A program made the translations under genes and the position numbers. Below the pieces are notes generated by a model that was given only the letters and a program-made list of their open reading frames with translations, was not told the origin of the DNA and made no database searches. Positions 1 to 64,000 of a stretch of 64,000 nucleotides of DNA are shown here, piece by piece. Numbering within the stretch: position 1 is the first letter of the stretch; each line of letters opens with the position of its first letter. Source of the DNA: Roseovarius sp. GTDB taxonomy: Bacteria > Pseudomonadota > Alphaproteobacteria > Rhodobacterales > Rhodobacteraceae. The stretch is from positions 70,417 through 134,416 of the forward strand of contig NZ_JAVJUC010000022.1 of the NCBI RefSeq assembly GCF_040219995.1, written 5' to 3'.

Positions 1-417
1 ATGCTCTATACTGCGCTGTGGTCGCTGGTCGGCATCGGCCTCGTGGTCGCGCTGTTCATCCGCTCGGATATCGACATGACCGTGGCCCCGGTGCGCAACC
101 CGACCTATGTCACCTTGTCCGATGGCTCGATCCGCAACACCTATGAGGTCCGGCTGCGCAATAAGCACCACGAGGAGCGGCGCTTCAACCTTGCGGTGAC
201 GGGTGATCCGGCGGTGCGGCTGCAACTCGAAGGCACGCCCTATAGTTCCATCACCGTGCCCGCCGACGAGATGCGCCTGCAAAGGGTCTACCTGATCGCG
301 CCTCCGGGGGCGGAAGCGGCGCGGGACGAGCGTACCGATGTGCGGCTCTGGATCGAGGACACGCTGAACGGCGAGCGCGCCTACAAGGACACGGTATTCA
401 ACGGAAAGGACAACTGA
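1..417 (+). CDS. ccoG: Cytochrome cbb3 oxidase accessory protein CcoG/FixG, C-terminal part (truncated by window start)
   Basis: TM segment then Ig-like domain with GSIRNTYEVRLRNK; first gene of a ccoGHIS-type run. Confidence 0.85.
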   Translation: MLYTALWSLVGIGLVVALFIRSDIDMTVAPVRNPTYVTLSDGSIRNTYEVRLRNKHHEERRFNLAVTGDPAVRLQLEGTPYSSITVPADEMRLQRVYLIAPPGAEAARDERTDVRLWIEDTLNGERAYKDTVFNGKDN

Positions 418-872
418 TGACCGAGCGTCAGATCACCGGAAAACACGTGTTCATCGGCTTCGCGTCGGCCTTTGCGATCATCATCGGGGTCAATCTAGTG
501 CTGGCCTTTTCGGCGGTGCGCACCTTTCCGGGGCTGGAGGTCAAGAATTCCTATGTCGCGAGCCAGGAATTCAACGACCGCAAGGCCGCACAGGAGGGTC
601 TGGGCTGGACCATCGCGGCGGATCATGCTGATGGGATGCTGACCCTCGGGATCACCGATGAGGCGGGGGAACCCGTCGAGGTCGCAAGGCTGGAGGCCAC
701 GGTCGGGCGCGCCACGCATGTGCAGGACGACCAAACACCCGAGTTTCGCTTTGACGGCAGCGCCTATGTCGCCCCTGTGGCGCTTGGCGATGGCAACTGG
801 AATATCCGCATGAAGGCGTGGGACGAGGCCGGTACGCTCTTTCAGCAGCGGGTCGTTCTGCACAAGGACTAG
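417..872 (+). CDS. ccoH: FixH/CcoH family protein
   Basis: N-terminal TM, FPGLEVKNSYVASQ motif; lies between ccoG and ccoI. Confidence 0.9.
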   Translation: MTERQITGKHVFIGFASAFAIIIGVNLVLAFSAVRTFPGLEVKNSYVASQEFNDRKAAQEGLGWTIAADHADGMLTLGITDEAGEPVEVARLEATVGRATHVQDDQTPEFRFDGSAYVAPVALGDGNWNIRMKAWDEAGTLFQQRVVLHKD

Positions 873-875
873 GGT

Positions 876-3059
876 ATGACCGCCACCATGCGCCCCACGC
901 CCTCGGCCTGTCCGGCCTGTTCCGCCGCCCCGGCGGCAGAGGCATTGGCGGCGCGCGACCTGCCCAATGCGCAGATCGCCCTGTCGCTGCCGACGATCCA
1001 TTGCTCGGCCTGCATTTCCAAGATCGAGCGGGCGCTGAACGATCATCCGCAGGTCAATTCGGCGCGTGTTAACCTCACGCTCAAGCGCGCCAGCATCGAC
1101 GCCGCGCCCGAGGTGACGGCAGAGGAGATGCGTGCGCTCGTCGAGGGGCTTGGATACGAGGCGCATGAGCTTGATGCGGGCACGCTCAATGCCACCGCGA
1201 CGGACCGCGCGGGGCGCGATCTGTTGATGCGGCTGGCTGTTGCGGGCTTTGCCAGCATGAATGTCATGCTCCTGTCGGTCTCGGTCTGGTCGGGGGCAGA
1301 GGACGCGACGCGGGACATGTTCCACTGGATCTCGGCCGCGATCACGCTGCCCGCGATTGCCTTTTCCGGCGTGCCATTCTTTCGCAATGCCTGGGCTGCG
1401 CTGCGCAACGCACGGCTCAATATGGATGTGCCGATCGTTCTGGCCATCGTTCTGGCCATCGTCACCTCGCTGTGGGAGACGATGCTGTCGGGCGAGCATG
1501 CCTATTTCGACGCCGCCCTTGCGCTGACGTTCTTTCTGCTGGCCGGGCGCTATCTGGATCACCGGACGCGGGCGATTGCCCGTTCGGCGGCGGAGGAATT
1601 GACCGCGCTCGAAGTGCCGCGCGCGACGCGGGTCAGGGACGGCGTCGAAGACGTGGTGAATGTCGCGGAACTGGCGGTGGGCGATCTGATCCTCGTGCGG
1701 CCCGGCGGGCGGATGCCGGTGGATGGCGAGATCGTCAGCGGTACGTCGGAGATCGACCGCTCGCTGCTGACCGGCGAGACGCTGCCGGTCTTTGCAGGCG
1801 AGGGGCAGGCGGTCAGCGCGGGCGAGGTCAATCTCACCGGCCCGCTGACCATCCGTGCCAGTGCCGTTGGGGCCGAGACCTCGCTGCACCGGATGGCCGA
1901 TCTGGTGGCCATCGCGGAATCGGGGCGCTCGCGCTACACCTCGCTCGCTGACCGGGCGGCAAAGCTTTATGCGCCGGGGGTGCATATCCTGTCGGGGCTG
2001 AGCTTCATCGGCTGGTATCTCTATACATGGGACATGCGCACGGCGCTCAACATCGCGGCTGCGGTGCTGATCATCACCTGCCCCTGCGCGCTTGGCCTTG
2101 CAGTGCCTGCGGTGACCACGGCGGCCTCTGGGCGGCTCTTTCGGCGGGGGATGCTGATCAAGCATGAAACAGCGCTGGAACGGCTGGCGCAGGTGGATAC
2201 GGTGGTGTTCGACAAGACTGGCACGCTCACCACCGGCACGCCGCATCTGACCAATCTCGACGCCCTGCCGCGCGCGGCGATGGAGACGGCGCTCGCATTG
2301 GCGCAGGGCTCGTCGCATCCGCTGGCGCAGGCGATCACCAAGGCGGCGCGCGATGCAGGCTTTGCCGCAGCGGAGGTTCGCGACGTGACCGAGGTGCCGG
2401 GCTATGGCACCAAAGGGCTGATTGACGGCCAGGAGGTGCGGCTTGGGCGCGCAAGCTGGACCGGGGCCGAGGGGCTGTCGCAAACCGCGACCTATCTGAA
2501 GATCGGCGATGCGGCCCCGCTGGCGCTGACCTTCACCGATGCCCTGCGCCCCGGCGCGGAAGAGGCGGTGCAGGCGCTGGTTGCACAGGGCAAGCGCGTG
2601 ATCCTGATGTCGGGCGACACCACCCCGGCGGTGGAGGCCTTGGCGCAGCGTCTGGGTATCCCGCATTGGATGGCCGAGGCACTGCCTGCCGACAAGGCGG
2701 CGCGCGTCGAGGCGCTGCGCGGTGAGGGGGCGCATGTGCTGATGGTGGGTGACGGGCTCAACGATACCGCCGCGCTGACGGCGGCGCATGTGTCGATCTC
2801 GCCTGCCACGGCGCTTGATGCCGCACGGGTGGCCTCGGATATCGTGCTTCTGGGCAATGACCTCTCGCCCATCGGGGCGGCCTGCGAGACGGCGAAATCC
2901 GCCACCCGCCGCATCCGTGAGAATTTCCGCATCGCCACGGTCTACAACATTATCGCGGTGCCGCTGGCGGTGGCGGGGCTGGCGACGCCGTTGATCGCGG
3001 CCTTGGCCATGTCGCTCAGTTCGATTACGGTGTCGTTGAATGCCCTGCGACTGAGGTAA
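876..3059 (+). CDS. ccoI: Cu-translocating P1B-type ATPase CcoI/FixI
   Basis: CPAC and CSAC metal motifs, TGE, CPC, DKTGT phosphorylation site, GDGLND. Confidence 0.95.
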   Translation: MTATMRPTPSACPACSAAPAAEALAARDLPNAQIALSLPTIHCSACISKIERALNDHPQVNSARVNLTLKRASIDAAPEVTAEEMRALVEGLGYEAHELDAGTLNATATDRAGRDLLMRLAVAGFASMNVMLLSVSVWSGAEDATRDMFHWISAAITLPAIAFSGVPFFRNAWAALRNARLNMDVPIVLAIVLAIVTSLWETMLSGEHAYFDAALALTFFLLAGRYLDHRTRAIARSAAEELTALEVPRATRVRDGVEDVVNVAELAVGDLILVRPGGRMPVDGEIVSGTSEIDRSLLTGETLPVFAGEGQAVSAGEVNLTGPLTIRASAVGAETSLHRMADLVAIAESGRSRYTSLADRAAKLYAPGVHILSGLSFIGWYLYTWDMRTALNIAAAVLIITCPCALGLAVPAVTTAASGRLFRRGMLIKHETALERLAQVDTVVFDKTGTLTTGTPHLTNLDALPRAAMETALALAQGSSHPLAQAITKAARDAGFAAAEVRDVTEVPGYGTKGLIDGQEVRLGRASWTGAEGLSQTATYLKIGDAAPLALTFTDALRPGAEEAVQALVAQGKRVILMSGDTTPAVEALAQRLGIPHWMAEALPADKAARVEALRGEGAHVLMVGDGLNDTAALTAAHVSISPATALDAARVASDIVLLGNDLSPIGAACETAKSATRRIRENFRIATVYNIIAVPLAVAGLATPLIAALAMSLSSITVSLNALRLR

Positions 3060-3062
3060 GCG

Positions 3063-3221
3063 ATGAATATCCTCACCTACCTGATCCCGATATCGCTCAT
3101 CCTGGGGGGGGTTGGCCTCGTTGCCTTTGTGTACACGGTGCGCAGCAATCAGTATGACGATCCCGAGGGCGACGCGCGGCGCATCCTGTCGGATGACTGG
3201 GACGACCATCCCAAACCCTGA
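3063..3221 (+). CDS. ccoS: cbb3 oxidase maturation protein CcoS/FixS (52 aa, absent from ORF track)
   Basis: Hand translation MNILTYLIPISLILGGVGLVAFVYTVRSNQYDDPEGDARRILSDDWDDHPKP; QYDD motif; directly after ccoI. Confidence 0.9.
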   Translation: MNILTYLIPISLILGGVGLVAFVYTVRSNQYDDPEGDARRILSDDWDDHPKP

Positions 3222-3225
3222 GCCG

Positions 3226-3273
3226 TCTTCATCTTGCCGTAAATATCCCGGGGGTTTGGGGGCTGGCCCCCAA
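3226..3273. repeat. Short intergenic element with GC hairpin (cttcatcttgccgtaaatatcccggggg...gggggctggccccc)
   Basis: Hairpin seen between convergent ccoS and carboxypeptidase genes; resembles, from recall, a dispersed Rhodobacterales repeat; only one copy in this window. Confidence 0.35.
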
Positions 3274-3284
3274 TCACCCCGTAA

Positions 3285-4766
3285 TCAGCTTGGCCCGATC
3301 ATGAAGCAGGTCATCTGCTTGGCCTGCAACCGGCGGCAGGCGAGGTCGGCGCTGTCGCGGGTCATGCCCATGAAATTTGCGTCGAACCCGGTGGGCCGTT
3401 TCACGACCTTGCGCAGGCTGCCGTCGAGCGTGGCCATTTCGCTGAGAGCGGTCTGCAAGAGCACCTGACGGGCCTTGTACTCGCTGGGGAAGCGGCCCAC
3501 GTTCACGCCCCAATGCCGCCCGCCGGAAGTGGAGACGCGGGTCACGACCTCTGCCACCGGGTCCGTGGCCTCGGCGCTGGCAAGCGTGACGTCCTTGGGG
3601 CGAGGTTCTGGCCGGATGGCAGCATTTACAGCCTCGGCGATAGCTGTGCTGCCCTGTGCGGTTTGGGTGGCGGTCTCGTCCGGAGTGCCAGTCTCGACGG
3701 TGCTGTTCTGCGCCGCAAGCAGCGCGCGTTCGATGTCGCCGCTGTCGGCGATGAGCACCGGTGTGGTCTCTGCGCCGGGTCGGGGGCGGGGGCGCAGGCT
3801 TTTGCGGACGGCGGCGGCAGCGGCGAGGCGCACGGTTTTGCCGGCAAGCTCAGGGCGCGCGCCACCTGCGGCGATCATAACCGGCTGGCTGCCCATCTTG
3901 CCCAGATAGGCCGGGCGGGCCGGGCGGGCGAGGGCCACGCGGCTCGGTGCCTTGCCGAAGCCCAGGTCGAGCAATTCCGCCACCTTGGCATTGCGCGAAG
4001 TGGTCGAATTGCCGCCGAAAACCGTGGCGATGATCCGTTCGCCGCCGCGTTCGGCACTGGCCGTGAGGTTGAAGCCCGCCGCGCGGGTATAGCCCGTCTT
4101 GATCCCGTCCGCGCCGCTGTAACTCTGGAGCAGGCGGCGATTGGTATGGCTGACAGAGCGCACGCCCGCATGCGTCGTGATGCGCGAGAAGAGATTGTAA
4201 TAGTCGGGATAGTCGTAGAACAGGTGCCGCCCCAGGATCGTCATGTCGCGCGCGGTGGACAAGTGCCCGCTCTCGGTCAGGCCATGGGCGTTCTTGAACG
4301 TGGTGCGTGTCATCCCGAGCGCCTTGGCGGTGCGGTTCATGCGCCGGGCAAACTGTGCCTCGGACCCCTCGATCGCCTCGGCAAGGGCAGTGGCGGCGTC
4401 ATTGGCGGATTTGACCGCCGCCGCGCGGATCAGGTAGCGCAGGGCGATGGTCTGGCCCGGGCGCAGGCCGAGCTTGCTGGGCGGTTCGCTGGCCGCGAAT
4501 TTGGAAATCCGCACCTTGTCGTCAAGGCTGATCTCGCCGTTCTCGACCGCTTCGAACACGACATAGAGCGTCATCATCTTGGTGAGTGAGGCGGGGTGCA
4601 GTCGCGTATCGGCATTGCGCGCATAAAGCACCTTGCCGTTGCGTGCATCCATCACCAGACCCGCGTAGGGTGCTGCAGCCGCGCTCAACGGCACGATCAC
4701 CAACATCCAGAAGGTCGCGAACGCCACCAACCCCCAACGGATCGGCTGCCTGCCCCGTGTTTTCAT
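3285..4766 (-). CDS. D-alanyl-D-alanine carboxypeptidase (peptidase S11) with C-terminal SPOR-like domain
   Basis: SLTK (SxxK), SAN (SxN) and KTG motifs; signal peptide; low-complexity linker. Confidence 0.92.
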   Translation of the reverse strand: MKTRGRQPIRWGLVAFATFWMLVIVPLSAAAAPYAGLVMDARNGKVLYARNADTRLHPASLTKMMTLYVVFEAVENGEISLDDKVRISKFAASEPPSKLGLRPGQTIALRYLIRAAAVKSANDAATALAEAIEGSEAQFARRMNRTAKALGMTRTTFKNAHGLTESGHLSTARDMTILGRHLFYDYPDYYNLFSRITTHAGVRSVSHTNRRLLQSYSGADGIKTGYTRAAGFNLTASAERGGERIIATVFGGNSTTSRNAKVAELLDLGFGKAPSRVALARPARPAYLGKMGSQPVMIAAGGARPELAGKTVRLAAAAAVRKSLRPRPRPGAETTPVLIADSGDIERALLAAQNSTVETGTPDETATQTAQGSTAIAEAVNAAIRPEPRPKDVTLASAEATDPVAEVVTRVSTSGGRHWGVNVGRFPSEYKARQVLLQTALSEMATLDGSLRKVVKRPTGFDANFMGMTRDSADLACRRLQAKQMTCFMIGPS

Positions 4767-5017
4767 AGAACCGCTCTTTTACTGCCTCGCGCCGCCGATT
4801 TTTCGGCTGGCTTGTTTTATTATTGAACGATAGCACAATAGGGTTTTCTTTTAAAGCATTCGTTTGCAACGAGTTTTTGAACGTGCGGCCGGATTCTGGG
4901 ACAACATGTAGTATGTGTTGCGGGTTGGCCCCTCAAGATGAACCTCGAACCGGGAACAGTCAGGGGTTGCACGTGTCATAAGACATCTGTCCCGCGCCAG
5001 GGCACCGGCCTGATTTT

Positions 5018-5785
5018 TCAGCGGGATTGTTCGTGCTCGAAGCGCTGCCGCGCGATCGCCTCGTTGCGGTCGGCCTTTTGCTGATCGGCGAGGGCCTTTT
5101 CCACGTAGTTGAGATGGGCGTTAATGGCGGCGCGGGCAGCATCGGGATCGCGCGCCTGAATCGCGACATTGATCGCGCGGTGCTGATCGAGCAGGGCACC
5201 GCGCGTGGTACGCTGCTTGAACATCACCTGACGATTGTAGAACACACCCTCGCGCAGAAGCTGGAACATTGAGCGCATCATGTGCAGCATGATCACGTTG
5301 TGGCTGGCCTCGATGATCGCCATGTGAAACTCGGCATCGAGCCGCGCCTCATCCGCCGGATTGGTCTTTTTATGCGCGGCTTCCATCTTGTCCATGATCG
5401 TCTGGATCACCTGCAAATCGGTATCCGAGGCGAGGCGCGCGGCGCGGCAGGCGGCCAGCCCCTCGAGATCGCGGCGAAAGCCGATATAATCGAACACCGC
5501 CTCGTCGTGATCGGCGAAAAGCCGGATCAGCGCGTCGGAAAAGGCGCTGCCGAGGACATCGGCGACATAGATGCCCGCCCCGGCGCGGGTTGTCAGCAGG
5601 CCCTTGTCCTGCAAATCGGCGATGGCCTCGCGCAGGGACGGGCGCGAGACGCCCAGTTTGTCGGCCAATTCCCGCTCAGCGGGCAGGCGTTCGCCGGGGC
5701 GCAGGATCCCGCGCAGGATCAATTTCTCGATCTGCCGTGTCACCGCAGTAGAGAGTTTCTCGGGTGTTACCTTTTGAAATGGCAT
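5018..5785 (-). CDS. GntR/FadR-family transcriptional regulator (PdhR/LldR/GlcC-like)
   Basis: LRPGERLPAERELADKLGVSRPSLREA wHTH plus FCD domain; start moved to MPFQK. Confidence 0.92.
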   Translation of the reverse strand: MPFQKVTPEKLSTAVTRQIEKLILRGILRPGERLPAERELADKLGVSRPSLREAIADLQDKGLLTTRAGAGIYVADVLGSAFSDALIRLFADHDEAVFDYIGFRRDLEGLAACRAARLASDTDLQVIQTIMDKMEAAHKKTNPADEARLDAEFHMAIIEASHNVIMLHMMRSMFQLLREGVFYNRQVMFKQRTTRGALLDQHRAINVAIQARDPDAARAAINAHLNYVEKALADQQKADRNEAIARQRFEHEQSR

Positions 5786-5802
5786 ACGCGCGCCCCTTAA
5801 AA

Positions 5803-5825
5803 ATTGGTTATACGATATGACCAAT
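5803..5825. promoter_or_regulatory. Inverted repeat ATTGGT-N11-ACCAAT, candidate autoregulatory operator of the FadR-type regulator
   Basis: Palindrome about 20 nt upstream of the start; half-sites resemble FadR-subfamily TTGGT/ACCAA boxes, but the spacer is longer than the usual N3. Confidence 0.5.
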
Positions 5826-5851
5826 ATTTCTTTGCGGCAAGCGGCGTGATA

Positions 5852-6463
5852 TCAGAACTCCACCCCCGGCTGCGCCTTGACGCCTTGACTGCGGAATGGG
5901 TGCTTGATCTCTTTCATCTCGCTGACGAGATCGGCGAGGTCGATCAACTCGGGCTTGGCGCTGCGCCCGGTCAGCACAACATGGGTCATCGGCGGCTTTT
6001 CCTCGGCCAGAAACAGCAGCACGTCGTCGAGGTCGAGATAGTCGTAGCGCAGGGCGATGTTGATCTCGTCCAGCAGCACCATCTTGTTGGCCGCGTCACG
6101 GATCAGTTCCTTGGCCTTTTCCCAGGCGGCCTGCGCCATTTCGGTGTCGCGCTCGCGGTCCTGCGTGTCCCAGGTGAAACCCTCGCCCATGGTGTGGAAG
6201 GCGCAGACATCGCTGAACCGGTCCTTGAGCAGGGTACGCTCACCGCTTGGCATGCTGCCCTTGATGAACTGCACCACGGCGCATTGCATGCCGTTTCCGA
6301 TGCAGCGCATGATCATGCCGAAGCCGGAACTGCTCTTGCCCTTGCCATTGCCGGTATGGACGATGATCAGGCCCTTTTCCTCGGTCTTGGTCGCCATGAT
6401 CTTGTCACGGGCGGCTTTGATGCGCTTCATCTTTTCCTTGTGGACTTCGGGGTCGAGGGCCAT
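5852..6463 (-). CDS. cobO: Cob(I)yrinic acid a,c-diamide adenosyltransferase
   Basis: GLIIVHTGNGKGKSSS P-loop, LLDEINIAL, HPF..G..AQPGVEF; start moved to MALDPE. Confidence 0.95.
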   Translation of the reverse strand: MALDPEVHKEKMKRIKAARDKIMATKTEEKGLIIVHTGNGKGKSSSGFGMIMRCIGNGMQCAVVQFIKGSMPSGERTLLKDRFSDVCAFHTMGEGFTWDTQDRERDTEMAQAAWEKAKELIRDAANKMVLLDEINIALRYDYLDLDDVLLFLAEEKPPMTHVVLTGRSAKPELIDLADLVSEMKEIKHPFRSQGVKAQPGVEF

Positions 6464-6710
6464 GCGTTCTCTCCTGCGTCTCGGTGCTTTGCGGGGGACT
6501 TTTGGCCGAGATGCGCAGGTGTGCAAGGGTTTTCGGCGCGCGTGACACGCCTTTGTCAACCGTTACGGGGGCAGGGTTTGCCATGAGCCATGCGATGATC
6601 CCTGTCCTTGCTTGCCGCCGCGATATGCGGCTTGATCGTGCGCGGGTTTGCCGCCAAAAGAACCGCATCGTGAGCCCCGTTGGGTTTGCAGAGCCGAAAG
6701 GGCCAGAATC

Positions 6711-6875
6711 ATGGATTACAAGGCAGCAGGCGCGCCGAAGAAAGGCAGCAATGCCCCGCGTCACAAGGAGCATAACGCCCCCGGGTCGCAAAAGAACCCG
6801 TTCGGCAAGCGACCCACCAAGGAAGAGCTTGTGGCGCGGCTCAAGTCCAAGGCGCAGGCCCCCAAGAAGGCCTAA
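6711..6875 (+). CDS. Small basic hypothetical protein (54 aa)
   Basis: MDYKAAGAPKKGSNAPRHKEHNAPGSQKNPFGKRPTKEELVARLKSKAQAPKKA; genome-typical codon use; fills the gap between cobO and a GNAT gene. Confidence 0.65.
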   Translation: MDYKAAGAPKKGSNAPRHKEHNAPGSQKNPFGKRPTKEELVARLKSKAQAPKKA

Positions 6876-7345
6876 AGCGCTTTTTCCATGAAGATTGACG
6901 AGGGCGCATCGGGATAGTCGCCGAACGGCCCGCAGGGGGTGAAGCCGTGCCGGGCATAGAGACGGTGCGCGGCATGCAGCACGTTGCCGGTTTCAAGCTT
7001 CAGCGCGGCAAGCCCATGCTGACGGGCCTCCTCCTCGATGCGGCGCAGGATCGCGTCGGCCACCCCGCGCCCGCGCGCGGCCTCGTCGACGAACATGGAT
7101 TTCACCTCGCCATAGCCGTCGCGCAGGGCAAGCGCGCCGGTGCCGAGGCAGGTCGCCCCCTCCATCGCCGTGAAAAACCGGATGTCGGGCGCGCAGAGCG
7201 CGTCGATATCGAGAAAGAAGTTGTCCTCGGGCGGGAACAGCGACTGCATCAGCGTGTGGCTTGCGTTGAGCAGCGCGGTCGCGCCTGGCTCTCTGGGGTC
7301 GGCGGCGGTGATAAGGTACGGTGTTTCGGTGACGGGCACGGGCAT
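6872..7345 (-). CDS. GNAT family N-acetyltransferase
   Basis: EVKSMFVDEAARGRGVA acetyl-CoA motif, LETG, LYARHGF. Confidence 0.9.
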   Translation of the reverse strand: MPVPVTETPYLITAADPREPGATALLNASHTLMQSLFPPEDNFFLDIDALCAPDIRFFTAMEGATCLGTGALALRDGYGEVKSMFVDEAARGRGVADAILRRIEEEARQHGLAALKLETGNVLHAAHRLYARHGFTPCGPFGDYPDAPSSIFMEKAL

Positions 7346-7543
7346 TTGCGGTCTCTTCAATGGGAAGTGTGGGCAAGATTAGCAGGCCCGCCATGGGGTG
7401 CAAGTGATGCATTGCCGGCGGAAATCCGCAATATCATGTGGATAACTGGCCCACTCGCCCCATATCCTGTGGTTGGTCGTTGACAGAATCGCGGCGGGCT
7501 GGTCACATTCTGCTTTGATGGAATCGCCAGACCCGAGGTGCGC

Positions 7544-10500
7544 GTGCAGTTCTCCAAACTCCGATTGACCGGCTTCAAGAGCTTTGTCGACCCGACCGAC
7601 CTGATCATCGCCGATGGTCTGACCGGGGTGGTGGGGCCGAACGGCTGTGGCAAGTCGAACCTGCTGGAGGCGCTGCGTTGGGTGATGGGCGAGAACCGCC
7701 CCTCTGCGATGCGCGGCGGCGGGATGGAGGACGTGATCTTTGCCGGGGCTGCGACGCGCCCGGCGCGCAATTTTGCCGAGGTGGTGATCCATCTCGACAA
7801 TTCCGACCGGCTGGCCCCGGCCGGGTTCAACGATGCCGATCATCTGGAAATCGTGCGCCGGATCACCCGTGACGTGGGCAGCGCCTATAAAGTCAACACC
7901 AAGGATGTGCGCGCGCGCGATGTGCAGATGCTTTTTGCCGATGCCTCGACCGGCGCGCATTCGCCCGCGCTGGTCCGGCAGGGACAGATCTCGGAACTGA
8001 TCAACGCCAAGCCGAAATCGCGGCGGCGTATTCTGGAAGAGGCGGCGGGGATTTCTGGACTCTACCAGCGCCGCCACGAGGCGGAGTTGAAGCTGCGCGC
8101 GGCGGAGACCAATCTGACCCGCGTCGATGATGTGGTCGAACAACTGGCCGCGCAATTAGCGCAACTGGCGCGGCAGGCCAAGCAGGCGGCGCGCTATCGC
8201 CAGATCGGCGAGGAATTGCGGCTGGCTGAGGGGTTGTTACTTTATCGCCGCTGGAAAGAGGCGGATCAGGCACGCGCGCGGGCCGAGGAGGAATTGCGCG
8301 AGCGCACCACGGCGGCAGCACGCGCCGAAACGGCGGCGCGTGCTGCCGCCCGCGCCCGTGCAAAGGCCGACGACGCCCTGCCCGCCCTGCGCGAGGAAGA
8401 GGCGATCGCGGGGGCGATCCTGCAACGGCTGACCGTGCAGCGCGACACCCTGTCGGAACAAGAGGCCAATGCCCGCGACCGGATCGAGACGCTGGAGGGA
8501 CGCATCGCGCAGCTTGCCCGCGATATCGAGCGTGAGACCGGCCTCAACCACGATGCCGGCGAGACGATCAAACGCCTCGACTGGGAGGCGGCGGAACTGG
8601 CCAAGGGGGCCGAGGGGCACGAGGCCCGCCTAGAGGCCGCGCAGGAGGAAGCGCGCGACGCCGCCCGCGTGTTGCAGCAGCGCGAAAGCGATCTGAGCCA
8701 GATGACAGAGGACATGGCCCGGCTCTCGGCGCGGCACCAATCGGCGCAGCGCCTGATCGAGGATTGCCGCAAGACGCTGGCCAAGAGCGAGGCCGAGGCC
8801 GAACGCGCCCGCGCGGCACAGAGCCAATCGCGCGAGGCGCTGCGCAAGGCCGAGACCGATCAGGCGGCGGCGGCCAAGGCCGAAGCCGAGGCGGTGGCGG
8901 CAGCAGAGGCCGCCGAGGCCGCGCTTGTCACCGCCGACGAGGCCCGCGCAGAGGCGCAGACCCGCGAGGCCGAGGCCCGCGCGGCCCGGTCCGAGGCCGA
9001 GGGCGAGGTCAACGCCCTGCGCGCCGAGGTCACGGCGCTGGCGAAACTGGTCGAGCGCGACACCGCCGAGGGCGGGCAGATCATGGACCGCCTGCAGGTG
9101 CAGCAGGGCTTCGAGAAAGCGCTTGGTGCGGCGCTTGCCGACGATCTGCGCGCGCCCGAGGTCGAGGCCGATGGCCCCTCGGGCTGGACCATTCTGCCGG
9201 GATACCAGACGCCGCAGCCCCTGCCCGAGGGGGTCACCGCGCTAACCAACCACGTCTCGGTGCCCGAGGTTCTGGCGCGCCGCATGTCGCAGATCGGTCT
9301 GGTAGATGCCGAGGATGCGCCGCGTTTGCAACCGCTCCTGAAACCCGGTCAGCGGCTGGTCAGCACCGAGGGTGATCTGTGGCGGTGGGACGGGTTTCGG
9401 GCCTGGGCCGAGGATGCGCCTTCGGCAGCGGCACTCCGCCTGCAACAACTGAACCGACTGGAAGAGTTGAAGCAGCAGCTGGAACATGCCACCGCGCGCG
9501 CCGACGGGGCGATGCGCGCGCATGAGGCGCTGCGTGAGCAACTGGCAGCCTGCACCGAAAAGGACCGTGCTGCGCGCGAGGCGCGCCGGGCAGCGGATGC
9601 CGCCGTCAACGAGGCCAATCGCGCCCTGAGCCGGGCCGAGGCCGACAGCAACCTTGCCGGATCGCGGCTCGAGTCCTCGAGCCTCGCGGTAACGCGCCAC
9701 GAGGAAGAGGCGATGGCGGCGCGCAAGGGGCTGGCAGAGGCCGAAAAGGGGCTCTCCGGGCTGGGCGATCTGGAGGCCACGCGCGCCGATCTCGAAGACA
9801 TCAAGATGACCGTCGAGGCCGCGCGCATGACGATGATGGCGCGCCGCTCGGCAGCGGATGAGTTGCGCCGCGACGGAGAACGTCGGACCCGCCGCAGCCA
9901 GGAAATCGCCAAGGAAATCAGCGGTTGGCGACACCGGCTGGAGACCGCCGAGAAACGCAGTGCTGAGCTGGCAGAGCGCAAGGATGCATCAGAGGCGGAA
10001 CTGGCCGAGGCGAGTGCCACGCCGGAGATCCTCGCCGCAAAGCGCGCGGAACTGAGCGAAGAGATCACCCGCAGCGAGGCGCGCCGGGCACAGGCCGCCG
10101 ATGCGCTCTCGACCGCCGAAGGGGCGGCGCGGCAGGCCGGGCTCAATGAGCGCGAGGCCGAGCGGCAGGCGTCGGAGGCCCGCGAGGCCCGCGCCCGCGC
10201 CGAGGCGCGTGTCGATGCCGCGCGCGAGACCCGAGATCTGGCCGCCGAGCGGATTGGCGAGGCCATGGACACCACGCCCGACGCCCTGCTCGAAAGCCTT
10301 GGGGCCGACCCTGACACCATGCCCGGCTCCGACGCCATCGAGGGGGATGTGAACCGTCTCAAACGGCAACGCGACGCGCTCGGCGCGGTGAACCTGCGCG
10401 CCGAAGAGGATGCCAAAGAGGTGCAGGAAGAGCATGACACGCTGGTCACGGAAAAGGCCGATCTGGAAGAGGCGATCAAGACGCTGCGGGGCGGGATTGC

Positions 10501-10999
10501 CAGCCTCAACCGCGAGGGGCGCGAGCGTCTGCTGACCGCCTTCGAGCAGGTCAATTCCAATTTCACGCTGCTGTTCCGCCATCTCTTCGGCGGTGGCGAG
10601 GCCAATCTCGTGCTTGTCGAGAGCGATGACCCGCTGGAGGCGGGGCTCGAGATTATGTGCCAGCCGCCGGGCAAGAAGCTGTCGACGCTGAGCCTGTTGT
10701 CGGGGGGCGAGCAGACGCTGACCGCATTGGCGCTGATCTTTGCGGTATTCCTCGCCAATCCCGCACCCATTTGCGTGCTCGACGAGGTGGACGCGCCGCT
10801 CGATGACGCCAACGTGACACGCTTCTGCGACCTGCTGGATGAAATGTGCCGCCGCACCGAGACGCGGTTCCTGATCATCACCCACCACGCCGTGACGATG
10901 AGCCGGATGGACCGGCTCTTCGGGGTGACCATGGCCGAGCAGGGGGTCAGTCAGCTTGTCTCGGTGGACCTCAAGAAGGCCGAAGCCATGGTGGCGTGA
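7544..10999 (+). CDS. smc: Chromosome segregation protein SMC
   Basis: Walker A GPNGCGKSN, long coiled coils with hinge, LSGGE signature, LDEVDAPLD; GTG start at 7544 follows GAGG (7538 is an alternative). Confidence 0.97.
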   Translation: MQFSKLRLTGFKSFVDPTDLIIADGLTGVVGPNGCGKSNLLEALRWVMGENRPSAMRGGGMEDVIFAGAATRPARNFAEVVIHLDNSDRLAPAGFNDADHLEIVRRITRDVGSAYKVNTKDVRARDVQMLFADASTGAHSPALVRQGQISELINAKPKSRRRILEEAAGISGLYQRRHEAELKLRAAETNLTRVDDVVEQLAAQLAQLARQAKQAARYRQIGEELRLAEGLLLYRRWKEADQARARAEEELRERTTAAARAETAARAAARARAKADDALPALREEEAIAGAILQRLTVQRDTLSEQEANARDRIETLEGRIAQLARDIERETGLNHDAGETIKRLDWEAAELAKGAEGHEARLEAAQEEARDAARVLQQRESDLSQMTEDMARLSARHQSAQRLIEDCRKTLAKSEAEAERARAAQSQSREALRKAETDQAAAAKAEAEAVAAAEAAEAALVTADEARAEAQTREAEARAARSEAEGEVNALRAEVTALAKLVERDTAEGGQIMDRLQVQQGFEKALGAALADDLRAPEVEADGPSGWTILPGYQTPQPLPEGVTALTNHVSVPEVLARRMSQIGLVDAEDAPRLQPLLKPGQRLVSTEGDLWRWDGFRAWAEDAPSAAALRLQQLNRLEELKQQLEHATARADGAMRAHEALREQLAACTEKDRAAREARRAADAAVNEANRALSRAEADSNLAGSRLESSSLAVTRHEEEAMAARKGLAEAEKGLSGLGDLEATRADLEDIKMTVEAARMTMMARRSAADELRRDGERRTRRSQEIAKEISGWRHRLETAEKRSAELAERKDASEAELAEASATPEILAAKRAELSEEITRSEARRAQAADALSTAEGAARQAGLNEREAERQASEAREARARAEARVDAARETRDLAAERIGEAMDTTPDALLESLGADPDTMPGSDAIEGDVNRLKRQRDALGAVNLRAEEDAKEVQEEHDTLVTEKADLEEAIKTLRGGIASLNREGRERLLTAFEQVNSNFTLLFRHLFGGGEANLVLVESDDPLEAGLEIMCQPPGKKLSTLSLLSGGEQTLTALALIFAVFLANPAPICVLDEVDAPLDDANVTRFCDLLDEMCRRTETRFLIITHHAVTMSRMDRLFGVTMAEQGVSQLVSVDLKKAEAMVA

Positions 11000-11085
11000 G
11001 CAATTTCGTGCGCATTTGCGACGTATTTTAACCTTTCCTTCACGTCGGCCCGGTGGTGTACTTTTGTTGCAATCCATTGCAGCAG

Positions 11086-11097
11086 AAGGAGGTGATC
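11086..11097 (+). promoter_or_regulatory. Extended Shine-Dalgarno AAGGAGGTGATC
   Basis: Full complement of the conserved 16S rRNA 3' end, located in an unannotated intergenic region. Confidence 0.7.
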
Positions 11098-11100
11098 AGG

Positions 11101-11190
11101 CTGAATGAAAGCAATTTTCGAAGATGGATGGTCTTTCTTGCAGCGGGAACGCTGTTGGTCACGGTCATCCGGCTTTTGACGGGACTTTGA
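11101..11190 (+). CDS. Candidate small membrane peptide / type I toxin (L/M)NESNFRRWMVFLAAGTLLVTVIRLLTGL; start uncertain
   Basis: One hydrophobic helix preceded by RRW; CTG 8 nt after AGGAGG; in-frame ATG at 11128. Confidence 0.45.
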   Translation: MNESNFRRWMVFLAAGTLLVTVIRLLTGL

Positions 11191-11195
11191 GTTCC

Positions 11196-11273
11196 TGAAA
11201 AAGAAGACCCTGCAGAGTTGGCGCTCCGCAGGGTCACGTTTTCGGTGCTCAGACTGAAAACAATTTTCGAATG
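11196..11273 (-). ncRNA. Candidate antisense sRNA (antitoxin-like), about 80 nt
   Basis: Minus-strand -10 TATATT (11277-11282); 5' part complementary to 11091-11122; ends in a hairpin followed by UUCUUUUU. Confidence 0.45.
11198..11242. terminator. Hairpin GACCCTGC/GCAGGGTC; strong U-tract on the minus strand, weaker one on the plus strand
   Basis: Stem 11206-11213/11228-11235 flanked by aaaaagaa and acgtttt. Confidence 0.7.
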
Positions 11274-11322
11274 ATCAATATACTGCCGATTCCTTAGCAA
11301 AAAGTAAAGCGCGGCCCGAGCC

Positions 11323-11352
11323 AAAAGAAAACGCCGCCACGGAGGACGGCGT
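11323..11352 (-). terminator. Intrinsic terminator of rplS-rpmE
   Basis: acgccg/cggcgt stem followed by tttctttt on the minus strand. Confidence 0.75.
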
Positions 11353-11378
11353 GATCTGTGTGCGTCTTGTCCGTGGTT

Positions 11379-11600
11379 TCAGAAGCCGAGGCCGGCATAC
11401 TTGTTCTTGAACTTCGACACGCGGCCGCCGGTGTCCATCAGACGCGAGGAGCCGCCGGTCCAGGCCGGGTGCACCGAGGGGTCGATGTCGAGCGAGAGCG
11501 TGTCGCCCTCGGCCCCGTAGGTCGAGCGCATCTGCACGACGGTGCCATCGGTCAGCTTGACGTCGATGAGGTGGTAATCGGGGTGGATTTCTTTTTTCAT
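11379..11600 (-). CDS. rpmE: 50S ribosomal protein L31 (Cys-less type)
   Basis: [10 protein letters not shown]...HPAWTGG...GRVSKF. Confidence 0.97.
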
Positions 11601-11611
11601 CTTGCCAGTCC

Positions 11612-11995
11612 TTACGCCGACTTGCCCTTGAGGGGCTTGTAATGGGTGTCTTCCGCGATACGGGCCGATTTGCCGCGGCGCGCGCGCAGGTAGTAGAGCT
11701 TGGCGCGGCGGACGCGGCCACGGCGCACCACCTCGATATGCTCGATATTGGTCGAGTAGAGCGGGAACATGCGCTCCACGCCTTCGCCAAAGGAAATCTT
11801 GCGGACGGTGAACGAGCCTGCGATACCCTTGCCGTTGTTACGGCTGATGCAGACGCCTTCGAAGTTCTGCACACGGGTGCGCGTGCCTTCGGTCACCTTG
11901 TAGCCGACGCGGATCGTGTCGCCGGCCTTGAAATCGGGAATGGTCTTCCCGAGCGAGGCGATCTGTTCCGCCTCCAACTGAGCGATAATATCCAT
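11612..11995 (-). CDS. rplS: 50S ribosomal protein L19
   Basis: [11 protein letters not shown]...[15 protein letters not shown]...[10 protein letters not shown]; start moved to MDIIAQ. Confidence 0.97.
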
Positions 11996-12048
11996 CGCTA
12001 TTCTCCTGATCTGCTTGCGGTTTTCCCCGCAAAGGTGGTTTGCGTCCC

Positions 12049-12115
12049 TCAGAGCTCTTGGTCTTCTTCCGGGTCCGCATGTGCGCCCGCCAGAGATCAG
12101 GGTCGTCCTTGTCTT
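12049..12115 (-). pseudogene. Possible relic duplicate of the trmD 3' end (PDLWRAH, frameshift, DPEEDQEL*)
   Basis: Echoes RRPDLWDRH at the end of the intact trmD; the DPxEDxEL tail match rests on recall of Rhodobacterales TrmD. Confidence 0.4.
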
Positions 12116-12222
12116 GTTCAGTCGTTTCTTCGGGCACCCCTCAAGGCCGAAGAAGGCCGGGCGGTCTGATGTGCCATATGAAACATGCCCGGAACAGCGA
12201 TGCCGATTCCAGACTGCGCGGT

Positions 12223-12251
12223 GTATAGGCGCAATCGGGGGGCGGATCAAG
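12223..12251 (-). promoter_or_regulatory. Sigma70-type promoter TTGATC-N17-TATACA for rplS, overlapping the trmD stop
   Basis: Read on the minus strand with 17 nt spacing. Confidence 0.55.
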
Positions 12252-13050
12252 CCTTGTCGCGGCGCGATTTCAGGTGACGGTCCCAGAGGTCCGGACGGCG
12301 GGTGGCAGTGAGGCGTTCGGACATCTCGCGCCGCCACGCCGCCACCTTCGCATGATCGCCCGAAGTCAGTACTTCGGGGATCGGGCGGCCCTGCCATTCC
12401 GCGGGGCGGGTGTAGTGCGGATGTTCCAAAAGGCCGCTCGAATGGCTTTCCTCGACGGCGCTCTCGGCATTGCCCAGAACGCCTGGCAAGAGCCGCACGC
12501 AGGCGTCGATCAGGGCCTGTGCCGCAATCTCTCCCCCGGTCATCACGAAATCGCCCAAGGAGACCTCTTCGATCCCGTAATGCTCGATCACGCGCTCATC
12601 CAGCCCCTCGAACCGACCACAGATCAGCGTCACGCCGGGTCCTTGGGCGAGGCGCTGCGCCATGGCCTGATCGAAGCGCCGCCCGCGCGGGCTGAGGTAA
12701 ATGAGCGGCGCGCCGCGCGGTGCGCTATCCTGCGTGCGGTCAATGGCGCGGCCCATCACGTCGGCGCGCAGGACCATTCCCGCACCGCCCCCTGCGGGCG
12801 TGTCATCGACATTGCGGTGCTTGCCCTCGCCAAAGGGGCGCAGGTCGATCGGGGTGAGCGACCACAGCCCGTCCTTGAGCGCGCGGCCCGTCAGGCTTTC
12901 ACCCAAGATACCCGGGAAAGCCTGCGGCAGAAGGGTGATCACCTGCGCCTTCCACGCGCGGGCAAGCTCCGGCGTGGGGGTGATCAGCTCTCGCGGTTGC
13001 AGGGTGGCGCGGATGGATTTGCGCCCGTGGGATTTGGGTGTGTCGCTCAT
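12247..13050 (-). CDS. trmD: tRNA (guanine-N1)-methyltransferase
   Basis: [45 protein letters not shown]. Confidence 0.97.
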
Positions 13051-13103
13051 GATGCTGCCGCTTAGCCTCTGGTGCGGGGGGCAGGCAAGGGGTTTTGCGT
13101 GGT

Positions 13104-13898
13104 TCAGCTATCGGACTGCTCGGCGCGACGGTAGCGGCGCAGCACCTTGCGCTTGGCCTCGGCCAGGGCCTTGTCGCCCATGGCAGAGCGGTTCAGCGCG
13201 AGAAAGTCGCGTGCCGCGTTTTCGGGCTGCGTGTTGTGTTGGGGCAGGGCGCCCAGCCCTTCGGTGGTTACGCCGAGGTGCCGTAATGCCGCGCCGAGCG
13301 GGCCGAGCGGTTCGGGGCCGATGTCTTCGATGCGGTCAGTCTCGACTTGTGCCAAAGAGCCGATGCAGCGGCGTGCCTCGCCCACGATTCGGGCATGATC
13401 GGCGGCGGGGGCCATGCGGTCGCGAAACGGCTCGAACTCCTCGGTCAGGCGTTGCGCGCGCAGGTTCTGCCAGTAGAGGCTGCGCAGCCACGTCTCGGGC
13501 GTGCGGGTGGTGAACCAGACGGTGATCTGCGCCTCTGGGCCGTAATAGCGGTGCAGAATGTTGACTGCAGAGCGGGCAAGGATCGGGGTGGCGGCGTAGG
13601 TCTTGACGCCCCTCAGGCCCGGCAAATGCCCGCTCAGCACCTCGGAACTGATCAGGAGCGGCCGGCGATCGCTGCTGTCCCGCGCCTCGAAAGCGTGTTG
13701 AAATTCCGTGGTAAAATGATCGAGATATTCATCCGTCCGCCGCTCGGAATAGTGCCGCGCGGCGCGGGCGGCCTCGATCAGGTCGGGGGTGAGCATCAGT
13801 TGCAGACGTGACCCGAGCATGTCCATTTGCGCCGTCGCGCCGCGTTGCAGGCTCGACGTGCCGGTCTTGTGAAAACCGGGGTGGAGCAGGATGCGCAT
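13104..13898 (-). CDS. Hypothetical protein with a sulfotransferase-like N-terminal motif
   Basis: LHPGFHKTGTSSLQ and LLISSEVLSG resemble PAPS-binding P-loop fold motifs. Confidence 0.6.
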   Translation of the reverse strand: MRILLHPGFHKTGTSSLQRGATAQMDMLGSRLQLMLTPDLIEAARAARHYSERRTDEYLDHFTTEFQHAFEARDSSDRRPLLISSEVLSGHLPGLRGVKTYAATPILARSAVNILHRYYGPEAQITVWFTTRTPETWLRSLYWQNLRAQRLTEEFEPFRDRMAPAADHARIVGEARRCIGSLAQVETDRIEDIGPEPLGPLGAALRHLGVTTEGLGALPQHNTQPENAARDFLALNRSAMGDKALAEAKRKVLRRYRRAEQSDS

Positions 13899-13901
13899 CG
13901 C

Positions 13902-14411
13902 TCAGAACAGCCCCTCGGGCGGGTCCGCGACGATCCGGCCTGACGCCAGATCGACCGTCGGCACCGCCTCGCGGGTGAAGGGCAAAAGCACCGTGGATTT
14001 GAGGCCGGGACCGTGGATTTCCAAGAGATCTGCCGCGCCGTGGTTGAGCACCGCCTTGACCCGGCCAAGCGCTGTGCCCCCGGTGTCGACCACGTCGAGC
14101 CCGATCAGGTCGGCGTGGTAAAACTCGTCATCCGGCAGGCTTGGCAATCGGTCGCGGGGCACGTAGAGCCGCACGCCGCGCAGGGCGTCGGCCTGTTCTT
14201 TGGTGGCTATGCCGGGAAAGCGCGCGGTGAGGGCATTGTTGGTCTGGCCTGTCAGGGTCAGATCGAAGCTGCGGCTGCCGTCCTCGGTGCTGAGTGGCGC
14301 ATAGTCGGCGATGTCCTCGGGGGAGGCGGTGAAGCTCTTGAGGCGCAATTCGCCCTTGACGCCGAAGGCTCCGGCGATGGCCCCCACGCAGATGCGGTGA
14401 TCGTCGCTCAT
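13902..14411 (-). CDS. rimM: Ribosome maturation factor RimM
   Basis: [33 protein letters not shown]. Confidence 0.96.
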
Positions 14412-14484
14412 GCTGCTCTCTCACGGTTGTGACCTGCATTGCAGGCTAGGGGAAAATCACGCCGATGCAAAGGGTTGGCACACA

Positions 14485-15114
14485 TCAGCGGGTCTCCGTT
14501 GGCAGGGTGGGGCGGCGTGTCTCCCATCCGGCCTGTTCCAGCTCGGGTGTGTCGCTGCGGGCCTCGGGCCAGCCGACGCAGAGATAGGCGACGAGCGACC
14601 AATCGCTTGGAATATCAAGATCATGTGCCAGTTGATCGGGGTCAAGGATCGACACCCAGCCGACACCGAGGCCCTTTGCGCGGGCGGTGAGCCAGAAGAG
14701 CGTGATCGCGCCCACCACGGAATAGCGGCGGGTTTCGGGCATGGTGGCCGCCCCGAGTCCCGCGCCCTTGTCGGTGCTGTCATCGCACCAGACCGCCAGT
14801 TGCACCGGGGCCTCTTGCATGCCCGAGAGTTTCAAGTTGCTGTAAAGCTGCGCCTTTTCGCCGTCATAGCCGTCGAGCGCCTGCGCGTTGGCGGCGCTGA
14901 AATTGGCGAGGGCGGCGGCGCGGGCGGCGGGGGATTGCACCTCGATCACGCGCCACGGTTCGCTGAGGCCCACGGAGGGGGCCAACAGAAACGCGTCGAG
15001 GCAATCGCGCAGGATTGCCTCGTCCACGGGATCGGTGCGGAAGCGGCGCACGTCGCGCCGCCACCGCATGAGATCGCGCAGGTTGGTCTGGAAGTCGTTG
15101 GAAAACTCTGACAT
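14485..15114 (-). CDS. bluB: 5,6-dimethylbenzimidazole synthase
   Basis: WRRDVRRF, APSVGLSEPWR, LSGMQEAP, GLGVGWVSIL. Confidence 0.93.
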   Translation of the reverse strand: MSEFSNDFQTNLRDLMRWRRDVRRFRTDPVDEAILRDCLDAFLLAPSVGLSEPWRVIEVQSPAARAAALANFSAANAQALDGYDGEKAQLYSNLKLSGMQEAPVQLAVWCDDSTDKGAGLGAATMPETRRYSVVGAITLFWLTARAKGLGVGWVSILDPDQLAHDLDIPSDWSLVAYLCVGWPEARSDTPELEQAGWETRRPTLPTETR

Positions 15115-15132
15115 TCCAGTGCCTTGCCTGTT

Positions 15133-15537
15133 TTACTCTTCTGCCGTCGCCTCTTCGGCCGCAGCCTTTTCAGCAGGGGCGTTCGCGGCTTCGGCTGCTG
15201 CGGCGGCCTTGGCGGCTTTCTCTTCGGCGCGGTCCTGAGCTTTCTTGCCCGGCACGGCCTTTTTCAGGTTGGCGCGTTCTTTCTTGGCGATCACGCCTGC
15301 GTTTTCGAGCATGCGGCTGATGCGGTCGGTGGGCTGTGCGCCCTGCGCCAGCCAGTGCTGGATGCGCTCCACGTCCATCTTGATGCGATCTTCGCTGTCC
15401 TTGGGCAGGAGCGGGTTGTAGGTGCCCAGTTTCTCGATGAAGCGGCCATCGCGCGGCATGCGGCTGTCCGCTGCAACGATGCGATAGAAGGGGCGCTTTT
15501 TCGAGCCACCACGGGCGAGACGGATTTTCATGGCCAT
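15133..15537 (-). CDS. rpsP: 30S ribosomal protein S16
   Basis: [38 protein letters not shown]. Confidence 0.98.
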
Positions 15538-15566
15538 TTGATATTCTCCTTTAATGGCGGGGGTTT

Positions 15567-15589
15567 GGTGGGGTTGAACCCCACCCTAC
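15567..15589 (-). repeat. REP-like palindrome GTAG-GGTGGGG-TTCAA-CCCCACC
   Basis: Perfect 7 bp stem with a 5' GTAG; second copy at 46679-46701. Confidence 0.65.
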
Positions 15590-15882
15590 GACTGGTGCTT
15601 CTGGTGATGCCGGATCACCTCGGCGATGATGAAGTTGAGGAATTCACGGGCGAATTCCGGGTCGAGGTCGGCGGATTTCGCCAGGTCTTCGAGCCGCTCG
15701 ATCTGCGCGGCTTCGCGCGCGGGATCGGACGGGGGAAGGTCGTGTTCGGCCTTGAGCTTGCCCACCGCCTGGGTGTGCTTGAACCGCTCGGCCAGGGTGA
15801 AGACGAGGATCGCGTCGAGGCGGTCGATGCTCTCGCGGTGCTCGGCCAGAAGGGCGGCGGCGCGGGTGGCGTCATTGGTCAT
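15586..15882 (-). CDS. Chorismate mutase (AroQ type)
   Basis: RESIDRLDAILV..LAERF...VGKLK...DPARE. Confidence 0.9.
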   Translation of the reverse strand: MTNDATRAAALLAEHRESIDRLDAILVFTLAERFKHTQAVGKLKAEHDLPPSDPAREAAQIERLEDLAKSADLDPEFAREFLNFIIAEVIRHHQKHQS

Positions 15883-15968
15883 GGCGGGTCTCCCGGGCGG
15901 CGAACATGCGGGGCTGTATCACGTCGGTATTCTGTCGGTATCGCGTCGGTGCGCGGGTCAGGGTCATG

Positions 15969-16577
15969 TCAGTCAATTGGCATCCCCTTCGGCTTGAACA
16001 TCGGGTCGCAATAATGGGCGATCTCGAGCTCGATCCCGTCGCGCAACTGCCCCGAGGCGGCGGCGGAGGGGGACGGGTGGCGATAGACCGCATCCGAGCC
16101 GTCGATGGTTGCTGCCTCGCGATCCTTGGTGCAGCCGAGACGTTCGGCAAGGCGGATGCTGTCGAGGTTCTTGGGGTCGATATAGCTGACCGCCCCCTCC
16201 CAGCCTTGCCGCTCGTAGAAATGGCGGCGCACGGCGTGGGTGGCCTCAAGTGCATAGCCGCGACCGGCCTTGTCGGGCCAGATGATCCAGGCAATCTCGC
16301 GCTCGGGCCATTTGGCGGGGAACCAACCCCCGGCCATGCCGTAGGTCTCGTCCGTCAGCTTGTCGTGGATCATCCACATGCCGAAGCCGCGCACCGCCCA
16401 ATGGCCGATCTCGGCGGCGTAGAGCATCCACGCCTCGTAGCCGTTGAGCGGCCCGCCCATGAAACGCGAACGGTAGGAGGCGAAGGTCGCCTTGAAATCG
16501 GGATAGTCCCCGGCCTCGGGGCCGCGCAGCACGAGGCGGCGGGTCTCGATCACCGGGATGTCGGGATAGTTGCTCAT
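15969..16577 (-). CDS. GNAT family (RimJ/RimL-like) acetyltransferase
   Basis: IETRRLVLR, W..RGFG.W, PEREIAW, GRGYALEA. Confidence 0.88.
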   Translation of the reverse strand: MSNYPDIPVIETRRLVLRGPEAGDYPDFKATFASYRSRFMGGPLNGYEAWMLYAAEIGHWAVRGFGMWMIHDKLTDETYGMAGGWFPAKWPEREIAWIIWPDKAGRGYALEATHAVRRHFYERQGWEGAVSYIDPKNLDSIRLAERLGCTKDREAATIDGSDAVYRHPSPSAAASGQLRDGIELEIAHYCDPMFKPKGMPID

Positions 16578-17149
16578 GCGTAGGCTTCGACCGAGCCGTC
16601 ATCGTCGCGGCCAAGGGCGGTGTCGGTGGCGGCGTCGGGACCGGGGTGGCGGTAGAGCATGTCGCGGCCCATCGAGACGTTCTCATATTCGCGCTCGAAC
16701 CATGCGCCGAGGCGTTCGGCCAAGGCGACGGAGCGGGTGTTGCCCGGCAGGATGTTGGAGGTGAGCGTGGTGAACCCCAGATCCTCGTAGGCGTAACGGC
16801 GGGCGCGCAGCGCGGCCTCATGGGCGATGCCGCGCCCCTCGAAACCCTCGAACACGACCCAGCCCAGTTCCGGTTCGGGCCAGCCTTCGGGGTTCCAGAT
16901 GCCGCAGATTCCTGCGGGCGCGCCGGTGGCCTTGTCCTCGATCGTGAAATAGCCGTAGCCATGGATATGCCAGTGGCCGATATTGCAGGCCCACCAGCGC
17001 CAGGCGTCGGGGCGCGTCTCGGCCCCGCCAAAGCCCCAGGCGCGGTCGGGATCGGCGAAGAAGGCCGCGAGCGGCTCGAAGTCGCGCGGTTCAGGCCCAC
17101 GCAGGATGAGGTGGGTGCTGTCGAGCACAGGGGCTTGCGTGAGGCTCAT
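16574..17149 (-). CDS. GNAT family (RimJ/RimL-like) acetyltransferase, paralogue of the neighbour
   Basis: HLILRGPE, GYGYF, WPEPELGW, GRGIAHEA; start moved to MSLTQ. Confidence 0.88.
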   Translation of the reverse strand: MSLTQAPVLDSTHLILRGPEPRDFEPLAAFFADPDRAWGFGGAETRPDAWRWWACNIGHWHIHGYGYFTIEDKATGAPAGICGIWNPEGWPEPELGWVVFEGFEGRGIAHEAALRARRYAYEDLGFTTLTSNILPGNTRSVALAERLGAWFEREYENVSMGRDMLYRHPGPDAATDTALGRDDDGSVEAYA

Positions 17150-17200
17150 GGGCGGGCCTCCGGGATAATCGAGTATTTTTGGCAAGATGAAGTCATTGGA

Positions 17201-18685
17201 TCACTTCTTCTTGCCGAAACCGGAGAGGCCGGGGGGCAGGCCCATGCCGCCGCCCATTCCGCCGGGCAGCTTGCCGCCCATGGCCTTGGCGGCCTCTTCC
17301 ATTGCCTTGGGGTCGTTCATGTCGGGCATGCCGCCCTTGCCGAACATGCCTGACATGGCTTGCTTGAGCATGCCGCCTTTGCCCATCTTGCCCATCTTCT
17401 TCATCATGTCGGCCATCTGCCGGTGCATCTTCAGAAGCTTGTTGAGATCGGACACCTCTTGCCCCGCGCCCCGCGCGATACGTTTCTTGCGGCTGGCCTG
17501 TAACAGGGCGGGATTGGCGCGTTCTTTTTTCGTCATCGACTGGATGAGGGCGATCTGGCGCAGGATCATCTTGTCGTCAAAGCCCGACTCCTGCACCTGT
17601 TTCGCCATCTTGCCCATGCCGGGCATCATCCCCATCAGGCCTTGCATGCCGCCCATCTTCTGCATCTGCTCAAGCTGGCTGCGCAGGTCGTTCATGTTGA
17701 ACTGACCCTTCTGCATCCGGCGCATCATGCGTTCGGCCTGTTCGGCCTCGATGGTTTCCTGCGCCTTTTCCACCAGCGCCACGATGTCGCCCATGCCGAG
17801 GATGCGACCGGCGATGCGCTCGGGCTCAAACGTCTCGATGGCGTCCATCTTTTCGCCGAGGCCCACGAAACGGATCGGCTTGCCGGTGACGGCGCGCATC
17901 GAGAGGGCGGCACCGCCGCGCCCGTCGCCATCCATCCGGGTGAGGACGACGCCGGAGACGCCGATCTTGTCATCGAATTCGGTGGCGACGTTGACGGCAT
18001 CCTGACCTGTGAGGCCATCGACGACGAGCAGGGTTTCGCGCGGATTGGCGACGTCGCGCACCGCTGCCGCCTGTGCGATCAGGTCAGCGTCGATATGCAA
18101 GCGGCCCGCCGTGTCGAGCATGTAGACGTCATAGCCGCCCAGGGAGGCCTGCGTCTTGGCGCGTTTGGCGATGGCGACCGGGTCTTCGCCCTTGACGATG
18201 GGCAGGGTGTCGACGCCGATCTGCTGGCCGAGAATGGCCAGCTGTTCCATCGCCGCCGGGCGGTTGACGTCGAGCGAGGCCATCAGCACCTTTTTGCCGT
18301 CGCGCTCTTTCAGGCGCTTTGCAAGCTTGGCGGTGGTGGTGGTCTTGCCCGAGCCCTGCAGGCCGACCATCAGGATCGGCGCGGGCGGGTTGTCGATCTT
18401 GAGTGCGCCGGGGTCTTCGCTGCCGCGCAGCGTCTCGATCAGGGCGTCATGGACGATCTTGACGACCTGCTGGCCCGGCGTCACCGATTTGGTGACCGCC
18501 TGACCGGTGGCCTGCGATTCGACCTTTTTGATGAACTCGCGGGCGACGGGCAGCGAGACGTCGGCCTCCAGCAGCGCGACGCGCACCTCGCGCAGGGCGG
18601 TCTTGACGTCCTCTTCGGAAAGCGCGCCCTGCTTGGTCAGCCGGTCGAGGACGCCGGAGAGGCGTTCGGACAGATTTTCAAACAT
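17201..18685 (-). CDS. ffh: Signal recognition particle protein
   Basis: GLQGSGKTTT, DTAGR, Met-rich M domain. Confidence 0.98.
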   Translation of the reverse strand: MFENLSERLSGVLDRLTKQGALSEEDVKTALREVRVALLEADVSLPVAREFIKKVESQATGQAVTKSVTPGQQVVKIVHDALIETLRGSEDPGALKIDNPPAPILMVGLQGSGKTTTTAKLAKRLKERDGKKVLMASLDVNRPAAMEQLAILGQQIGVDTLPIVKGEDPVAIAKRAKTQASLGGYDVYMLDTAGRLHIDADLIAQAAAVRDVANPRETLLVVDGLTGQDAVNVATEFDDKIGVSGVVLTRMDGDGRGGAALSMRAVTGKPIRFVGLGEKMDAIETFEPERIAGRILGMGDIVALVEKAQETIEAEQAERMMRRMQKGQFNMNDLRSQLEQMQKMGGMQGLMGMMPGMGKMAKQVQESGFDDKMILRQIALIQSMTKKERANPALLQASRKKRIARGAGQEVSDLNKLLKMHRQMADMMKKMGKMGKGGMLKQAMSGMFGKGGMPDMNDPKAMEEAAKAMGGKLPGGMGGGMGLPPGLSGFGKKK

Positions 18686-18741
18686 CACTCGGGCTCCTTC
18701 GCCGGTTCCTGTCTGTCACCCGATATAGGGGCAACGGTTCA

Positions 18742-18830
18742 AACGATAAACGCCCCCGTGGGCGCAACGCGCTGACGGGGGGCGATCCCGGACCGCGCCC
18801 GGGACCGGAAGCATGCGGCTTCCGGGGTGT
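18742..18830 (-). ncRNA. Structured 5' leader of ffh with three hairpins
   Basis: ccggaagc/gcttccgg, cccgg/ccggg and cgcccc-cgt/acg-ggggcg stems between promoter and RBS. Confidence 0.5.
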
Positions 18831-18838
18831 TGGGGTGG

Positions 18839-18867
18839 CGTTTACGCGCGCGGGGCGGGCGAGTCAA
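18839..18867 (-). promoter_or_regulatory. Sigma70-type promoter TTGACT-N17-TAAACG for ffh
   Basis: Read on the minus strand. Confidence 0.6.
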
Positions 18868-18965
18868 GCGGGCGGGGAGGGCTGTTGTAGTTCGCGCGCG
18901 AACGTATAGATTGAATGCGGCCTCTCATGTTGAGGGATGCACAGGGCGCAAGGATGCGGGCGGTG

Positions 18966-19847
18966 ATGGACAATTGGGATGAGGTGCGGACCGCCTATAA
19001 CGTGGCGCGCGTGGGCACGGTGAGCGGGGCGGCGGAGGTGCTGGGCGTGCATCATGCCACCGTCATCCGCCATATTGACGCGCTTGAGGAGCGGCTGGGG
19101 GTGAAGCTTTTTCAGCGGCATGCGCGCGGTTACACGCCGACCGAGGCGGGCGATGACCTGTTGCGCGTGGCGCAGGCCACCGACGATCAGTTCAACCAAC
19201 TGGCCGGGCGGATCAAGGGGCGCGGCAATGATGTGTCGGGCGAATTGGTGGTGACCTCGATCGGCGGCTTGAGCCATCTTCTGGCCCCGGTGCTGGCGGA
19301 GTTTCAGCAGGGCTATCCCGATCTGGTGGTGCGCTACCTGACCGGCGATCGCCTCTTTCGGCTGGAATATGGCGAGGCGCATGTGGCGATCCGGGCAGGC
19401 GCGGTGCCGGATCAGCCCGACAACGTGGTGCAGCCGTTCTTTCAGCAGCAGTTCACGCTCTATGCCAGTGAGGGTTACGCCGCCCGGCACGGCCTGCCCA
19501 AGGGCTGCGGGGAGTTCGGGCAACATCGCTTTATCGGGGCGGATGACCCCAAGACGCGCGCACCGTTTCACCGCTGGTTGCAGGATAATGTGCCGGGCGA
19601 GAATATCGTGTTCCGTTCCGGCGACGTGCATGCGCAGCGCAACGCGATCCTTGCGGGGGCGGGGATCGGGTTCACCTCGGTGTTGCAGGCCGCCGAGGTG
19701 CCGGGGCTGGTTCAGGTGATGGAGCCCAAGCCGGAATGGGCGGCGCCGCTGTGGCTGGTCACGCATATGGATTTGCATCGCACCACCAAGGTGCAGGCGT
19801 TCCTCACGTTTCTCAAGGAGCGGGCGAGCGGCTGGCAGGTGGAGTAG
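18966..19847 (+). CDS. LysR family transcriptional regulator
   Basis: GTVSGAAEVLGVHHATVIRHIDALEERLGVKLFQR HTH; start taken at MDNWDE. Confidence 0.93.
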   Translation: MDNWDEVRTAYNVARVGTVSGAAEVLGVHHATVIRHIDALEERLGVKLFQRHARGYTPTEAGDDLLRVAQATDDQFNQLAGRIKGRGNDVSGELVVTSIGGLSHLLAPVLAEFQQGYPDLVVRYLTGDRLFRLEYGEAHVAIRAGAVPDQPDNVVQPFFQQQFTLYASEGYAARHGLPKGCGEFGQHRFIGADDPKTRAPFHRWLQDNVPGENIVFRSGDVHAQRNAILAGAGIGFTSVLQAAEVPGLVQVMEPKPEWAAPLWLVTHMDLHRTTKVQAFLTFLKERASGWQVE

Positions 19848-19853
19848 CCGTGC

Positions 19854-20825
19854 TCAGATGAAGCCGCCTGCGCGCAAGTCGGCGCGCAACCGGTGCAGTT
19901 CGGGGGGCAGGGTGCTGTCATCCGGGGTGTCCGTCAGGTGCGAGAGCGCGGCGCTGGTCCATAGATCGGCCTCGCCCATCTGCGTGATCTGGCGGGCGAT
20001 GGCGTCGAACACGTGCTGGCGGGTGCGGCGCTGAATGAGGCCGACGCGGGTGCCGGGCTGCATCACGAAGGGCGCGAGATGAAAGGCTGAGCCGTCGGGG
20101 CCGACGATGACGCGCGCGGCGCGGTAGCGGGCGATCTGTTCGGTGACGGTGTGGCGTTCGGGGTGAAAGATGGTGAACCCCGCATGGGACATCCAGCGTT
20201 CGATCTGTTGCTCATGCGGGACCTGTTGCGCCGGGGTCTTGAGCCTGCGGCGTGAGACATAGAGCTTTTCGGGGCCGTCGGCGGGCACGGCGGCGCAGAG
20301 ATGCGTGCGCATGTAGCTGCGCGCCTCGGGGGTGCCGTGAGTCCAGTGCAGGTGGCCGAAGCCTTGTGAGGGGATGATCGCCTCGTCGACCTGCACCGGG
20401 GTTTCCACCAGATGCACCGGCAGGTGCTGCCCGAGAATGTCCAGCAGCGGGCCGAGGCGGCGGCGCAGCACGGCGGCGATGTCGCGCCCGGCCATCGGGA
20501 TGAGCGCGATGCCGTCGGGCCGGGTGCTCAGGTGGTCGAGCGCCCAGAGCCGCGGGAGCGCTTCGAGCAGGAAATGCCCGAAATGATGCCGCCCGACCCC
20601 GGCAAAGAGCCAGCGGCCGGGCAGGTGGGTGGCCGGTGTTTCGGACGGTGTCGGATCGGGGGTAAAGCGGCTGGCCGAAAGCAGGGTGCGCGCGGCGTGT
20701 ACTGGGGCGCCGTCCGCGTCCAGTATGCCGCAGGCGCGGTCCTGCGCGCCGGGCATCGGCAGGAGGGTGGCCTGCTTGATATAAGTGATCTGCGCCTCGG
20801 GGAGGCTGCGGGCGTCAGGTGTCAT
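19854..20825 (-). CDS. Glycosyltransferase family 61 / DUF563-like protein
   Basis: HFGHFLLEALPRLW, KLYVSRR, HPE....EQI..Y..A..IVG..GSA.H. Confidence 0.8.
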   Translation of the reverse strand: MTPDARSLPEAQITYIKQATLLPMPGAQDRACGILDADGAPVHAARTLLSASRFTPDPTPSETPATHLPGRWLFAGVGRHHFGHFLLEALPRLWALDHLSTRPDGIALIPMAGRDIAAVLRRRLGPLLDILGQHLPVHLVETPVQVDEAIIPSQGFGHLHWTHGTPEARSYMRTHLCAAVPADGPEKLYVSRRRLKTPAQQVPHEQQIERWMSHAGFTIFHPERHTVTEQIARYRAARVIVGPDGSAFHLAPFVMQPGTRVGLIQRRTRQHVFDAIARQITQMGEADLWTSAALSHLTDTPDDSTLPPELHRLRADLRAGGFI

Positions 20826-21150
20826 CGGGCAGTTCCGTGCGCAGGAACCGCTCGAACGCGTCGAGATGCACCGCCTCGAACTGGCCGAAGCCCTGCATCC
20901 AGATCGAGGCGTCGCGCAGCGCGTCGGGCTCCAGCCTGCACCAGACCACGCGGCCGCGCCGCTCCTGGCTGATCAGACCGGCGCGGCTGAGGATGCCGAG
21001 ATGCTTGGAAATCGCGGCGAGGCTCATCTCGAACGGTTCGGCCACATCGGTGACGGCCATGTCATCCTCGAGCAGCATCGACAGGATCGCCCGCCGGGTG
21101 GGATCGGCGAGGGCGGCGAAAACGGTGTCGAGGGCGGTGGCCTTGTCCAT
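20815..21150 (-). CDS. ArsR/SmtB family transcriptional regulator
   Basis: VFAALADPTRRAIL, MSLAAISKHLGIL; stop overlaps the glycosyltransferase start. Confidence 0.9.
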   Translation of the reverse strand: MDKATALDTVFAALADPTRRAILSMLLEDDMAVTDVAEPFEMSLAAISKHLGILSRAGLISQERRGRVVWCRLEPDALRDASIWMQGFGQFEAVHLDAFERFLRTELPDDT

Positions 21151-21251
21151 GCCGCTCATAAGCCCGAGCGCGCCCCGCGCGTCAACGGCCATCGCGGGTG
21201 GACGCATCGCAAATGCGCCGTTTTTCCGGGTTTTTTGGCCGGAAAAGGGGT

Positions 21252-21265
21252 TTGATCTGGGACAA
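21252..21265. promoter_or_regulatory. Possible FNR-type box TTGAT-N4-GACAA upstream of the USP gene
   Basis: One perfect half-site; the other has two mismatches to ATCAA. Confidence 0.35.
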
Positions 21266-21329
21266 AGCAGTGTCAGGCTGGTGCCGTTAGGCTCAAAAAG
21301 CGATCCAAGGAAACGCGAAAGGAAAGAAT

Positions 21330-21743
21330 ATGTTCTCCAAAATCATGGTTCCCGTCGATCTGGTTCACAAGGACACGTTGGGCAAGGCGCTCGATGTGGC
21401 CGGTGACATGGCCAAGCGCCATGGCGCGTCGATCGACGTGGTCAGCGTGGGCGGTGAATTGCCCGGCGAGTTGGGACACACGCCGCAGGAATTCGGCGAC
21501 CGCCTGCAGGGCTTTGCGGATGAGCTGCGCGAGAAATACGGCGTCACCGTCAAGGCCGATCCGCTGATGGCGCATGATCCGGCGGTCGAGACCACTGCGG
21601 AACTGATGAAGGCGATCGACAAGACCGGGGCCGATCTGGTGATCATGGCCAGCCACAAGCCCGGCTTTCTGGAGCATATCTTCAGCTCGCATGGCGGCTA
21701 TATCGCGCAGCATGCACAGTGCTCGGTTTTCGTGGTGCGCTGA
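21330..21743 (+). CDS. Universal stress protein (UspA family)
   Basis: KIMVPVDL, ADLVIMASH, FSSHGG.IAQHA.CSVFVVR. Confidence 0.92.
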   Translation: MFSKIMVPVDLVHKDTLGKALDVAGDMAKRHGASIDVVSVGGELPGELGHTPQEFGDRLQGFADELREKYGVTVKADPLMAHDPAVETTAELMKAIDKTGADLVIMASHKPGFLEHIFSSHGGYIAQHAQCSVFVVR

Positions 21744-21944
21744 TACTCAACCGAAAAGTTGAATATGGGCAAACCGCCCCATTGGTCCGGTGGGGCGGTT
21801 GCGGCAGAAGGACACTGCTGTTTCTTTATGGCAAAAATACTCATTAAAACAATGGCTTGAGCCTGAGATGCGCTGGCGCGTATGGTGCTTGACTCATGGC
21901 CCCCTGCGCCATAGCAAAGGCGCAACATATCGAAGGGGCCCCGC

Positions 21945-22286
21945 GTGACCGATCCCGAGCAGAGCGAGCGACTGGCAAAGCTGGAAGCGAGGATTGCAAA
22001 GCTCAAAGGCAAGGATGCGCCGAAGCCCCATCAGGAAGAGCATTATTCTCAGGCGCAGCTTGCCTGGCGGATGGTGATCGAACTGGTGGCCGGTCTGCTG
22101 ATCGGCTTTGGCATGGGATACGGTTTGGATCAGCTTTTCGGCACCATTCCGATATTCCTTGTCATATTCACATTTCTGGGCCTCGCGGCCGGCGTAAAGA
22201 CGATGATGCGCAGCGCCGAGGAGATCCAAAAGGACGCGATGACGCCCAAGACGGGCGCGGAAGAGAGGGACAAGGATGGCGACTGA
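21945..22286 (+). CDS. atpI: AtpZ/AtpI family ATP synthase protein
   Basis: [11 protein letters not shown], two TMs, first gene of the F0 operon; GTG start. Confidence 0.88.
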
Positions 22287-23031
22287 AGCGCAGGGGGCCG
22301 AAGGCGGCATGGAATTCCACCCGATGGATCAGTTCCTGGTCAAGCCGCTCTTTGGTGACGGCCAAGTGGGGATGTTCACGCTGACCAATGCGACGCTGTG
22401 GATGGCGATCACGATCCTCGCGATCTTTGCGCTGCTGGTCATGGGCACCTCGGGCCGCGCCACGATCCCGTCGCGGATGCAGTCGGTGGCCGAACTGGCC
22501 TATGATTTCGTGCGCAAGATGGTCGAGGATGTGGCGGGCAAGGAAGCGCTGGTCTTTTTCCCCTATATCATGACGCTGTTCATGTTCATCGTGTTTGCCA
22601 ACTTCCTCGGGCTCTTGCCGATGGCGTTCACCACCACCAGCCATATCGCCGTGACGGCGGTGCTGGCGATGATGGTGTTCCTGACGGTGACGATCCTCGG
22701 TTTCGTCAAGAACGGCGCGGCCTTCCTGAGCCTCTTCTGGGTCAGTTCCGCGCCGCTGGCACTGCGGCCCATTCTGGCGATCATCGAGTTGATTTCCTAC
22801 TTCGTGCGCCCGGTCAGCCACTCCATTCGTCTGGCGGGCAACATGATGGCCGGTCACGCCGTGATCAAGGTGTTCGCGGGCTTCAGCCAGGTGGCGATGA
22901 TCGCCCCGCTGTCGATCCTCGCGGTGTCGGCGATGTACGGGCTCGAAGTGCTGGTGTCCTTCATCCAGGCCTATGTCTTTACCATCCTCACCTGCGTCTA
23001 TCTCAAGGACGCGCTGCATCCGCATCACTGA
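22276..23031 (+). CDS. atpB: F0 ATP synthase subunit a
   Basis: [27 protein letters not shown]. Confidence 0.97.
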
Positions 23032-23136
23032 GGGTAACTGTGGGCATCCCCCACTCATCGAACAACCAGACGACGGCGGGTTCGCCCGCCTCACGACTAA
23101 CCTAGCAATGCCAATTCCAACGTAAGGAGACATCTC

Positions 23137-23373
23137 ATGGAAGGCGATATCGCACAACTGGGTCAATTCATCGGTGCAGGCCTCGCAGGCATCGGTTCGG
23201 GTGCTGCCGCAATCGGTGTGGGCCACGTGGCCGGCAACTTCCTCGCGGGCGCGCTGCGCAATCCGTCGGCTGCCGCCGGTCAGACCGCGACGCTGTTCAT
23301 CGGCATCGCATTCGCCGAAGCCCTGGGGATCTTCTCGTTCCTCATCGCGCTTCTGCTGATGTTCGCCGTCTGA
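23137..23373 (+). CDS. atpE: F0 ATP synthase subunit c
   Basis: [18 protein letters not shown] (proton-carrying Glu). Confidence 0.97.
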
Positions 23374-23399
23374 GCCTTACGGGTATCTGATCCTTACGG

Positions 23400-23428
23400 C
23401 CGGAGGGCGGCGATGCGCCGCCTTCCGG
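23400..23428 (+). other. Strong hairpin between atpE and the b' gene (probable mRNA stabiliser or processing site)
   Basis: ccggagggcggcg-atg-cgccgccttccgg, 13 bp stem, no U-tract. Confidence 0.55.
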
Positions 23429-23459
23429 TGTAACCGGAACATTCCCCAGGGAGGACGAC

Positions 23460-23981
23460 ATGGCGAGCGAAACGCAAGGGGCCGAAGCCGCAACGGGCTT
23501 GCCTCAGCTCGATATCACGACATTCTCCAACCAGATCTTCTGGCTGTTGGTGTCACTGGTCGTGATCTACTTCATCCTGTCGCGCGTGGCCTTGCCGCGC
23601 ATCGCGGCAGTGCTGGCCGAGCGTCAGGGGACGATCACCAACGATCTTGCCGCTGCCGAAGACCTCAAGGCCAAGGCCGTCGAGGCCGAGGAAGCGTATA
23701 ACAAGGCGCTGGCCGATGCCCGTGCCGAGGCGCAGAAGATCATCGCCGAGACCAAGGCCGAGATCAAAGCCGATCTCGACAAGGCCAATGAAGAGGCCGA
23801 TGCCGAGATCGCGGAGCGGACCGCCGAGGGCGAGAAGAAGCTTGCGGAGATCCGTGAAAGTGCCATGGAGAGCGTGCGCGAGGTGGCCAAGGACACGGCT
23901 GCCGAGATCGTCTCGGCCATGGGTGGCAAGGCCGATGGCCGCAGTGTCACCGCTGCGATCAACGCCCGGATGAAAGGATGA
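23460..23981 (+). CDS. atpG: F0 ATP synthase subunit b'
   Basis: GLPQLD...NQIFWL...LPRI...ER; the symbol varies between annotations (atpX/atpF2). Confidence 0.93.
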
Positions 23982-24547
23982 GAGCCATGCGCAAGCTGAC
24001 ACTGACCGTCGCCGCATCCGGGATCGCCAGCCCGGCGCTGGCCGCGTCGGGGCCGTTCTTTTCGCTGAGCAACACCGATTTCGTGGTGCTGCTGGCGTTC
24101 CTGCTGTTCGTCGGCTTCCTGACCTATATGAAGGTGCCGGGGCTGATCGGCAAGAAGCTGGACGAGCGGGCGGAGGGCATCAAGTCCGAACTCGACGAGG
24201 CGCGTGCGCTGCGCGAGGAGGCACAGACCCTGCTGGCGAGCTATGAGCGCAAGCAGAAGGAAGTGCAGGACCAGGCCGATCGCATCATCGCCCAGGCCAA
24301 GGAGGAGGCAAATCAGGCCGCCGCCGAGGCCAAGGATGACATCAAGGCCTCGATCGCGCGCCGTTTGCAGGCCGCCGAAGACCAGATCAAGAGCGCCGAG
24401 GCGCGGGCGATCCGGGATGTGCGGGATCAGGCGGTGAATGTCGCCGTGGCCGCCGCGCGCGACGTGATCGCCAAGCAGATGACCGCCGCCGAGGGCAATA
24501 CGCTGATCGACAACGGCATCGCCGAGGTCGAAGCCAAGCTTCACTGA
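23978..24547 (+). CDS. atpF: F0 ATP synthase subunit b
   Basis: [21 protein letters not shown]. Confidence 0.95.
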
Positions 24548-24571
24548 GGGCTCTGGCAGAGAGTTTGAATG

Positions 24572-24603
24572 GCCCGGTCCGGCGACGGATCGGGCTTTTT
24601 CTT
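24572..24603 (+). terminator. Intrinsic terminator of the atp F0 operon
   Basis: gcccggtccg/cggatcgggc stem followed by TTTTTCTT. Confidence 0.8.
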
Positions 24604-24616
24604 GTCGGCTGATGTC

Positions 24617-24759
24617 TTGTGATCACAAAATCAACGCTTTGAGGAGTGTGACTTGCAGGCAGTCTCTGGGTTTGGGGATAAGACTCAGTGTGGCGGCGCG
24701 TTTTGTTGGGCATACATCATCTGGAAATTGTGATCACACGATAAATGATGTGATCACAA
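24617..24759. promoter_or_regulatory. Three TGTGATCACA palindromes upstream of sdhC (24618, 24729, 24749)
   Basis: Three exact 10-mer copies in an AT-rich intergenic region. Confidence 0.75.
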
Positions 24760-24898
24760 AGCCAAAGTTTTTGCGGCGAATTGCCCTGATTGTCAGGAAT
24801 TCTACTTCGTGACAGGTGACAGCGCCCTGAAAAAGTTTCAAAACAGGGGCAGCTTGAGCCGGCGCATGCGCCGCCGCCATCTGTAAAGGAGGTTCTCC

Positions 24899-25297
24899 AT
24901 GGCCGAAACCGATCTGGCCCGCACCGAACAGGTAGAACGCCCACTGTCCCCGCATTTGCAGGTCTACCGCCCGCAGCTGACCTCGATCACCTCGATCCTG
25001 ACGCGGATCACCGGGAACGCGCTCGTCGTGGCGGCGCTTTTGATTGTGTGGTGGCTACTCGCGGCCTCGACCTCGGATGACTATTTCGCGATGGCAAATG
25101 CCGTGCTGACCTCATGGTTTGGCGATCTGGTGATGACGCTGTCGCTCTGGGCGATCTGGTATCACTATCTCGCGGGGCTGCGGCATTTCTATTTCGATGC
25201 GGGCAAGGGCCTCGACATTCCCACGGCGGAAAAGCTGGGCTGGGGCTGCATCATCGGCTCGGTCGTGTTGACCGTCATCACGCTGTTTCTGGTCTGA
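24899..25297 (+). CDS. sdhC: Succinate dehydrogenase cytochrome b556 subunit
   Basis: RPLSPHLQVYRPQ, GLRH. Confidence 0.96.
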   Translation: MAETDLARTEQVERPLSPHLQVYRPQLTSITSILTRITGNALVVAALLIVWWLLAASTSDDYFAMANAVLTSWFGDLVMTLSLWAIWYHYLAGLRHFYFDAGKGLDIPTAEKLGWGCIIGSVVLTVITLFLV

Positions 25298-25307
25298 GGA
25301 GGGAAAG

Positions 25308-25679
25308 ATGCGTTATCTGACCGCACGTAAACGGGCCGAAGGCAAGGGTGCCGCTGGCACCGGAACCGAGCATTTCTGGTACATGAAGATGTCGGGTGTG
25401 GGCCTTGCGATCATCACCCCGGTCTTTCTGGTCGCCTTCGGGCGCGCGCTCGGCGGGGACCGCGCCGAGGTGCTGGACGCCTTTTCGCATCCCGGCATGG
25501 CGATCCTCACCGGCCTGATGATCTTTTTCGGGCTGCGCCATTTCGCGGGCGGCGCGCAGACGATGATCGAGGATTATGCCCATGGCATGACGCGCCGGGC
25601 CCTGATTATCGCGGTGACCGTTCTAAGTTACGGGATGATCGCCACCGGGCTTTTCGCCCTCGCCAAGATTGCGCTGTGA
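25308..25679 (+). CDS. sdhD: Succinate dehydrogenase membrane anchor subunit
   Basis: G.A..GTEHFW, IEDYAHG. Confidence 0.94.
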   Translation: MRYLTARKRAEGKGAAGTGTEHFWYMKMSGVGLAIITPVFLVAFGRALGGDRAEVLDAFSHPGMAILTGLMIFFGLRHFAGGAQTMIEDYAHGMTRRALIIAVTVLSYGMIATGLFALAKIAL

Positions 25680-25691
25680 GGAACTGATTAA

Positions 25692-27494
25692 ATGGCTGCT
25701 TATGAATACGAGACGCATGATTACGACGTCGTGGTCGTGGGGGCCGGTGGGGCCGGGCTGCGCGCCACGCTCGGCATGGCCGAACAGGGGCTGCGCACCG
25801 CCTGCGTGACCAAGGTGTTCCCGACCCGCTCGCATACCGTGGCCGCGCAGGGTGGCATCGCGGCGAGCCTTGGCAACATGGGGCCCGATAGCTGGCAGTG
25901 GCATATGTATGACACGGTCAAGGGGTCGGACTGGCTGGGCGATACCGACGCGATGGAATATCTCGCGCGCGAGGCGCCCAAGGCGGTTTACGAGTTGGAG
26001 CATTACGGTGTGCCGTTCTCGCGCACCGAAGAAGGCAAGATCTATCAGCGTCCCTTTGGCGGCCATACGACCGAGTTTGGTGAAGGCCCGCCGGTGCAGC
26101 GCACCTGTGCCGCCGCCGACCGGACCGGCCACGCGATCCTGCACACGCTTTACGGCCAGAGCCTGAAGGAAAAGGCCGAGTTCTACATCGAGTATTTCGC
26201 GATTGACCTGATCATGACCGATGGGGCGTGCACCGGTGTCGTCTGCTGGAAACTAGACGATGGCACGATGCATGTCTTCAACGCCAAGATGGTGGTGCTG
26301 GCGACGGGTGGCTATGGCCGGGCGTATTTCTCGGCGACCTCGGCGCATACCTGCACCGGTGACGGCAATGGCATGGTGGCGCGGGCGGGTCTGCCGCTTC
26401 AGGATATGGAATTCGTGCAGTTCCACCCGACCGGCATTTTCGGCGCGGGCTGCCTCATTACCGAGGGCGCGCGCGGCGAGGGCGGGTATCTCACCAACTC
26501 CGAGGGTGAGCGGTTCATGGAACGCTACGCGCCCAACTACAAGGATCTGGCCCCGCGCGACTATGTCAGCCGCTGCATGACGATGGAAATCCGCGAAGGG
26601 CGCGGTGTCGGGTCGGGGGGCGATCATATCCACCTGAACCTGAGCCACCTGCCGCCCGAGGCGCTGAACCTGCGCCTGCCGGGGATTTCCGAAAGCGCCA
26701 AGATCTTTGCCGGGGTCGATGTGACCAAGGAGCCGATTCCTGTGCTGCCCACGGTGCATTACAACATGGGCGGCATTCCGGCGAATTACTGGGGCGAGGT
26801 GATCAACCCGACCAAGGACGATCCGCACGCCGTGGTGCCCGGCCTGATGGCCGTGGGCGAGGCGGCCTGTGCCTCGGTGCATGGGGCGAACCGGCTGGGC
26901 TCGAATTCGCTGATCGACCTGGTGGTGTTCGGTCGTGCGGCGGCCATTCGGGCGGGCAAGGTGGTGGACCCCGAGAGTGCGGTGCCTGCGACCAATGTGG
27001 CCGAGGTGGACCGCGCGCTTGATCGCTTTGACAAGCTGCGCCATGCGGATGGCGCGGTGCCGACCGCCGATCTGCGGCTGGAGATGCAAAAGACGATGCA
27101 GGCGGATGCCGCCGTCTTCCGCACCTCCAAGACGCTGGCCGACGGGGTCGAGAAGATGAAGGGTGTGGCCGCCAAGATGGGTGATATCAAGGTCACCGAC
27201 CGCAGCCTGGTATGGAACAGCGACCTGATGGAGACGCTGGAACTGACCAACCTTATGCCCTGTGCGCTGTCGACGATCTTTGGTGCCGAGGCGCGCAAGG
27301 AAAGCCGGGGCGCGCATGCGCATGAGGATTTCAGCACCCGCGACGATGAGACCTGGCGCGTGCACACGATTGCGCGGATCGGTGAGACGGATGTCGATCT
27401 GAGCTATCGCCCGATCATCGAGGACCCGATCACGCCCGAGGATCAGGGCGGCATCAGCCTCAAGAAGATTGCACCGAAGGAAAGGACATTCTGA
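25692..27494 (+). CDS. sdhA: Succinate dehydrogenase flavoprotein
   Basis: [29 protein letters not shown]. Confidence 0.98.
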
Positions 27495-27907
27495 TGCGGA
27501 TTTTTACCAAGGGAGTGATCTCCGCCGTCCTCGGTCTCGGTCTGAGCCTTGCGAGCGTCACGGCCTCGTTTGCCGATCCCAACCGGTATATCCCGGTGCG
27601 CGACCAACGCGCGGCGATCCTGGATTGCCGCTACGAGATGGGGCTGCGCGGTGCGGCGCGCTTTGCCGCCGAATGGCCGGAGGTGCCGCCCGGCGGGCAG
27701 ACGGTCTCGTGGATCGTGCCGGGGCCGAACCTGAGCCCGGCGCAGACCGACCGGGTGAATGAATGCGCCGACAAGCGGCTGGGCCGCAACCCGACGCCGC
27801 GTTTTGCCTCGGGCGAGCAGCGGAGGGTCGAGCGTCGCTACAGCCGGTGCCCGAAGCACGCCGCGATCTTTGTTCGCGGTTCGAGCTATTGCATCAAGGG
27901 CAACTGA
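27494..27907 (+). CDS. Hypothetical secreted protein with 4 Cys
   Basis: Signal peptide ending ASFA; start overlaps the sdhA stop. Confidence 0.7.
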   Translation: MRIFTKGVISAVLGLGLSLASVTASFADPNRYIPVRDQRAAILDCRYEMGLRGAARFAAEWPEVPPGGQTVSWIVPGPNLSPAQTDRVNECADKRLGRNPTPRFASGEQRRVERRYSRCPKHAAIFVRGSSYCIKGN

Positions 27908-27911
27908 CAGA

Positions 27912-28235
27912 ATGATCCGACGCGCGTTTCTATGTCTGGCTGTGGTCGCCCTCGGAGCCTGCGAGGCGACCAATCAGGTGGCGGATGATATTGCGCGTGA
28001 GCGGGCCAAGAGCGTGGTCAACACGGTCGTGGCAGAGCGGTTTCCGGGTGTGAATGCCGCGCCTGTCACGGATTGCATCATCGATGCGGCCTCGGCCCGC
28101 GAGATTGTCCGGATCGCCGGAGCGAGTGTCACCGGGGTGACCCCCGAGGTGGCACAAGAGGTTGTCAGCATCGCACAGCGCCCCGAGGCCGTGCAATGCA
28201 TCGCCGCAAATAGCCTGACCCTGCTGGGCGGCTGA
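27912..28235 (+). CDS. Hypothetical lipoprotein
   Basis: MIRRAFLCLAVVALGAC lipobox; two further Cys. Confidence 0.75.
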   Translation: MIRRAFLCLAVVALGACEATNQVADDIARERAKSVVNTVVAERFPGVNAAPVTDCIIDAASAREIVRIAGASVTGVTPEVAQEVVSIAQRPEAVQCIAANSLTLLGG

Positions 28236-28247
28236 AAGGAGTAGAAA

Positions 28248-29027
28248 ATGGTTCAACTCACACTCCCCAAGAATTCGCGCATGGTGACGGGCAAAACCTG
28301 GCCCAAGCCCGAGACGGGTGGCACGATGCGCAAGTTCACGATCTATCGCTGGAACCCCGATGACGGGCAGAACCCGCGCGTCGATACCTATTTCGTCGAT
28401 CTCGACGATTGCGGGCCGATGGTTCTGGATGCGCTCATTTACATCAAGAACAAGATCGACCCGACGCTGACCTTTCGCCGCTCTTGCCGCGAGGGGATTT
28501 GCGGATCGTGCGCGATGAATATCGACGGGATCAACACGCTCGCGTGCATCTACGGGATGGACGAGGTCAAGGGCGACGTGAAGATCTACCCGCTGCCGCA
28601 TATGCCGGTGGTCAAGGATCTGATCCCCGACCTCACGCATTTCTATGCGCAGCATGAGAGCATCATGCCGTGGCTGGAGACCAAGACCAACCGGCCCGCG
28701 AAGGAATGGAAGCAGTCGATCGAGGACCGCGAAAAGCTGGACGGGCTGTATGAATGCGTGATGTGCGCCTGCTGCTCGACCTCCTGCCCGTCCTATTGGT
28801 GGAACGGCGACAAGTATCTGGGGCCGGCCGCGCTGCTGCACGCCTATCGCTGGATCATCGATTCACGCGATGAGGCGACGGGCGAGCGGCTGGACGATCT
28901 GGAGGATCCGTTCAAGCTCTATCGCTGCCACACGATCATGAACTGCACCAAGACCTGCCCCAAGGGCCTGAACCCCGCCAAGGCGATTGCAGAGATCAAG
29001 AAGATGATGGTCGAACGGCACGTGTGA
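28248..29027 (+). CDS. sdhB: Succinate dehydrogenase iron-sulfur subunit
   Basis: [31 protein letters not shown]. Confidence 0.98.
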
Positions 29028-29135
29028 CGGCGACGCCCGGCCCGGGGCGGCAAGAGGCTGCCGACCCTCGAAAGCGTTTTGGGGAATACGATGTGCCTGT
29101 GATAATCTCTGCCGCAAAACGGGAGGGACAGGGTC

Positions 29136-30284
29136 ATGTCGACGACGCTCATGATTGGCACCACCAAGGGGGCCTTTCTTCTGCGATCCGGGGACGGCAG
29201 GCAGAGTTGGACCGTCGAAGGCCCGCTCTGTGACGGCTGGCCCATCAACCACGTGATCGGCGACCCGGAGAGCGGATGTATCTGGGCCGCCGGTGGTGGC
29301 GACTGGCACGGCGCGGGGGTCTGGCGGTCGGAGGACGGGGCGCGCTGGAGTTTGTCGAAGCTGTCCAACGGACAGTTCGATGAATGGGCCGCCAACGATC
29401 CGCAAATGGCCGAGATGTTCGGCTGGGAGCCGGTCGAGGCGGCGTTTGACGGCGAGGTCACGGCGGTCTGGTCGCTGCATCATGCGCATGGCACGCTTTA
29501 TGCTGGGACCAAGCCCGCCACGCTGTTTGCCAGCCGGGATGGCGGGCAGGGGTGGGAGCGTGTCGATGGGCTGAGCAACCACCCGTCGCGCGACAGTTGG
29601 AACCCCGGTGCGGCGGGGCTTGTGCTTCATACGATCGTCAGCGACCCGGACCGCCCCGGCAAGCTGTGGCTGGGCATTTCGGCCGCCGGTGTCTTTGCCA
29701 CCGAGGACGATGGTGCGACATGGGAACGGCGCAACCGCTTGTCCAACGAGGAGGGCTGCGCGCAGCACGCCCATCCGGCGGCGCCGCGTGATGGCGAGAC
29801 CGGGCATTGCGTCCACAACCTAGTGCGAGCGGCGGGGCGTGACCTGCTCTATCAGCAGAACCATCATGGCGTTTATCGCAGCCCGGACGGGGGGCGAAAC
29901 TGGCATGACATCACCGAGGGGCTGCCCTCGACCTTCGGCTTTCCGATTGCGGTGCATCCGGACGACCCCGAGACGCTGTGGGTGCTGCCGCTCAATGGCG
30001 ATATTGCCGGGCGCTATCCGCCCGATGCGTCTGCCGCCGTCTGGAAATCCACTGATGGCGGGCAAAGCTGGGCGGACAAGCGCGACGGCCTGCCGGGGCA
30101 GAACTGTTATTTCACCGTGCTACGACAGGCCATGACGGTGGACAAGGACAGCCCGGCGGGTGTCTATTTCGGGACCAATACCGGGTCCATTTTCGCGAGC
30201 GGCGATGCCGGTGAAAGCTGGCGCGAGATTGCGCGACACCTGCCGACCGTCCTGTCGGTCGAGGTGATGCAGCAGGCGGGCTGA
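29136..30284 (+). CDS. BNR/Asp-box repeat beta-propeller protein
   Basis: Repeated S.DGG..W motifs (SRDGGQGW, TEDDGATW, SPDGGRNW, STDGGQSW). Confidence 0.85.
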   Translation: MSTTLMIGTTKGAFLLRSGDGRQSWTVEGPLCDGWPINHVIGDPESGCIWAAGGGDWHGAGVWRSEDGARWSLSKLSNGQFDEWAANDPQMAEMFGWEPVEAAFDGEVTAVWSLHHAHGTLYAGTKPATLFASRDGGQGWERVDGLSNHPSRDSWNPGAAGLVLHTIVSDPDRPGKLWLGISAAGVFATEDDGATWERRNRLSNEEGCAQHAHPAAPRDGETGHCVHNLVRAAGRDLLYQQNHHGVYRSPDGGRNWHDITEGLPSTFGFPIAVHPDDPETLWVLPLNGDIAGRYPPDASAAVWKSTDGGQSWADKRDGLPGQNCYFTVLRQAMTVDKDSPAGVYFGTNTGSIFASGDAGESWREIARHLPTVLSVEVMQQAG

Positions 30285-30408
30285 GCGCGACAGGGTCCGC
30301 CGCGACGGTTGGCTTGCAATTCCTGCATGGCCAGAATGCAGCTTTGTCGGTTTTTCGCTGCAGCGCAGAGGATTATCTTTGCCTTGTCCGAAATATGGAG
30401 AAAAGACC

Positions 30409-30558
30409 ATGGCTTACCCGGTCGAGAAACCCCTGACCCCGATCCCTGCGCTGCCCGATTGGGTCGAGGCCTATTACACCCCCGAGGCCCCGGCGAACCG
30501 GCCCGAGGCGCCGACCCTGAGCGTGCTGGAGCAGATGTACGCCTATTACGACGGCTGA
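30409..30558 (+). CDS. Small protein (49 aa) MAYPVEKPLTPIPALPDWVEAYYTPEAPANRPEAPTLSVLEQMYAYYDG
   Basis: GGAG RBS upstream, genome-typical codon use, fills the gap; absent from ORF track. Confidence 0.65.
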   Translation: MAYPVEKPLTPIPALPDWVEAYYTPEAPANRPEAPTLSVLEQMYAYYDG

Positions 30559-30563
30559 GCCGT

Positions 30564-31100
30564 TTACCAGAAGGTCGGGTCGCTGAGCGCGGGGGCGCAG
30601 GTGGCGCGCCCGGTGAGCGGCGCGAGGGGCTGGCCGGTCAGTGATTGCGCGAGCCAGCCTTCGGGCTGCGACAGCGGGTAGGGGGCGGGCAGGTCGTGCA
30701 CCGTGACCGGCTCAAAGCCCACCCGCCCGTAAAAGGCGGGATCGCCATAGGTCACCGCGACCTCTGCGCCCGCCGCGCGCAGTGCCGTGAGGGCCTCTGT
30801 GATCATCTTTTGCCCAATGCCCTGACCCTGCCGGTCGGGGGCCACGGCAACGGGTGAGAGCAGCCAGGTGCGGCGCGTCTCGCCCGCGTGGCGCAGGCGG
30901 GTGAAGATGCAGGCCCCGACAAGGCCGCCATTGTCGGCGGTAAAGACGTGCAGGTCATCCGCGTCGGTCGTCGTCATCAGGTCGCGGGCGAGCCTGCCGA
31001 TTGATGCGCCTTCCTCAGCGCCCTCGGAGGCAGTGAAAGTGGACTTGAAGAGATCGGCGATGTCGGTCTCGCGGCCCGTGCTGCCGGATGTGATCTGCAT
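30564..31100 (-). CDS. GNAT family acetyltransferase (YhbS-like)
   Basis: LLSPVAVAPDRQGQGIG, YGDPAFYGRVGF. Confidence 0.88.
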   Translation of the reverse strand: MQITSGSTGRETDIADLFKSTFTASEGAEEGASIGRLARDLMTTTDADDLHVFTADNGGLVGACIFTRLRHAGETRRTWLLSPVAVAPDRQGQGIGQKMITEALTALRAAGAEVAVTYGDPAFYGRVGFEPVTVHDLPAPYPLSQPEGWLAQSLTGQPLAPLTGRATCAPALSDPTFW

Positions 31101-31266
31101 TCTGTCGCTGTCCCCTGTTTCCGCTTGATCTTGTCATGCCCGCGCGCGCCGGGAAAGCCGTGCCGGTGCGCGTCAGCACCGCAATGTGATCGCCCGGCGA
31201 CGTGCACCGGGGTTTTCATTTGCCGCCCCATGTCAGAGGATCACGCGCAACACAGGAGACACTGAT

Positions 31267-31842
31267 ATGCCGCTATTGCCGAGCCTGCCCGACCCCGCGC
31301 ATCTGATGGACCTCTACGCGCGTTTTCCCGAGAATGTGCGCCCGTTGATGGAGTATACCGACGGGCTGTTGCGCGGCGAGGGCGAATTGAGCGTGGGTGA
31401 GCGGGAACTGATCGCCACCTATGTCTCGGCGCTCAATGCCTGCACGTTCTGTGCAGGCGCGCATCGTGCCTATGCCGAGGTGTTCGGGATCGACAGCGCG
31501 CTGATCGACGCGCTGATCGAGGATGTGGAGAGCGCGCCGGTGGACGACAGGCTGCGCCCGGTGCTGGCCTATGTGGCCAAGCTCAACACCCTGCCGAGCA
31601 AGCTGGTGGAGCGGGACGCTAGGGCCGTCTATGACGCGGGCTGGTCGGAGGGCGCGCTTTACGAGGCGGTGCAGGTCTGCGCGCTCTTTAACATGATGAA
31701 CCGGATCGTCGAGGGGACGGGGGTGAATTTCGATTATGCCGATGCGCCCGAGGGGCATCCGGCGGCGGGATCCTCTCCCGAAGCGCAGGCGCGCAGCTAT
31801 AGCCAGTTCGGCGAGATGGTAGCGGCGATGGCCAAGGGCTGA
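31267..31842 (+). CDS. Carboxymuconolactone decarboxylase / AhpD-like peroxidase-related enzyme
   Basis: ERELIATYVSALNACTFCAGAH; start moved to MPLLP. Confidence 0.88.
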   Translation: MPLLPSLPDPAHLMDLYARFPENVRPLMEYTDGLLRGEGELSVGERELIATYVSALNACTFCAGAHRAYAEVFGIDSALIDALIEDVESAPVDDRLRPVLAYVAKLNTLPSKLVERDARAVYDAGWSEGALYEAVQVCALFNMMNRIVEGTGVNFDYADAPEGHPAAGSSPEAQARSYSQFGEMVAAMAKG

Positions 31843-31847
31843 ACCGT

Positions 31848-32057
31848 ATGATCGTTGTCGTCGGGCTGATCGTTGCCTTTATCCTCGTGCTGATCTTTTC
31901 CAATCGCGCGACGCGGGCGTGCCGGTGGCGGGAATACCGGGTGAGCGGTTGCGATCTGCGGCGGCGCTGGCATTGCGTGACTTGCGGGGCGGAGGTCTTT
32001 ACATCCGACGGGACCGCGCCGAAGGTCTGTCATGCCCCCGGTCGCAAGAGGACGTGA
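31848..32057 (+). CDS. Small membrane-anchored Cys-rich protein
   Basis: N-terminal TM, CRW, W.C..CG and a distal C. Confidence 0.6.
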   Translation: MIVVVGLIVAFILVLIFSNRATRACRWREYRVSGCDLRRRWHCVTCGAEVFTSDGTAPKVCHAPGRKRT

Positions 32058-32061
32058 CACC

Positions 32062-32907
32062 ATGAGCCAAGCCCCCGCCGATGCCGCCGCCCGCCGCGCC
32101 GTGGCGCCCGTGATCTGCTATCCCAATGACACACTGCCGGTGCCCGAACTGGCGCTCTATGCAGCGGCGCGCGAGGGGGCGGAGAAGATTGCGGAGGTGG
32201 TGGTGCCGCCGCGTGAGGCGGCCTGCTTTCGCGTGGGCGCGGGCGAGTTTTTCCGGATCAGCAGCGTCGAGGGGCCGCAGGTGGGCGATCTCAACCTGTG
32301 GAACGCGGATGACCTGTCGGAGCGGTTCTATTCCGGCAAGACGCGGGCGCTGCATGGCACCCATGTGACGCGGGGCGAGCGGCTGTGGTCGTCCTTTCCG
32401 CATCTGCGCGCCATGGCGACGATCATCGCGGATACGCTGGAGTGGTATGGAATCGACGATTTCGGCGGCTCGGTGCATGACGTGATCGGCACGCGTTGCG
32501 ATCCCTATACAGGCAACCTGCTGTCGGGCGTGCAGTATCACCATTGCTGCCATTCCAACCTGACGCGCGCGGTCGCCGATGAGTTGGGGGTGTCGCTGGC
32601 CGAGGCGGAGGGGCATGTGCATGACGTGCTCAACGTTTTCATGTGCACCGGGTTCACCCGCGATACGGGGCAGTATTTCATGAAGGCGAGCCCGGTGCGG
32701 CCCGGCGATCATCTGGAGTTCCTTGCCGAGATCGACCTCTTGGGGGCGTTGAGTGCCTGCCCGGGCGGGGATTGTTCGGCGGAACATACCAGTGATGCGG
32801 CGGCGTGTTACCCGCTGATGGTCGAGGTGTTTCGGCCCGTGGCGGGGGCGTTGCGCGGCTGGCAGAGCCCGGCGCGCAACGGGTATGATCGCAGTCATGG
32901 GGGGTGA
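32062..32907 (+). CDS. DUF1989 / urea carboxylase-associated family protein
   Basis: QVGDLNLWN, HDVIGTRCDPY, HHCCHSNL, ALSACPGGDC. Confidence 0.85.
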   Translation: MSQAPADAAARRAVAPVICYPNDTLPVPELALYAAAREGAEKIAEVVVPPREAACFRVGAGEFFRISSVEGPQVGDLNLWNADDLSERFYSGKTRALHGTHVTRGERLWSSFPHLRAMATIIADTLEWYGIDDFGGSVHDVIGTRCDPYTGNLLSGVQYHHCCHSNLTRAVADELGVSLAEAEGHVHDVLNVFMCTGFTRDTGQYFMKASPVRPGDHLEFLAEIDLLGALSACPGGDCSAEHTSDAAACYPLMVEVFRPVAGALRGWQSPARNGYDRSHGG

Positions 32908-33152
32908 TGGAGTGGGAATGGCCTGAAGCTGACGTTAGATTGAAGCACCTGCGCGGAACAAGGGCGAAGCCCGCCGCGCATCGCCGGGCCGCCCCCCGGC
33001 ACGGCGATTTGGCTGCAACCTGCTCTGTGCGCGGATGTTTTTCGGGCTTGGCTGATATAAAGCGCTACAAATCTGATGTTGGATCGCCGCACCGCGGCCC
33101 GTCGATGCGCGGCTCACGTCAACGGCAGATCCAGGCCATTACGCACCCCTTT

Positions 33153-34268
33153 CTAGAACGGCTTGCGCCAGGCGAGGGCGAAGCTCCAGTCGGTTTTGGA
33201 CTGCACGCCGTTGAGGTCCTGATGGATCGGCAGACCCAGTTCAAAGCCGATCAGGTGGCCTTTCAGCGGCCCCTTGCGGGGTGTGATGTCGGCCCCGGCA
33301 TAGAGCGTCACGTAGCGCCCGCCGTAATTCTGCGGATCGGCCCCGAGTGACGGCCCCATGATGCGCGGATCGCGCCCGTGGATGTGATCGGCATAGCGAT
33401 ATTCGAGCCGACCCGAGTAGCTGATCCACGGCGCGGCGCGGTAGCTGAGCCAGCCGGTGAGGGCTGCCTCATGGCCCTGCCGATACCCGGCGTGATTGCG
33501 GTCGAGCCGCAGGATGCCGCGCAGCTGCCCGCCCCAGTTCATCGCACCACGCCCGCTCTCCCATGTCAGGCTGGGATGCAGATCGTAGGTGCCCGAGCCA
33601 AGCTGCATCGAATAGGCGAGCCGCATGGTGGGGGTGGTGCCCATCGGGCTGAGCATCTGGCCGGTTTCGGTGATCGAGCCGGTGGGCAGGCTGAGCCCGA
33701 GGCCGAGCGCGGCGCGGCTGCGCCCGGCCTTGTGCAGCGACCAGAGCGCGCCGAGACGGAGATCGCCGAGACCCTCTGAGCTGGCAGTGTTCTGGCCGAG
33801 GACCGTGGTGCCGGTGGGACCGGCATAGGTGCGCATGGTCATGGATTTGCGGATATAGGGCAGCATGCCCATCAAGGTGAGGCGATCGCTGACGCCGTAC
33901 ATCGCGCCCAGCATGTGCATCTGGCCGGTCATCTCGACCGGGGCCATGCGGATGGTGGGGGGCTGGCCGGGCATACCGGCAAAGGCATTGGGCACCGTCG
34001 TGACCAGCGTCGCGGCATCGAGATCATCGGTGCCGGAGCGGATGCCCGCCATCGACATCGCGCCCAGCCGGTAGGTCAGAACCACGCGGCCCTCGGGCAG
34101 TTGGTGGCGGCCCGGCAGGCCGACGGGGCCGTGATGGTGCATATGGTGCTGGCTCCGGGGCATCTTGCCGCCGGTCTGCATGGTCATCGTTGGCATGGTC
34201 TGGGCCGTGGCCATGGTGGCCAGCAGCCCGGCGCAGGCGAGAGCCGCGCCAAGGGTTCGTTTGAGCAT
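33153..34268 (-). CDS. Met/His-rich outer-membrane beta-barrel protein, copy 2 (putative metal uptake channel)
   Basis: Signal peptide, TMPTMTM..HHMHHH N-terminus, QMHMLGAMY, alternating beta-strand pattern, terminal Phe. Confidence 0.75.
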   Translation of the reverse strand: MLKRTLGAALACAGLLATMATAQTMPTMTMQTGGKMPRSQHHMHHHGPVGLPGRHQLPEGRVVLTYRLGAMSMAGIRSGTDDLDAATLVTTVPNAFAGMPGQPPTIRMAPVEMTGQMHMLGAMYGVSDRLTLMGMLPYIRKSMTMRTYAGPTGTTVLGQNTASSEGLGDLRLGALWSLHKAGRSRAALGLGLSLPTGSITETGQMLSPMGTTPTMRLAYSMQLGSGTYDLHPSLTWESGRGAMNWGGQLRGILRLDRNHAGYRQGHEAALTGWLSYRAAPWISYSGRLEYRYADHIHGRDPRIMGPSLGADPQNYGGRYVTLYAGADITPRKGPLKGHLIGFELGLPIHQDLNGVQSKTDWSFALAWRKPF

Positions 34269-34337
34269 TGTGTCGTCCTTTGAGAACGGGCGCGCAGGAG
34301 CGGCCCGGTGATCTGTCGTGATGGTGTCAGGGTCAGA

Positions 34338-34721
34338 TCAGGCGATCGGGGGCGCGCGGGGCTGATGGGCGGGTGCCGTGGGCCGCGTCACGCGGGCGGG
34401 GTGGCCGGGCCGGACTATCCGCGCAACCAGCCGCCCGCTGGGCGCCGGAACGGTGAGATCGGGCAGATCAAGCGCTGCGGTGATCCCGAAGGCGGGGCAG
34501 GGATCGTGGGCGGTGCCCTCGCCCGGTTCCGCCGGGCCGTCGCCGCCGATGGGGATATAGATGATGTCCGTGCCGGTGCAGATCGCCATCATGCCGGGGC
34601 CGGGGGCGCCGCCCGCCATCACCATCGGCAGGGCCGCGACCCGCAGGGCAAGCACCAGCGCCAGAAGCACCGCTACGCCGCCGCGCGCCCAGGCGGTCGA
34701 GATCTTGGGAATGGTCCGCAT
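34338..34721 (-). CDS. DUF2946/CruR-like leader protein with C-terminal PRAPP, copy 2
   Basis: Hydrophobic N-terminus, ICTG, HDPCPAF, Pro-rich tail QPRAPPIA*. Confidence 0.8.
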   Translation of the reverse strand: MRTIPKISTAWARGGVAVLLALVLALRVAALPMVMAGGAPGPGMMAICTGTDIIYIPIGGDGPAEPGEGTAHDPCPAFGITAALDLPDLTVPAPSGRLVARIVRPGHPARVTRPTAPAHQPRAPPIA

Positions 34722-34747
34722 AGCTGCCCGTTACTTGTTCGGGTCAG

Positions 34748-34775
34748 TTATATGGATGATCACGAATTTGTGAAG
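34748..34775 (-). promoter_or_regulatory. Candidate promoter TTCACA-N16-TATAAC with overlapping TCAC-N6-GTGA inverted repeat
   Basis: AT-rich patch about 30 nt upstream of leader 2. Confidence 0.45.
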
Positions 34776-34807
34776 TCGAAGCCGGACCCGTGGTCCGTTT
34801 TGCCGCA

Positions 34808-34837
34808 GGGGGGCGCGGGGAAACCCCGCGCCCCCCC
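34808..34837. other. GC-rich hairpin directly after the barrel 1 stop
   Basis: ggggggcgcgggg-aaa-ccccgcgcccccc; no U-tract on the minus strand. Confidence 0.55.
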
Positions 34838-34842
34838 GTTCT

Positions 34843-35976
34843 TCAGAATGCGTATTGCCAGCCGAGTGAGGCGATCCAGTCGGTTTCCATCTGCGGGCCG
34901 TTAAGGTCCTGATAGACCGGCACGCCGATTTCGGCGGCGAGGCGATGGCCGCGCAGCGCACCGCGCTGCGAGACGAGGTTCACCCCGCCAAAGAGGGTGA
35001 TGGTGTCACCGCCGTAATTGTCCGGGTCGGCGGTTTGCACCGGGCCTGCGATTTGCGAATCGCGGCCGCTGATATCGCCGACGGTCTTGGCCTCGATCCG
35101 TCCCGAGAGGCTGATCCACGGCTTGGGCTGGATGCTGGCCCAGCCGGTCAGCCGCGCCTCGTGGCCCAAACGGTAGCCTTCGTTCTTGCCGGTGCGGATC
35201 ACGCCCGACAGTTGCGCGCCCCAAGCGGTATTGCCCGAGCGGGCGTTGTAGGTGATGCCCGGCAGCAGGTCATAGGTGCCCGATCCGATCTGCATCGCGT
35301 AGGGCAGGCGGATATTGGGGCGGGCGCCATTGGGGGCGAGGATCGTGCCGCGCTCGGAGGTGGAGCCGGTGGGCAGGCTGACCCCAAAATTGAGGTGCCA
35401 TTTGTGATTGCCGCGCTCGGCGAGGCCGATCAGGGCCGACACCTTGAGATCGCCCCAGCCCTCGGAGGAGGTGCGAAAGCCGCCCAGAACGTTCGTGCCC
35501 GCGCCGCCCTGAAAGGTGATGTGGTCCATCTTCTTCTCGACATAGGGCAGCATCGCCATCAGGGTGATGCGGTCATTGGGGGCGTACATCGCGCCGAACA
35601 TGTGCATCTGCATCTGCATGTCGGTGGGCACGATCCGCAGCGTCGGCGGCTGGCCCGGCGCGCCGAAGAAGCGGTTGGGCACGGTGGTTGCGATGGTGGC
35701 GGGGCTGACATTGTCGTCGCCGATGAGATTGCCCTGCATGTCCATGTGCATGAAGCGATAGGAGAGCATCACCTCGCCGGTCTTGTGGCGGTGTTCGCCC
35801 ATCACGCCGATCGGGGCGTGACCATCGGCGCGCAGCGGTGGAAGGTCGGTCGCGCTGACGCGCAGCCCGTCGCCGGGGGCAGGTGGCGCGTCTTCGTGCG
35901 CCGTCGCGGGCAGTGTCGAAAAGCAAAGCGTCAGGGTCGCGCAGAATGCACCTGCGCGCAGGAAAACCTGTGTCAT
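34843..35976 (-). CDS. Met/His-rich outer-membrane beta-barrel protein, copy 1
   Basis: Signal peptide, RADGHAPIGVMGEHRH, MHMDM, MQMQMHMFGAMY, ends WQYAF. Confidence 0.8.
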   Translation of the reverse strand: MTQVFLRAGAFCATLTLCFSTLPATAHEDAPPAPGDGLRVSATDLPPLRADGHAPIGVMGEHRHKTGEVMLSYRFMHMDMQGNLIGDDNVSPATIATTVPNRFFGAPGQPPTLRIVPTDMQMQMHMFGAMYAPNDRITLMAMLPYVEKKMDHITFQGGAGTNVLGGFRTSSEGWGDLKVSALIGLAERGNHKWHLNFGVSLPTGSTSERGTILAPNGARPNIRLPYAMQIGSGTYDLLPGITYNARSGNTAWGAQLSGVIRTGKNEGYRLGHEARLTGWASIQPKPWISLSGRIEAKTVGDISGRDSQIAGPVQTADPDNYGGDTITLFGGVNLVSQRGALRGHRLAAEIGVPVYQDLNGPQMETDWIASLGWQYAF

Positions 35977-36280
35977 GGTCTTGGTCTCTTTTGTTGGGGT
36001 CCGTCGGATGGGCGCGCGGGGCTAGGCGAGTGGCCCGGCTGGCGCCTGCGGAATTCCTCGTGAAAATGGATTGGGTGATCTGGCCGTAAGGGGCTGGCAT
36101 GGGCCCGTTCGGGCCGGTCATCCCTGCTCTCGATTGTGTCCGTCTGCCCGCTGGAGAGGGCGTCGCGGTCGAGAACCTGAATGGGGAAAGCCCCCCGCAC
36201 CGGATGTCCCGCTGGAGATGCATGCCGTCCCTGTGTGGGGGAACGGATGCACGGGTGGGCCCGTCAGGCGCGCATGCCAG

Positions 36281-36709
36281 TTATCCCTGGGCAGGCAGGG
36301 GCGGTGCGCGCGGGCTGTAGGCCGCGCAGGGGGTCTGCGCGGCGGCGCAGGGCACGTCAGTGCGCGCCGTGATGTAGGAAAAGGCGACGATCCGCGCTGC
36401 CGGGTCGACCACAATGTCGGTCAGCGCGGCGGGTGATTTGAAGAACGGGCAGGGCGTGCTGAGATGTGGGCCGTCGTGATCATGCGCGGCCTCAGTCGGG
36501 CCGGGCTCTGCGGCATGGTCCTCGACGAGGCATAGCTCACCACCCAGTGCCAGCGCCTCGACGCGCAGCGCCTCTTGCGCGCGCTCGGCGGCGCGGGCGG
36601 CATCGGCCAGCTCGTGCTGACAGTCGACGGCGGCGGCGGTGGCGACGCGCACGCTGAGCAGCAGGATCAGAAGGGCCGGTGCGACACCGACCTTTCGCAA
36701 ACCTGCCAT
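36281..36709 (-). CDS. DUF2946/CruR-like leader protein with C-terminal PRAPP, copy 1
   Basis: Signal peptide ending ATAAA, HDHDGPHLSTPCPFF, tail SPRAPPLPAQG*; start moved to MAGLRK. Confidence 0.75.
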   Translation of the reverse strand: MAGLRKVGVAPALLILLLSVRVATAAAVDCQHELADAARAAERAQEALRVEALALGGELCLVEDHAAEPGPTEAAHDHDGPHLSTPCPFFKSPAALTDIVVDPAARIVAFSYITARTDVPCAAAQTPCAAYSPRAPPLPAQG

Positions 36710-36857
36710 GAGTGCGCCTATGCTCAACACATCGAAATCCCCGGGCCTGAATGGCCGGACTCGTCCAAAATCAAGCGCGGGAGCGAGTAATGAAGTGACC
36801 GCGCAGGAAAAGGTTAGCCAGCGATGCAAATTTCGTCAAGCCTGCGGGTGGGGCGGC

Positions 36858-37724
36858 CTAGCCCTTTTGGCGTTGCCGCCAGAGGGTGAAGAGCCCCGCC
36901 CCCACGATCAGCGCCGCGCCAAGCGCCACGTTGAGGCGGATGGTCTCGGAAAACACCAGGATGCCGAGCGTGCTGGCAAAGACCAGTTGCAGATAGGCGA
37001 AGGGCTGCACCGCGCTGGCCTCGGCGACCTCGTAGCATTTGATCAACGTGTAATGCCCCGCCGCGCCGGTGATGCAGAGCGCCCCCATCCAGACCCAGTC
37101 GGGGCCGGTCATCGGTTCCCAGAACCACGCGCCGACCGCCGTCATCGCGACCGAGCCCACGGTGCCGGTCCAGAAGAACGAGGTGGCCGCCGTGTCGCGC
37201 CTGGCGACAAAGCGGGTGAGCAGGCCGTAGAGTGCGAACATCAGTGCCGCGATGAAGGGGATGATGGCCGCGGGCTGGAACACGCCGAAGCCGGGCTCGA
37301 GGATGATGGTCACGCCGACGAAGCCGACGGCGATTGCTGCCCATCTGCGCCAGCCCACGCTTTCGCCCAGAACCGGCCCTGAAAGGGCGGCGATGAGAAG
37401 CGGGTAGGCGGCAAAGACTGCGTGGCTCTCGACCAACCCCAGAAGGGTGAAGCCGTAGATCATCACGCAGATCTCTGCCACCAGAAGCACCGCGCGAAAG
37501 CCCTGCATCAGGGGTTGCGAGGTGGCGGCGGCGCTGCGCAGGCCGCCCGCCTTGCGCGCGGCGATGGTCATGACGAAGGCGGCGAAGAACCAGTAGCGGA
37601 TCATCACCACCATGAAGACGTTGTATTCGCCTGCCAGATGCCGCGAGATGCCATCCTGCACCGCGAAGATGAAGGTGGTCAGCACCATCAGCCAGATGCC
37701 GAGCCGGGTATTCTGGTCTGTCAT
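36858..37724 (-). CDS. DMT/EamA family transporter
   Basis: About ten hydrophobic segments, GESVGWRRW, EASAVQPFAYLQL. Confidence 0.9.
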   Translation of the reverse strand: MTDQNTRLGIWLMVLTTFIFAVQDGISRHLAGEYNVFMVVMIRYWFFAAFVMTIAARKAGGLRSAAATSQPLMQGFRAVLLVAEICVMIYGFTLLGLVESHAVFAAYPLLIAALSGPVLGESVGWRRWAAIAVGFVGVTIILEPGFGVFQPAAIIPFIAALMFALYGLLTRFVARRDTAATSFFWTGTVGSVAMTAVGAWFWEPMTGPDWVWMGALCITGAAGHYTLIKCYEVAEASAVQPFAYLQLVFASTLGILVFSETIRLNVALGAALIVGAGLFTLWRQRQKG

Positions 37725-38398
37725 CCCTCGCCTTTCACCGCCACGGTCATGTGCCGTTTGCGGCCATATCCCGCCTGACGGGTAACAGAAAACCCCGCCG
37801 CCTCAAGCCCCCGGCGCACGAAACCCGCGGCCGTGTAGGTGGCCGCCGTGCCGCCGGGTGCCGTGTGGTGGGCGACCTCGGTCATCAGGTCGGGCTGCCA
37901 GAGTTCGGGGTTCTTGGCGGGGGAAAAGCCGTCGAGAAACCACGCATCCGCCGTGCCCGGCCAAGGCTTTAGCGTATCGCGGGCATCGCCGGTGATCAGC
38001 GTGAATTGCAGGTCCGGCAGGGTGATTTCCTGCGCCTGGCCCTGCCAATGCGGGGCAAGATCCGCCGCCAGCGGTGCAAGCTCTGCAAAGCGGCCTTGCG
38101 CGCGGCGCATGTCATCAGGGGCCATCGGGAAGGCCTCGAAGGAGGTGAAATGCAGCCGTCCGGGGGCCTGAGCGGCGCGCCATGCCGCCAGTGCCGCCAG
38201 CAGGTTCAGCCCGGTGCCGAAGCCCAGTTCGGCGATATGAAAGCCGTCGCGGAACCGGGCGGGCAGGCCGTTGCCCGCAAGAAAGACATGGCGGGTCTCG
38301 GCGAGGCCATTTTCGAGGCTGAAATAGGGATCGTCGAAGCGGGTCGAGACCGGCACATCGCCGTCACGCCAGGCAAGGTCTGCGGGATGGTCCTGCAT
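37721..38398 (-). CDS. mnmD: tRNA mnm5s2U34 methyltransferase (stand-alone MnmC N-terminal domain)
   Basis: FDDPYFS..NG..ETRHVFL.GN, ELGFGTGLN, AWFLDGFSPAKNPELW. Confidence 0.92.
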   Translation of the reverse strand: MQDHPADLAWRDGDVPVSTRFDDPYFSLENGLAETRHVFLAGNGLPARFRDGFHIAELGFGTGLNLLAALAAWRAAQAPGRLHFTSFEAFPMAPDDMRRAQGRFAELAPLAADLAPHWQGQAQEITLPDLQFTLITGDARDTLKPWPGTADAWFLDGFSPAKNPELWQPDLMTEVAHHTAPGGTAATYTAAGFVRRGLEAAGFSVTRQAGYGRKRHMTVAVKGEG

Positions 38399-38462
38399 GC
38401 GGTGATCCTCTAGAACGGGGGGCGAATGCGCGCGACCATGGCGCGCGGCAAGGGGATTGGCA

Positions 38463-39491
38463 ATGGTCGATATCACGGTCAGGGGAGCAGGTATTTTCGG
38501 GCTGTCGGTGGCCTGGGCCTGCGCGCGGCGGGGCGCGCGGGTGCGGGTGATCGACCCGTTCGGCCCCGGCGCCGGGGCCTCGGGCGGGGTGGTCGGCGCA
38601 TTGGCCCCGCATGTGCCCGAGAACTGGAACGACAAGAAGGCGTTTCAATTCGAGAGCCTGATCATGGCCGGGCCGTTCTGGGCCGAGGTGGCCGAGGCCG
38701 GGGGCGTCTTGCCGGGCTATGCGCGGCTGGGCCGGGTGCAGCCGGTGATGGATGAGGCGGGGCTGGCGCTGGCCCGCGCGCGAGAGGCCAGCGCGGCGAC
38801 GCTGTGGCAGGGGCAGGCGGAGTGGCGCGTGGAGGCGGCAGGCGGCGCGTGGTGCCCGGAGAGCCCCACCGGGTATGTGATCCGCGACACGCTGAGCGCG
38901 CGCCTGCAACCGCGCCGGGCCTGTGCGGCGCTGGTGGCGGCGCTGCGCGCGCGCGGCTGCGAGGTGCTGCGCGAGGGGCCGGATGCGGGCCGGGTGCTAT
39001 GGGCCACGGGCGTCGCGGGGCTGGAGGCGTTGAACGCGGGTCATTCCCGGCAGGTGGGCAACGGGGTCAAGGGACAGGGCGCGGTGCTGGATTTCGACGC
39101 GCGCGACCTGCCGCAGCTCTTCGCCGATACGGTGCATATCGTGCCGCATGAGGACGGGACCACGGCCGTCGGCTCGACCTCGGAGCGCGACTATGACGAC
39201 GCCACAAGCACCGATGCGCAACTGGACGCGGTGATTGCGCGGGCCTGCGCGGCGGTGCCCGTGCTTGCGGGCGCGCGGGTGCTGGAGCGCTGGGCCGGGG
39301 TGCGGCCCCGGACACGCTCGCGCGCGCCGATGCTGGGGGCGCATCCGCTGCACGCGGGCGCGTTCATCGCCAATGGCGGCTTCAAGATCGGGTTCGGCAT
39401 GGCCCCCAAACTGGGCGAGGTGATGGCCGACCTGATGCTCGACGGGGTCGATCGCATCCCGGATGGGTTCAGACCGGAGGCATCATTGTGA
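38463..39491 (+). CDS. FAD-dependent oxidoreductase (DAO/MnmC C-terminal-like)
   Basis: GAGIFG, GASGG, WAGVRPR, GGFKIGFG. Confidence 0.85.
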   Translation: MVDITVRGAGIFGLSVAWACARRGARVRVIDPFGPGAGASGGVVGALAPHVPENWNDKKAFQFESLIMAGPFWAEVAEAGGVLPGYARLGRVQPVMDEAGLALARAREASAATLWQGQAEWRVEAAGGAWCPESPTGYVIRDTLSARLQPRRACAALVAALRARGCEVLREGPDAGRVLWATGVAGLEALNAGHSRQVGNGVKGQGAVLDFDARDLPQLFADTVHIVPHEDGTTAVGSTSERDYDDATSTDAQLDAVIARACAAVPVLAGARVLERWAGVRPRTRSRAPMLGAHPLHAGAFIANGGFKIGFGMAPKLGEVMADLMLDGVDRIPDGFRPEASL

Positions 39492-39583
39492 GCGGGGGCA
39501 AGGCCCTTGTAGGGCCTTGGCCAAGCGTTTTCGAGAACGCTTGGCGGTGCCGCGGGCAGATCGTGTGAGGAGGGCGTATCACG

Positions 39584-39985
39584 ATGCGACCTGAAGTGAG
39601 CGGGCTGGATCATCTGGTGCTGACGGTGGCCGATATCGAGGCCACGATCACCTTTTACGAGGGGGCGCTGGGGATGCGCGCCGAGGCGTTTTGCCCGGCG
39701 GATGGCACGCGCCGTTGGGCGCTGCGGTTTGGACGGCAGAAGATCAACCTGCACGCCGCCGGGGCCGAGTTCGAGCCCAAGGCGGCGCGCGCCCTTCCCG
39801 GTACGGCGGACCTGTGTTTCCTGAGCGATGTGCCGCTGGAGGAGTGGCTGGCGCATCTGTCCGTCTGCGGCCTGCGCGTCGAGGACGGGCCGGTGCCGCG
39901 CAGCGGGGCGATGGGACCGATCCGGTCGATCTACCTGCGCGATCCCGATGGCAACCTGATCGAGATTTCCAACCCGGTCGAATGA
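39584..39985 (+). CDS. VOC/glyoxalase family protein
   Basis: LDHLVLTVADI, QKINLH, SIYLRDPDGNLIEIS. Confidence 0.92.
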   Translation: MRPEVSGLDHLVLTVADIEATITFYEGALGMRAEAFCPADGTRRWALRFGRQKINLHAAGAEFEPKAARALPGTADLCFLSDVPLEEWLAHLSVCGLRVEDGPVPRSGAMGPIRSIYLRDPDGNLIEISNPVE

Positions 39986-40016
39986 AACCGCCCCTCGCGC
40001 GTGGCGAGGGGCGGCT
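39985..40016. terminator. Hairpin between the convergent VOC gene and clpB
   Basis: ccgcccctcgc/gcgaggggcgg 11 bp stem. Confidence 0.65.
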
Positions 40017-40021
40017 CTGGG

Positions 40022-42640
<2,619 letters not shown>

Positions 42641-42719
42641 GGGTCGTTCTCCTTTTCACAAGCGTTCCCCCGGGTGCGCACCCTAATCTAGGCATGCAGC
42701 GGTCGGGGACCTTGAGTGA

Positions 42720-42749
42720 TAAATGGGGAACGGCCTTGTGAGGTTCAAG
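42720..42749 (-). promoter_or_regulatory. RpoH (sigma32) promoter CTTGAA-N15-CCCCATTTA for clpB
   Basis: Near-consensus heat-shock promoter 80 nt upstream of the clpB start. Confidence 0.8.
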
Positions 42750-42902
42750 ACAGGACATGTCCGGAATCGCGATCTGCCGGGCTTTGATGCTGTGAGGCGC
42801 GATGAGCGAATTGTCGCGCCAAGGGAAGATGTGACGAAAATTCACCCTGACAGGCGCGCCTCGCCTAGGTATTTTGACGTGAGTGGTGGCGGGATGTTTT
42901 GT

Positions 42903-43163
42903 ATGCGTATTCTGGGCGTGAATGTGGTGGACCGTACTCCAACGGGTGATGGCGGACGGCAACGCGCGACGCTGCTATTGCAGACCGACACCGGTGGTAT
43001 CAGCCTGCGCGCCACAGCGGAGGGTGCCGATACACTGCCTGAAAGCGATGTGGTCGATCAATTGGTCCGCGATGGGCTGCGCCAGCTTAACCGCCTGCCC
43101 GAACATCGGCATGGCGAAGCCCCCGTAATCCTGACGCAGGATATCAAGGTTGAGGTGATCTGA
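42903..43163 (+). CDS. Hypothetical protein (86 aa)
   Basis: MRILGVNVVDR...GLRQLNRLPEHR...; start moved from the track ORF. Confidence 0.55.
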   Translation: MRILGVNVVDRTPTGDGGRQRATLLLQTDTGGISLRATAEGADTLPESDVVDQLVRDGLRQLNRLPEHRHGEAPVILTQDIKVEVI

Positions 43164-43231
43164 TCACCGGACCGCGACAACTCGCTTATCTGCGGGCCGC
43201 TGCACTCAGTAATTTTCACGGCCCGCTTAAA

Positions 43232-43274
43232 GCGTTTCGCCGTCAACCTGAGACATCAGGTAAATGCGAAACGC
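43232..43274. other. Long imperfect hairpin between convergent genes
   Basis: gcgtttcgc/gcgaaacgc outer stem, acctga/tcaggt inner stem. Confidence 0.5.
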
Positions 43275-43340
43275 GCGCAATGATTGGCAGTTGCGCCGCA
43301 TGTCGCAAAAACCTGCGTCTCCGGTTTTGCGCGAAACGCT

Positions 43341-44186
43341 CTAGGATTTGCGCCGCATGCGGCGCAGACCGCCCAACAGGGCCAGACCGGTTAGCCCGAG
43401 CAGACCAGTGGCGGGCAACGGCACCGCTGGAACCTGCCGGATCGAGATCGTGGCACCGACGAAGCGGTCAGGGTCGTTCAGGATGCCGTCTGAAATCAGA
43501 TACTGGTTTCCATCAAACCCGGCGAAACCTGTGAGCTTTCCGGCAAAGTCCGACAAATCTTCAATAGCGTGGATCACGCCGTTCTCTGCGGCGCCCTCGG
43601 CAGTAATGGCCCCATCAAGATCGGCGGATCCGCCGGTTGGCGACGTGTCGTTGACCTCGGTGCCCGCGTCCCACATATCGGCTCTGGATATGGTGATCAC
43701 GCGGTCGCCCTGGAAGATGCCCAGGTCGTCAAAGAGCGCGATGGCTAGCGGATCGTCATTGCCCATGAAAGTGTCGTTCGTGGGTGTCAGCATCGAAAAG
43801 TAGCTTAAAAACCGGTTCACCGCACCATCAACGTCGAATTGGGTGGTGACCGATTCACCCGGAACGAATACCGGCCGGGGCGGGAAGTCGGGCCCTAAAA
43901 CGAAGAGTCTATCCGAGTCGGGGTCTGCTGTGACGCGTTCCTGATTGAGAACATTCGCGAAGCCGGTTTCGGCTATGGTTTCGAGACCGGGGCTGGCCGC
44001 AGTACCCGCATCAAAGGCATCAAAGCTGCCATCGTGAAACGCCAGGTACATCGGCGAAAATGCAAACCCGCCCGGGGCTGCGGTATTTGTTACGGTGAAT
44101 TCAAGTGTCGTGGCCTGGGCCATTGCAGCGCATGATATGGTCGCGCAGAATGAAATGGCGGCCTGTCTTTTGAGTTTATTGAACAT
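43341..44186 (-). CDS. Spondin-domain secreted protein with VPLPA-CTERM sorting signal
   Basis: FSP.YLAFHDGSFD.F..G..AS.GLE..AE.G, ND.F.G, WDAGTEVN; tail VPLPATGLLGLTGLALLGGLRRMRRKS. Confidence 0.88.
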   Translation of the reverse strand: MFNKLKRQAAISFCATISCAAMAQATTLEFTVTNTAAPGGFAFSPMYLAFHDGSFDAFDAGTAASPGLETIAETGFANVLNQERVTADPDSDRLFVLGPDFPPRPVFVPGESVTTQFDVDGAVNRFLSYFSMLTPTNDTFMGNDDPLAIALFDDLGIFQGDRVITISRADMWDAGTEVNDTSPTGGSADLDGAITAEGAAENGVIHAIEDLSDFAGKLTGFAGFDGNQYLISDGILNDPDRFVGATISIRQVPAVPLPATGLLGLTGLALLGGLRRMRRKS

Positions 44187-44208
44187 TTTATACACCTCAG
44201 TTTAAAAT

Positions 44209-44234
44209 TGAGTTGCCAAACAATAACGGCAACT
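44209..44234. promoter_or_regulatory. Inverted repeat GAGTTGCC-N10-GGCAACTC just upstream of the spondin gene RBS
   Basis: Perfect 8 bp arms; operator or attenuator role unknown. Confidence 0.45.
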
Positions 44235-44407
44235 CAGAGAGGATGCGCTTCGGGTTGCTTCACCCCAAATCAAGATTGCGTGATACGCGTGTTGTGAGGA
44301 TGAGCCGGAGGCGGTGCTGTTCATTTGTACGATAGCCGGGTCTTACCTTGACGCCTGATCTGTGTCTCGGCACAAGGGCGCGACCGCTGAATGCAAGGAC
44401 CTCGCAG

Positions 44408-45100
44408 ATGCAAGATGACCGCCTGATCGTTGCCCTCGATGTGCCCAATGCGCTGGAGGGCTTGCAGCTAGCCGAGACGCTGGGAGCGTCGGTCAGTTTT
44501 TACAAGATCGGGTTGGGGATGCTGACGGGTGGTGGGCTGGCGCTGGCCAATGAGCTCAAACAGGAGCATGGAAAGCGGATTTTCCTCGATATGAAGCTGT
44601 TCGATATCGGGGCCACGATCGAGGCCGCGGTGCGCGGGCTGGCGCAGTTTGATCTGGATTTCCTCACCGTGCACGGCGATCCGCATGTGGTGCGCGCGGC
44701 CAAGGAGGGCGCGGCGGGAAAGCCGCTGAAGATCCTGGCGGTGACGATCCTGACCTCGCTTGACAGGGCTGATCTCGATGCCGGGCTGATCAAGCCGGGC
44801 GATCTGCCCGATCTGGTGGCCGAGCGTGCGGGCCGGGCGTTCGAGGCCGGGGCCGACGGGGTGATCGCCAGCCCGCAGGAGGCCGCGATGATCCGCGCGT
44901 TGCCGCAGGCGACGGGGCGGCTCATCGTGACGCCGGGGGTGCGGCCGGTGGGCAGTGCGCTGGGCGATCAGAAGCGTGTCGCCACACCGGCGCAGGCGGT
45001 GGCGGATGGGGCCGATCATATCGTGGTGGGGCGGCCGGTCTGGGCGGCGGAAGACCCGCGCGCGGCGGCCGAGGCGATCCTGACGGAATTGCGCGGCTGA
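44408..45100 (+). CDS. pyrF: Orotidine-5'-phosphate decarboxylase
   Basis: RLIVALD, FLDMKLFDIGAT, VTPGVRP, IVVGRP. Confidence 0.96.
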   Translation: MQDDRLIVALDVPNALEGLQLAETLGASVSFYKIGLGMLTGGGLALANELKQEHGKRIFLDMKLFDIGATIEAAVRGLAQFDLDFLTVHGDPHVVRAAKEGAAGKPLKILAVTILTSLDRADLDAGLIKPGDLPDLVAERAGRAFEAGADGVIASPQEAAMIRALPQATGRLIVTPGVRPVGSALGDQKRVATPAQAVADGADHIVVGRPVWAAEDPRAAAEAILTELRG

Positions 45101-45116
45101 TCAGGCGGGGAAGTCT

Positions 45117-45190
45117 TGGAGCGGGTAACGGGAATCGAACCCGTAACTGAAGCTTGGGAAGCTTTCGTGATACCTTTTCACCATACCCGC
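45117..45190 (-). tRNA. tRNA-Gly (anticodon CCC)
   Basis: GCGGGTA...AAAGC TT CCC AA GCTT...GGTTCGATTCC...ACCCGCT CCA; cloverleaf with encoded CCA. Confidence 0.95.
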
Positions 45191-45202
45191 GTCTGAGCCG
45201 TG

Positions 45203-45231
45203 GAGATATGGCCTTGTGCGGGCGTGGTCAA
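45203..45231 (-). promoter_or_regulatory. Sigma70-type promoter TTGACC-N17-TATCTC for tRNA-Gly
   Basis: Correct spacing, just upstream of the mature 5' end. Confidence 0.6.
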
Positions 45232-45269
45232 GAGGGGAAAGCGGTGCATTGCATGGTGCGCTCGTGCGC

Positions 45270-45509
45270 CTACTTGCGCCCCAGATACATCTGGTAGAGC
45301 CAGATCAGCAGCAGCGATCCCAGCACCGCGCCAATGAGCCCGCCCAACAGCCCCGTGACCATCAGCAGCACCCGGATCACCACCGCGCCAATGAGGGCCC
45401 CTGCGATGCCGATGAGAACGGTCTGAACGACCCCGGCCTCGATCCGCATCAGCCGGATCGCAAGAAACCCCGCCGCAGCGCCGATGATGATCAGGTAGAC
45501 GATGCCCAT
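45270..45509 (-). CDS. GlsB/YeaQ/YmgE family membrane protein
   Basis: IIIGAAAGFLA, IGIAGALIG, GAVLGSLLLIW. Confidence 0.85.
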   Translation of the reverse strand: MGIVYLIIIGAAAGFLAIRLMRIEAGVVQTVLIGIAGALIGAVVIRVLLMVTGLLGGLIGAVLGSLLLIWLYQMYLGRK

Positions 45510-45512
45510 GGC

Positions 45513-45755
45513 TTACCTCCGCTTGCGCCAATGGGTGGGCACGATGATAAGCGCGCCGACCGATGAGAGGATCGCGTCAATCCCGGGCGCGCCGAAGCGG
45601 ATGCCGAACATGATGCGGATGAAGTAAAAGAGGAATGCACCGCCGACGCAGATGATGATCGACGGGAGATAGCCGTTGCGGGTAAAGCCGCTTTTCTCGC
45701 TGGCATAGCCGACGATGCCCGCGATCACCACCGTGCCGAAAAGTTGCAGGAACAT
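45513..45755 (-). CDS. Small membrane protein (GlsB/YeaQ-like)
   Basis: Three hydrophobic segments; start moved to MFLQLF. Confidence 0.7.
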   Translation of the reverse strand: MFLQLFGTVVIAGIVGYASEKSGFTRNGYLPSIIICVGGAFLFYFIRIMFGIRFGAPGIDAILSSVGALIIVPTHWRKRR

Positions 45756-45759
45756 CGCG

Positions 45760-46668
45760 TCACTCCAATCGGCTGCCGCGCGGCCAGGCCATGCCGCGCA
45801 GGAACTCGGGGCCATCCTGCGCCGCGCGGCCCGCGCGTTGCAAGCGCAAAAGCCGCACCGCGCCGCGCCCGCAGGCGACGGTTGCCTCGGCGTCCAGAAC
45901 CTCGCCGGGTGCACCGTGCCCCTCGGCCATCCTTGAAGCGAGAAGCTTTATCCGCTCTTCACCTGCCATGCACCACGCGCCGGGAAAGGGCGAGAGGCCC
46001 CTTATGCGGCGGTCGACCTCTTGCGCGTCAAGGCTCCAGTCCAGCCGCGCCTCGGCCTTGTCGATCTTGGCGGCATAGGTGACGCCTGTCTCGGGTTGCG
46101 ATTGCGGTTCCAGGTCGTCCAGCCGATCCAGCGCCTTGACGATCAGCCGCGCGCCCATGTCCGACAGCCTGTCATGCAACTGCCCGGTGGTCTCGGCCTC
46201 GCCGATCCGCGTTGCTTCGCGCATGAGCACCGGCCCGGTATCGAGCCCCGCCTCCATCTGCATGATGCAGATGCCCGTCTCGGCATCGCCCGCCATGATC
46301 GCGCGGTGAATGGGGGCGGCCCCGCGCCAGCGCGGCAGGAGGCTGGCATGGATGTTGAGACAGCCCTTCGCGGGCGCATCGAGCACCGCCCGCGGCAGGA
46401 TCAGGCCGTAAGCCACGACCACCGCCACATAGGCCTTGTGCGCGGCGAACGCCGACTGTTCCTCCACCCCTTTCAGGCTCACCGGGTGGCGCACCAGCAG
46501 ACCCAATTCCTCGGCGCGCGCCTGCACCGGGCTGGGGCGGTCCTTTTTGCCGCGTCCCGCCGGGCGCGGCGGCTGGCAATAGACGGCGGCCACCTCGTGC
46601 CCCGCCTCGACCAGCGCGTCGAGCACCGGCACCGAGAAATCGGGCGTTCCCATGAAGATCACACGCAT
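45760..46668 (-). CDS. fmt: Methionyl-tRNA formyltransferase
   Basis: [30 protein letters not shown]. Confidence 0.97.
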
Positions 46669-46678
46669 GACACCTCCC

Positions 46679-46701
46679 TAAGGGTGGGGTTTCACCCCAC
46701 C
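46679..46701 (+). repeat. REP-like palindrome TAAG-GGTGGGG-TTTCA-CCCCACC
   Basis: Same stem as 15567-15589; overlaps the stop of the def-like gene. Confidence 0.65.
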
Positions 46702-47180
46702 TTTCTTGCCCGCCTGAGCAACATGTCCCGCTTCACGCGACCCAGTCGATCAAAATACATCCGCCCCTGCAAGTGGTCGATCTGATGCTGCACGGATGTG
46801 GCCCAGAGTCCGACGAAATCGCGTTCCTCGATCTCGCCCTCGGCGTTGATAAACCGCACCGTTACCGCGCGGGGCCGCTCGATCACCGCCGAGACGCCGG
46901 GCAGGCAAGGGCTGGCCTCCTGATGCTCGCGCAGTTGCATGCTGGCATGCAGGATTTCGGGATTGGCCATGCGCACCGCCTGACCGCGCGCCTCGCTCGC
47001 ATCGACCACCGCCAGCGCCTGCATCTCGCCAAGCTGCGTGGCCGCCAGCCCGACGCCCGGCATCGCCTCCATCACCGCGATCATCTCGTCCCAGATCGCG
47101 TGGATCGCATCGGTGATTTCGGTGACCGGGGCGGCGGCGGTCCTGAGCCGCTTGTCGGGCCAGCGCAGGACAGCCCTCAC
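46692..47180 (-). CDS. Peptide deformylase-like protein with altered catalytic motifs
   Basis: GVGLAATQ retained; EGCLS replaced by EASPC; HExxH replaced by HQIDH. Confidence 0.88.
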   Translation of the reverse strand: MRAVLRWPDKRLRTAAAPVTEITDAIHAIWDEMIAVMEAMPGVGLAATQLGEMQALAVVDASEARGQAVRMANPEILHASMQLREHQEASPCLPGVSAVIERPRAVTVRFINAEGEIEERDFVGLWATSVQHQIDHLQGRMYFDRLGRVKRDMLLRRARKVG

Positions 47181-47695
47181 GCGCGCGCCTGCTCGCGCTT
47201 GAGCTTTTGCATGCGCCGGGTGATCATCTGCCGCCGCATCGCGCCCAGATAATCGATGAAGAGCTTGCCGTTCAAATGGTCGATCTCATGCTGCACGCAA
47301 GTCGCCCAGAGCCCGTCGAAGGTCTCGTTCTGTTCATTGCCGTCGCGGTCGATCCAGCGCACATCGACGAGTTTAGGCCGGGTCACGTCGGCATATTGGT
47401 CGGGGATCGAGAGGCAGCCCTCCTCATAGGTGTTGGTCTCGTCGGAACTGGCCACCACCTCGGGATTGAACATCACCAGCGGGCGCGGTTCCTCGCCCTC
47501 ATCCTTGACGCAGTCGAGCACGATCAGGCGGCGGGTCACCCCCACCTGCGGCGCGGCAAGGCCAATGCCCGGCGCGTCATACATGGTTTCCAGCATGTCG
47601 TCGGCCAGCGCGCGAAGATCGTCGCTGAGATCGGAGACAGGCGTGCAGACCTTTTTCAGGCGCGGGTCGGGGTGGATGAGGATCGGGCGTTTCAT
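47177..47695 (-). CDS. def: Peptide deformylase
   Basis: GIGLAAPQ, EEGCLSIP, QHEIDHL; start moved to MKRPIL. Confidence 0.97.
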   Translation of the reverse strand: MKRPILIHPDPRLKKVCTPVSDLSDDLRALADDMLETMYDAPGIGLAAPQVGVTRRLIVLDCVKDEGEEPRPLVMFNPEVVASSDETNTYEEGCLSIPDQYADVTRPKLVDVRWIDRDGNEQNETFDGLWATCVQHEIDHLNGKLFIDYLGAMRRQMITRRMQKLKREQARA

Positions 47696-47791
47696 GGCGC
47701 TTGATTTAGGCGATCGGCGCGTGATCCGCAACGGTCTTGCACCCGGCGTGCATTCGTCTAGCCTGCGCCGCGACATCCCAAGGAGAGCCCC

Positions 47792-48964
47792 ATGAATTTC
47801 GACGAGATCATCGACCGCCGCGGCACCGGAAGCACCAAGTGGGACAGGATGGAGGCCTATGGCGGTGTCTCACCCGACGACGGAATCCCGATGTGGGTTG
47901 CCGACATGGATTTTCGGGCGGCGGATGTTTTGCAGGACGCGATGCAAAGCCTCATGGAGCGCGCCAATTACGGCTATTTTCCCGGCGATGCCGAAATGAA
48001 CGAAGCTGTCGCGTGGTGGATGAAAGAGCGCCACGGGTGGCATGCTGACCCGAGCCACATGTCGAGCACCGCGGGGCTGGGGCATGCCATAGCCCTTATC
48101 CTCGAAACCTATACTGATCCCGGCGACGAGGTGATCATCTTCACCCCGGTTTACCACGAGTTCACGCACAAGATCGAGCTGACCAAGCGCGTCGTTCACG
48201 AGTCACCGCTCGTCATCGAGAACGGTATCTACCACATGGATCTGGACGCGCTCGAGGCCGGGCTAAGCGGCAAGGAGCGGATGATGCTCATCTCCTCGCC
48301 GCACAATCCGGCAGGTCGCATCTGGACGCGCGGGGAATTGCGCCAGTTGTCCGAGTTTTGCACGCGCCACGATCTCATCATGGTTTCAGACGAAATCCAT
48401 CACGATCTCGTTTTCCCTGGCCAGACATTCACGCATTTCCTAAATGCCGCCCCCGAGGCTGCGGATCGCACCTTTGTTCTCACCGCTGCGTCGAAAACCT
48501 TCAACACCGCTGGCGCGCGCGTCGGGACGGTCACGATTCCCAATCCCGACCTGCGCACGCGTTTCCGGCAGGCGCTGCTCGAACACCAGACCCAACCCAA
48601 TCTCTTGGGTGTCGAACTGACACGGGCGGCCTATTCGCCGGGTGGAGCGGCCTGGGTTGATGAACTGGTCGCTTATCTCGACGGCAACCATAGGCTTTTC
48701 GTCGATGGGATCGCACAGATTCCCGCGCTGAAGGCCATGCCGATGCAGTCGACATATCTCGCCTGGGTCAACTTTGCCGATACCGGAATGGATATGAAGG
48801 AGGTTCTTCGCAGGGTGCATGAGGACGCGCGCATTGTTCCTTCAGTGGGCGCTGATTTCGGCACCGGCGGTGAAACTTTCCTGCGGTTCAACATCGCCAC
48901 GCCGCGCGCGCGGGTGGCCGAGGCGGTGGAGCGGCTTCAGGCGGCCTTTGCCGATTTGCAATAG
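47792..48964 (+). CDS. MalY/PatB family PLP enzyme (cystathionine beta-lyase-like)
   Basis: PMWVADMDF, SPHNPAGR, SDEIHHD, ASKTFN. Confidence 0.92.
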   Translation: MNFDEIIDRRGTGSTKWDRMEAYGGVSPDDGIPMWVADMDFRAADVLQDAMQSLMERANYGYFPGDAEMNEAVAWWMKERHGWHADPSHMSSTAGLGHAIALILETYTDPGDEVIIFTPVYHEFTHKIELTKRVVHESPLVIENGIYHMDLDALEAGLSGKERMMLISSPHNPAGRIWTRGELRQLSEFCTRHDLIMVSDEIHHDLVFPGQTFTHFLNAAPEAADRTFVLTAASKTFNTAGARVGTVTIPNPDLRTRFRQALLEHQTQPNLLGVELTRAAYSPGGAAWVDELVAYLDGNHRLFVDGIAQIPALKAMPMQSTYLAWVNFADTGMDMKEVLRRVHEDARIVPSVGADFGTGGETFLRFNIATPRARVAEAVERLQAAFADLQ

Positions 48965-48990
48965 CGCGGCAACGAGACATGCCCGCACAG

Positions 48991-49024
48991 AAAAACGGCC
49001 CCGTCATATCGACGGGGCCGTTTC
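48991..49024. terminator. Bidirectional terminator between the MalY-like gene and rpsA
   Basis: aaaaa-cggccccgtc/gacggggccg-ttt. Confidence 0.85.
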
Positions 49025-49047
49025 CATTCTGTCACAGCGTCTGACGC

Positions 49048-50733
49048 TTACTTGTCGTTGTCGCCCTTGAGCGCTGCGCCAAGGATATCGCCGAGCGATG
49101 CACCGGAGTCGGACGAGCCATACTGCTGAACCGCCTCTTTCTCTTCGGCGATCTCGCGGGCCTTGATCGACAGACCCAGACGGCGGGTCTTGCTGTCCAC
49201 GTTGGTGACGCGGACGTCCACCTTGTCGCCGACCGAGAAGCGCTCGGGGCGCTGCTCGGCGCGGTCACGGCTGAGGTCGGAGCGGCGGATGAAGGATTTC
49301 ATGCCCTCGTATTCCACCTCGACGCCGCCATCCTCGATCGCCGTCACTTCGACGGTGATGATCGAGCCGCGCTTCACGCCACCCACGGCATCGGCGAACT
49401 TGTCACCGCCGAGGGCCTTGATGGAAAGCGAGATACGCTCTTTCTCGATGTCGACCTCGGAGACGACCGCCTGAACCACATCGCCTTTCTTGTAGTTCTG
49501 GATCGCTTCCTCGCCGCGCTCGTCCCAGCTCAGATCGCTGAGGTGGACCATGCCGTCGATTTCGCCTTCGAGACCGATGAACAGACCGAATTCGGTGATG
49601 TTCTTGACCTCGCCCTCGACCTCGGTGCCGGCAGGGTGGGTCTCGGCAAAGACTTCCCACGGGTTGCGCATGGTCTGCTTGAGGCCAAGGCTGACACGAC
49701 GCTTGGCGCTGTCGATTTCCAGAACCATGACTTCGACCTCTTGCGAGGTGGAGACGATCTTGCCGGGGTGCACGTTCTTCTTGGTCCAGGACATTTCCGA
49801 GACGTGGACCAGACCTTCGACACCGGGCTCCAGCTCGACGAAGGCACCGTAATCGGTGATGTTCGTCACGCGGCCGGTATGCACCGAATCGAGCGGGTAC
49901 TTGGCGGCGACCAGATCCCACGGATCTTCCTGCAGCTGCTTCATGCCGAGGCTGATGCGGTGCGTGTCCTTGTTGATCTTGATGACCTGAACCTTGACGG
50001 TCTCGCCGATCGTGAGGATTTCCGACGGGTGATTGACGCGGCGCCAGGCCATGTCGGTGACGTGCAAGAGGCCGTCGACACCGCCGAGATCCACGAAGGC
50101 CCCGTATTCGGTGATGTTCTTGACCACACCATCGACCGTCTGGCCCTCGGTGAGGTTGGCGTTGTCCTGGGCGGGCTGTTCGGCGCGGCTTTCTTCCAGA
50201 ATGGCGCGGCGCGACACGACGATATTGCCGCGGCGGCGATCCATCTTGAGGATCTGGAAGGGCTGCTTGAGACCCATGAGCGGGCCTGCGTCACGCACCG
50301 GGCGGACATCGACCTGAGAGCCGGGCAGGAAGGCCACGGCACCGCCGAGATCGACGGTGAAGCCACCCTTGACGCGGCCAAAGATCGCGCCTTCGACGCG
50401 CTCTTCGTCGGCATAGGCCTTTTCGAGACGGTCCCATGCCTCTTCGCGGCGGGCCATCTCGCGGCTGACCACGGCTTCGCCACGGGAGTTCTCTGCAGAG
50501 CGCAGGAAGACCTCGACCTCGTCGCCGACGGAAATGTCGGGCTGCTCGCCGGGATTTGCGAATTCTTTCAGATCAACGCGGCCTTCCATCTTGTAGCCGA
50601 CGTCGATGATGGCTTGTCCCGCCTCGATGGCGATGACCTTGCCTTTGACAACCGTGCCCTCGTCGGGCGTGTCCATTTCGAAGCTTTCTTCAAGGAGGGC
50701 TTCGAAATCCTCCATAGATACGTTCTGAGCCAT
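49048..50733 (-). CDS. rpsA: 30S ribosomal protein S1
   Basis: Six S1 repeats (NITEYGAFV, GLLHVTD, GLVHVSE); start moved to MAQNVS. Confidence 0.98.
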   Translation of the reverse strand: MAQNVSMEDFEALLEESFEMDTPDEGTVVKGKVIAIEAGQAIIDVGYKMEGRVDLKEFANPGEQPDISVGDEVEVFLRSAENSRGEAVVSREMARREEAWDRLEKAYADEERVEGAIFGRVKGGFTVDLGGAVAFLPGSQVDVRPVRDAGPLMGLKQPFQILKMDRRRGNIVVSRRAILEESRAEQPAQDNANLTEGQTVDGVVKNITEYGAFVDLGGVDGLLHVTDMAWRRVNHPSEILTIGETVKVQVIKINKDTHRISLGMKQLQEDPWDLVAAKYPLDSVHTGRVTNITDYGAFVELEPGVEGLVHVSEMSWTKKNVHPGKIVSTSQEVEVMVLEIDSAKRRVSLGLKQTMRNPWEVFAETHPAGTEVEGEVKNITEFGLFIGLEGEIDGMVHLSDLSWDERGEEAIQNYKKGDVVQAVVSEVDIEKERISLSIKALGGDKFADAVGGVKRGSIITVEVTAIEDGGVEVEYEGMKSFIRRSDLSRDRAEQRPERFSVGDKVDVRVTNVDSKTRRLGLSIKAREIAEEKEAVQQYGSSDSGASLGDILGAALKGDNDK

Positions 50734-50894
50734 GTGGTCTCTGGTTTCCTTTGATCGGTTTTCTGGCCGCGCGGTTGTCTCCGCCGGTCTTGGGGTTTCA
50801 TTGGTCAGGCGGGTCACAAAACAAAGAGGGCCGGTGGTGCCGACCCTGCTCGATCTCAATGCTTCGTGGCGGTTTCCGCCTTGTTGACGCGCCG

Positions 50895-50923
50895 CGTATA
50901 GCGGGGGCGGGGGCGTAAATCAA
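50895..50923 (-). promoter_or_regulatory. Sigma70-type promoter TTGATT-N17-TATACG for rpsA
   Basis: Read on the minus strand. Confidence 0.65.
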
Positions 50924-50927
50924 GCGT

Positions 50928-51551
50928 CTAAAGCGCCCCAAGGCGGGCTTTTGCCCGGTCCACCTCGGCCACCGCCGCCGCGACGGCCTGATCTATGGTC
51001 ATCTCGGATGTGTCGAGCCTGAGCGCATCTTCGGCGGGTTTCAGCGGGGCCGCCGCGCGGGCGCTGTCGCGGGCGTCGCGCTGGCGCAGGTCGTCCATGA
51101 CCTCGTCGAGCGTGGCCGTGTGGCCGCTCTCGCTGAGTTCCTTGTGCCGCCGCCGGGCGCGTTCGGTGTCCGAGGCGGTGACGAACAGCTTCACCTCCGC
51201 CTCCGGGCAGATCACCGTCCCGATATCGCGGCCATCAAGCACCGCGCCGCCCGCGCGCCGGGCGAAGGCGCGCTGGAAATCCAGGAGCGCCTGCCGCACC
51301 TCGGGGATCGCGGCGACGCGGCTGGCGGCCTGGCTGACATCGGGTGTGCGCAGGTCGTCCGCCTCCAGATCCTCGGCGCGCAGGCTTTGCGCCGCCTCGA
51401 CCGGATCGAGCCCGGTCAGCACACGCCGCCCGGTGGCGCGGTAGAGCAGCCCGGTATCGAGATGCGCAAAGCCGAAATGGCGGCTGAGCGCCCGCCCGAT
51501 GGTGCCCTTGCCCGCCGCTGCCGGTCCGTCGATTGCTATGGTGAACGCCAT
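50928..51551 (-). CDS. cmk: Cytidylate kinase
   Basis: [33 protein letters not shown]. Confidence 0.96.
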
Positions 51552-51649
51552 GCCTGCCCTCGTCTTCTTTGGACCATCTTGCTAGCCGATCCGGTCCCGC
51601 GCCTCAAGCATCGCTTGACGCAGCGGCCCGGGCGCGGCATCACCCGGAT

Positions 51650-51988
51650 ATGCTGATTTACAAGATATTCCGTGGCCCCGAATGGGCCGATCTGCGCGCC
51701 AGGGGCGAAAGCGCCGGTGCGCCGGTCGATCTCGCCGATGGCTATGTGCATTTCTCGACCGCCGATCAGGCCGCCGAGACCGCTGCCAAACATTTCGCGG
51801 GCGAGGACGGGCTGATGCTTCTGGCCATCGAGACTGACCGTCTGGGCGAGGCCCTCAAATGGGAGCCGTCGCGCGGTGGCGCGCTCTTCCCGCATCTCTA
51901 CCGCGAATTGCGTCTGTCGGATGTGGCCTGGGCGCAGCCCTTGCCGCTGGTGGATGGCGTGCATCAGTTCCCGGCAGGTCTGGAATGA
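51650..51988 (+). CDS. DUF952 family protein
   Basis: [30 protein letters not shown]. Confidence 0.9.
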
Positions 51989-53043
51989 CCATGCTGGAGC
52001 GGCTCGGCCTTGGCCTGCTGCACCGGTTTGATCCGGAAGCCGCGCATGGTCTGGCGCTGCGGGCACTTCGCATGGGGCTGACGCCCAGCGCCGGGCCGGT
52101 CACGAGTGCGCGGCTCAGGACCGATCTGGCGGGGCTGTCGCTGCCCAACCCGGTGGGCCTTGCCGCGGGGTTCGACAAGAATGCCGAGGCGCTCGGGCCG
52201 TTGAGCCGGGCAGGGTTCGGGTTCATCGAGGTGGGGGCGGTCACGCCGCGCCCGCAGCCCGGCAACCCGCGCCCGCGCCTGTTTCGGCTGACCGAGGATC
52301 GCGGGGTCATCAACCGCTTCGGCTTCAACAACGAGGGCATGGAGGCCGCGGCCGTGCGGCTGGCCAACCGCCCGCGCGACGCGGTGATCGGCCTCAATCT
52401 GGGGGCCAACAAGGACAGCGGTGACCGGGCCGAGGATTTTGCCCGCGTGCTGGCGCATTGCGGCGCGCATCTCGATTTCGCGACGGTCAATGTCAGCAGC
52501 CCCAACACCGAAAAGCTGCGCGATCTGCAAGGGGCCGAGGCGCTGATGGGTCTGTTGAAAGGGGTCATGGAGGCGCGCGACTGGCTGCCGCGCCCGATCC
52601 CGGTTTTCCTCAAGATCGCGCCGGATTTGAGTGACACGGAACTGTCTGAAATCGCCGATGTGGCGCGTGCGAGCGGAATCAGCGGCATCATCGCCACCAA
52701 CACCACGCTGGATCGCGACGGGCTGCTAAGCCCGGCACGCGATCAGGCGGGGGGGCTGTCTGGCCGGCCACTGTTCGAGAAATCGACGCGGGTGCTGGCG
52801 CGGCTGTCGCAGCTGACCGGCGGCGAGATGCCGCTGATCGGTGTGGGCGGTGTCGGCTCTGCCGAGGATGCCTATGCCAAGATCCGCGCGGGGGCACATG
52901 CCGTGCAGCTTTACTCGGCGCTGGTTTATGAGGGGCTTTCGCTTGTGTCGGACATCGCAAAGGGCCTTGATGCGCTGCTTGAACGCGACGGGTACGCCAC
53001 CGTGGCCGAGGCCGTGGGCACCAAACGAGGGGACTGGCTGTGA
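51985..53043 (+). CDS. pyrD: Quinone-dependent dihydroorotate dehydrogenase
   Basis: [33 protein letters not shown]. Confidence 0.97.
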
Positions 53044-53381
53044 TCACCTATTGGCATAATCCGCGCTGTTCCAAATCGCGTGCGGGACTTGCCTTGCTCG
53101 AAGAGCGCGGGGCCGAGGTGAGCGTGCGGCGCTATCTAGAGGATGCGCCGACCGAGGCCGAATTGCGCGATGTTCTGGCGCGGCTTGATGTGGCACCCAT
53201 CGGGATGATGCGGCCCGGAGAGGCGCGGTTCAAGGACCTGGGTCTGAGCCGTGACAGCGACCCGGAGACGCTGATCGCCGCGATGGCCGAACACCCGATC
53301 CTGATCGAGCGGCCGATTGGTGTGACCGAAGGCAGTGCCGCGATCGGACGCCCGCCCGAAAACCTGCTGTCGCTGCTCTGA
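53040..53381 (+). CDS. arsC: ArsC family (glutaredoxin-type arsenate reductase-like) protein
   Basis: [24 protein letters not shown]. Confidence 0.85.
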
Positions 53382-53441
53382 GCCCGAAAACGCAATCGGG
53401 CGCGCCCGATGACGCGCCCGATATCTGAGCCTGATCGGTGA

Positions 53442-54464
53442 TCAGCCCTTTTTCAGCACCCGTTGGCCGAGCGTCTCGGCGATCTGCACGGCGTTCAATG
53501 CGGCCCCCTTGCGCAGGTTGTCACTGACGCACCACAGGTTGATGCCGTTGTCGATGGTCGGATCCTGCCGGATGCGGCTGATGAAGGTGGCGAAATCGCC
53601 GACGCATTCGATGGGCGTGACGTAGCCGCCATCCTCGCGCTTGTCGATCACCATGATGCCGGGGGCCTCGCGCAGGATGTCGCGTGCCTCGGCCTCGTCG
53701 AGATGGTCCTCGAACTCGATATTGATCGCCTCGGCATGGCCGACAAAGACCGGCACGCGCACGCAGGTCGCGGTGACCTTGATCTTCGGATCGACGATCT
53801 TCTTGGTCTCGGCGACCATCTTCCATTCTTCCTTGGTCTGGCCGTCCTCGAGGAACACGTCGATATGCGGGATCACGTTGAAGGCGATCTGCTTGGGGTA
53901 GACCTTGGCCTGATAATCGTCGGTCGGGTTGTAGACCGCCTTGGTCTGGTCCCACAGCTCGTCGATGCCGTCCTTGCCCGAGCCCGACACCGACTGGTAG
54001 GTCGAGACGACGACGCGCTTGATCCGGGCGCGGTCATGCAGCGGCTTCAGCGCCACCACCATCTGCGCGGTGGAGCAGTTGGGGTTGGCGATGATGTTCT
54101 TCTTGGCATAGCCCTCGACCGCCTGCGGGTTAACCTCGGGCACCACGAGCGGCACGTCGGGGTCGTAGCGGTAGAGCGACGAGTTGTCGATCACGATGCA
54201 GCCCGCCTTGGCCGCCTTGGGCGCATAGGTCTTGGTTGCGTCCGAGCCGATGGCGAAGAGCGCGATATCCCAGCCGGTGAAATCGAACGTGTCGAGATCA
54301 AGGGTCTTGAGCGTGCGGTCGCCAAAGCTGACTTCGGTGCCGAGCGAGCGGCGCGACGCGAGTGCGGCGATCTCGTCCACCGGAAACTCGCGCTCGGCGA
54401 GGATGTTCAGCATTTCGCGGCCCACATTGCCCGTGGCGCCAACGACGGCGATTCTGTAACCCAT
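53442..54464 (-). CDS. asd: Aspartate-semialdehyde dehydrogenase
   Basis: VVGATGNVG, IIANPNCST, DNLRKGAALNAVQIAE. Confidence 0.97.
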   Translation of the reverse strand: MGYRIAVVGATGNVGREMLNILAEREFPVDEIAALASRRSLGTEVSFGDRTLKTLDLDTFDFTGWDIALFAIGSDATKTYAPKAAKAGCIVIDNSSLYRYDPDVPLVVPEVNPQAVEGYAKKNIIANPNCSTAQMVVALKPLHDRARIKRVVVSTYQSVSGSGKDGIDELWDQTKAVYNPTDDYQAKVYPKQIAFNVIPHIDVFLEDGQTKEEWKMVAETKKIVDPKIKVTATCVRVPVFVGHAEAINIEFEDHLDEAEARDILREAPGIMVIDKREDGGYVTPIECVGDFATFISRIRQDPTIDNGINLWCVSDNLRKGAALNAVQIAETLGQRVLKKG

Positions 54465-54539
54465 GTGTATCATGCCTCCTGATCGGGGTTGCGGTGCGGG
54501 TCATACAGGGATTGCGGGGGATGTGAAAGGGGCGGGTTG

Positions 54540-55712
54540 TCAGCCCATGTTGTCGCGGCTGAAGAGGTAGATCACCAGCCCGACGAGCAGCGCAGTGCCG
54601 AAGAGTGCGAAGATCGCCACATATCCCGCCAGCGGGCCGGTGGAGGCCGTCGCCGCGTGCAGCGGGCCAGAGGCGAATTGCGCGACGCCCACTCCGCCGA
54701 TGCCGAAGAGGTTGAGCAGCGTCACCCCGCGACCCGCCAGATGCGGCGGGAAAAAGCTGCGGCCATGCGCGATGATCACCGGGAAGGACGCGCCCGAGAA
54801 GCCGATGATCGCCAGCAGGGCGATTGAGAGCGCAAGGCTCGCATCCGGCCAGAGCATCAGCGTGCATGTGGCCAGCGCGCAGATCAGATTGCCGGTGAAG
54901 ATCACCCATTTGCGGGTCTGGAACAGCCGGTCGAGCGGGCCGTAGCTGAGCGTTCCGGCGATCATCGCCAGCCCCATGACCAGCGTCGCCTGCCCGACCT
55001 GCCCGGTATCGAGCATGAAGACGTCTGTGAGGTAGGGCCCGGCCCAGAGCCCGCGCAGCGCGGCGGCAGGCGCATAGGCCACGAACATCAGCGGCAGGAT
55101 CGTCCAGAGGGCGGGCATTTTCAGCAGGTCGAGGACCGAGCCGCGGGTCTCGCCGGTCACGGCCTCGGGATCGCGCACGAGGGTTTGAATGCCGAGGGCG
55201 ATGACCGCCGATATGCCCGCCAGCCCCCAGAGTGCTGCGCGCCAGCCCATCGTTTCTGCCGCCCAGGCCATTGGCCAGGCGGCCACCAGGTTGCCCACCG
55301 ATCCCACCCCCAGCATCAAGGCTGCGAGGATGGCAAAGCGCGCGGGCGGGAATTGCCTTGCGAAGATGTAGTAGGACGCCATCAGCACCGGCGAACAGCC
55401 TACCCCGATGAGCGCCATCGCAAGGCTGACATGCAGCGGCGTGGTGGCGAGCGCGAATAGCGCGGCCCCGCCGCCCCCGCCCACCAGCAAAAGCACCGCC
55501 GCCGTGCGGCGCGGGCCGATCCGGTCGAGCGCCCAACCGACCGGTATCTGCATCGCAGCGAAGATCACGAACCACAGCCCCGAGGCAAAGGCCAGATCAT
55601 CCGGCGTGGTGCCGATATCGCGCGCCAATGGCCCGCTGAGCACCGCAAGGAAGGCGCGAAAGAACTGGCTCAGCACATAGGCGAGGCAGAGCAGGGCGAG
55701 GCCGGCACGCAT
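54540..55712 (-). CDS. MFS transporter
   Basis: About 12 TMs, G..LDR.GPRR and G.LDR.F..RK motifs; start moved to MRAGLA. Confidence 0.9.
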   Translation of the reverse strand: MRAGLALLCLAYVLSQFFRAFLAVLSGPLARDIGTTPDDLAFASGLWFVIFAAMQIPVGWALDRIGPRRTAAVLLLVGGGGGAALFALATTPLHVSLAMALIGVGCSPVLMASYYIFARQFPPARFAILAALMLGVGSVGNLVAAWPMAWAAETMGWRAALWGLAGISAVIALGIQTLVRDPEAVTGETRGSVLDLLKMPALWTILPLMFVAYAPAAALRGLWAGPYLTDVFMLDTGQVGQATLVMGLAMIAGTLSYGPLDRLFQTRKWVIFTGNLICALATCTLMLWPDASLALSIALLAIIGFSGASFPVIIAHGRSFFPPHLAGRGVTLLNLFGIGGVGVAQFASGPLHAATASTGPLAGYVAIFALFGTALLVGLVIYLFSRDNMG

Positions 55713-55741
55713 GGATGAGGTTTCCTTTTCGGCGGCCGGGC

Positions 55742-56671
55742 TTAGGTGCCGCCACGCGTGATCAGCACATCGACATGGGCCGCCGCGCTCTCGGCGAGGG
55801 CATAGAGGTTGTAGCCACCCTCCAGACAACTGACGAGGCGGCCACCGCAGAGATCATCCGCCAGACCGCAGAGCCGCTCGGTGATCCAGGTGAAATCCTC
55901 GGTCTCCAATGTCAGTTCCGCAAGCGGGTCGTCGCGATGTGCGTCGAAGCCGGCGGAAACGAGGATCAGATCGGGTTTGAAGGCGCGCAGGCGGGGAAAC
56001 ACCGTGTCCTCGTAGGCGCGGCGGAACGCATTGCTGCCCGAGCGCGGGGCGAGCGGCACGTTGAGGATGGTGTCATGCGGTCCGGTCTCATCCGGGGCAC
56101 CGGTGCCCGGCCAGAGCGGATACTGATGCGACGAGACGAAGAGCGCGCGCGGCTCGTCCTCCAGCAGGTCCTGCGTGCCGTTGCCGTGATGCACGTCGAA
56201 ATCCACCACCGCGACGTGGCCCAGCCCATGATGATCGAGCGCGTATTTCGCCGCCGCCGCGACATTGCCGAACAGGCAAAACCCCATCGGGGTTTCACGC
56301 TCGGCATGGTGCCCCGGCGGGCGGGTCGCGACAAAGGCGTTATGCGCCTCGCCCGACAGCACCAGATCGACGCCGCGGATCGCGCCACCGGCACCGCGAT
56401 GCGCCGCCGCAAGGCTGCCCGGCGACATCCATGTGTCGGCATCCAGCTGCGCCAGCCCCTCGGTGGGGGCTGCGGCGCGGATCGTCTCGAGATAACCTTT
56501 GGGATGGACCCGTAGCAGATCGTCCTCGGCCACCAGCGGGGCGGTGACGCGCAGCAGGTCCTTTTCCACCAGCGCCGCCAGAACCCGCTCCAGCCGGGCC
56601 ACCTGTTCGGGATGGCCCTCGGGCGGTTCATGCCCCAGGCAATCGGGATGGGTGATCAGGGCAGTGGTCAT
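55742..56671 (-). CDS. Histone deacetylase family (AcuC-like) amidohydrolase
   Basis: HPE...R, RPPGHHA, GFCLFGN, DFDVHHGNGT, SAGFDAH..DPL, LEGGY. Confidence 0.93.
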   Translation of the reverse strand: MTTALITHPDCLGHEPPEGHPEQVARLERVLAALVEKDLLRVTAPLVAEDDLLRVHPKGYLETIRAAAPTEGLAQLDADTWMSPGSLAAAHRGAGGAIRGVDLVLSGEAHNAFVATRPPGHHAERETPMGFCLFGNVAAAAKYALDHHGLGHVAVVDFDVHHGNGTQDLLEDEPRALFVSSHQYPLWPGTGAPDETGPHDTILNVPLAPRSGSNAFRRAYEDTVFPRLRAFKPDLILVSAGFDAHRDDPLAELTLETEDFTWITERLCGLADDLCGGRLVSCLEGGYNLYALAESAAAHVDVLITRGGT

Positions 56672-56770
56672 GGCGCTCCTCCGTCATTGATCGGGTGAAC
56701 AGAACCGGATTTTCCCGCCTTGTCCAGTGCAGCCTTGTCGGCGCGCGGGGGGCATGCCACTCTGGCTGGT

Positions 56771-58084
56771 ATGGAAGGTGATGCCGTCACGTTGACCCAG
56801 GATATCGCGCTCGGGCTATGGGCGCAGTTGGAACTGTTCCTGCGCAGCCTGCTGCGCCCGTGGAACGCGTATCAGGTCATCATCGCGGTCGGTCTCTTCG
56901 GGCTGGCGCATGTCCTCAGCGCCCTGCTTGGCCCGGTCTGCCGCGAGTGGATGCGGCGGCGCGAGGGCTGGCCGAAATGGCGCATGCGGCTGCTGGTGAT
57001 GCTGCACCGGCGGCTGCGGCTGATCTTTTTCGTGATGCTGATCTGGCCTTTGGTCTGGCTGATGCAGACCTATACCTGGCCCAGCCGGTCCTACCTGTTG
57101 ACGATCATTGCCGAACTGGCGCTCGCCTGGCTGGTGATCGCCATCGTGACCCGGCTGATCACCAACAGCTTTCTGCGCGCGCTGGTGCGCTATGCGGGCT
57201 GGATATGGGTGACGCTGATCATCCTCAACCTGACCGAGGAGGCGCAGACGCTGCTCGATGGCTGGGCGTTCGAGTTCGGCGAGACGCGGCTTTCGCTCTG
57301 GCTGATCGTGCAGGCGGTAATCGTGATCGGCGTGCTCTTTGCCATGGCGCGGTTCATCTCGACCACGAGTGCGGCGCAGGTGCGCAAGAACGCCGATATT
57401 TCGCCCTCGATGCAGGTGCTGGTGGTCAAGTTCCTGCAAGTGCTACTTTACGGTGCGGCGTTCTTCATCGGCCTGCGCACGGTGGGGGTGGACCTGACCG
57501 GCCTTGCGGTGCTGTCGGGTGCCATTGGCGTGGGGCTTGGGTTCGGCCTGCAAAAGGTGGTGTCGAATCTGGTTTCGGGCGTGATCATCCTGCTCGACAA
57601 GTCGATCAAGCCGGGCGACGTGATCAGCCTTGGCGAGACCTTTGGCTGGATCAACAGTCTGGGGGCGCGTTATGTGTCGATCACCACGCGCGACGGGCGC
57701 GAGTATCTGATCCCGAACGAGGATCTGATCACCGGGCAGGTGGTCAACTGGTCGCATTCCAACGATTTCGTGCGGCTCGATATCTATTTCGGCACCGCCT
57801 ATGGCGACGACCCGCACAAGGTGCGCAAGATCGCCATCGACGCCGCCAAGAGCGTCGACCGTGTGTTGAGCGTCAAGCCACCGGTCTGCCATATCGTCGG
57901 CTTTGGCGACAGCAGTGTCGACTATATCCTGCGGTTCTGGATTCGCGATCCCACCGGCGGCCTCACAAATATTCGCGGCAATGTCTATCTGGCCCTCTGG
58001 GATGCGTTTCAGGCGGGTGGCATTTCCATCCCCTTCCCACAGCGCGAGGTGCGGATGTTGGGCGAACCGGCGCCGATTGGGTAA
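56771..58084 (+). CDS. Small-conductance mechanosensitive channel (MscS family)
   Basis: GAIGVGLGFGLQKVVSNLVSG, IKPGDVI, LIPNE. Confidence 0.92.
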   Translation: MEGDAVTLTQDIALGLWAQLELFLRSLLRPWNAYQVIIAVGLFGLAHVLSALLGPVCREWMRRREGWPKWRMRLLVMLHRRLRLIFFVMLIWPLVWLMQTYTWPSRSYLLTIIAELALAWLVIAIVTRLITNSFLRALVRYAGWIWVTLIILNLTEEAQTLLDGWAFEFGETRLSLWLIVQAVIVIGVLFAMARFISTTSAAQVRKNADISPSMQVLVVKFLQVLLYGAAFFIGLRTVGVDLTGLAVLSGAIGVGLGFGLQKVVSNLVSGVIILLDKSIKPGDVISLGETFGWINSLGARYVSITTRDGREYLIPNEDLITGQVVNWSHSNDFVRLDIYFGTAYGDDPHKVRKIAIDAAKSVDRVLSVKPPVCHIVGFGDSSVDYILRFWIRDPTGGLTNIRGNVYLALWDAFQAGGISIPFPQREVRMLGEPAPIG

Positions 58085-58215
58085 AATCAGCGCATATTCG
58101 CGTGGATTTTCCCTTGCATGCGTTGCGTTTCATTGAAAAGTCACGTTTGTCTTGCTACCTTTGATATACGCTCGGCACCGGGGCTTTGCGGTGCGCCAGA
58201 GAGGAGGACTATGTC

Positions 58216-58632
58216 CTGTCTTTTACAATGCATGCGGCAGGCGCCGCTGAGCAGGGGGCGTATCCGATGACGCCCGTCACGACCGCAGACAGCGAAGCGC
58301 AGCTTGCGGCGATCCTTCAATCCCTTTCCGACGACAAGGCCGAAGACGTCGTGCAGATTGATCTGCGCGGCAAGACCGCCATGGGTGATTACATGGTGAT
58401 CTGCTCGGGGCGGTCGTCGCGGCAGGTCTCGGCGATTGCCGAGAAACTGGTGGATCGGCTCAAGCAGGAGCATGGCGTTCCGGCCCGCACCGAGGGCAGG
58501 GACACCGGCGACTGGGTGCTGATCGACACGGGCGACGTGATCGTCCATGTCTTCCGCCCCGAAGTGCGCGAGTTCTATCAGCTTGAGAAGATGTGGATGC
58601 CCATCGGGCAGACGGCAGCGACCCAAGCCTGA
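58216..58632 (+). CDS. rsfS: Ribosome silencing factor; start uncertain (CTG 58216, ATG 58228 or ATG 58267)
   Basis: DKAEDVV.IDL, D.MVICSG.S.RQV, WVLID.GDVIVHVF...R.FY.LEK.W. Confidence 0.93.
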   Translation: MSFTMHAAGAAEQGAYPMTPVTTADSEAQLAAILQSLSDDKAEDVVQIDLRGKTAMGDYMVICSGRSSRQVSAIAEKLVDRLKQEHGVPARTEGRDTGDWVLIDTGDVIVHVFRPEVREFYQLEKMWMPIGQTAATQA

Positions 58633-59103
58633 ATGCGGGTGCATATCTGCGCGGTGGGCCGGTTGCGGACCGGCCCGGAACGCGCATTGATCGACGATTA
58701 CATCACCCGGTTCGACCGAACAGGGCGGGCGCTGGGCCTCGGCCCGCTTGCCCTGCAAGAGGTCGAGGACAAGAAGGGCGGCGGCATGGAGGCCGAGGCC
58801 GCCCTGCTGGAGCGCGTGATCCCCAAGGGCGCGGTGATCGTGCTGCTGGATGAGCGCGGCACGCTCATGACCTCCCCTGACTTTTCAGACCGTCTCGCCG
58901 GATGGCGCGATGCCGGGCGCGGCGATGTGGCCTTTGTCATCGGCGGTGCGGACGGGATCGCCCCTAGCCTGCGCGCGCAAAACGATTTCGCACTTTCTTT
59001 CGGCAAGATGGTCTGGCCGCACATGCTGGCCCGGGTCATGCTGAGCGAACAGCTCTACCGTGCCGCCTCAATCCTCGCGGGCAGCCCCTATCACCGGGTG
59101 TGA
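58633..59103 (+). CDS. rlmH: 23S rRNA (pseudouridine1915-N3)-methyltransferase
   Basis: F.IGGADG, LSFGKMVWPH, EQLYRA..I..G.PYHR. Confidence 0.96.
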   Translation: MRVHICAVGRLRTGPERALIDDYITRFDRTGRALGLGPLALQEVEDKKGGGMEAEAALLERVIPKGAVIVLLDERGTLMTSPDFSDRLAGWRDAGRGDVAFVIGGADGIAPSLRAQNDFALSFGKMVWPHMLARVMLSEQLYRAASILAGSPYHRV

Positions 59104-59127
59104 CCAACGTGCGTTAGCGTGCAAAAT

Positions 59128-59168
59128 GAAACCGCCGCCCGGGTATCCCCGAACGGCGGTCTTTTTTC
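59128..59168. terminator. Terminator between convergent rlmH and rplT
   Basis: accgccg/cggcggt stem followed by ctttttt. Confidence 0.75.
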
Positions 59169-59191
59169 TTGTCCCTCGATGCGCGACCGGC

Positions 59192-59557
59192 TCAGGAGGC
59201 CAGGGCACCCTTGGCCTGATCCACGATCGCGCCGAATGCGGCGGGCTCGTGCACGGCGAGGTCGGCCAGAACCTTGCGGTCCACCTCGACCCCGGCCAGG
59301 GTCAGGCCGTTGATGAAGCGCGAATAGGTCAGCGCCTCATCATGGGCACGCACGGCGGCGTTGATCCGCTGAATCCACAGCGCGCGGAAATTGCGCTTGC
59401 GGTTCTTGCGGTCGCGCGTGGCGTATTGGTTGGCCTTGTCGACGGCCTGTGCGGCCACCTTGAAGGTGTTCTTGCGGCGGCCATAGTAACCTTTGGCGGC
59501 CTTGACGACTTTCTTGTGACGGGCGTGGGTAACAACCCCACCTTTGACGCGTGACAT
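59192..59557 (-). CDS. rplT: 50S ribosomal protein L20
   Basis: MSRVKGG...AKGYYGRR...LWIQRINAA. Confidence 0.98.
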
Positions 59558-59577
59558 CTTTCAAATCCTCCTGGGGC

Positions 59578-59778
59578 TTAGCGTGCGTAGGGCATCATCG
59601 GCTTGATGATACCTTCGTCGGCTTTGCTGAGCGTGGTGGTCCCACGCGCGTTACGGATGAATTTGTTGGTGCGCTTGATCATGCCGTGGCTCTTGCCCGC
59701 CTGGGCGGCCACAACACGGCCCGTCGCCGTCACCTTGAACCGCTTCTTGCAGCTCGACTTTGTCTTCATCTTGGGCAT
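59578..59778 (-). CDS. rpmI: 50S ribosomal protein L35
   Basis: [20 protein letters not shown]. Confidence 0.97.
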
Positions 59779-59856
59779 TTCCGGCTCCTTTTCTAGGTCG
59801 GTAGGGCCGCACGACTCGGCATGCCACGTCTGGCCGGTCCTGCGGATAGAGCGCGC

Positions 59857-59885
59857 CGTATACGCGGACACCCTGATTTGTGCAA
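59857..59885 (-). promoter_or_regulatory. Sigma70-type promoter TTGCAC-N17-TATACG for rpmI-rplT
   Basis: Read on the minus strand. Confidence 0.65.
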
Positions 59886-59912
59886 GGGGCTGACGGAGAA
59901 ATTCCCGCACCG

Positions 59913-60134
59913 TCAGATATAGCGCGCGATCACCTCGATCAGCAGCTTGGGCAACTCCGACAGGCTGTAGCCGCCGGGCTTGTTGCTGAGCGCCCAGAGG
60001 ATCAGCCCTCCGGCCCCGAGAATCGTGAGCATCGCCACCCGCGGCGCGCGCTTGTCAGACACCGCCGAGAGCACCGCGGGAAGAGAGAACACGGCCAGAA
60101 CCATACCGATAGCCATCGCAAGATCGGGATCCAT
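59913..60134 (-). CDS. Small hypothetical membrane protein
   Basis: Two hydrophobic segments; fills the gap between pyk and rpmI. Confidence 0.7.
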
Positions 60135-60174
60135 TACGCACCTCAGAGAAATCGCTTACGTCAATTGAGCAAGC

Positions 60175-61620
<1,446 letters not shown>

Positions 61621-61727
61621 CTGTGTTCCTTCGTCTCTCGTCGTTCAGGCGTTTGTGTTATCGCTAACATTCACTGCCTCCGCCTTATCGCGCAATTCAC
61701 ATTGCCGCACAACTGTCCTAGAGGAAG

Positions 61728-62489
61728 ATGACAGGAAAAACCAACACGATGATGTATCAGCCATATGAAATTGACGGGGCCGCGCGGGGCGCACGCTGGC
61801 TCGTGACCTGCGATCACGCGGCCAACACGGTGCCGCCCTTCGTCAATGGCGGGTGCCTCGGCGTGGCACCTGCGGACATGGCGCGCCACATCGCCTATGA
61901 CGTGGGTGCGGCGGGGGTGGCGCGGGGGCTGGCGCAGGCGCTCGATGGCCCCGCGATCCTGTCGAATTTCTCGCGTCTGGTGATCGACCCGAACCGGGGC
62001 GAGGACGACCCCACATTGGTGATGAAGCTCTATGACGGCACGGTGGTCCCGGCCAACCGCCATGCTGACGGGCCCGAGATCGAGCGCCGTCTGAACCGCC
62101 TTTACCGGCCCTATCACACTGCGCTGTCGGAACTGGCGGCGCGGCGTGACGACACGGTGATCGTCTCGGTCCACAGCTTCACCCCGCAGTTCAGAGGCCG
62201 CCCGCCGCGGCCCTGGCATATCGGGCTGCTCTATGCCGCCGATACGCGATTTGCCCGCCCGCTGCTGGCGCGCCTGCGCGAGGAGCCGGGTCTTTGCGTT
62301 GGCGATAACGAGCCTTATGGCGGGCACCTGCCCGGCGATGCCATCGCGCGCCATGCCATCGCCCATGAGCGGCCCAATGTCCTGATCGAGTTGCGCAACG
62401 ACCTGATCGAGACACCCGCGCAACAGGCGGCATGGGCCGCGCGCCTTGCGCCCATCCTGACCGAGGTGGCGGGCAAGGTCGGCGTCTGA
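61728..62489 (+). CDS. N-formylglutamate amidohydrolase family protein
   Basis: TCDHA.N, HIAYDVG, FSRLVIDPNR, HSFTP, IELRNDLI. Confidence 0.9.
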   Translation: MTGKTNTMMYQPYEIDGAARGARWLVTCDHAANTVPPFVNGGCLGVAPADMARHIAYDVGAAGVARGLAQALDGPAILSNFSRLVIDPNRGEDDPTLVMKLYDGTVVPANRHADGPEIERRLNRLYRPYHTALSELAARRDDTVIVSVHSFTPQFRGRPPRPWHIGLLYAADTRFARPLLARLREEPGLCVGDNEPYGGHLPGDAIARHAIAHERPNVLIELRNDLIETPAQQAAWAARLAPILTEVAGKVGV

Positions 62490-62548
62490 CGGGGCTTGCA
62501 TGCGGCCCGCGCGCGTCACATCTTGAGCGAAGACAGAGGAGAGACATC

Positions 62549-62863
62549 ATGGACGACCAGACCCGGATCGAACTCGAAGCCGCCGCATTCCGCACCCTGC
62601 GCGATCATCTGATGGAAAAGCGCACCGATGTGCAGAATATCGACCTGATGAACCTCGCAGGGTTTTGCCGCAATTGCCTGAGCCGCTGGTATCAGGAGGC
62701 CGCCCATGCCAAGGGCATCGAGATGACCAAGGACGAGGCCCGCGAGATTTTCTACGGCATGCCCTATGACGACTGGAAGGCCCGCTACCAGATCGATGCC
62801 GATGCCGAGAAGAAGGCCGCGTTCGAGGCGGCCTTTGCAGAAAATGTGGGCGAAAAGGGCTGA
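62549..62863 (+). CDS. DUF1244 family protein
   Basis: ELEAAAFR, VQNIDLMNLAGFCRNCL, YGMPY..WK. Confidence 0.92.
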   Translation: MDDQTRIELEAAAFRTLRDHLMEKRTDVQNIDLMNLAGFCRNCLSRWYQEAAHAKGIEMTKDEAREIFYGMPYDDWKARYQIDADAEKKAAFEAAFAENVGEKG

Positions 62864-62915
62864 GCGGCGTCGCTTTCCGGCAAGGAACGGGCGCAGGCCC
62901 GGCTAGGGTCGCGCC

Positions 62916-63614
62916 ATGACTTACCGCCTGCATTACGCACCCGACAATGCCTCGCTGATCATCCGCCTCGCGCTGGAGGAACTGGGCGTGTCCTATGAGA
63001 CCGTGCTGGTCGATCGCCGCGCGCGGGCACAGAAATCGCCCGCCTATCTGGCGCTCAACCCGGCGGGGCTGATCCCGGTGCTGGAAACGCCGGATGGCGC
63101 GGTGTTCGAGACCGGCGCGATCCTGCTGTGGCTCGCCGACCGGCACGGCGCGCTTGCGCCTGCCCCGGAGGATTCGGCACGCGGGACGCTGCTCAAATGG
63201 CTGTTTTTCCTCTCGAACACCCTACACCCGGCGATGCGGATGATCTTTTACCCTGATCAATATGCAGGCGCGGATACCGGCACACAGGCCCGGCTGCGCA
63301 CCCATATGCAGACCGAAACGGCCCGCCATCTCGACACGCTGGAGGCGGCGGCAACGGCGCATCCCGACCTTTTCAGCGGTGCATCGCCTACCGTGATCGG
63401 GCTTTACCTCGGCCCGGCCTTGCGCTGGCTCGCGCTCTACCCGGCGGGGGAAACCGGCTGGTTCGACCTAGGCCGCTGGCCGGTTTTGCAGGCCATGGCG
63501 CAGGCGTTGGAAACCCGCGCCAGCGCGGTGGCCGCTGCCCGTGCCGAAGGGTTGGGGCCTGCGCCCTTTTCCGCGCCTATGCCGGCCGATCCGCCCGAGG
63601 GTGCGGCGCTCTGA
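62916..63614 (+). CDS. Glutathione S-transferase family protein
   Basis: YLALNPAGLIPVL, FETGAILLWLAD. Confidence 0.9.
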   Translation: MTYRLHYAPDNASLIIRLALEELGVSYETVLVDRRARAQKSPAYLALNPAGLIPVLETPDGAVFETGAILLWLADRHGALAPAPEDSARGTLLKWLFFLSNTLHPAMRMIFYPDQYAGADTGTQARLRTHMQTETARHLDTLEAAATAHPDLFSGASPTVIGLYLGPALRWLALYPAGETGWFDLGRWPVLQAMAQALETRASAVAAARAEGLGPAPFSAPMPADPPEGAAL

Positions 63615-63619
63615 TCCGG

Positions 63620-64000
63620 TCAGGCCGCCAGCGCGGCACGCCCTCGCTGCCGCAAGAGACGCTGCCACTGCCCCGGACGCAACAACCGGCGCGCCGGGGA
63701 CCAGTCCGCACCGTCAGCCAGTTCGGGAAAGAGTGACAGCAGCCGCGCGCGATCCTGCGGGCACAGGGCCCGGATCGCCATCGGCCCGGGATACAGGCTC
63801 TCGACCGCCGCGCCATCGGCCCAGATCACCTGATGACGATCAAAGAGGACGTGGTGGTAGTGCACCCGAAGATGCGGCATCCGCGCGATACCCGGCTGAC
63901 CGATCAGCGCCTTGACCGGCATCAGGTGATCCTCGCTCAACCCCGCCAGCGCCGCCAGGTGTGGCGGGATCAAGACGCGATGCTGTTGTGACAGCAACAG
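63620..64000 (-). CDS. Hint-domain protein, C-terminal part (truncated by window end)
   Basis: LLSQQHRVL, V.YHHVLFDRHQVIWADGAAVESLYPG pattern typical of Rhodobacterales Hint_2 domains. Confidence 0.8.
   Translation of the reverse strand: MLLSQQHRVLIPPHLAALAGLSEDHLMPVKALIGQPGIARMPHLRVHYHHVLFDRHQVIWADGAAVESLYPGPMAIRALCPQDRARLLSLFPELADGADWSPARRLLRPGQWQRLLRQRGRAALAA

What the first reader, a model, noticed from the sequence alone, without database searches (positions are those of the whole stretch)
11030..11290. Candidate type I toxin-antitoxin module between smc and rpmE
Seen on the plus strand: a perfect SD AAGGAGGTGATC (11086-11097), then a frame encoding NESNFRRW-MVFLAAGTLLVTVIRLLTGL* (stop at 11190), then a hairpin at 11206-11235. 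Seen beyond the hairpin: a second copy of the SD/start region (11244-11275; about 28 matches with one 4 nt gap). A minus-strand -10 box TATATT (11277-11282) would start an ~80 nt RNA exactly at that copy, so its 5' end is complementary to the peptide's initiation region, and it would stop at the shared hairpin (UUCUUUUU). An upstream UUCCUUC (11035-11041) could also occlude the SD in cis. Known: convergent RNAs, a shared terminator and direct repeats that give dispersed complementarity define the par/Fst type I system of Enterococcus pAD1, and type I toxins are short hydrophobic peptides. Inferred: this is an analogous module; I know of none described in Roseobacters.
Basis: partly seen in the sequence, partly recalled or inferred. 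Interest (0 to 1): 0.82.

Follow-up and report, generated by a model that had tools for sequence, protein, structure and literature searches.

The report
Small membrane peptide gene with antisense RNA
Between smc and rpmE lies a compact two-gene module, a 29-residue membrane peptide plus a predicted convergent antisense RNA that co-evolves with the peptide's ribosome-binding region; it is built like the par/Fst type I toxin-antitoxin system of Gram-positive bacteria and seems undescribed in marine Roseobacter-group bacteria.

Summary
The SD, reading frame, hairpin, second copy, TATATT and UUCCUUC all sit at the stated coordinates, and the repeat exceeds chance.

The ORF is a real gene. About 40 homologous loci and 32 database representatives encode a 29-aa peptide (x-E-x-x-[FY]-R-[KR]-W-M-V..A-A-x-T-L..I-I-R-L-[LW]-x-G-x). 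It is under purifying selection (pN/pS about 0.4). Its first codon is CTG or TTG, placed 8-9 nt after GGAGG. RNA-seq assemblies show a discrete transcript of about 190 nt.

- 17 of 25 intermolecular pairs change on both sides.
- The cognate duplex averages -43 kcal/mol against -28 for non-cognate pairs.
- The permutation p value is about 1e-5.
- Tandem modules within one genome each match only their own copy.

The hairpin keeps a U-tail on the minus strand. A conserved CTTTAC-N18-CAGTAT promoter-like site lies just upstream of the antisense region.

Two things are not shown: the minus-strand transcript itself, and toxicity of the peptide.

No Pfam, NCBIfam, Rfam or PDB match was found, and no plasmid or phage copy.

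Verdict: a new family of a known kind, with a par-like layout in an alphaproteobacterium. Interest is about 0.68.

The parts
11025..11241 (+). Peptide mRNA, about 190-215 nt. The ends are approximate.
   Evidence: Discrete RNA-seq contigs span 11025/26/33/52/65 to 11213/17 in six runs of two studies, at depth equal to or above rpmE in study P2. In X27 a contig that continues from the smc 3' end stops at 11241. In a marine metatranscriptome a contig spans 11069-11254. The contigs are unstranded; I infer the strand from the ORF and the terminator.
11029..11043 (+). Conserved TTAA-N7-TTCA motif (TTAACCTTTCCTTCA) about 70 nt upstream of the start codon. Its role is unknown; it may be a promoter or regulator site, or the 5' end of the mRNA.
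   Evidence: The motif recurs upstream of most homologous modules, including all three modules of L102. Its resemblance to a CtrA box is from my own knowledge and was not tested.
11066..11083 (+). 5'-UTR hairpin GTTGCAA-TCCA-TTGCAGC immediately before the SD. In this window it can be extended to 11061-11088.
   Evidence: RNAalifold on 16 loci gives 8 pairs, 3 of them with compensatory changes (UA/CG 8:8, AU/GC 11:5).
11086..11097 (+). Shine-Dalgarno sequence AAGGAGGTGATC. The core GGAGGTGA is nearly invariant across homologues.
11101..11190 (+). ORF for the 29-aa membrane peptide (M/L)NESNFRRWMVFLAAGTLLVTVIRLLTGL, with CTG start and TGA stop.
   Evidence: The frame, length and stop are conserved in about 40 loci. 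The first codon is CTG or TTG, 8-9 nt after GGAGG, and GTG in one database representative. pN/pS is 0.42 and the third codon position is the most variable. The HMM search found 32 representatives. GRAVY is 1.9 for residues 9-29 and -1.95 for residues 1-8.
11091..11104 (+). Direct repeat copy 1, block A (GGTGATCAGGCTGA). It covers the 3' half of the SD, the spacer and the start codon, and is the predicted target of the antisense RNA.
11112..11122 (+). Direct repeat copy 1, block B (CAATTTTCGAA), codons 4-8. It is the second predicted target block.
11198..11235 (-). Intrinsic terminator of the predicted antisense RNA: hairpin 11235-11206 followed by a U-tail at 11205-11198. On the plus strand the same hairpin ends the peptide mRNA, so it is a bidirectional terminator.
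   Evidence: Terminator scan. The hairpin is conserved, with 6 of 12 pairs showing compensatory changes. The purine-rich left flank, which reads as the minus-strand U-tail, is conserved in nearly all loci that keep the hairpin, whereas the plus-strand T-run is not.
11244..11271 (-). Direct repeat copy 2: block A at 11244-11257 and block B at 11261-11271. Read on the minus strand, it is the target-recognition region of the antisense RNA.
   Evidence: In every lineage copy 2 tracks copy 1. For this window the duplex is -41.7 kcal/mol between mRNA 11090-11134 and the minus strand of 11283-11243.
11198..11275 (-). Predicted antisense sRNA of about 75-78 nt, starting at about 11275-11272 and ending at about 11198.
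   Evidence: Inferred from the promoter-like site, the complementarity and the terminator. No transcript has been observed.
11280..11309 (-). Promoter-like site for the antisense RNA: -35 CTTTAC (11309-11304), an 18-nt spacer, and -10 CAGTAT (11285-11280).
   Evidence: The same layout occurs at the same distance from block B in divergent loci: TTTAC followed about 18-19 nt later by CAGTAT, CATCAT, TAGTAT or GTATAA (L117). It was not picked up by the strict sigma-70 scan.

Best explanation
This is a self-contained module of about 290 bp (about 11025-11310) that works like a type I toxin-antitoxin locus with the par/Fst-RNA II layout.

On the plus strand, a short and abundant mRNA encodes a 29-aa peptide. 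The peptide has a polar, positively charged N-terminus (NESNFRRW) followed by a single transmembrane helix. Translation starts from a very strong SD but a weak CTG start codon.

On the minus strand, a conserved promoter-like site (CTTTAC-N18-CAGTAT) is predicted to drive an RNA of about 75 nt. That RNA runs convergently and ends at the same hairpin, which on that strand carries a proper U-tail.

The two RNAs would be complementary in two ways. They are fully complementary over the shared terminator. In addition, the 5' part of the small RNA is the complement of a second copy of two sequence blocks, and so pairs with the 3' half of the SD, the start codon and codons 4-8 of the mRNA. This pairing would block ribosome binding and perhaps trigger cleavage of the duplex, keeping peptide synthesis off while the small RNA is present.

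Shown here: the peptide gene is real and transcribed, the two-block complementarity is maintained by co-evolution, and the terminator and promoter-like elements are conserved.

Inferred: the minus-strand transcript, repression of translation, and harm to the cell membrane when the peptide is made in excess.
For: **1. The gene is coding.** About 40 loci keep the 29-codon frame and its stop. pN/pS is 0.42 overall and 0.32 for codons 2-9, and the third codon position is the most variable.

**2. The region is transcribed.** Discrete contigs of about 190 nt in six runs lie at depth equal to or above rpmE in one study.

**3. The repeats co-vary.** On 14 lineage representatives:
- 86% of 350 cells pair, against 31-43% when the partner is slid.
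- 17 of 25 pairs change on both sides.
- 52 double-changed cells are seen against 16.6 +/- 3.5 in shuffles (0 of 500 shuffles reach this).
- The cognate duplex averages -43.0 kcal/mol against -28.3 for non-cognate pairs.
- The cognate partner is strictly the best in 13 of 14 lineages, with permutation p about 1e-5.

**4. Paralogues are specific.** The three tandem modules in L102 and the two in Roseovarius indicus each match their own copy. In L102 the cognate energies are -42 to -47 kcal/mol and the cross energies -18 to -37.

**5. The orientation fits.** Transition mismatches favour G.U over A.C by 22 to 8, as expected if the plus-strand mRNA pairs with a minus-strand RNA.

**6. The terminator and promoter are conserved.** The hairpin shows compensatory changes and a conserved minus-strand U-tail. 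A promoter-like site sits at a fixed distance.

**7. The module behaves as a dispensable unit.** R. tibetensis has smc and rpmE only 121 nt apart, with no module. Nonsense and stop-loss variants occur.

**8. The layout matches par.** It agrees with the published description of par (PMC7472228).
Against: - No minus-strand RNA has been seen. The low-depth RNA assemblies leave 11218-11359 uncovered. The few contigs that cross this stretch are unstranded and also include the promoter region, so read-through from rpmE or DNA carry-over cannot be excluded.
- Toxicity is untested.
- The peptide is conserved at specific residues across genera and nearly always sits next to smc, which also fits a housekeeping small membrane protein.
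- No copy was found on plasmids or phages.
- In L097/L099 the sequence diverges right after the stop codon, and no hairpin or second copy is seen before the contig ends.
- The strict sigma-70 scan found no promoter.
- The G.U asymmetry is not corrected for shared ancestry.
Confidence: 0.6

Rival explanations
1. The architecture is the same, but the peptide is not a toxin. It would be a conserved small membrane protein with a physiological partner, for example a regulator or subunit of a membrane complex, possibly tied to the neighbouring smc or to the cell cycle. A dedicated antisense RNA would fine-tune its synthesis.
For: - Specific residues are strongly conserved (W-M-V, A-A-x-T-L, I-I-R-L, G) across loci whose peptides are only 54-100% identical.
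- smc is the left neighbour in most loci.
- The mRNA is abundant.
- No plasmid or phage copies were found.
- A CtrA-box-like motif lies upstream (the resemblance is from my own knowledge).
Against: - Tandem duplication with diverged, orthogonal RNA specificities is typical of type I loci and is hard to explain for a single housekeeping protein.
- A congener has an empty site.
- Natural nonsense and stop-loss alleles exist.
- The size, topology and weak start codon resemble known type I toxins (own knowledge).
Confidence: 0.28
2. There is no antisense RNA. The second copy would be a remnant of a partial duplication, kept similar by gene conversion, or a second binding site for a factor that also binds the start region. 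The hairpin would simply terminate the peptide mRNA and read-through from rpmE.
For: - No minus-strand transcript has been observed.
- Contigs in X23 and X26 run from the hairpin through the promoter region toward rpmE.
- Direct repeats can be homogenised by recombination.
Against: - Co-variation holds across 14 lineages, although the blocks are only 11-14 nt long and are separated by lineage-specific indels.
- The excess of G.U over A.C is strand-specific.
- The U-tail is conserved on the minus strand and not on the plus strand.
- A conserved -35/-10-like site lies at a fixed distance from block B.
- rpmE already has its own terminator at 11352-11331.
Confidence: 0.08
3. The plus-strand transcript is a non-coding small RNA or a cis-regulatory leader, and the ORF is fortuitous.
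For: The ORF is short, starts with CTG, and is mostly missing from annotation or is called with wrong starts.
Against: - The frame, length and stop codon are conserved, and substitutions are mostly synonymous or conservative.
- The SD is nearly invariant at the correct spacing.
- In-frame ATG codons lie one or two codons upstream in some lineages.
- Rfam gave no match.
Confidence: 0.03

Closest known systems
par (Fst / RNA II) of Enterococcus faecalis plasmid pAD1 and its chromosomal relatives, and the similarly organised SprA1/SprA1as of Staphylococcus aureus
   Same: - The toxin mRNA and the small RNA are convergent and share a bidirectional intrinsic terminator.
- A pair of direct repeats, transcribed in opposite directions, gives a second region of complementarity outside the overlap, and that region covers the SD and the start codon.
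- A 5' stem-loop lies next to the SD.
- The start codon is not AUG.
- The peptide is small, with a single transmembrane helix.
- Paralogues in one cell differ in their repeat sequences.
(Description of par from PMC7472228; organisation classes from PMC8594479.)
   Different: - The host is an alphaproteobacterium. PMC8594479 lists the 3'-convergent organisation only for Gram-positive families.
- The peptide is unrelated. Its charged residues and conserved Trp are N-terminal to the helix, not C-terminal, it has no PXXXG motif, and it has no Pfam hit.
- The predicted small RNA is about 75 nt, against about 40 nt for RNA II.
- Copies are chromosomal only and nearly always next to smc.
Ibs/Sib, Ldr/Rdl and Zor/Orz of Enterobacteriaceae
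   Same: All are small hydrophobic peptides. They are chromosomal, restricted to a lineage, and often tandemly duplicated. Each copy has its own cognate antisense RNA that discriminates between paralogues (own knowledge; organisation classes in PMC8594479).
   Different: In those families the antisense RNA either lies fully inside the mRNA region or is encoded 5' of the mRNA without overlap. Here it is 3'-convergent, with an overlap at the terminator and a separate interaction at the start region. There is no sequence similarity.
TisB/IstR-1 and DinQ/AgrB
   Same: The peptides are of similar size (27-29 aa) and form a single helix. The mRNA carries a structured 5' UTR, and the small RNA pairs with a non-overlapping region (own knowledge).
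   Different: In those systems the small RNA is encoded divergently upstream, and the loci are under LexA control. I saw no alphaproteobacterial SOS box here (by eye only; not tested formally).

Membership tests
Type I toxin-antitoxin systems (general definition) | A small (<60 aa) hydrophobic or membrane peptide encoded by a short mRNA | tested here: met
   The 29-aa ORF is conserved and under purifying selection. Residues 9-29 have GRAVY 1.9. A discrete transcript of about 190 nt is seen.
Type I toxin-antitoxin systems (general definition) | An adjacent antisense RNA gene complementary to the toxin mRNA | tested here: inconclusive
   Complementarity and its co-evolution are shown. Promoter-like and terminator elements are conserved. 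The transcript itself is not seen in the unstranded contig data.
Type I toxin-antitoxin systems (general definition) | The peptide is toxic when overproduced, and the RNA neutralises it by blocking translation or destabilising the mRNA | not testable with these tools
   This needs expression experiments.
Type I toxin-antitoxin systems (general definition) | Lineage-restricted, often duplicated in tandem, and patchy among relatives (typical features, not defining ones) | tested here: met
   L102 has three tandem modules and R. indicus has two. R. tibetensis has an empty site. All named homologues are Rhodobacterales.
par / Fst-RNA II organisation | Convergent transcription units sharing a bidirectional intrinsic terminator | tested here: inconclusive
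   A conserved hairpin lies between the ORF and the second copy, with a good U-tail on the minus strand. The plus-strand tail is weak and not conserved. The minus-strand promoter is inferred from a motif only.
par / Fst-RNA II organisation | Two direct repeats outside the overlap that make the RNAs complementary at the SD and start codon | tested here: met
   Blocks A and B (11091-11104 and 11112-11122 against 11244-11257 and 11261-11271) show co-variation.
par / Fst-RNA II organisation | An intramolecular 5' stem-loop that sequesters the SD | tested here: inconclusive
   A co-varying hairpin ends 2-3 nt before the SD. In this window its extended form covers AAG of the SD, but occlusion of the SD is not part of the consensus structure.
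Fst/Ldr toxin superfamily | A transmembrane helix followed by a conserved Trp and a charged C-terminal tail; a P/D/S/T-XXX-G motif (PMC7472228) | tested here: not met
   The charged segment and the Trp precede the helix, and the peptide ends 0-1 residue after the helix. No Pfam or NCBIfam toxin family scores at E<=10.
Rfam antitoxin and other RNA families | A match to a curated covariance model | tested here: not met
   The best hits are 12-21 bits against gathering scores of 40-91, and all are unrelated families.
Gram-negative 5'-encoded antitoxin families (TisB/IstR-1, ShoB/OhsC, Zor/Orz, DinQ/AgrB) | The small RNA is encoded upstream of, and divergent from, the toxin mRNA | tested here: not met
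   The complementary copy lies 3' of the ORF, beyond the terminator.

The most novel reading that the evidence does not exclude
The peptide is not a poison. It would be a conserved small membrane protein tied to chromosome segregation or the cell cycle. It sits directly downstream of smc in most lineages and is preceded by a TTAA-N7-TTCA motif that resembles a CtrA box. A dedicated, co-evolving antisense RNA in a par-like arrangement would gate its synthesis. In that case a 'toxin-antitoxin' architecture has been adopted for routine cell-cycle control in Rhodobacterales.
Probability: 0.12. Interest if true: 0.8.

Novelty: new member of a known kind. Interest (0 to 1): 0.68.

Why it matters
Known type I toxin-antitoxin families are narrowly distributed and come almost entirely from Firmicutes, Enterobacteriaceae and Epsilonproteobacteria (PMC5367252, PMC8594479). 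I found none described for Roseobacter-group bacteria or other Rhodobacterales in the paper library.

If confirmed, this would add a new peptide family with several points of interest:
- It would show that the 3'-convergent, repeat-based par layout also exists in a Gram-negative lineage. Because the peptide is unrelated, the layout probably arose by convergence.
- It would provide natural sets of orthogonal mRNA/antisense pairs, two or three per genome. These are useful for studying RNA-RNA specificity and as regulatory parts.
- It would give ecologically important marine bacteria a candidate dormancy or stress module that annotation pipelines currently miss or mis-call.

Tried and rejected
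**Database searches that found nothing**
- Rfam at a permissive threshold gave only sub-threshold, unrelated hits.
- Pfam and NCBIfam gave only weak, sub-threshold hits: YtcA and DUF6906 in Pfam, TrbF and Psb34 in NCBIfam.
- A PDB profile search found nothing meaningful.
- tblastn of the peptide against plasmids and phages found no match.

**Alternative reading frames**
- ATG 11105 would give the 24-aa MKAIFEDGWSF.... I rejected it because that ATG is absent in homologues, which have CTGAGGGAA or CTGAGAGAA.
- ATG 11124 and GTG 11053/11092 are not consistently in frame or not conserved; L111 shifts by one base.
- A start at Met 11128 is unlikely because codons 2-9 evolve as coding sequence and there is no SD in front of it.

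**Other ideas tested**
- SD occlusion by UUCCUUC is not supported by the minimum-free-energy or consensus folds.
- Stranded RNA evidence could not be obtained. Every run holding this sequence is kept as unstranded contigs, and deep runs give one flat contig across everything.
- Of the 80 species representatives with the closest rpmE, only two have the module near rpmE. This says little, because only two of the 80 loci include the smc 3' end at all.
- Co-folding the full RNAs simply pairs the shared terminator. I therefore assessed the start-region interaction with duplex folding of the relevant segments.
Full report
**1. The observation**

- The 12-nt SD AAGGAGGTGATC lies at 11086-11097.
- The frame ends at TGA 11188-11190.
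- A 12-bp hairpin lies at 11206-11235.
- The second copy of the start region lies at 11244-11272.
- TATATT lies on the minus strand at 11282-11277.
- TTCCTTC lies at 11035-11041.

The terminator scan calls the hairpin a terminator on the minus strand, with tail TTCTTTTT. It also finds rpmE's own terminator at 11352-11331. There are therefore two minus-strand terminators in a row, which leaves room for a short minus-strand gene between them.

The repeat is more than chance. Its 18/20 ungapped core was never reached in 500 shuffles. With gaps I count 26 matches over 29 aligned bases.

**2. The ORF is a real gene**

A word-indexed protein search found three close relatives. Their contigs and two Roseovarius genomes among 80 rpmE loci already showed synonymous third-position changes and an in-frame TGA/TAA stop.

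A degenerate-pattern scan of metagenome contigs then returned 31 loci with peptides 54-97% identical to the query. A full HMM search of 1.8 billion representatives returned 32 proteins, all unnamed or labelled 'hypothetical'.

The peptide is almost always 29 residues long. Its pattern is x-x-E-x-x-[FY]-R-[KR]-W-M-V-x-x-A-[AV]-x-T-L-x-V-x-I-I-R-L-[LW]-x-G-x.

The first codon is CTG in most loci and TTG in three, always 8-9 nt after GGAGG. It is GTG in one database representative. Some lineages carry an in-frame ATG one or two codons upstream.

The sequence evolves as coding sequence. Pairwise pN/pS is 0.42 for the whole ORF, 0.32 for codons 2-9 and 0.44 for codons 10-29. The third codon position is the most variable. 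Translation therefore most likely starts at CTG 11101, not at Met 11128.

The product has a polar, positively charged head (GRAVY -1.95) and a hydrophobic helix (GRAVY 1.9). No Pfam, NCBIfam or PDB relative was found.

**3. The region is transcribed**

Six low-depth RNA-seq assemblies from two studies, all of a strain about 96% identical to the window, each contain a discrete contig.

- The contig starts at 11025-11065 and ends at 11213-11217, inside the hairpin loop, where assemblies break.
- In five of the six runs it is separate from smc. In the sixth (X30) it runs on from the smc 3' end.
- In one study its depth equals or exceeds that of rpmE (24 vs 6, 12 vs 3, 10 vs 9.5, 7.6 vs 3.3).

In another strain a contig stops at 11241, just after the hairpin, and the rpmE contig stops at 11326. 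A marine metatranscriptome has a contig spanning 11069-11254.

These data are unstranded, and contig depth is only a rough measure of expression.

**4. The second copy co-evolves with the start region**

In every lineage that keeps the hairpin, the sequence after it repeats two blocks of that lineage's own start region.

- Block A is GGTGA-N5-CTGA, covering the 3' half of the SD through the start codon.
- Block B is about 11 nt within codons 4-8.
- The second copy lacks 3-4 nt between the two blocks.

I tested co-evolution in four ways.

(a) *Duplex energies.* I paired each mRNA start region with the reverse complement of each second copy. Over 14 lineage representatives, cognate pairs average -43.0 kcal/mol and non-cognate pairs -28.3. 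The cognate partner is strictly the best in 13 of 14, and no random assignment among 100,000 reaches the observed sum. For the window the duplex is -41.7 kcal/mol, between mRNA 11090-11134 and the minus strand of 11283-11243; shuffles give -24.4 +/- 3.2.

(b) *Block identity.* The same permutation test on block identity gives p about 1e-5.

(c) *Pair counts.* I counted 25 intermolecular pairs on an alignment of 14 mRNA/antisense chimeras.
- 86% of cells pair, against 31-43% when the partner is slid by 1-3 columns.
- 17 pairs change on both sides.
- 52 double-changed cells are seen, against 16.6 +/- 3.5 in shuffles (0 of 500).

One caveat applies: I chose the register of each second copy by best match to its own first copy. 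The non-cognate controls in (a) and (b) used the same procedure.

(d) *Mismatch asymmetry.* Among transition mismatches, 22 would be G.U wobbles in an mRNA x minus-strand-RNA duplex and 8 would be A.C (p = 0.016, not corrected for phylogeny). This favours RNA pairing in the proposed orientation over plain repeat homogenisation.

The clearest single case is metagenome locus L102. Three complete modules follow smc in tandem, and each matches its own second copy (-42, -47 and -44 kcal/mol) but not the others (-18 to -37). Roseovarius indicus has two such modules.

**5. Elements of the predicted antisense gene**

The hairpin is conserved, with compensatory changes in 6 of 12 pairs. Its left flank on the plus strand is purine-rich in nearly all of these loci, which reads as a U-tail on the minus strand. 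The T-run on the plus strand is often missing.

Upstream on the minus strand, CTTTAC is followed 18-19 nt later by CAGTAT, CATCAT, TAGTAT or GTATAA. This site always lies 7-10 nt before the complement of block B. In the window the -35 is at 11309-11304 and the -10 at 11285-11280. That predicts a start at about 11275-11272 and an RNA of about 75 nt ending at about 11198.

The strict sigma-70 scan did not call this site. It is closer to the alphaproteobacterial consensus CTTGAC-N17-CTATAT, which I cite from my own knowledge.

The predicted RNA folds into a small 5' stem-loop plus the terminator.

No transcript has been observed. Low-depth assemblies leave 11218-11359 uncovered. The two contigs that cross this stretch also include the promoter region and reach rpmE or its terminator. 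Read-through from rpmE, or DNA in the library, therefore remains possible. A 75-nt RNA would in any case be lost from standard libraries.

**6. Other conserved parts of the mRNA**

A hairpin immediately upstream of the SD co-varies. A TTAA-N7-TTCA motif recurs about 70 nt upstream of the start.

**7. Distribution**

All named carriers are Rhodobacterales: Roseovarius, Maritimibacter and unnamed Rhodobacteraceae.

The left neighbour is smc in most loci. The right neighbour varies: rpmE, a Bax1-I protein, a transglycosylase or an RNA methyltransferase.

Roseovarius tibetensis has smc and rpmE only 121 nt apart, with nothing but the rpmE terminator between them. The module is therefore a discrete unit that can be gained or lost.

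Variant alleles exist:
- a TAG at codon 12 in three contigs;
- loss of the stop codon in L105 and in a Maritimibacter genome;
- a locus whose sequence diverges right after the stop codon.

No plasmid or phage copy was found.

**8. Interpretation**

The anatomy matches, part for part, the published description of par/Fst-RNA II. That system has convergent promoters, a shared bidirectional terminator, two direct repeats that make the RNAs complementary at the SD and start codon, a 5' stem-loop at the SD, a non-AUG start, and repeat sequences that differ between paralogues so that they do not cross-talk (PMC7472228).

According to the T1TAdb paper, this 3'-convergent organisation, with the interaction lying outside the overlap, is known only from Gram-positive families (PMC8594479).

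The peptide is not an Fst/Ldr relative. Its charged segment and Trp precede the helix, it has no charged C-terminal tail, and it has no profile hit.

I therefore file the module as working like par, but as a new family. My confidence in each claim is:
- the peptide gene is real: about 0.95;
- an antisense RNA pairs with the start region: about 0.8;
- the peptide is toxic, so that this is a strict toxin-antitoxin pair: about 0.55-0.6.

The main rival keeps the RNA mechanism but makes the peptide a non-toxic small membrane protein linked to smc or the cell cycle.

I found no description of such a system in Roseobacter-group bacteria or other Rhodobacterales in the paper library.

Noticed in passing
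window 11029-11043 (also L102, L110, L112, L101, L113, L097 upstream regions): A conserved TTAA-N7-TT(C/G/A)A motif lies about 70 nt upstream of the peptide start. It resembles the CtrA box TTAA-N7-TTAA (own knowledge). The RNA contigs start at or inside it, so it may be a regulator site or the 5' end of the mRNA.
   Followed up: partly
window 11010-11047: In the strain sequenced in runs X14 and X16, a 38-nt stretch nearly identical to this upstream region occurs a second time on another long contig. It is followed there by a similar but diverged sequence (..GGTGGTGTAACCG..). This may be a second module or a co-regulated gene.
   Followed up: no
L102 1040-2100; L119 1600-2330: Two or three complete modules lie in tandem directly after smc. 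Each has its own diverged and matching antisense blocks, forming a natural set of apparently orthogonal pairs.
   Followed up: yes
L090, L091, L092 (codon 12 of the ORF): TAC has changed to TAG, truncating the peptide to 11 residues in three metagenome contigs. The hairpin, second copy and promoter-like site stay intact.
   Followed up: partly
L105 468-572; L116 2501-2686: The stop codon is lost. The ORF is extended to 34 residues in L105, and to 61 residues in the Maritimibacter genome, where it reads through the terminator hairpin and the second copy. In L105 the second copy is also degenerate (duplex only -21.5 kcal/mol).
   Followed up: partly
L097 and L099, from 1591: The sequence diverges from all other loci a few bases after the stop codon. 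No hairpin or second copy is seen in the 126 nt before the contig ends. This could be an insertion or a rearrangement that removed the antisense part.
   Followed up: partly
L003 3220-3340 (Roseovarius tibetensis): smc and rpmE are adjacent as in the window but only 121 nt apart, with just the rpmE terminator between them. This is an empty site for the module.
   Followed up: yes
window 11086-11097: The SD is complementary over 12 nt to the 3' end of 16S rRNA (own knowledge of that sequence), yet it is paired with a CTG start codon. This is an unusual combination of a very strong ribosome-binding site and a weak initiation codon.
   Followed up: no
window 11025-11065: The 5' ends of the RNA contigs differ between runs (11025, 11026, 11033, 11052, 11065). 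This could reflect low coverage, or 5' processing of the mRNA as in several type I toxin mRNAs.
   Followed up: no
window 11211-11445: Contigs in X23 and X26 (from related strains) run from the hairpin loop through the promoter-like region toward rpmE: X23 reaches into rpmE, and X26 reaches about as far as the rpmE terminator. The antisense region may therefore also be transcribed by read-through past the rpmE terminator, or these libraries may contain DNA.
   Followed up: no

Follow-up and report, generated by a model that had tools for sequence, protein, structure and literature searches.

The locus examined here raises the question of why two small ORFs with arrest-type endings should alternate with two genes for outer-membrane β-barrels, and which signal they might pass to them. 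It lies in a 64,000-nt window (the whole stretch of DNA analysed, whose coordinates are used throughout) from Roseovarius sp. (GCF_040219995.1, NZ_JAVJUC010000022.1). The minus strand of positions 33153-36709 encodes two successive leader-barrel pairs, the first of 142 and 377 aa (leader 1 and barrel 1) and the second of 127 and 371 aa (leader 2 and barrel 2). The order and coordinates of these four ORFs given in a preliminary description are borne out by independent gene callers, which recover the same 142/377/127/371-aa products on three metagenome contigs. The two leaders are 37% identical over 78 aa, and the two barrels are paralogues with 50% identity.

Leader 1 (36281..36709, minus strand; stop codon 36283-36281) might alternatively start at a GTG at 36730, which would give 149 aa, and leader 2 occupies 34338..34721 on the same strand (stop codon 34340-34338). 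Inspection by eye of their N-termini reveals a basic n-region, a hydrophobic core and an RVA(A/T)A c-region in both, in agreement with the export-type N-termini described earlier, and on this basis we judge them to be of the Sec type. The previously quoted His/Cys patches are likewise present, namely HDHDGPHLSTPCPFF in leader 1, where HDHDGPH lies at 36484-36464 and CPFF (Cys87) at 36451-36440, and ICTG...HDPCPAF in leader 2, where Cys48 of ICTG lies at 34580-34578 and HDPCPAF (Cys75) at 34508-34488. Both leaders end in PRAPP; the coordinates first given for this motif cover RAPP alone (36310-36299, five codons ahead of the stop of leader 1; 34358-34347, three codons ahead of the stop of leader 2), with the preceding proline just upstream. 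The distance from the cysteine to RAPP is 46 residues in each. As a chance control, RAPP was sought in the last 12 residues of every stop-to-stop ORF of 60 codons or more in the window (n = 589) and was found in four: the two leaders and two ORFs lying out of frame inside longer genes, a background of 2 in 587.

A Pfam scan places leader 2 just under the gathering cut-off of DUF2946 (E = 1e-4; 23.5 bits against 23.7), with a weak precomputed match to this family for its R. tolerans orthologue, and returns no DUF2946 match for leader 1, such that the anticipated family assignment is borderline for the one and missing for the other. The homologues of leader 1 (n = 63) come from Roseovarius throughout, are each named 'hypothetical' and carry a Pfam domain in 0 of 63 cases; the closest named match, from R. 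tolerans, is 94% identical and annotated as 149 aa. Profile comparison with hhalign unites the leader 1 and leader 2 types (P = 90%, E = 1.4e-6), and leader 1 gives a weak profile match to the classic CPxC leaders (P = 7.7%). The near-cut-off score of leader 2, the hhalign result and the shared 46-residue spacing support the earlier proposal that both leaders are related to the copper-responsive nascent-chain sensors CruR and CutF (DUF2946).

CruR (Bp2923), a DUF2946 protein of Bordetella pertussis, heads the cruR-crtA(bfrG)-bp2921 cluster (PMC9426467; PMC12914433). Its Cys-to-RAPP spacing of 45 ± 2 is required for function (PMC9426467), its CxxC motif is needed for copper sensing, and in vitro it undergoes an EF-P-resistant arrest at RAPP with the proline codons in the P and A sites (PMC12992588). 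The Roseovarius units resemble this system in having a small exported first ORF with RAPP a few codons ahead of the stop and a cysteine motif about 45 residues upstream of it, a C>G bubble at the ORF's 3' end (36330-36250 in leader 1), a long intergenic region (304 nt in unit 1 against 162 nt in cruR), abundant leader RNA with low downstream RNA, and a downstream gene for an outer-membrane protein, here a putative one, of copper acquisition. They differ in that CxxC is absent from both leaders and replaced by a single cysteine (CPFF in leader 1, CPAF in leader 2), which together with the nearby histidines may denote a different metal or a different behaviour; in their target, a roughly 12-stranded barrel of ~350 aa rather than a 22-stranded TonB-dependent transporter; in the conserved structured RNA of intergenic region 1 and the 69-nt spacer of unit 2; and in the tandem arrangement of two modules, the position of leader 1 outside the Pfam model and the lack of a PepSY_TM gene at the tandem locus. 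CutF of Rhodobacter capsulatus, encoded in cutFOG (PMC9973294; bioRxiv 10.1101/2025.02.05.636593), is likewise an exported Cys/His leader with a proline-rich arrest motif at its C-terminus; it falls in the same superfamily, comes from the same bacterial order and, like unit 2, has a short hairpin-bearing spacer. However, it combines CxxxC with an EF-P-dependent GPPPRL in place of RAPP, and at high copper activates a multicopper oxidase, which has no counterpart here, by melting of a stem-loop that shields the Shine-Dalgarno (SD) sequence, whereas the present hairpins lie beyond the reach of the stalled ribosome. ApdA, ApdP and ApcA also combine an export signal at the N-terminus with a RAPP core at the C-terminus and precede a gene under their control, but these monitor Sec/YidC activity and regulate secretion-machinery genes (PMC7897499; PMC10951233; PMC12992588), while the downstream genes here encode metal-related channels and the release signal would presumably be metal binding.

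The pairing of leader and barrel extends well beyond this locus. At least 63 of 80 related barrels are preceded by a small ORF ending in xxPP, with RAPP (44), TGPP (7), RGPP (5) or xDPP/xSPP (7) as the arrest-type ending, and in more than 90% of these 63 leaders a cysteine lies 45-49 residues ahead of the arrest motif. DUF2946 is matched by 30 of 65 leaders; very divergent leaders retain the arrest-type ending at a fixed distance from the cysteine, whereas their remaining sequence is not conserved. Many of the 63 have one cysteine alone (TPCPFF, ACSFWS, ACVLKS, CPAMG), such that the CPxF in place of CxxC, remarked on earlier for both leaders, does not set this locus apart: a single cysteine at that position is common in leaders before this barrel family. 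Similarly, of the suggestion that the doubled system is novel, the rarity of the tandem itself stands, but the leader-barrel pair is a widespread module.

Barrel 1 (34843..35976, minus strand) is a COG4313/PF13557-type outer-membrane β-barrel with a signal peptide and a C-terminal phenylalanine. It matches PF13557 in the scan proposed for identifying the family (28.1 bits, cut-off 22), and its AF2 model (pLDDT 89.9) retrieves in Foldseek the COG4313 channel 4RL8 as top match (TMt 0.76), followed by FapF. Pfam, model and fold match all indicate small barrels, and the earlier statement that these proteins are too small to be TonB-dependent receptors holds; neither barrel matches CopB (PF05275) in the Pfam scan. 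A conserved motif, H53-x-P-I-G-V-M-G-x-H62-x-H64, precedes strand 1 of barrel 1, and methionines conserved in at least 93% of sequences (M70, 76, 78, 80, 120, 122, 124, 126, 130, 140, 142 and 150) all occupy even positions of the three adjacent strands 1-3; from strand parity and hydrophobicity this methionine face is predicted to point into the lumen. Barrel 2 (33153..34268, minus strand), which constitutes its own, Roseovarius-restricted subfamily, bears a Met/His-rich N-terminal tail (MPTMTMQTGGKMPRSQHHMHHHGP) that includes HHMHHH. Comparison with nine large ORFs of the window (on average 2.6% Met and 3.1% His) indicates that the 'Met/His-rich' label is correct for methionine (4.2% in barrel 1, 6.7% in barrel 2) but not for histidine (2.9% and 4.0%), and the enrichment of the barrels is thus one of methionine. 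Relative to the COG4313 channels (Pput2725, PDB 4RL8; TcpY; SphA; PMC4493636), which also have a segment before strand 1, the proteins are ~80 residues longer, the Met wall and the His/Met N-terminal motif are specific to the present subfamily, and the context is one of copper chaperones and metal-sensing leaders rather than catabolic operons. Met/His-based copper sites are a feature in common with PcoB/CopB, which also have a Met/His-rich N-terminal tail, and with the TonB-dependent OprC, NosA and CrtA, from which the barrels are set apart by size and fold; oprC is likewise preceded by a cruR homologue. A co-oriented gene for a PCuAC copper chaperone is present in 20 of the 80 loci, including leader-PCuAC-barrel operons, and natural fusions join members of the barrel family to PCuAC, CusF, NosL and YtkA domains. 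Given these neighbours and fusions, copper is the likely substrate of the barrels.

Evidence on expression comes from RNA-seq contigs of a ~96% identical relative. The unit 1 promoter region (36795..36840, minus strand) has a -35-like CTTGAC at 36840-35, which six Roseovarius loci share ahead of their type-1 leaders. In three runs an abundant RNA contig ends at 36795 directly against the Illumina adapter, placing the RNA 5' end there, and extends at a depth of 150-226 across leader 1 and intergenic RNA to 3' ends at 36060 (against adapter), 35984 and 35930 (overall 35930-36060). In the same runs barrel 1 reaches a depth of 3.6-8 and the upstream EamA gene 3-7, and barrel 1 RNA is 25-50 times below the leader 1 and intergenic RNA, contig depth being a crude measure of expression and the growth conditions of the runs being unstated. 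A drop of this kind is a prediction of a leader-controlled attenuator, in line with the leader-gated barrel expression first proposed, and fits CruR-like attenuation. In a fourth run, X16, leader 1 lies on one contig together with the upstream gene and 540 nt of barrel 1.

Examination of intergenic region 1 with RNAalifold, using 7 and then 11 Roseovarius type-1 units, reveals a conserved structured RNA domain (36083..36292, minus strand), for which there was no Rfam match. Its closing helix pairs 36285-36273 (GGGA..CUGGCAUG), a strand that overlaps the leader 1 stop codon, with 36101-36089 (CAUGCCAGCCCC). Two CUCCAGCGGG motifs (36217-36208 and 36156-36147), almost confined to type-1 intergenic regions, lie inside the domain. 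In the 11-sequence alignment 92.5% of cells are paired, and 15 compensatory pairs are observed against 7.0 ± 1.8 in shuffled alignments (a count matched by 0 of 500 shuffles) and 3-8 in slid controls, for 11 closely related sequences that are the same set from which the structure was derived. The 3' part of the region (35977..36082, minus strand) is C-rich (C 37-50%, G 20-27% in 60-nt windows) and predicted to be unstructured, and contains a conserved U tract (36066-36062) and the weak barrel 1 SD, AAGAGA. The abundant RNA ends within this zone in part of the runs, with downstream depth falling to the barrel 1 level. As a putative rut/termination zone it is separated from the stall site by ~200 nt, a greater distance than in cruR.

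Unit 2 has candidate control elements of its own. Immediately 3' of the barrel 1 stop is a perfect 15-bp GC hairpin (34806..34838, minus strand) without a U tract, terminator-like or stabiliser-like in appearance, which is retained in R. lutimaris despite sequence changes; the spacer between barrel 1 and leader 2 has an MFE of -66.8 kcal/mol (z = -6.5 against shuffles). Direct reading of this spacer reveals a promoter-like TTCACA-N16-TATAAC (34747..34774, minus strand) holding the palindrome TCACAAATTCGTGA; it is identical in the window and in R. lutimaris while the spacer around it varies, and a consensus promoter scanner did not call it because its -10 hexamer ends in C. Intergenic region 2 (34269..34337, minus strand; 69 nt, C-rich, C/G = 1.87) contains a GC hairpin at 34306-34288, found at the matching place in four type-2 units, and the barrel 2 SD AAAGGA (34281-34276), partly within a small hairpin; the type-2 intergenic folds are no better than those of shuffled sequence (z -0.4 to -2.3). 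The tandem is also present in R. lutimaris and R. tolerans, other Roseovarius genomes carry one or the other unit type by itself, and barrel 2 occurs alone with a 120-127-aa leader in other genomes. In light of the hairpin after barrel 1, the promoter-like element before leader 2 and the units found alone elsewhere, the tandem looks like two autonomous, separable modules; its reading as a 'two-threshold' device is unproven.

The observed anatomy, homologies, genomic associations and RNA drop in the close relative can be joined in a model in which stalling, copper as the ligand, the direction of control, the involvement of Rho and transport are what we infer. Each module would begin with a promoter and a small exported leader ORF, followed after an intergenic region by the gene for an outer-membrane channel. 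Arrest would place the two RAPP proline codons in the P and A sites of the ribosome, at which point the Cys/His patch 46 residues upstream would just be emerging from it. By analogy with CruR, the arrest would persist when copper is scarce, with transcription and translation proceeding into the barrel gene; copper binding to the nascent patch would release the arrest, the ribosome would reach the stop codon, and transcription would stop between leader and barrel, probably by the action of Rho. A ribosome arrested in unit 1 would sit directly against the conserved 210-nt RNA domain, whose closing helix begins at the last codons of the leader, and its release may unwind this helix and expose the C-rich RNA for termination. 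Unit 2 would follow the same leader logic with its 69-nt spacer only, and its read-out step may differ.

An unlikely alternative, for both units or for unit 2 only, is positive control as in CutF, in which periplasmic copper would prolong the arrest of the exported leader and open the RNA around the barrel ribosome-binding site, making the barrels copper-induced and serving tolerance or efflux like PcoB/CopB. The Sec-type N-termini of both leaders, a host in Rhodobacterales like R. capsulatus, the likeness of unit 2's 69-nt spacer, with hairpins near the SD, to cutF-cutO (PMC9973294), and RAPP codons able to pair with GCGCGC near either barrel start would all accord with it, as would the one barrel family member fused to CusF, an efflux-pathway Cu(I) binder. 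The CusF fusion is, as such, equally compatible with efflux. However, the arrest motif is RAPP as in CruR and not the EF-P-sensitive GPPPRL, no multicopper oxidase, RND or P-type ATPase gene adjoins the tandem, and the hairpins lie at least 30 nt too far away for a ribosome positioned at RAPP or on the stop codon to reach them. Moreover, the recurrent PCuAC partner and the NosL/PCuAC fusions point to cuproenzyme assembly, i.e. acquisition, and low barrel RNA with high leader RNA in the relative's ordinary cultures would be compatible with copper induction only if the medium was copper-poor. A different soft or borderline metal (Ag(I), Ni, Co, Zn), or a different metal for each unit, appears improbable: histidines stand beside the single cysteine in both leaders, barrel 2 has its HHMHHH tail, and some CutF-like clusters have His-only motifs upstream of Ni/Co genes (PMC9973294), but all fused or neighbouring partners found are Cu(I) proteins (PCuAC, NosL, CusF, YtkA). 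Furthermore, by general coordination chemistry thioether-rich sites of the methionine type favour Cu(I)/Ag(I) over Ni, Co and Zn.

Two further readings discard part of the regulatory scheme. That the small ORFs encode mature periplasmic metal-binding proteins, with RAPP incidental or yield-tuning and the RNA drop reflecting a stable leader RNA, seems highly improbable to us. In its favour, the leaders are exported and bear Cys/His, CutF was itself initially taken for a chaperone (PMC8456105), and the structured intergenic RNA could merely shield a 5' fragment from decay. Against this, the arrest-type ending and its spacing from the cysteine are conserved while the rest of the leaders diverges, neither CruR nor CutF can be detected as a protein and both act in cis (PMC9426467; PMC9973294), and RAPP is strongly depleted in proteomes outside regulatory leaders (PMC12992588). 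There is very little likelihood that the barrels are no more than ordinary COG4313 channels, with a hydrophobic organic compound as substrate and a leader that merely couples expression to metal status; the family indicated by Pfam and fold matches has been linked to the uptake of hydrophobic molecules, but there are no catabolic genes near the barrels, the subfamily has at least 12 conserved methionines and a His/Met N-terminal segment, and fusion or linkage to Cu(I) chaperones is repeated.

We therefore lean, by a narrow preference, to two autonomous adjacent copper-acquisition modules in which CruR-type leaders gate outer-membrane channels. The barrels would be COG4313-like channels of roughly 12 strands, with a conserved Met wall and a His/Met N-terminal segment in the lumen, and would pass Cu(I) over the outer membrane without TonB and then to periplasmic chaperones. 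A 2026 publication by the laboratory working on CruR assigns every known copper-specific outer-membrane transporter to the TonB-dependent class; the barrels described here look like an undescribed, TonB-independent family of copper channels.

The locus consists of four minus-strand open reading frames, namely leader 1 (36709-36281, 142 aa), barrel 1 (35976-34843, 377 aa), leader 2 (34721-34338, 127 aa) and barrel 2 (34268-33153, 371 aa); three metagenome contigs, annotated by independent gene callers, yield identical products. Each leader lies on the same strand as the barrel that it precedes, at a distance of 304 nt in the first unit and 69 nt in the second; the two barrels share 50% identity and the two leaders 37% identity across 78 residues. 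These reading frames and the RAPP endings of both leaders are as the preliminary description had them. The closest named genome, that of Roseovarius tolerans, has a leader 1 that is 94% identical and carries all four genes in matching flanks. The neighbours show no link to metals (EamA, MnmC and DAO upstream; DUF1989, CMD and GNAT downstream), and no additional copies of the leader or barrel occur elsewhere in the 64-kb window. Directly 3' of barrel 2 lies an element (33000-33138) that is multi-copy in every sequencing run placed there, with a contig depth of 600-3600 versus 40-120 in the flanks and many contigs forking at 33122-33138. It has no second copy inside the window and is probably a short genome-wide repeat. 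Elsewhere in the window, a compositional anomaly at 8-10 kb (GC 0.70, AT skew +0.27) falls within an SMC gene (7538-10999, plus strand).

The RAPP codons lie five codons ahead of the stop in leader 1 (36310-36299) and three codons ahead of it in leader 2 (34358-34347). The window has 589 stop-to-stop reading frames with 60 codons or more, and four of them have RAPP within their last 12 residues; two of these are leaders 1 and 2, and the other two are out-of-frame and inside longer genes, giving a background of 2 in 587. By eye, both leaders have an export-type N-terminus, in which a hydrophobic core separates a basic n-region from an RVA(T/A)A c-region. Neither contains the CxxC motif of CruR, the DUF2946 copper-responsive leader of Bordetella pertussis, or the CxxxC motif of CutF, its counterpart in Rhodobacter capsulatus; at this place both have a single cysteine, C87-P-F-F in leader 1 and C75-P-A-F in leader 2, and in both 46 residues intervene between this cysteine and RAPP. 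The corresponding distance in CruR is 45 residues; it varies by no more than 1-2 residues among over 2,000 proteins, and copper regulation depends on it (PMC9426467). Leader 2 additionally keeps the 'ICTG' cysteine that is semi-conserved in the classic leaders. Against the Pfam model of DUF2946 (PF11162), leader 2 scores 23.5 bits (E = 1e-4), just short of the gathering score of 23.7, and leader 1 has no match to this family. None of the four proteins is covered by an NCBIfam model. The leader 1 group comprises 63 unannotated proteins confined to Roseovarius; it is homologous to the leader 2 type by hhalign (P = 90%, E = 1.4e-6), and leader 1-type sequences also align, weakly but in the same register, with the classic CPxC leaders.

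In GTDB species genomes, a survey of the regions flanking 80 related barrels (the best 80 of about 521 GTDB hits) showed that small same-strand reading frames upstream of the barrels end in RAPP in 44 cases, RGPP in five, TGPP in seven and xDPP or xSPP in seven, so that at least 63 of the 80 loci have such a leader. With 65 barrel-associated leaders aligned at the arrest motif, more than 90% have a cysteine 45-49 residues before it, and this cysteine is the sole near-invariant residue beyond the two prolines; 30 of the 65 match DUF2946 at E <= 0.01. Three kinds of leader can be recognized upstream of related barrels: the classic CPxC type, a single-cysteine type (for example TPCPFF, HDPCPAF, ACSFWS with histidine runs, and ACVLKS) and a type with PCCSACGP that ends in TGPP. 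The preliminary description had singled out CPxF in place of CxxC, which both leaders indeed have; however, given that many single-cysteine leaders are found across the barrel family, CPxF is a trait of a large subset and not a peculiarity of this locus.

Several known systems could be invoked for such leaders. As shown in vitro for CruR, the arrest at RAPP resists EF-P and occurs when the proline codons occupy the P and A sites (PMC12992588), and both leaders of the window share this arrest motif with CruR; CutF, in contrast, arrests at GPPPRL. The Sec/YidC-monitoring leaders ApdA, ApdP and ApcA precede genes for the protein-localisation machinery, whereas the leaders described here precede barrels of the PF13557 family. 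Together, the RAPP ending, the 46-residue cysteine spacing and the recurrence of the leader-barrel arrangement in related loci suggest that the preliminary description was right in kind in taking both for arrest leaders of the CruR-like, metal-sensing sort with small outer-membrane barrels under their control.

Both barrels match PF13557 above its cut-off of 22 bits (28.1 and 29.8 bits), and this is their sole Pfam match at E <= 1. An AlphaFold (AF2) model of barrel 1, built from 55 homologues, is predicted with a pLDDT of 89.9 to form a barrel, in which DSSP assigns 12-13 long strands. At the sequence level, the barrel profile retrieved no relative from the PDB; only the fold search did so, the best match to the model being 4RL8, the COG4313 channel Pput2725 (E = 8e-13, TMt 0.76, TMq 0.55), with FapF as a further solved fold relative. 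Pput2725 is a 12-stranded barrel with a lumen occluded by its N-terminal segment (PMC4493636). The COG4313 channels differ from the present proteins in mature length (270-320 aa versus about 350 aa) and in context: they are associated with the catabolism of hydrophobic compounds, whereas the window barrels neighbour EamA, MnmC, DUF1989 and CMD and their relatives have PCuAC as a partner. The TonB-dependent copper transporters OprC, NosA and CrtA are 22-stranded, carry a plug and reach about 700 aa, in contrast to the 377 and 371 aa and the small-barrel fold match seen here. Neither barrel has a Pfam match to TonB_dep_Rec or Plug, in keeping with the original view that they are too small to be TonB-dependent receptors, and neither matches the CopB domain (PF05275) of the copper-resistance proteins PcoB/CopB.

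The conserved feature of these barrels is a set of methionines. Twelve positions (M70, 76, 78, 80, 120, 122, 124, 126, 130, 140, 142 and 150) are methionine in at least 93% of the sequences, and all of them fall on even-numbered positions within the first three strands, which are adjacent. Given that the face opposite the methionines is the hydrophobic one in strands 1 and 3, we infer, from strand parity rather than from coordinates, that the methionine face points into the lumen. Right before strand 1 lies a further conserved motif, H53-x-P-I-G-V-M59-G-x-H62-x-H64. The subfamily is large, with more than 4,000 homologues in a word-seeded search and about 1,465 clusters at 50% identity in a full HMMER scan at E <= 1e-30; NCBI names its members only as 'transporter'.

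Contextual connections of the wider family point to copper. Counted by direct tblastn (a heuristic that takes the longest downstream reading frame undercounts, at 3 of 27), a co-oriented gene for the copper chaperone PCuAC adjoins the barrel in 20 of the 80 loci. Five of these 20 (L009-L013; for example L009:3913-5996) are leader-PCuAC-barrel operons, with an ACVLKS-type RAPP leader, a PCuAC with a C-terminal DHSGH repeat and the barrel in that order. Furthermore, five family representatives (P0267, P0273, P0275, P0306 and P0332) are natural single-chain fusions in which a PCuAC (two cases), CusF, YtkA-like or NosL domain lies N-terminal to the barrel. All four of these domains are periplasmic Cu(I) binders, and PCuAC and NosL function in the assembly of cuproenzymes (cytochrome oxidase and N2O reductase). 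Since the latter two serve cuproenzyme assembly, uptake is favoured over efflux. Full-text searches of a limited library yielded no paper tying Phenol_MetA_deg, PF13557 or COG4313 to copper, and under pcuABCDE or PcuB only unrelated plant papers; the supplements of the CruR and CutF papers, as distinct from their figure panels of neighbour families, do not mention the barrel family. A January 2026 paper of the CruR laboratory has it that Cu(II) is assumed to pass through porins and that every known copper-specific transporter of the outer membrane, of which there are few, is TonB-dependent. Together these observations make the barrel family look like an undescribed copper channel.

The 304-nt region between leader 1 and barrel 1 appears to harbour a structured RNA. 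In 11 Roseovarius units of this long-spacer kind (type 1), the segment 36292-36083 folds as a conserved domain, closed by a helix in which GGGA..CUGGCAUG (36285-36273), lying over the leader 1 stop codon, pairs with CAUGCCAGCCCC (36101-36089). The domain encloses a further helix as well as a hairpin formed on the first copy of CUCCAGCGGG, a motif that occurs twice, is invariant and is nearly confined to type-1 intergenic regions. In the 11-sequence alignment 92.5% of cells pair, and 15 pairs show compensatory change, versus 7.0 +/- 1.8 in shuffled alignments (0 of 500 reaching this value) and 3-8 in slid controls; the analysis of compensatory change was also carried out on a 7-sequence version. 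Support for a conserved structured RNA is moderate, because the 11 sequences are closely related and are themselves the source of the structure. Rfam has no match in the locus, either at the gathering threshold in the scan of the whole window or at a permissive E-value in 34200-36850; its matches across the window are an ffh sRNA and a tRNA (18745-18796 and 45120-45190, both minus strand). The alternative that this region is a decayed PCuAC gene was rejected, as the window contains no PCuAC-like match at E <= 1, and the RNA-helix pattern of its conservation also speaks against it.

The position of this domain suggests a connection with the arrest. A ribosome arrested at RAPP would extend as far as about 36289, at the foot of the closing helix, and one that proceeded to the stop codon would need to unwind the 5' strand of this helix; the geometry is conserved. 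In two metagenomic Roseovarius relatives (L090:4501-4971 and L091:4501-4905) the leader reading frame runs 19 codons past RAPP, through this same strand. C>G bubbles, the signature by which the cruR rut site was located, are present at 36330-36250, the 3' end of leader 1, and at 36110-36010, beyond the RNA domain. We hypothesize that with a ribosome arrested on leader 1 the closing helix would stay shut and the polymerase would proceed, and that release of the ribosome would unwind the helix and expose C-rich RNA, with termination to follow.

Transcript data are available as assembled contigs of four RNA-seq runs from an organism with a locus about 96% identical. In three of the four, contig depth of 150-226 begins at 36795 directly against the Illumina adapter, and the high-depth contigs have their 3' ends at 36060 (against adapter), 35984 and 35930 in the three runs, spanning the 5' UTR, leader 1 and almost the whole 304-nt intergenic region. 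Depth, a crude measure of expression here and from growth conditions that are not given, is 3.6-8 in the body of barrel 1, 3-7 in the upstream EamA gene and 0-10 in unit 2. The fourth run has a single contig that extends from the upstream gene through leader 1 into barrel 1, of which it covers 540 nt. In the cruR operon the leader is constitutive and transcription is terminated downstream; by analogy, high leader and low barrel RNA is the pattern that CruR-type attenuation would predict. The RNA 5' end at 36795 rules out a longer, TTG-initiated leader 1, leaving ATG at 36709 or GTG at 36730 as starts. The latter has the better SD and yields 149 aa, the length annotated for the R. tolerans orthologue.

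Unit 2 may be wired differently. Right after the barrel 1 stop lies a perfect 15-bp GC hairpin (34838-34806, minus strand; z = -6.5) with a UUU loop, followed by a second small hairpin and no U tract, which may serve as a terminator, stabilise the RNA or represent a REP-like element. Ahead of leader 2 is a promoter-like TTCACA-N16-TATAAC (34774-34747, minus strand), within which the palindrome TCACAAATTCGTGA (34760-34773, minus strand) may be an operator for a regulator; both are invariant between the window and R. lutimaris. A consensus scan for promoters and terminators in 33000-37000 returned nothing, and therefore the promoter-like elements rest on our own reading and on conservation. Leader 2 and barrel 2 are separated by a C-rich spacer of 69 nt. 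Four relatives share its GC hairpin, which a ribosome standing at RAPP or on the stop codon would not reach; the predicted folds are no better than those of shuffled sequence.

The tandem is found in R. tolerans, R. lutimaris (L001) and at least one further contig. Elsewhere in the genus its units occur singly: the slot between EamA and SLT holds a short-spacer, type-2-like unit alone in R. faecimaris and R. salinarum (L086 and L087), versus a type-1 unit with the long structured spacer alone in the metagenomic relatives L090 and L091. A barrel 2 orthologue stands alone beside DUF1989/CMD in two loci (L084 and L085), and a lone type-1 unit is located elsewhere in the genome in R. mucosus (L089) and R. 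ramblicola (L092). Judged from this distribution, the doubling consists of two autonomous modules placed side by side. The tandem reported earlier is real, but its portrayal as a two-threshold device was overstated.

In light of the above, we tentatively propose a joint reading, possible rather than probable as a whole, in which the barrels would be founding, as yet uncharacterised representatives of a widespread family, namely outer-membrane channels that are selective for Cu(I), work without TonB, have a methionine-lined lumen and supply periplasmic chaperones (PCuAC and NosL among them); type-1 units would carry a new structured RNA element that turns release of the RAPP-arrested ribosome into transcription termination; and the tandem would provide two valves for copper uptake whose wiring differs, the spacer being long and structured in one and short in the other. 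The candidate channel family and the conserved type-1 intergenic RNA are the parts that go beyond the preliminary description and that we value most.

The passage of copper across the bacterial outer membrane is poorly understood. The module described here points to a separate and abundant route that needs no energy coupling: a barrel of small size, walled with conserved methionines, that is preceded by an arrest leader in at least 63 of 80 loci and often has a Cu(I) chaperone as its neighbour or fusion partner. The CruR/CutF paradigm would thereby gain sensors with a single cysteine, targets of a new class, and a structured intergenic RNA that may account for the link between ribosome release and termination. 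The genes are directly testable in cultivable marine Roseovarius and bear on respiration and denitrification under copper limitation.
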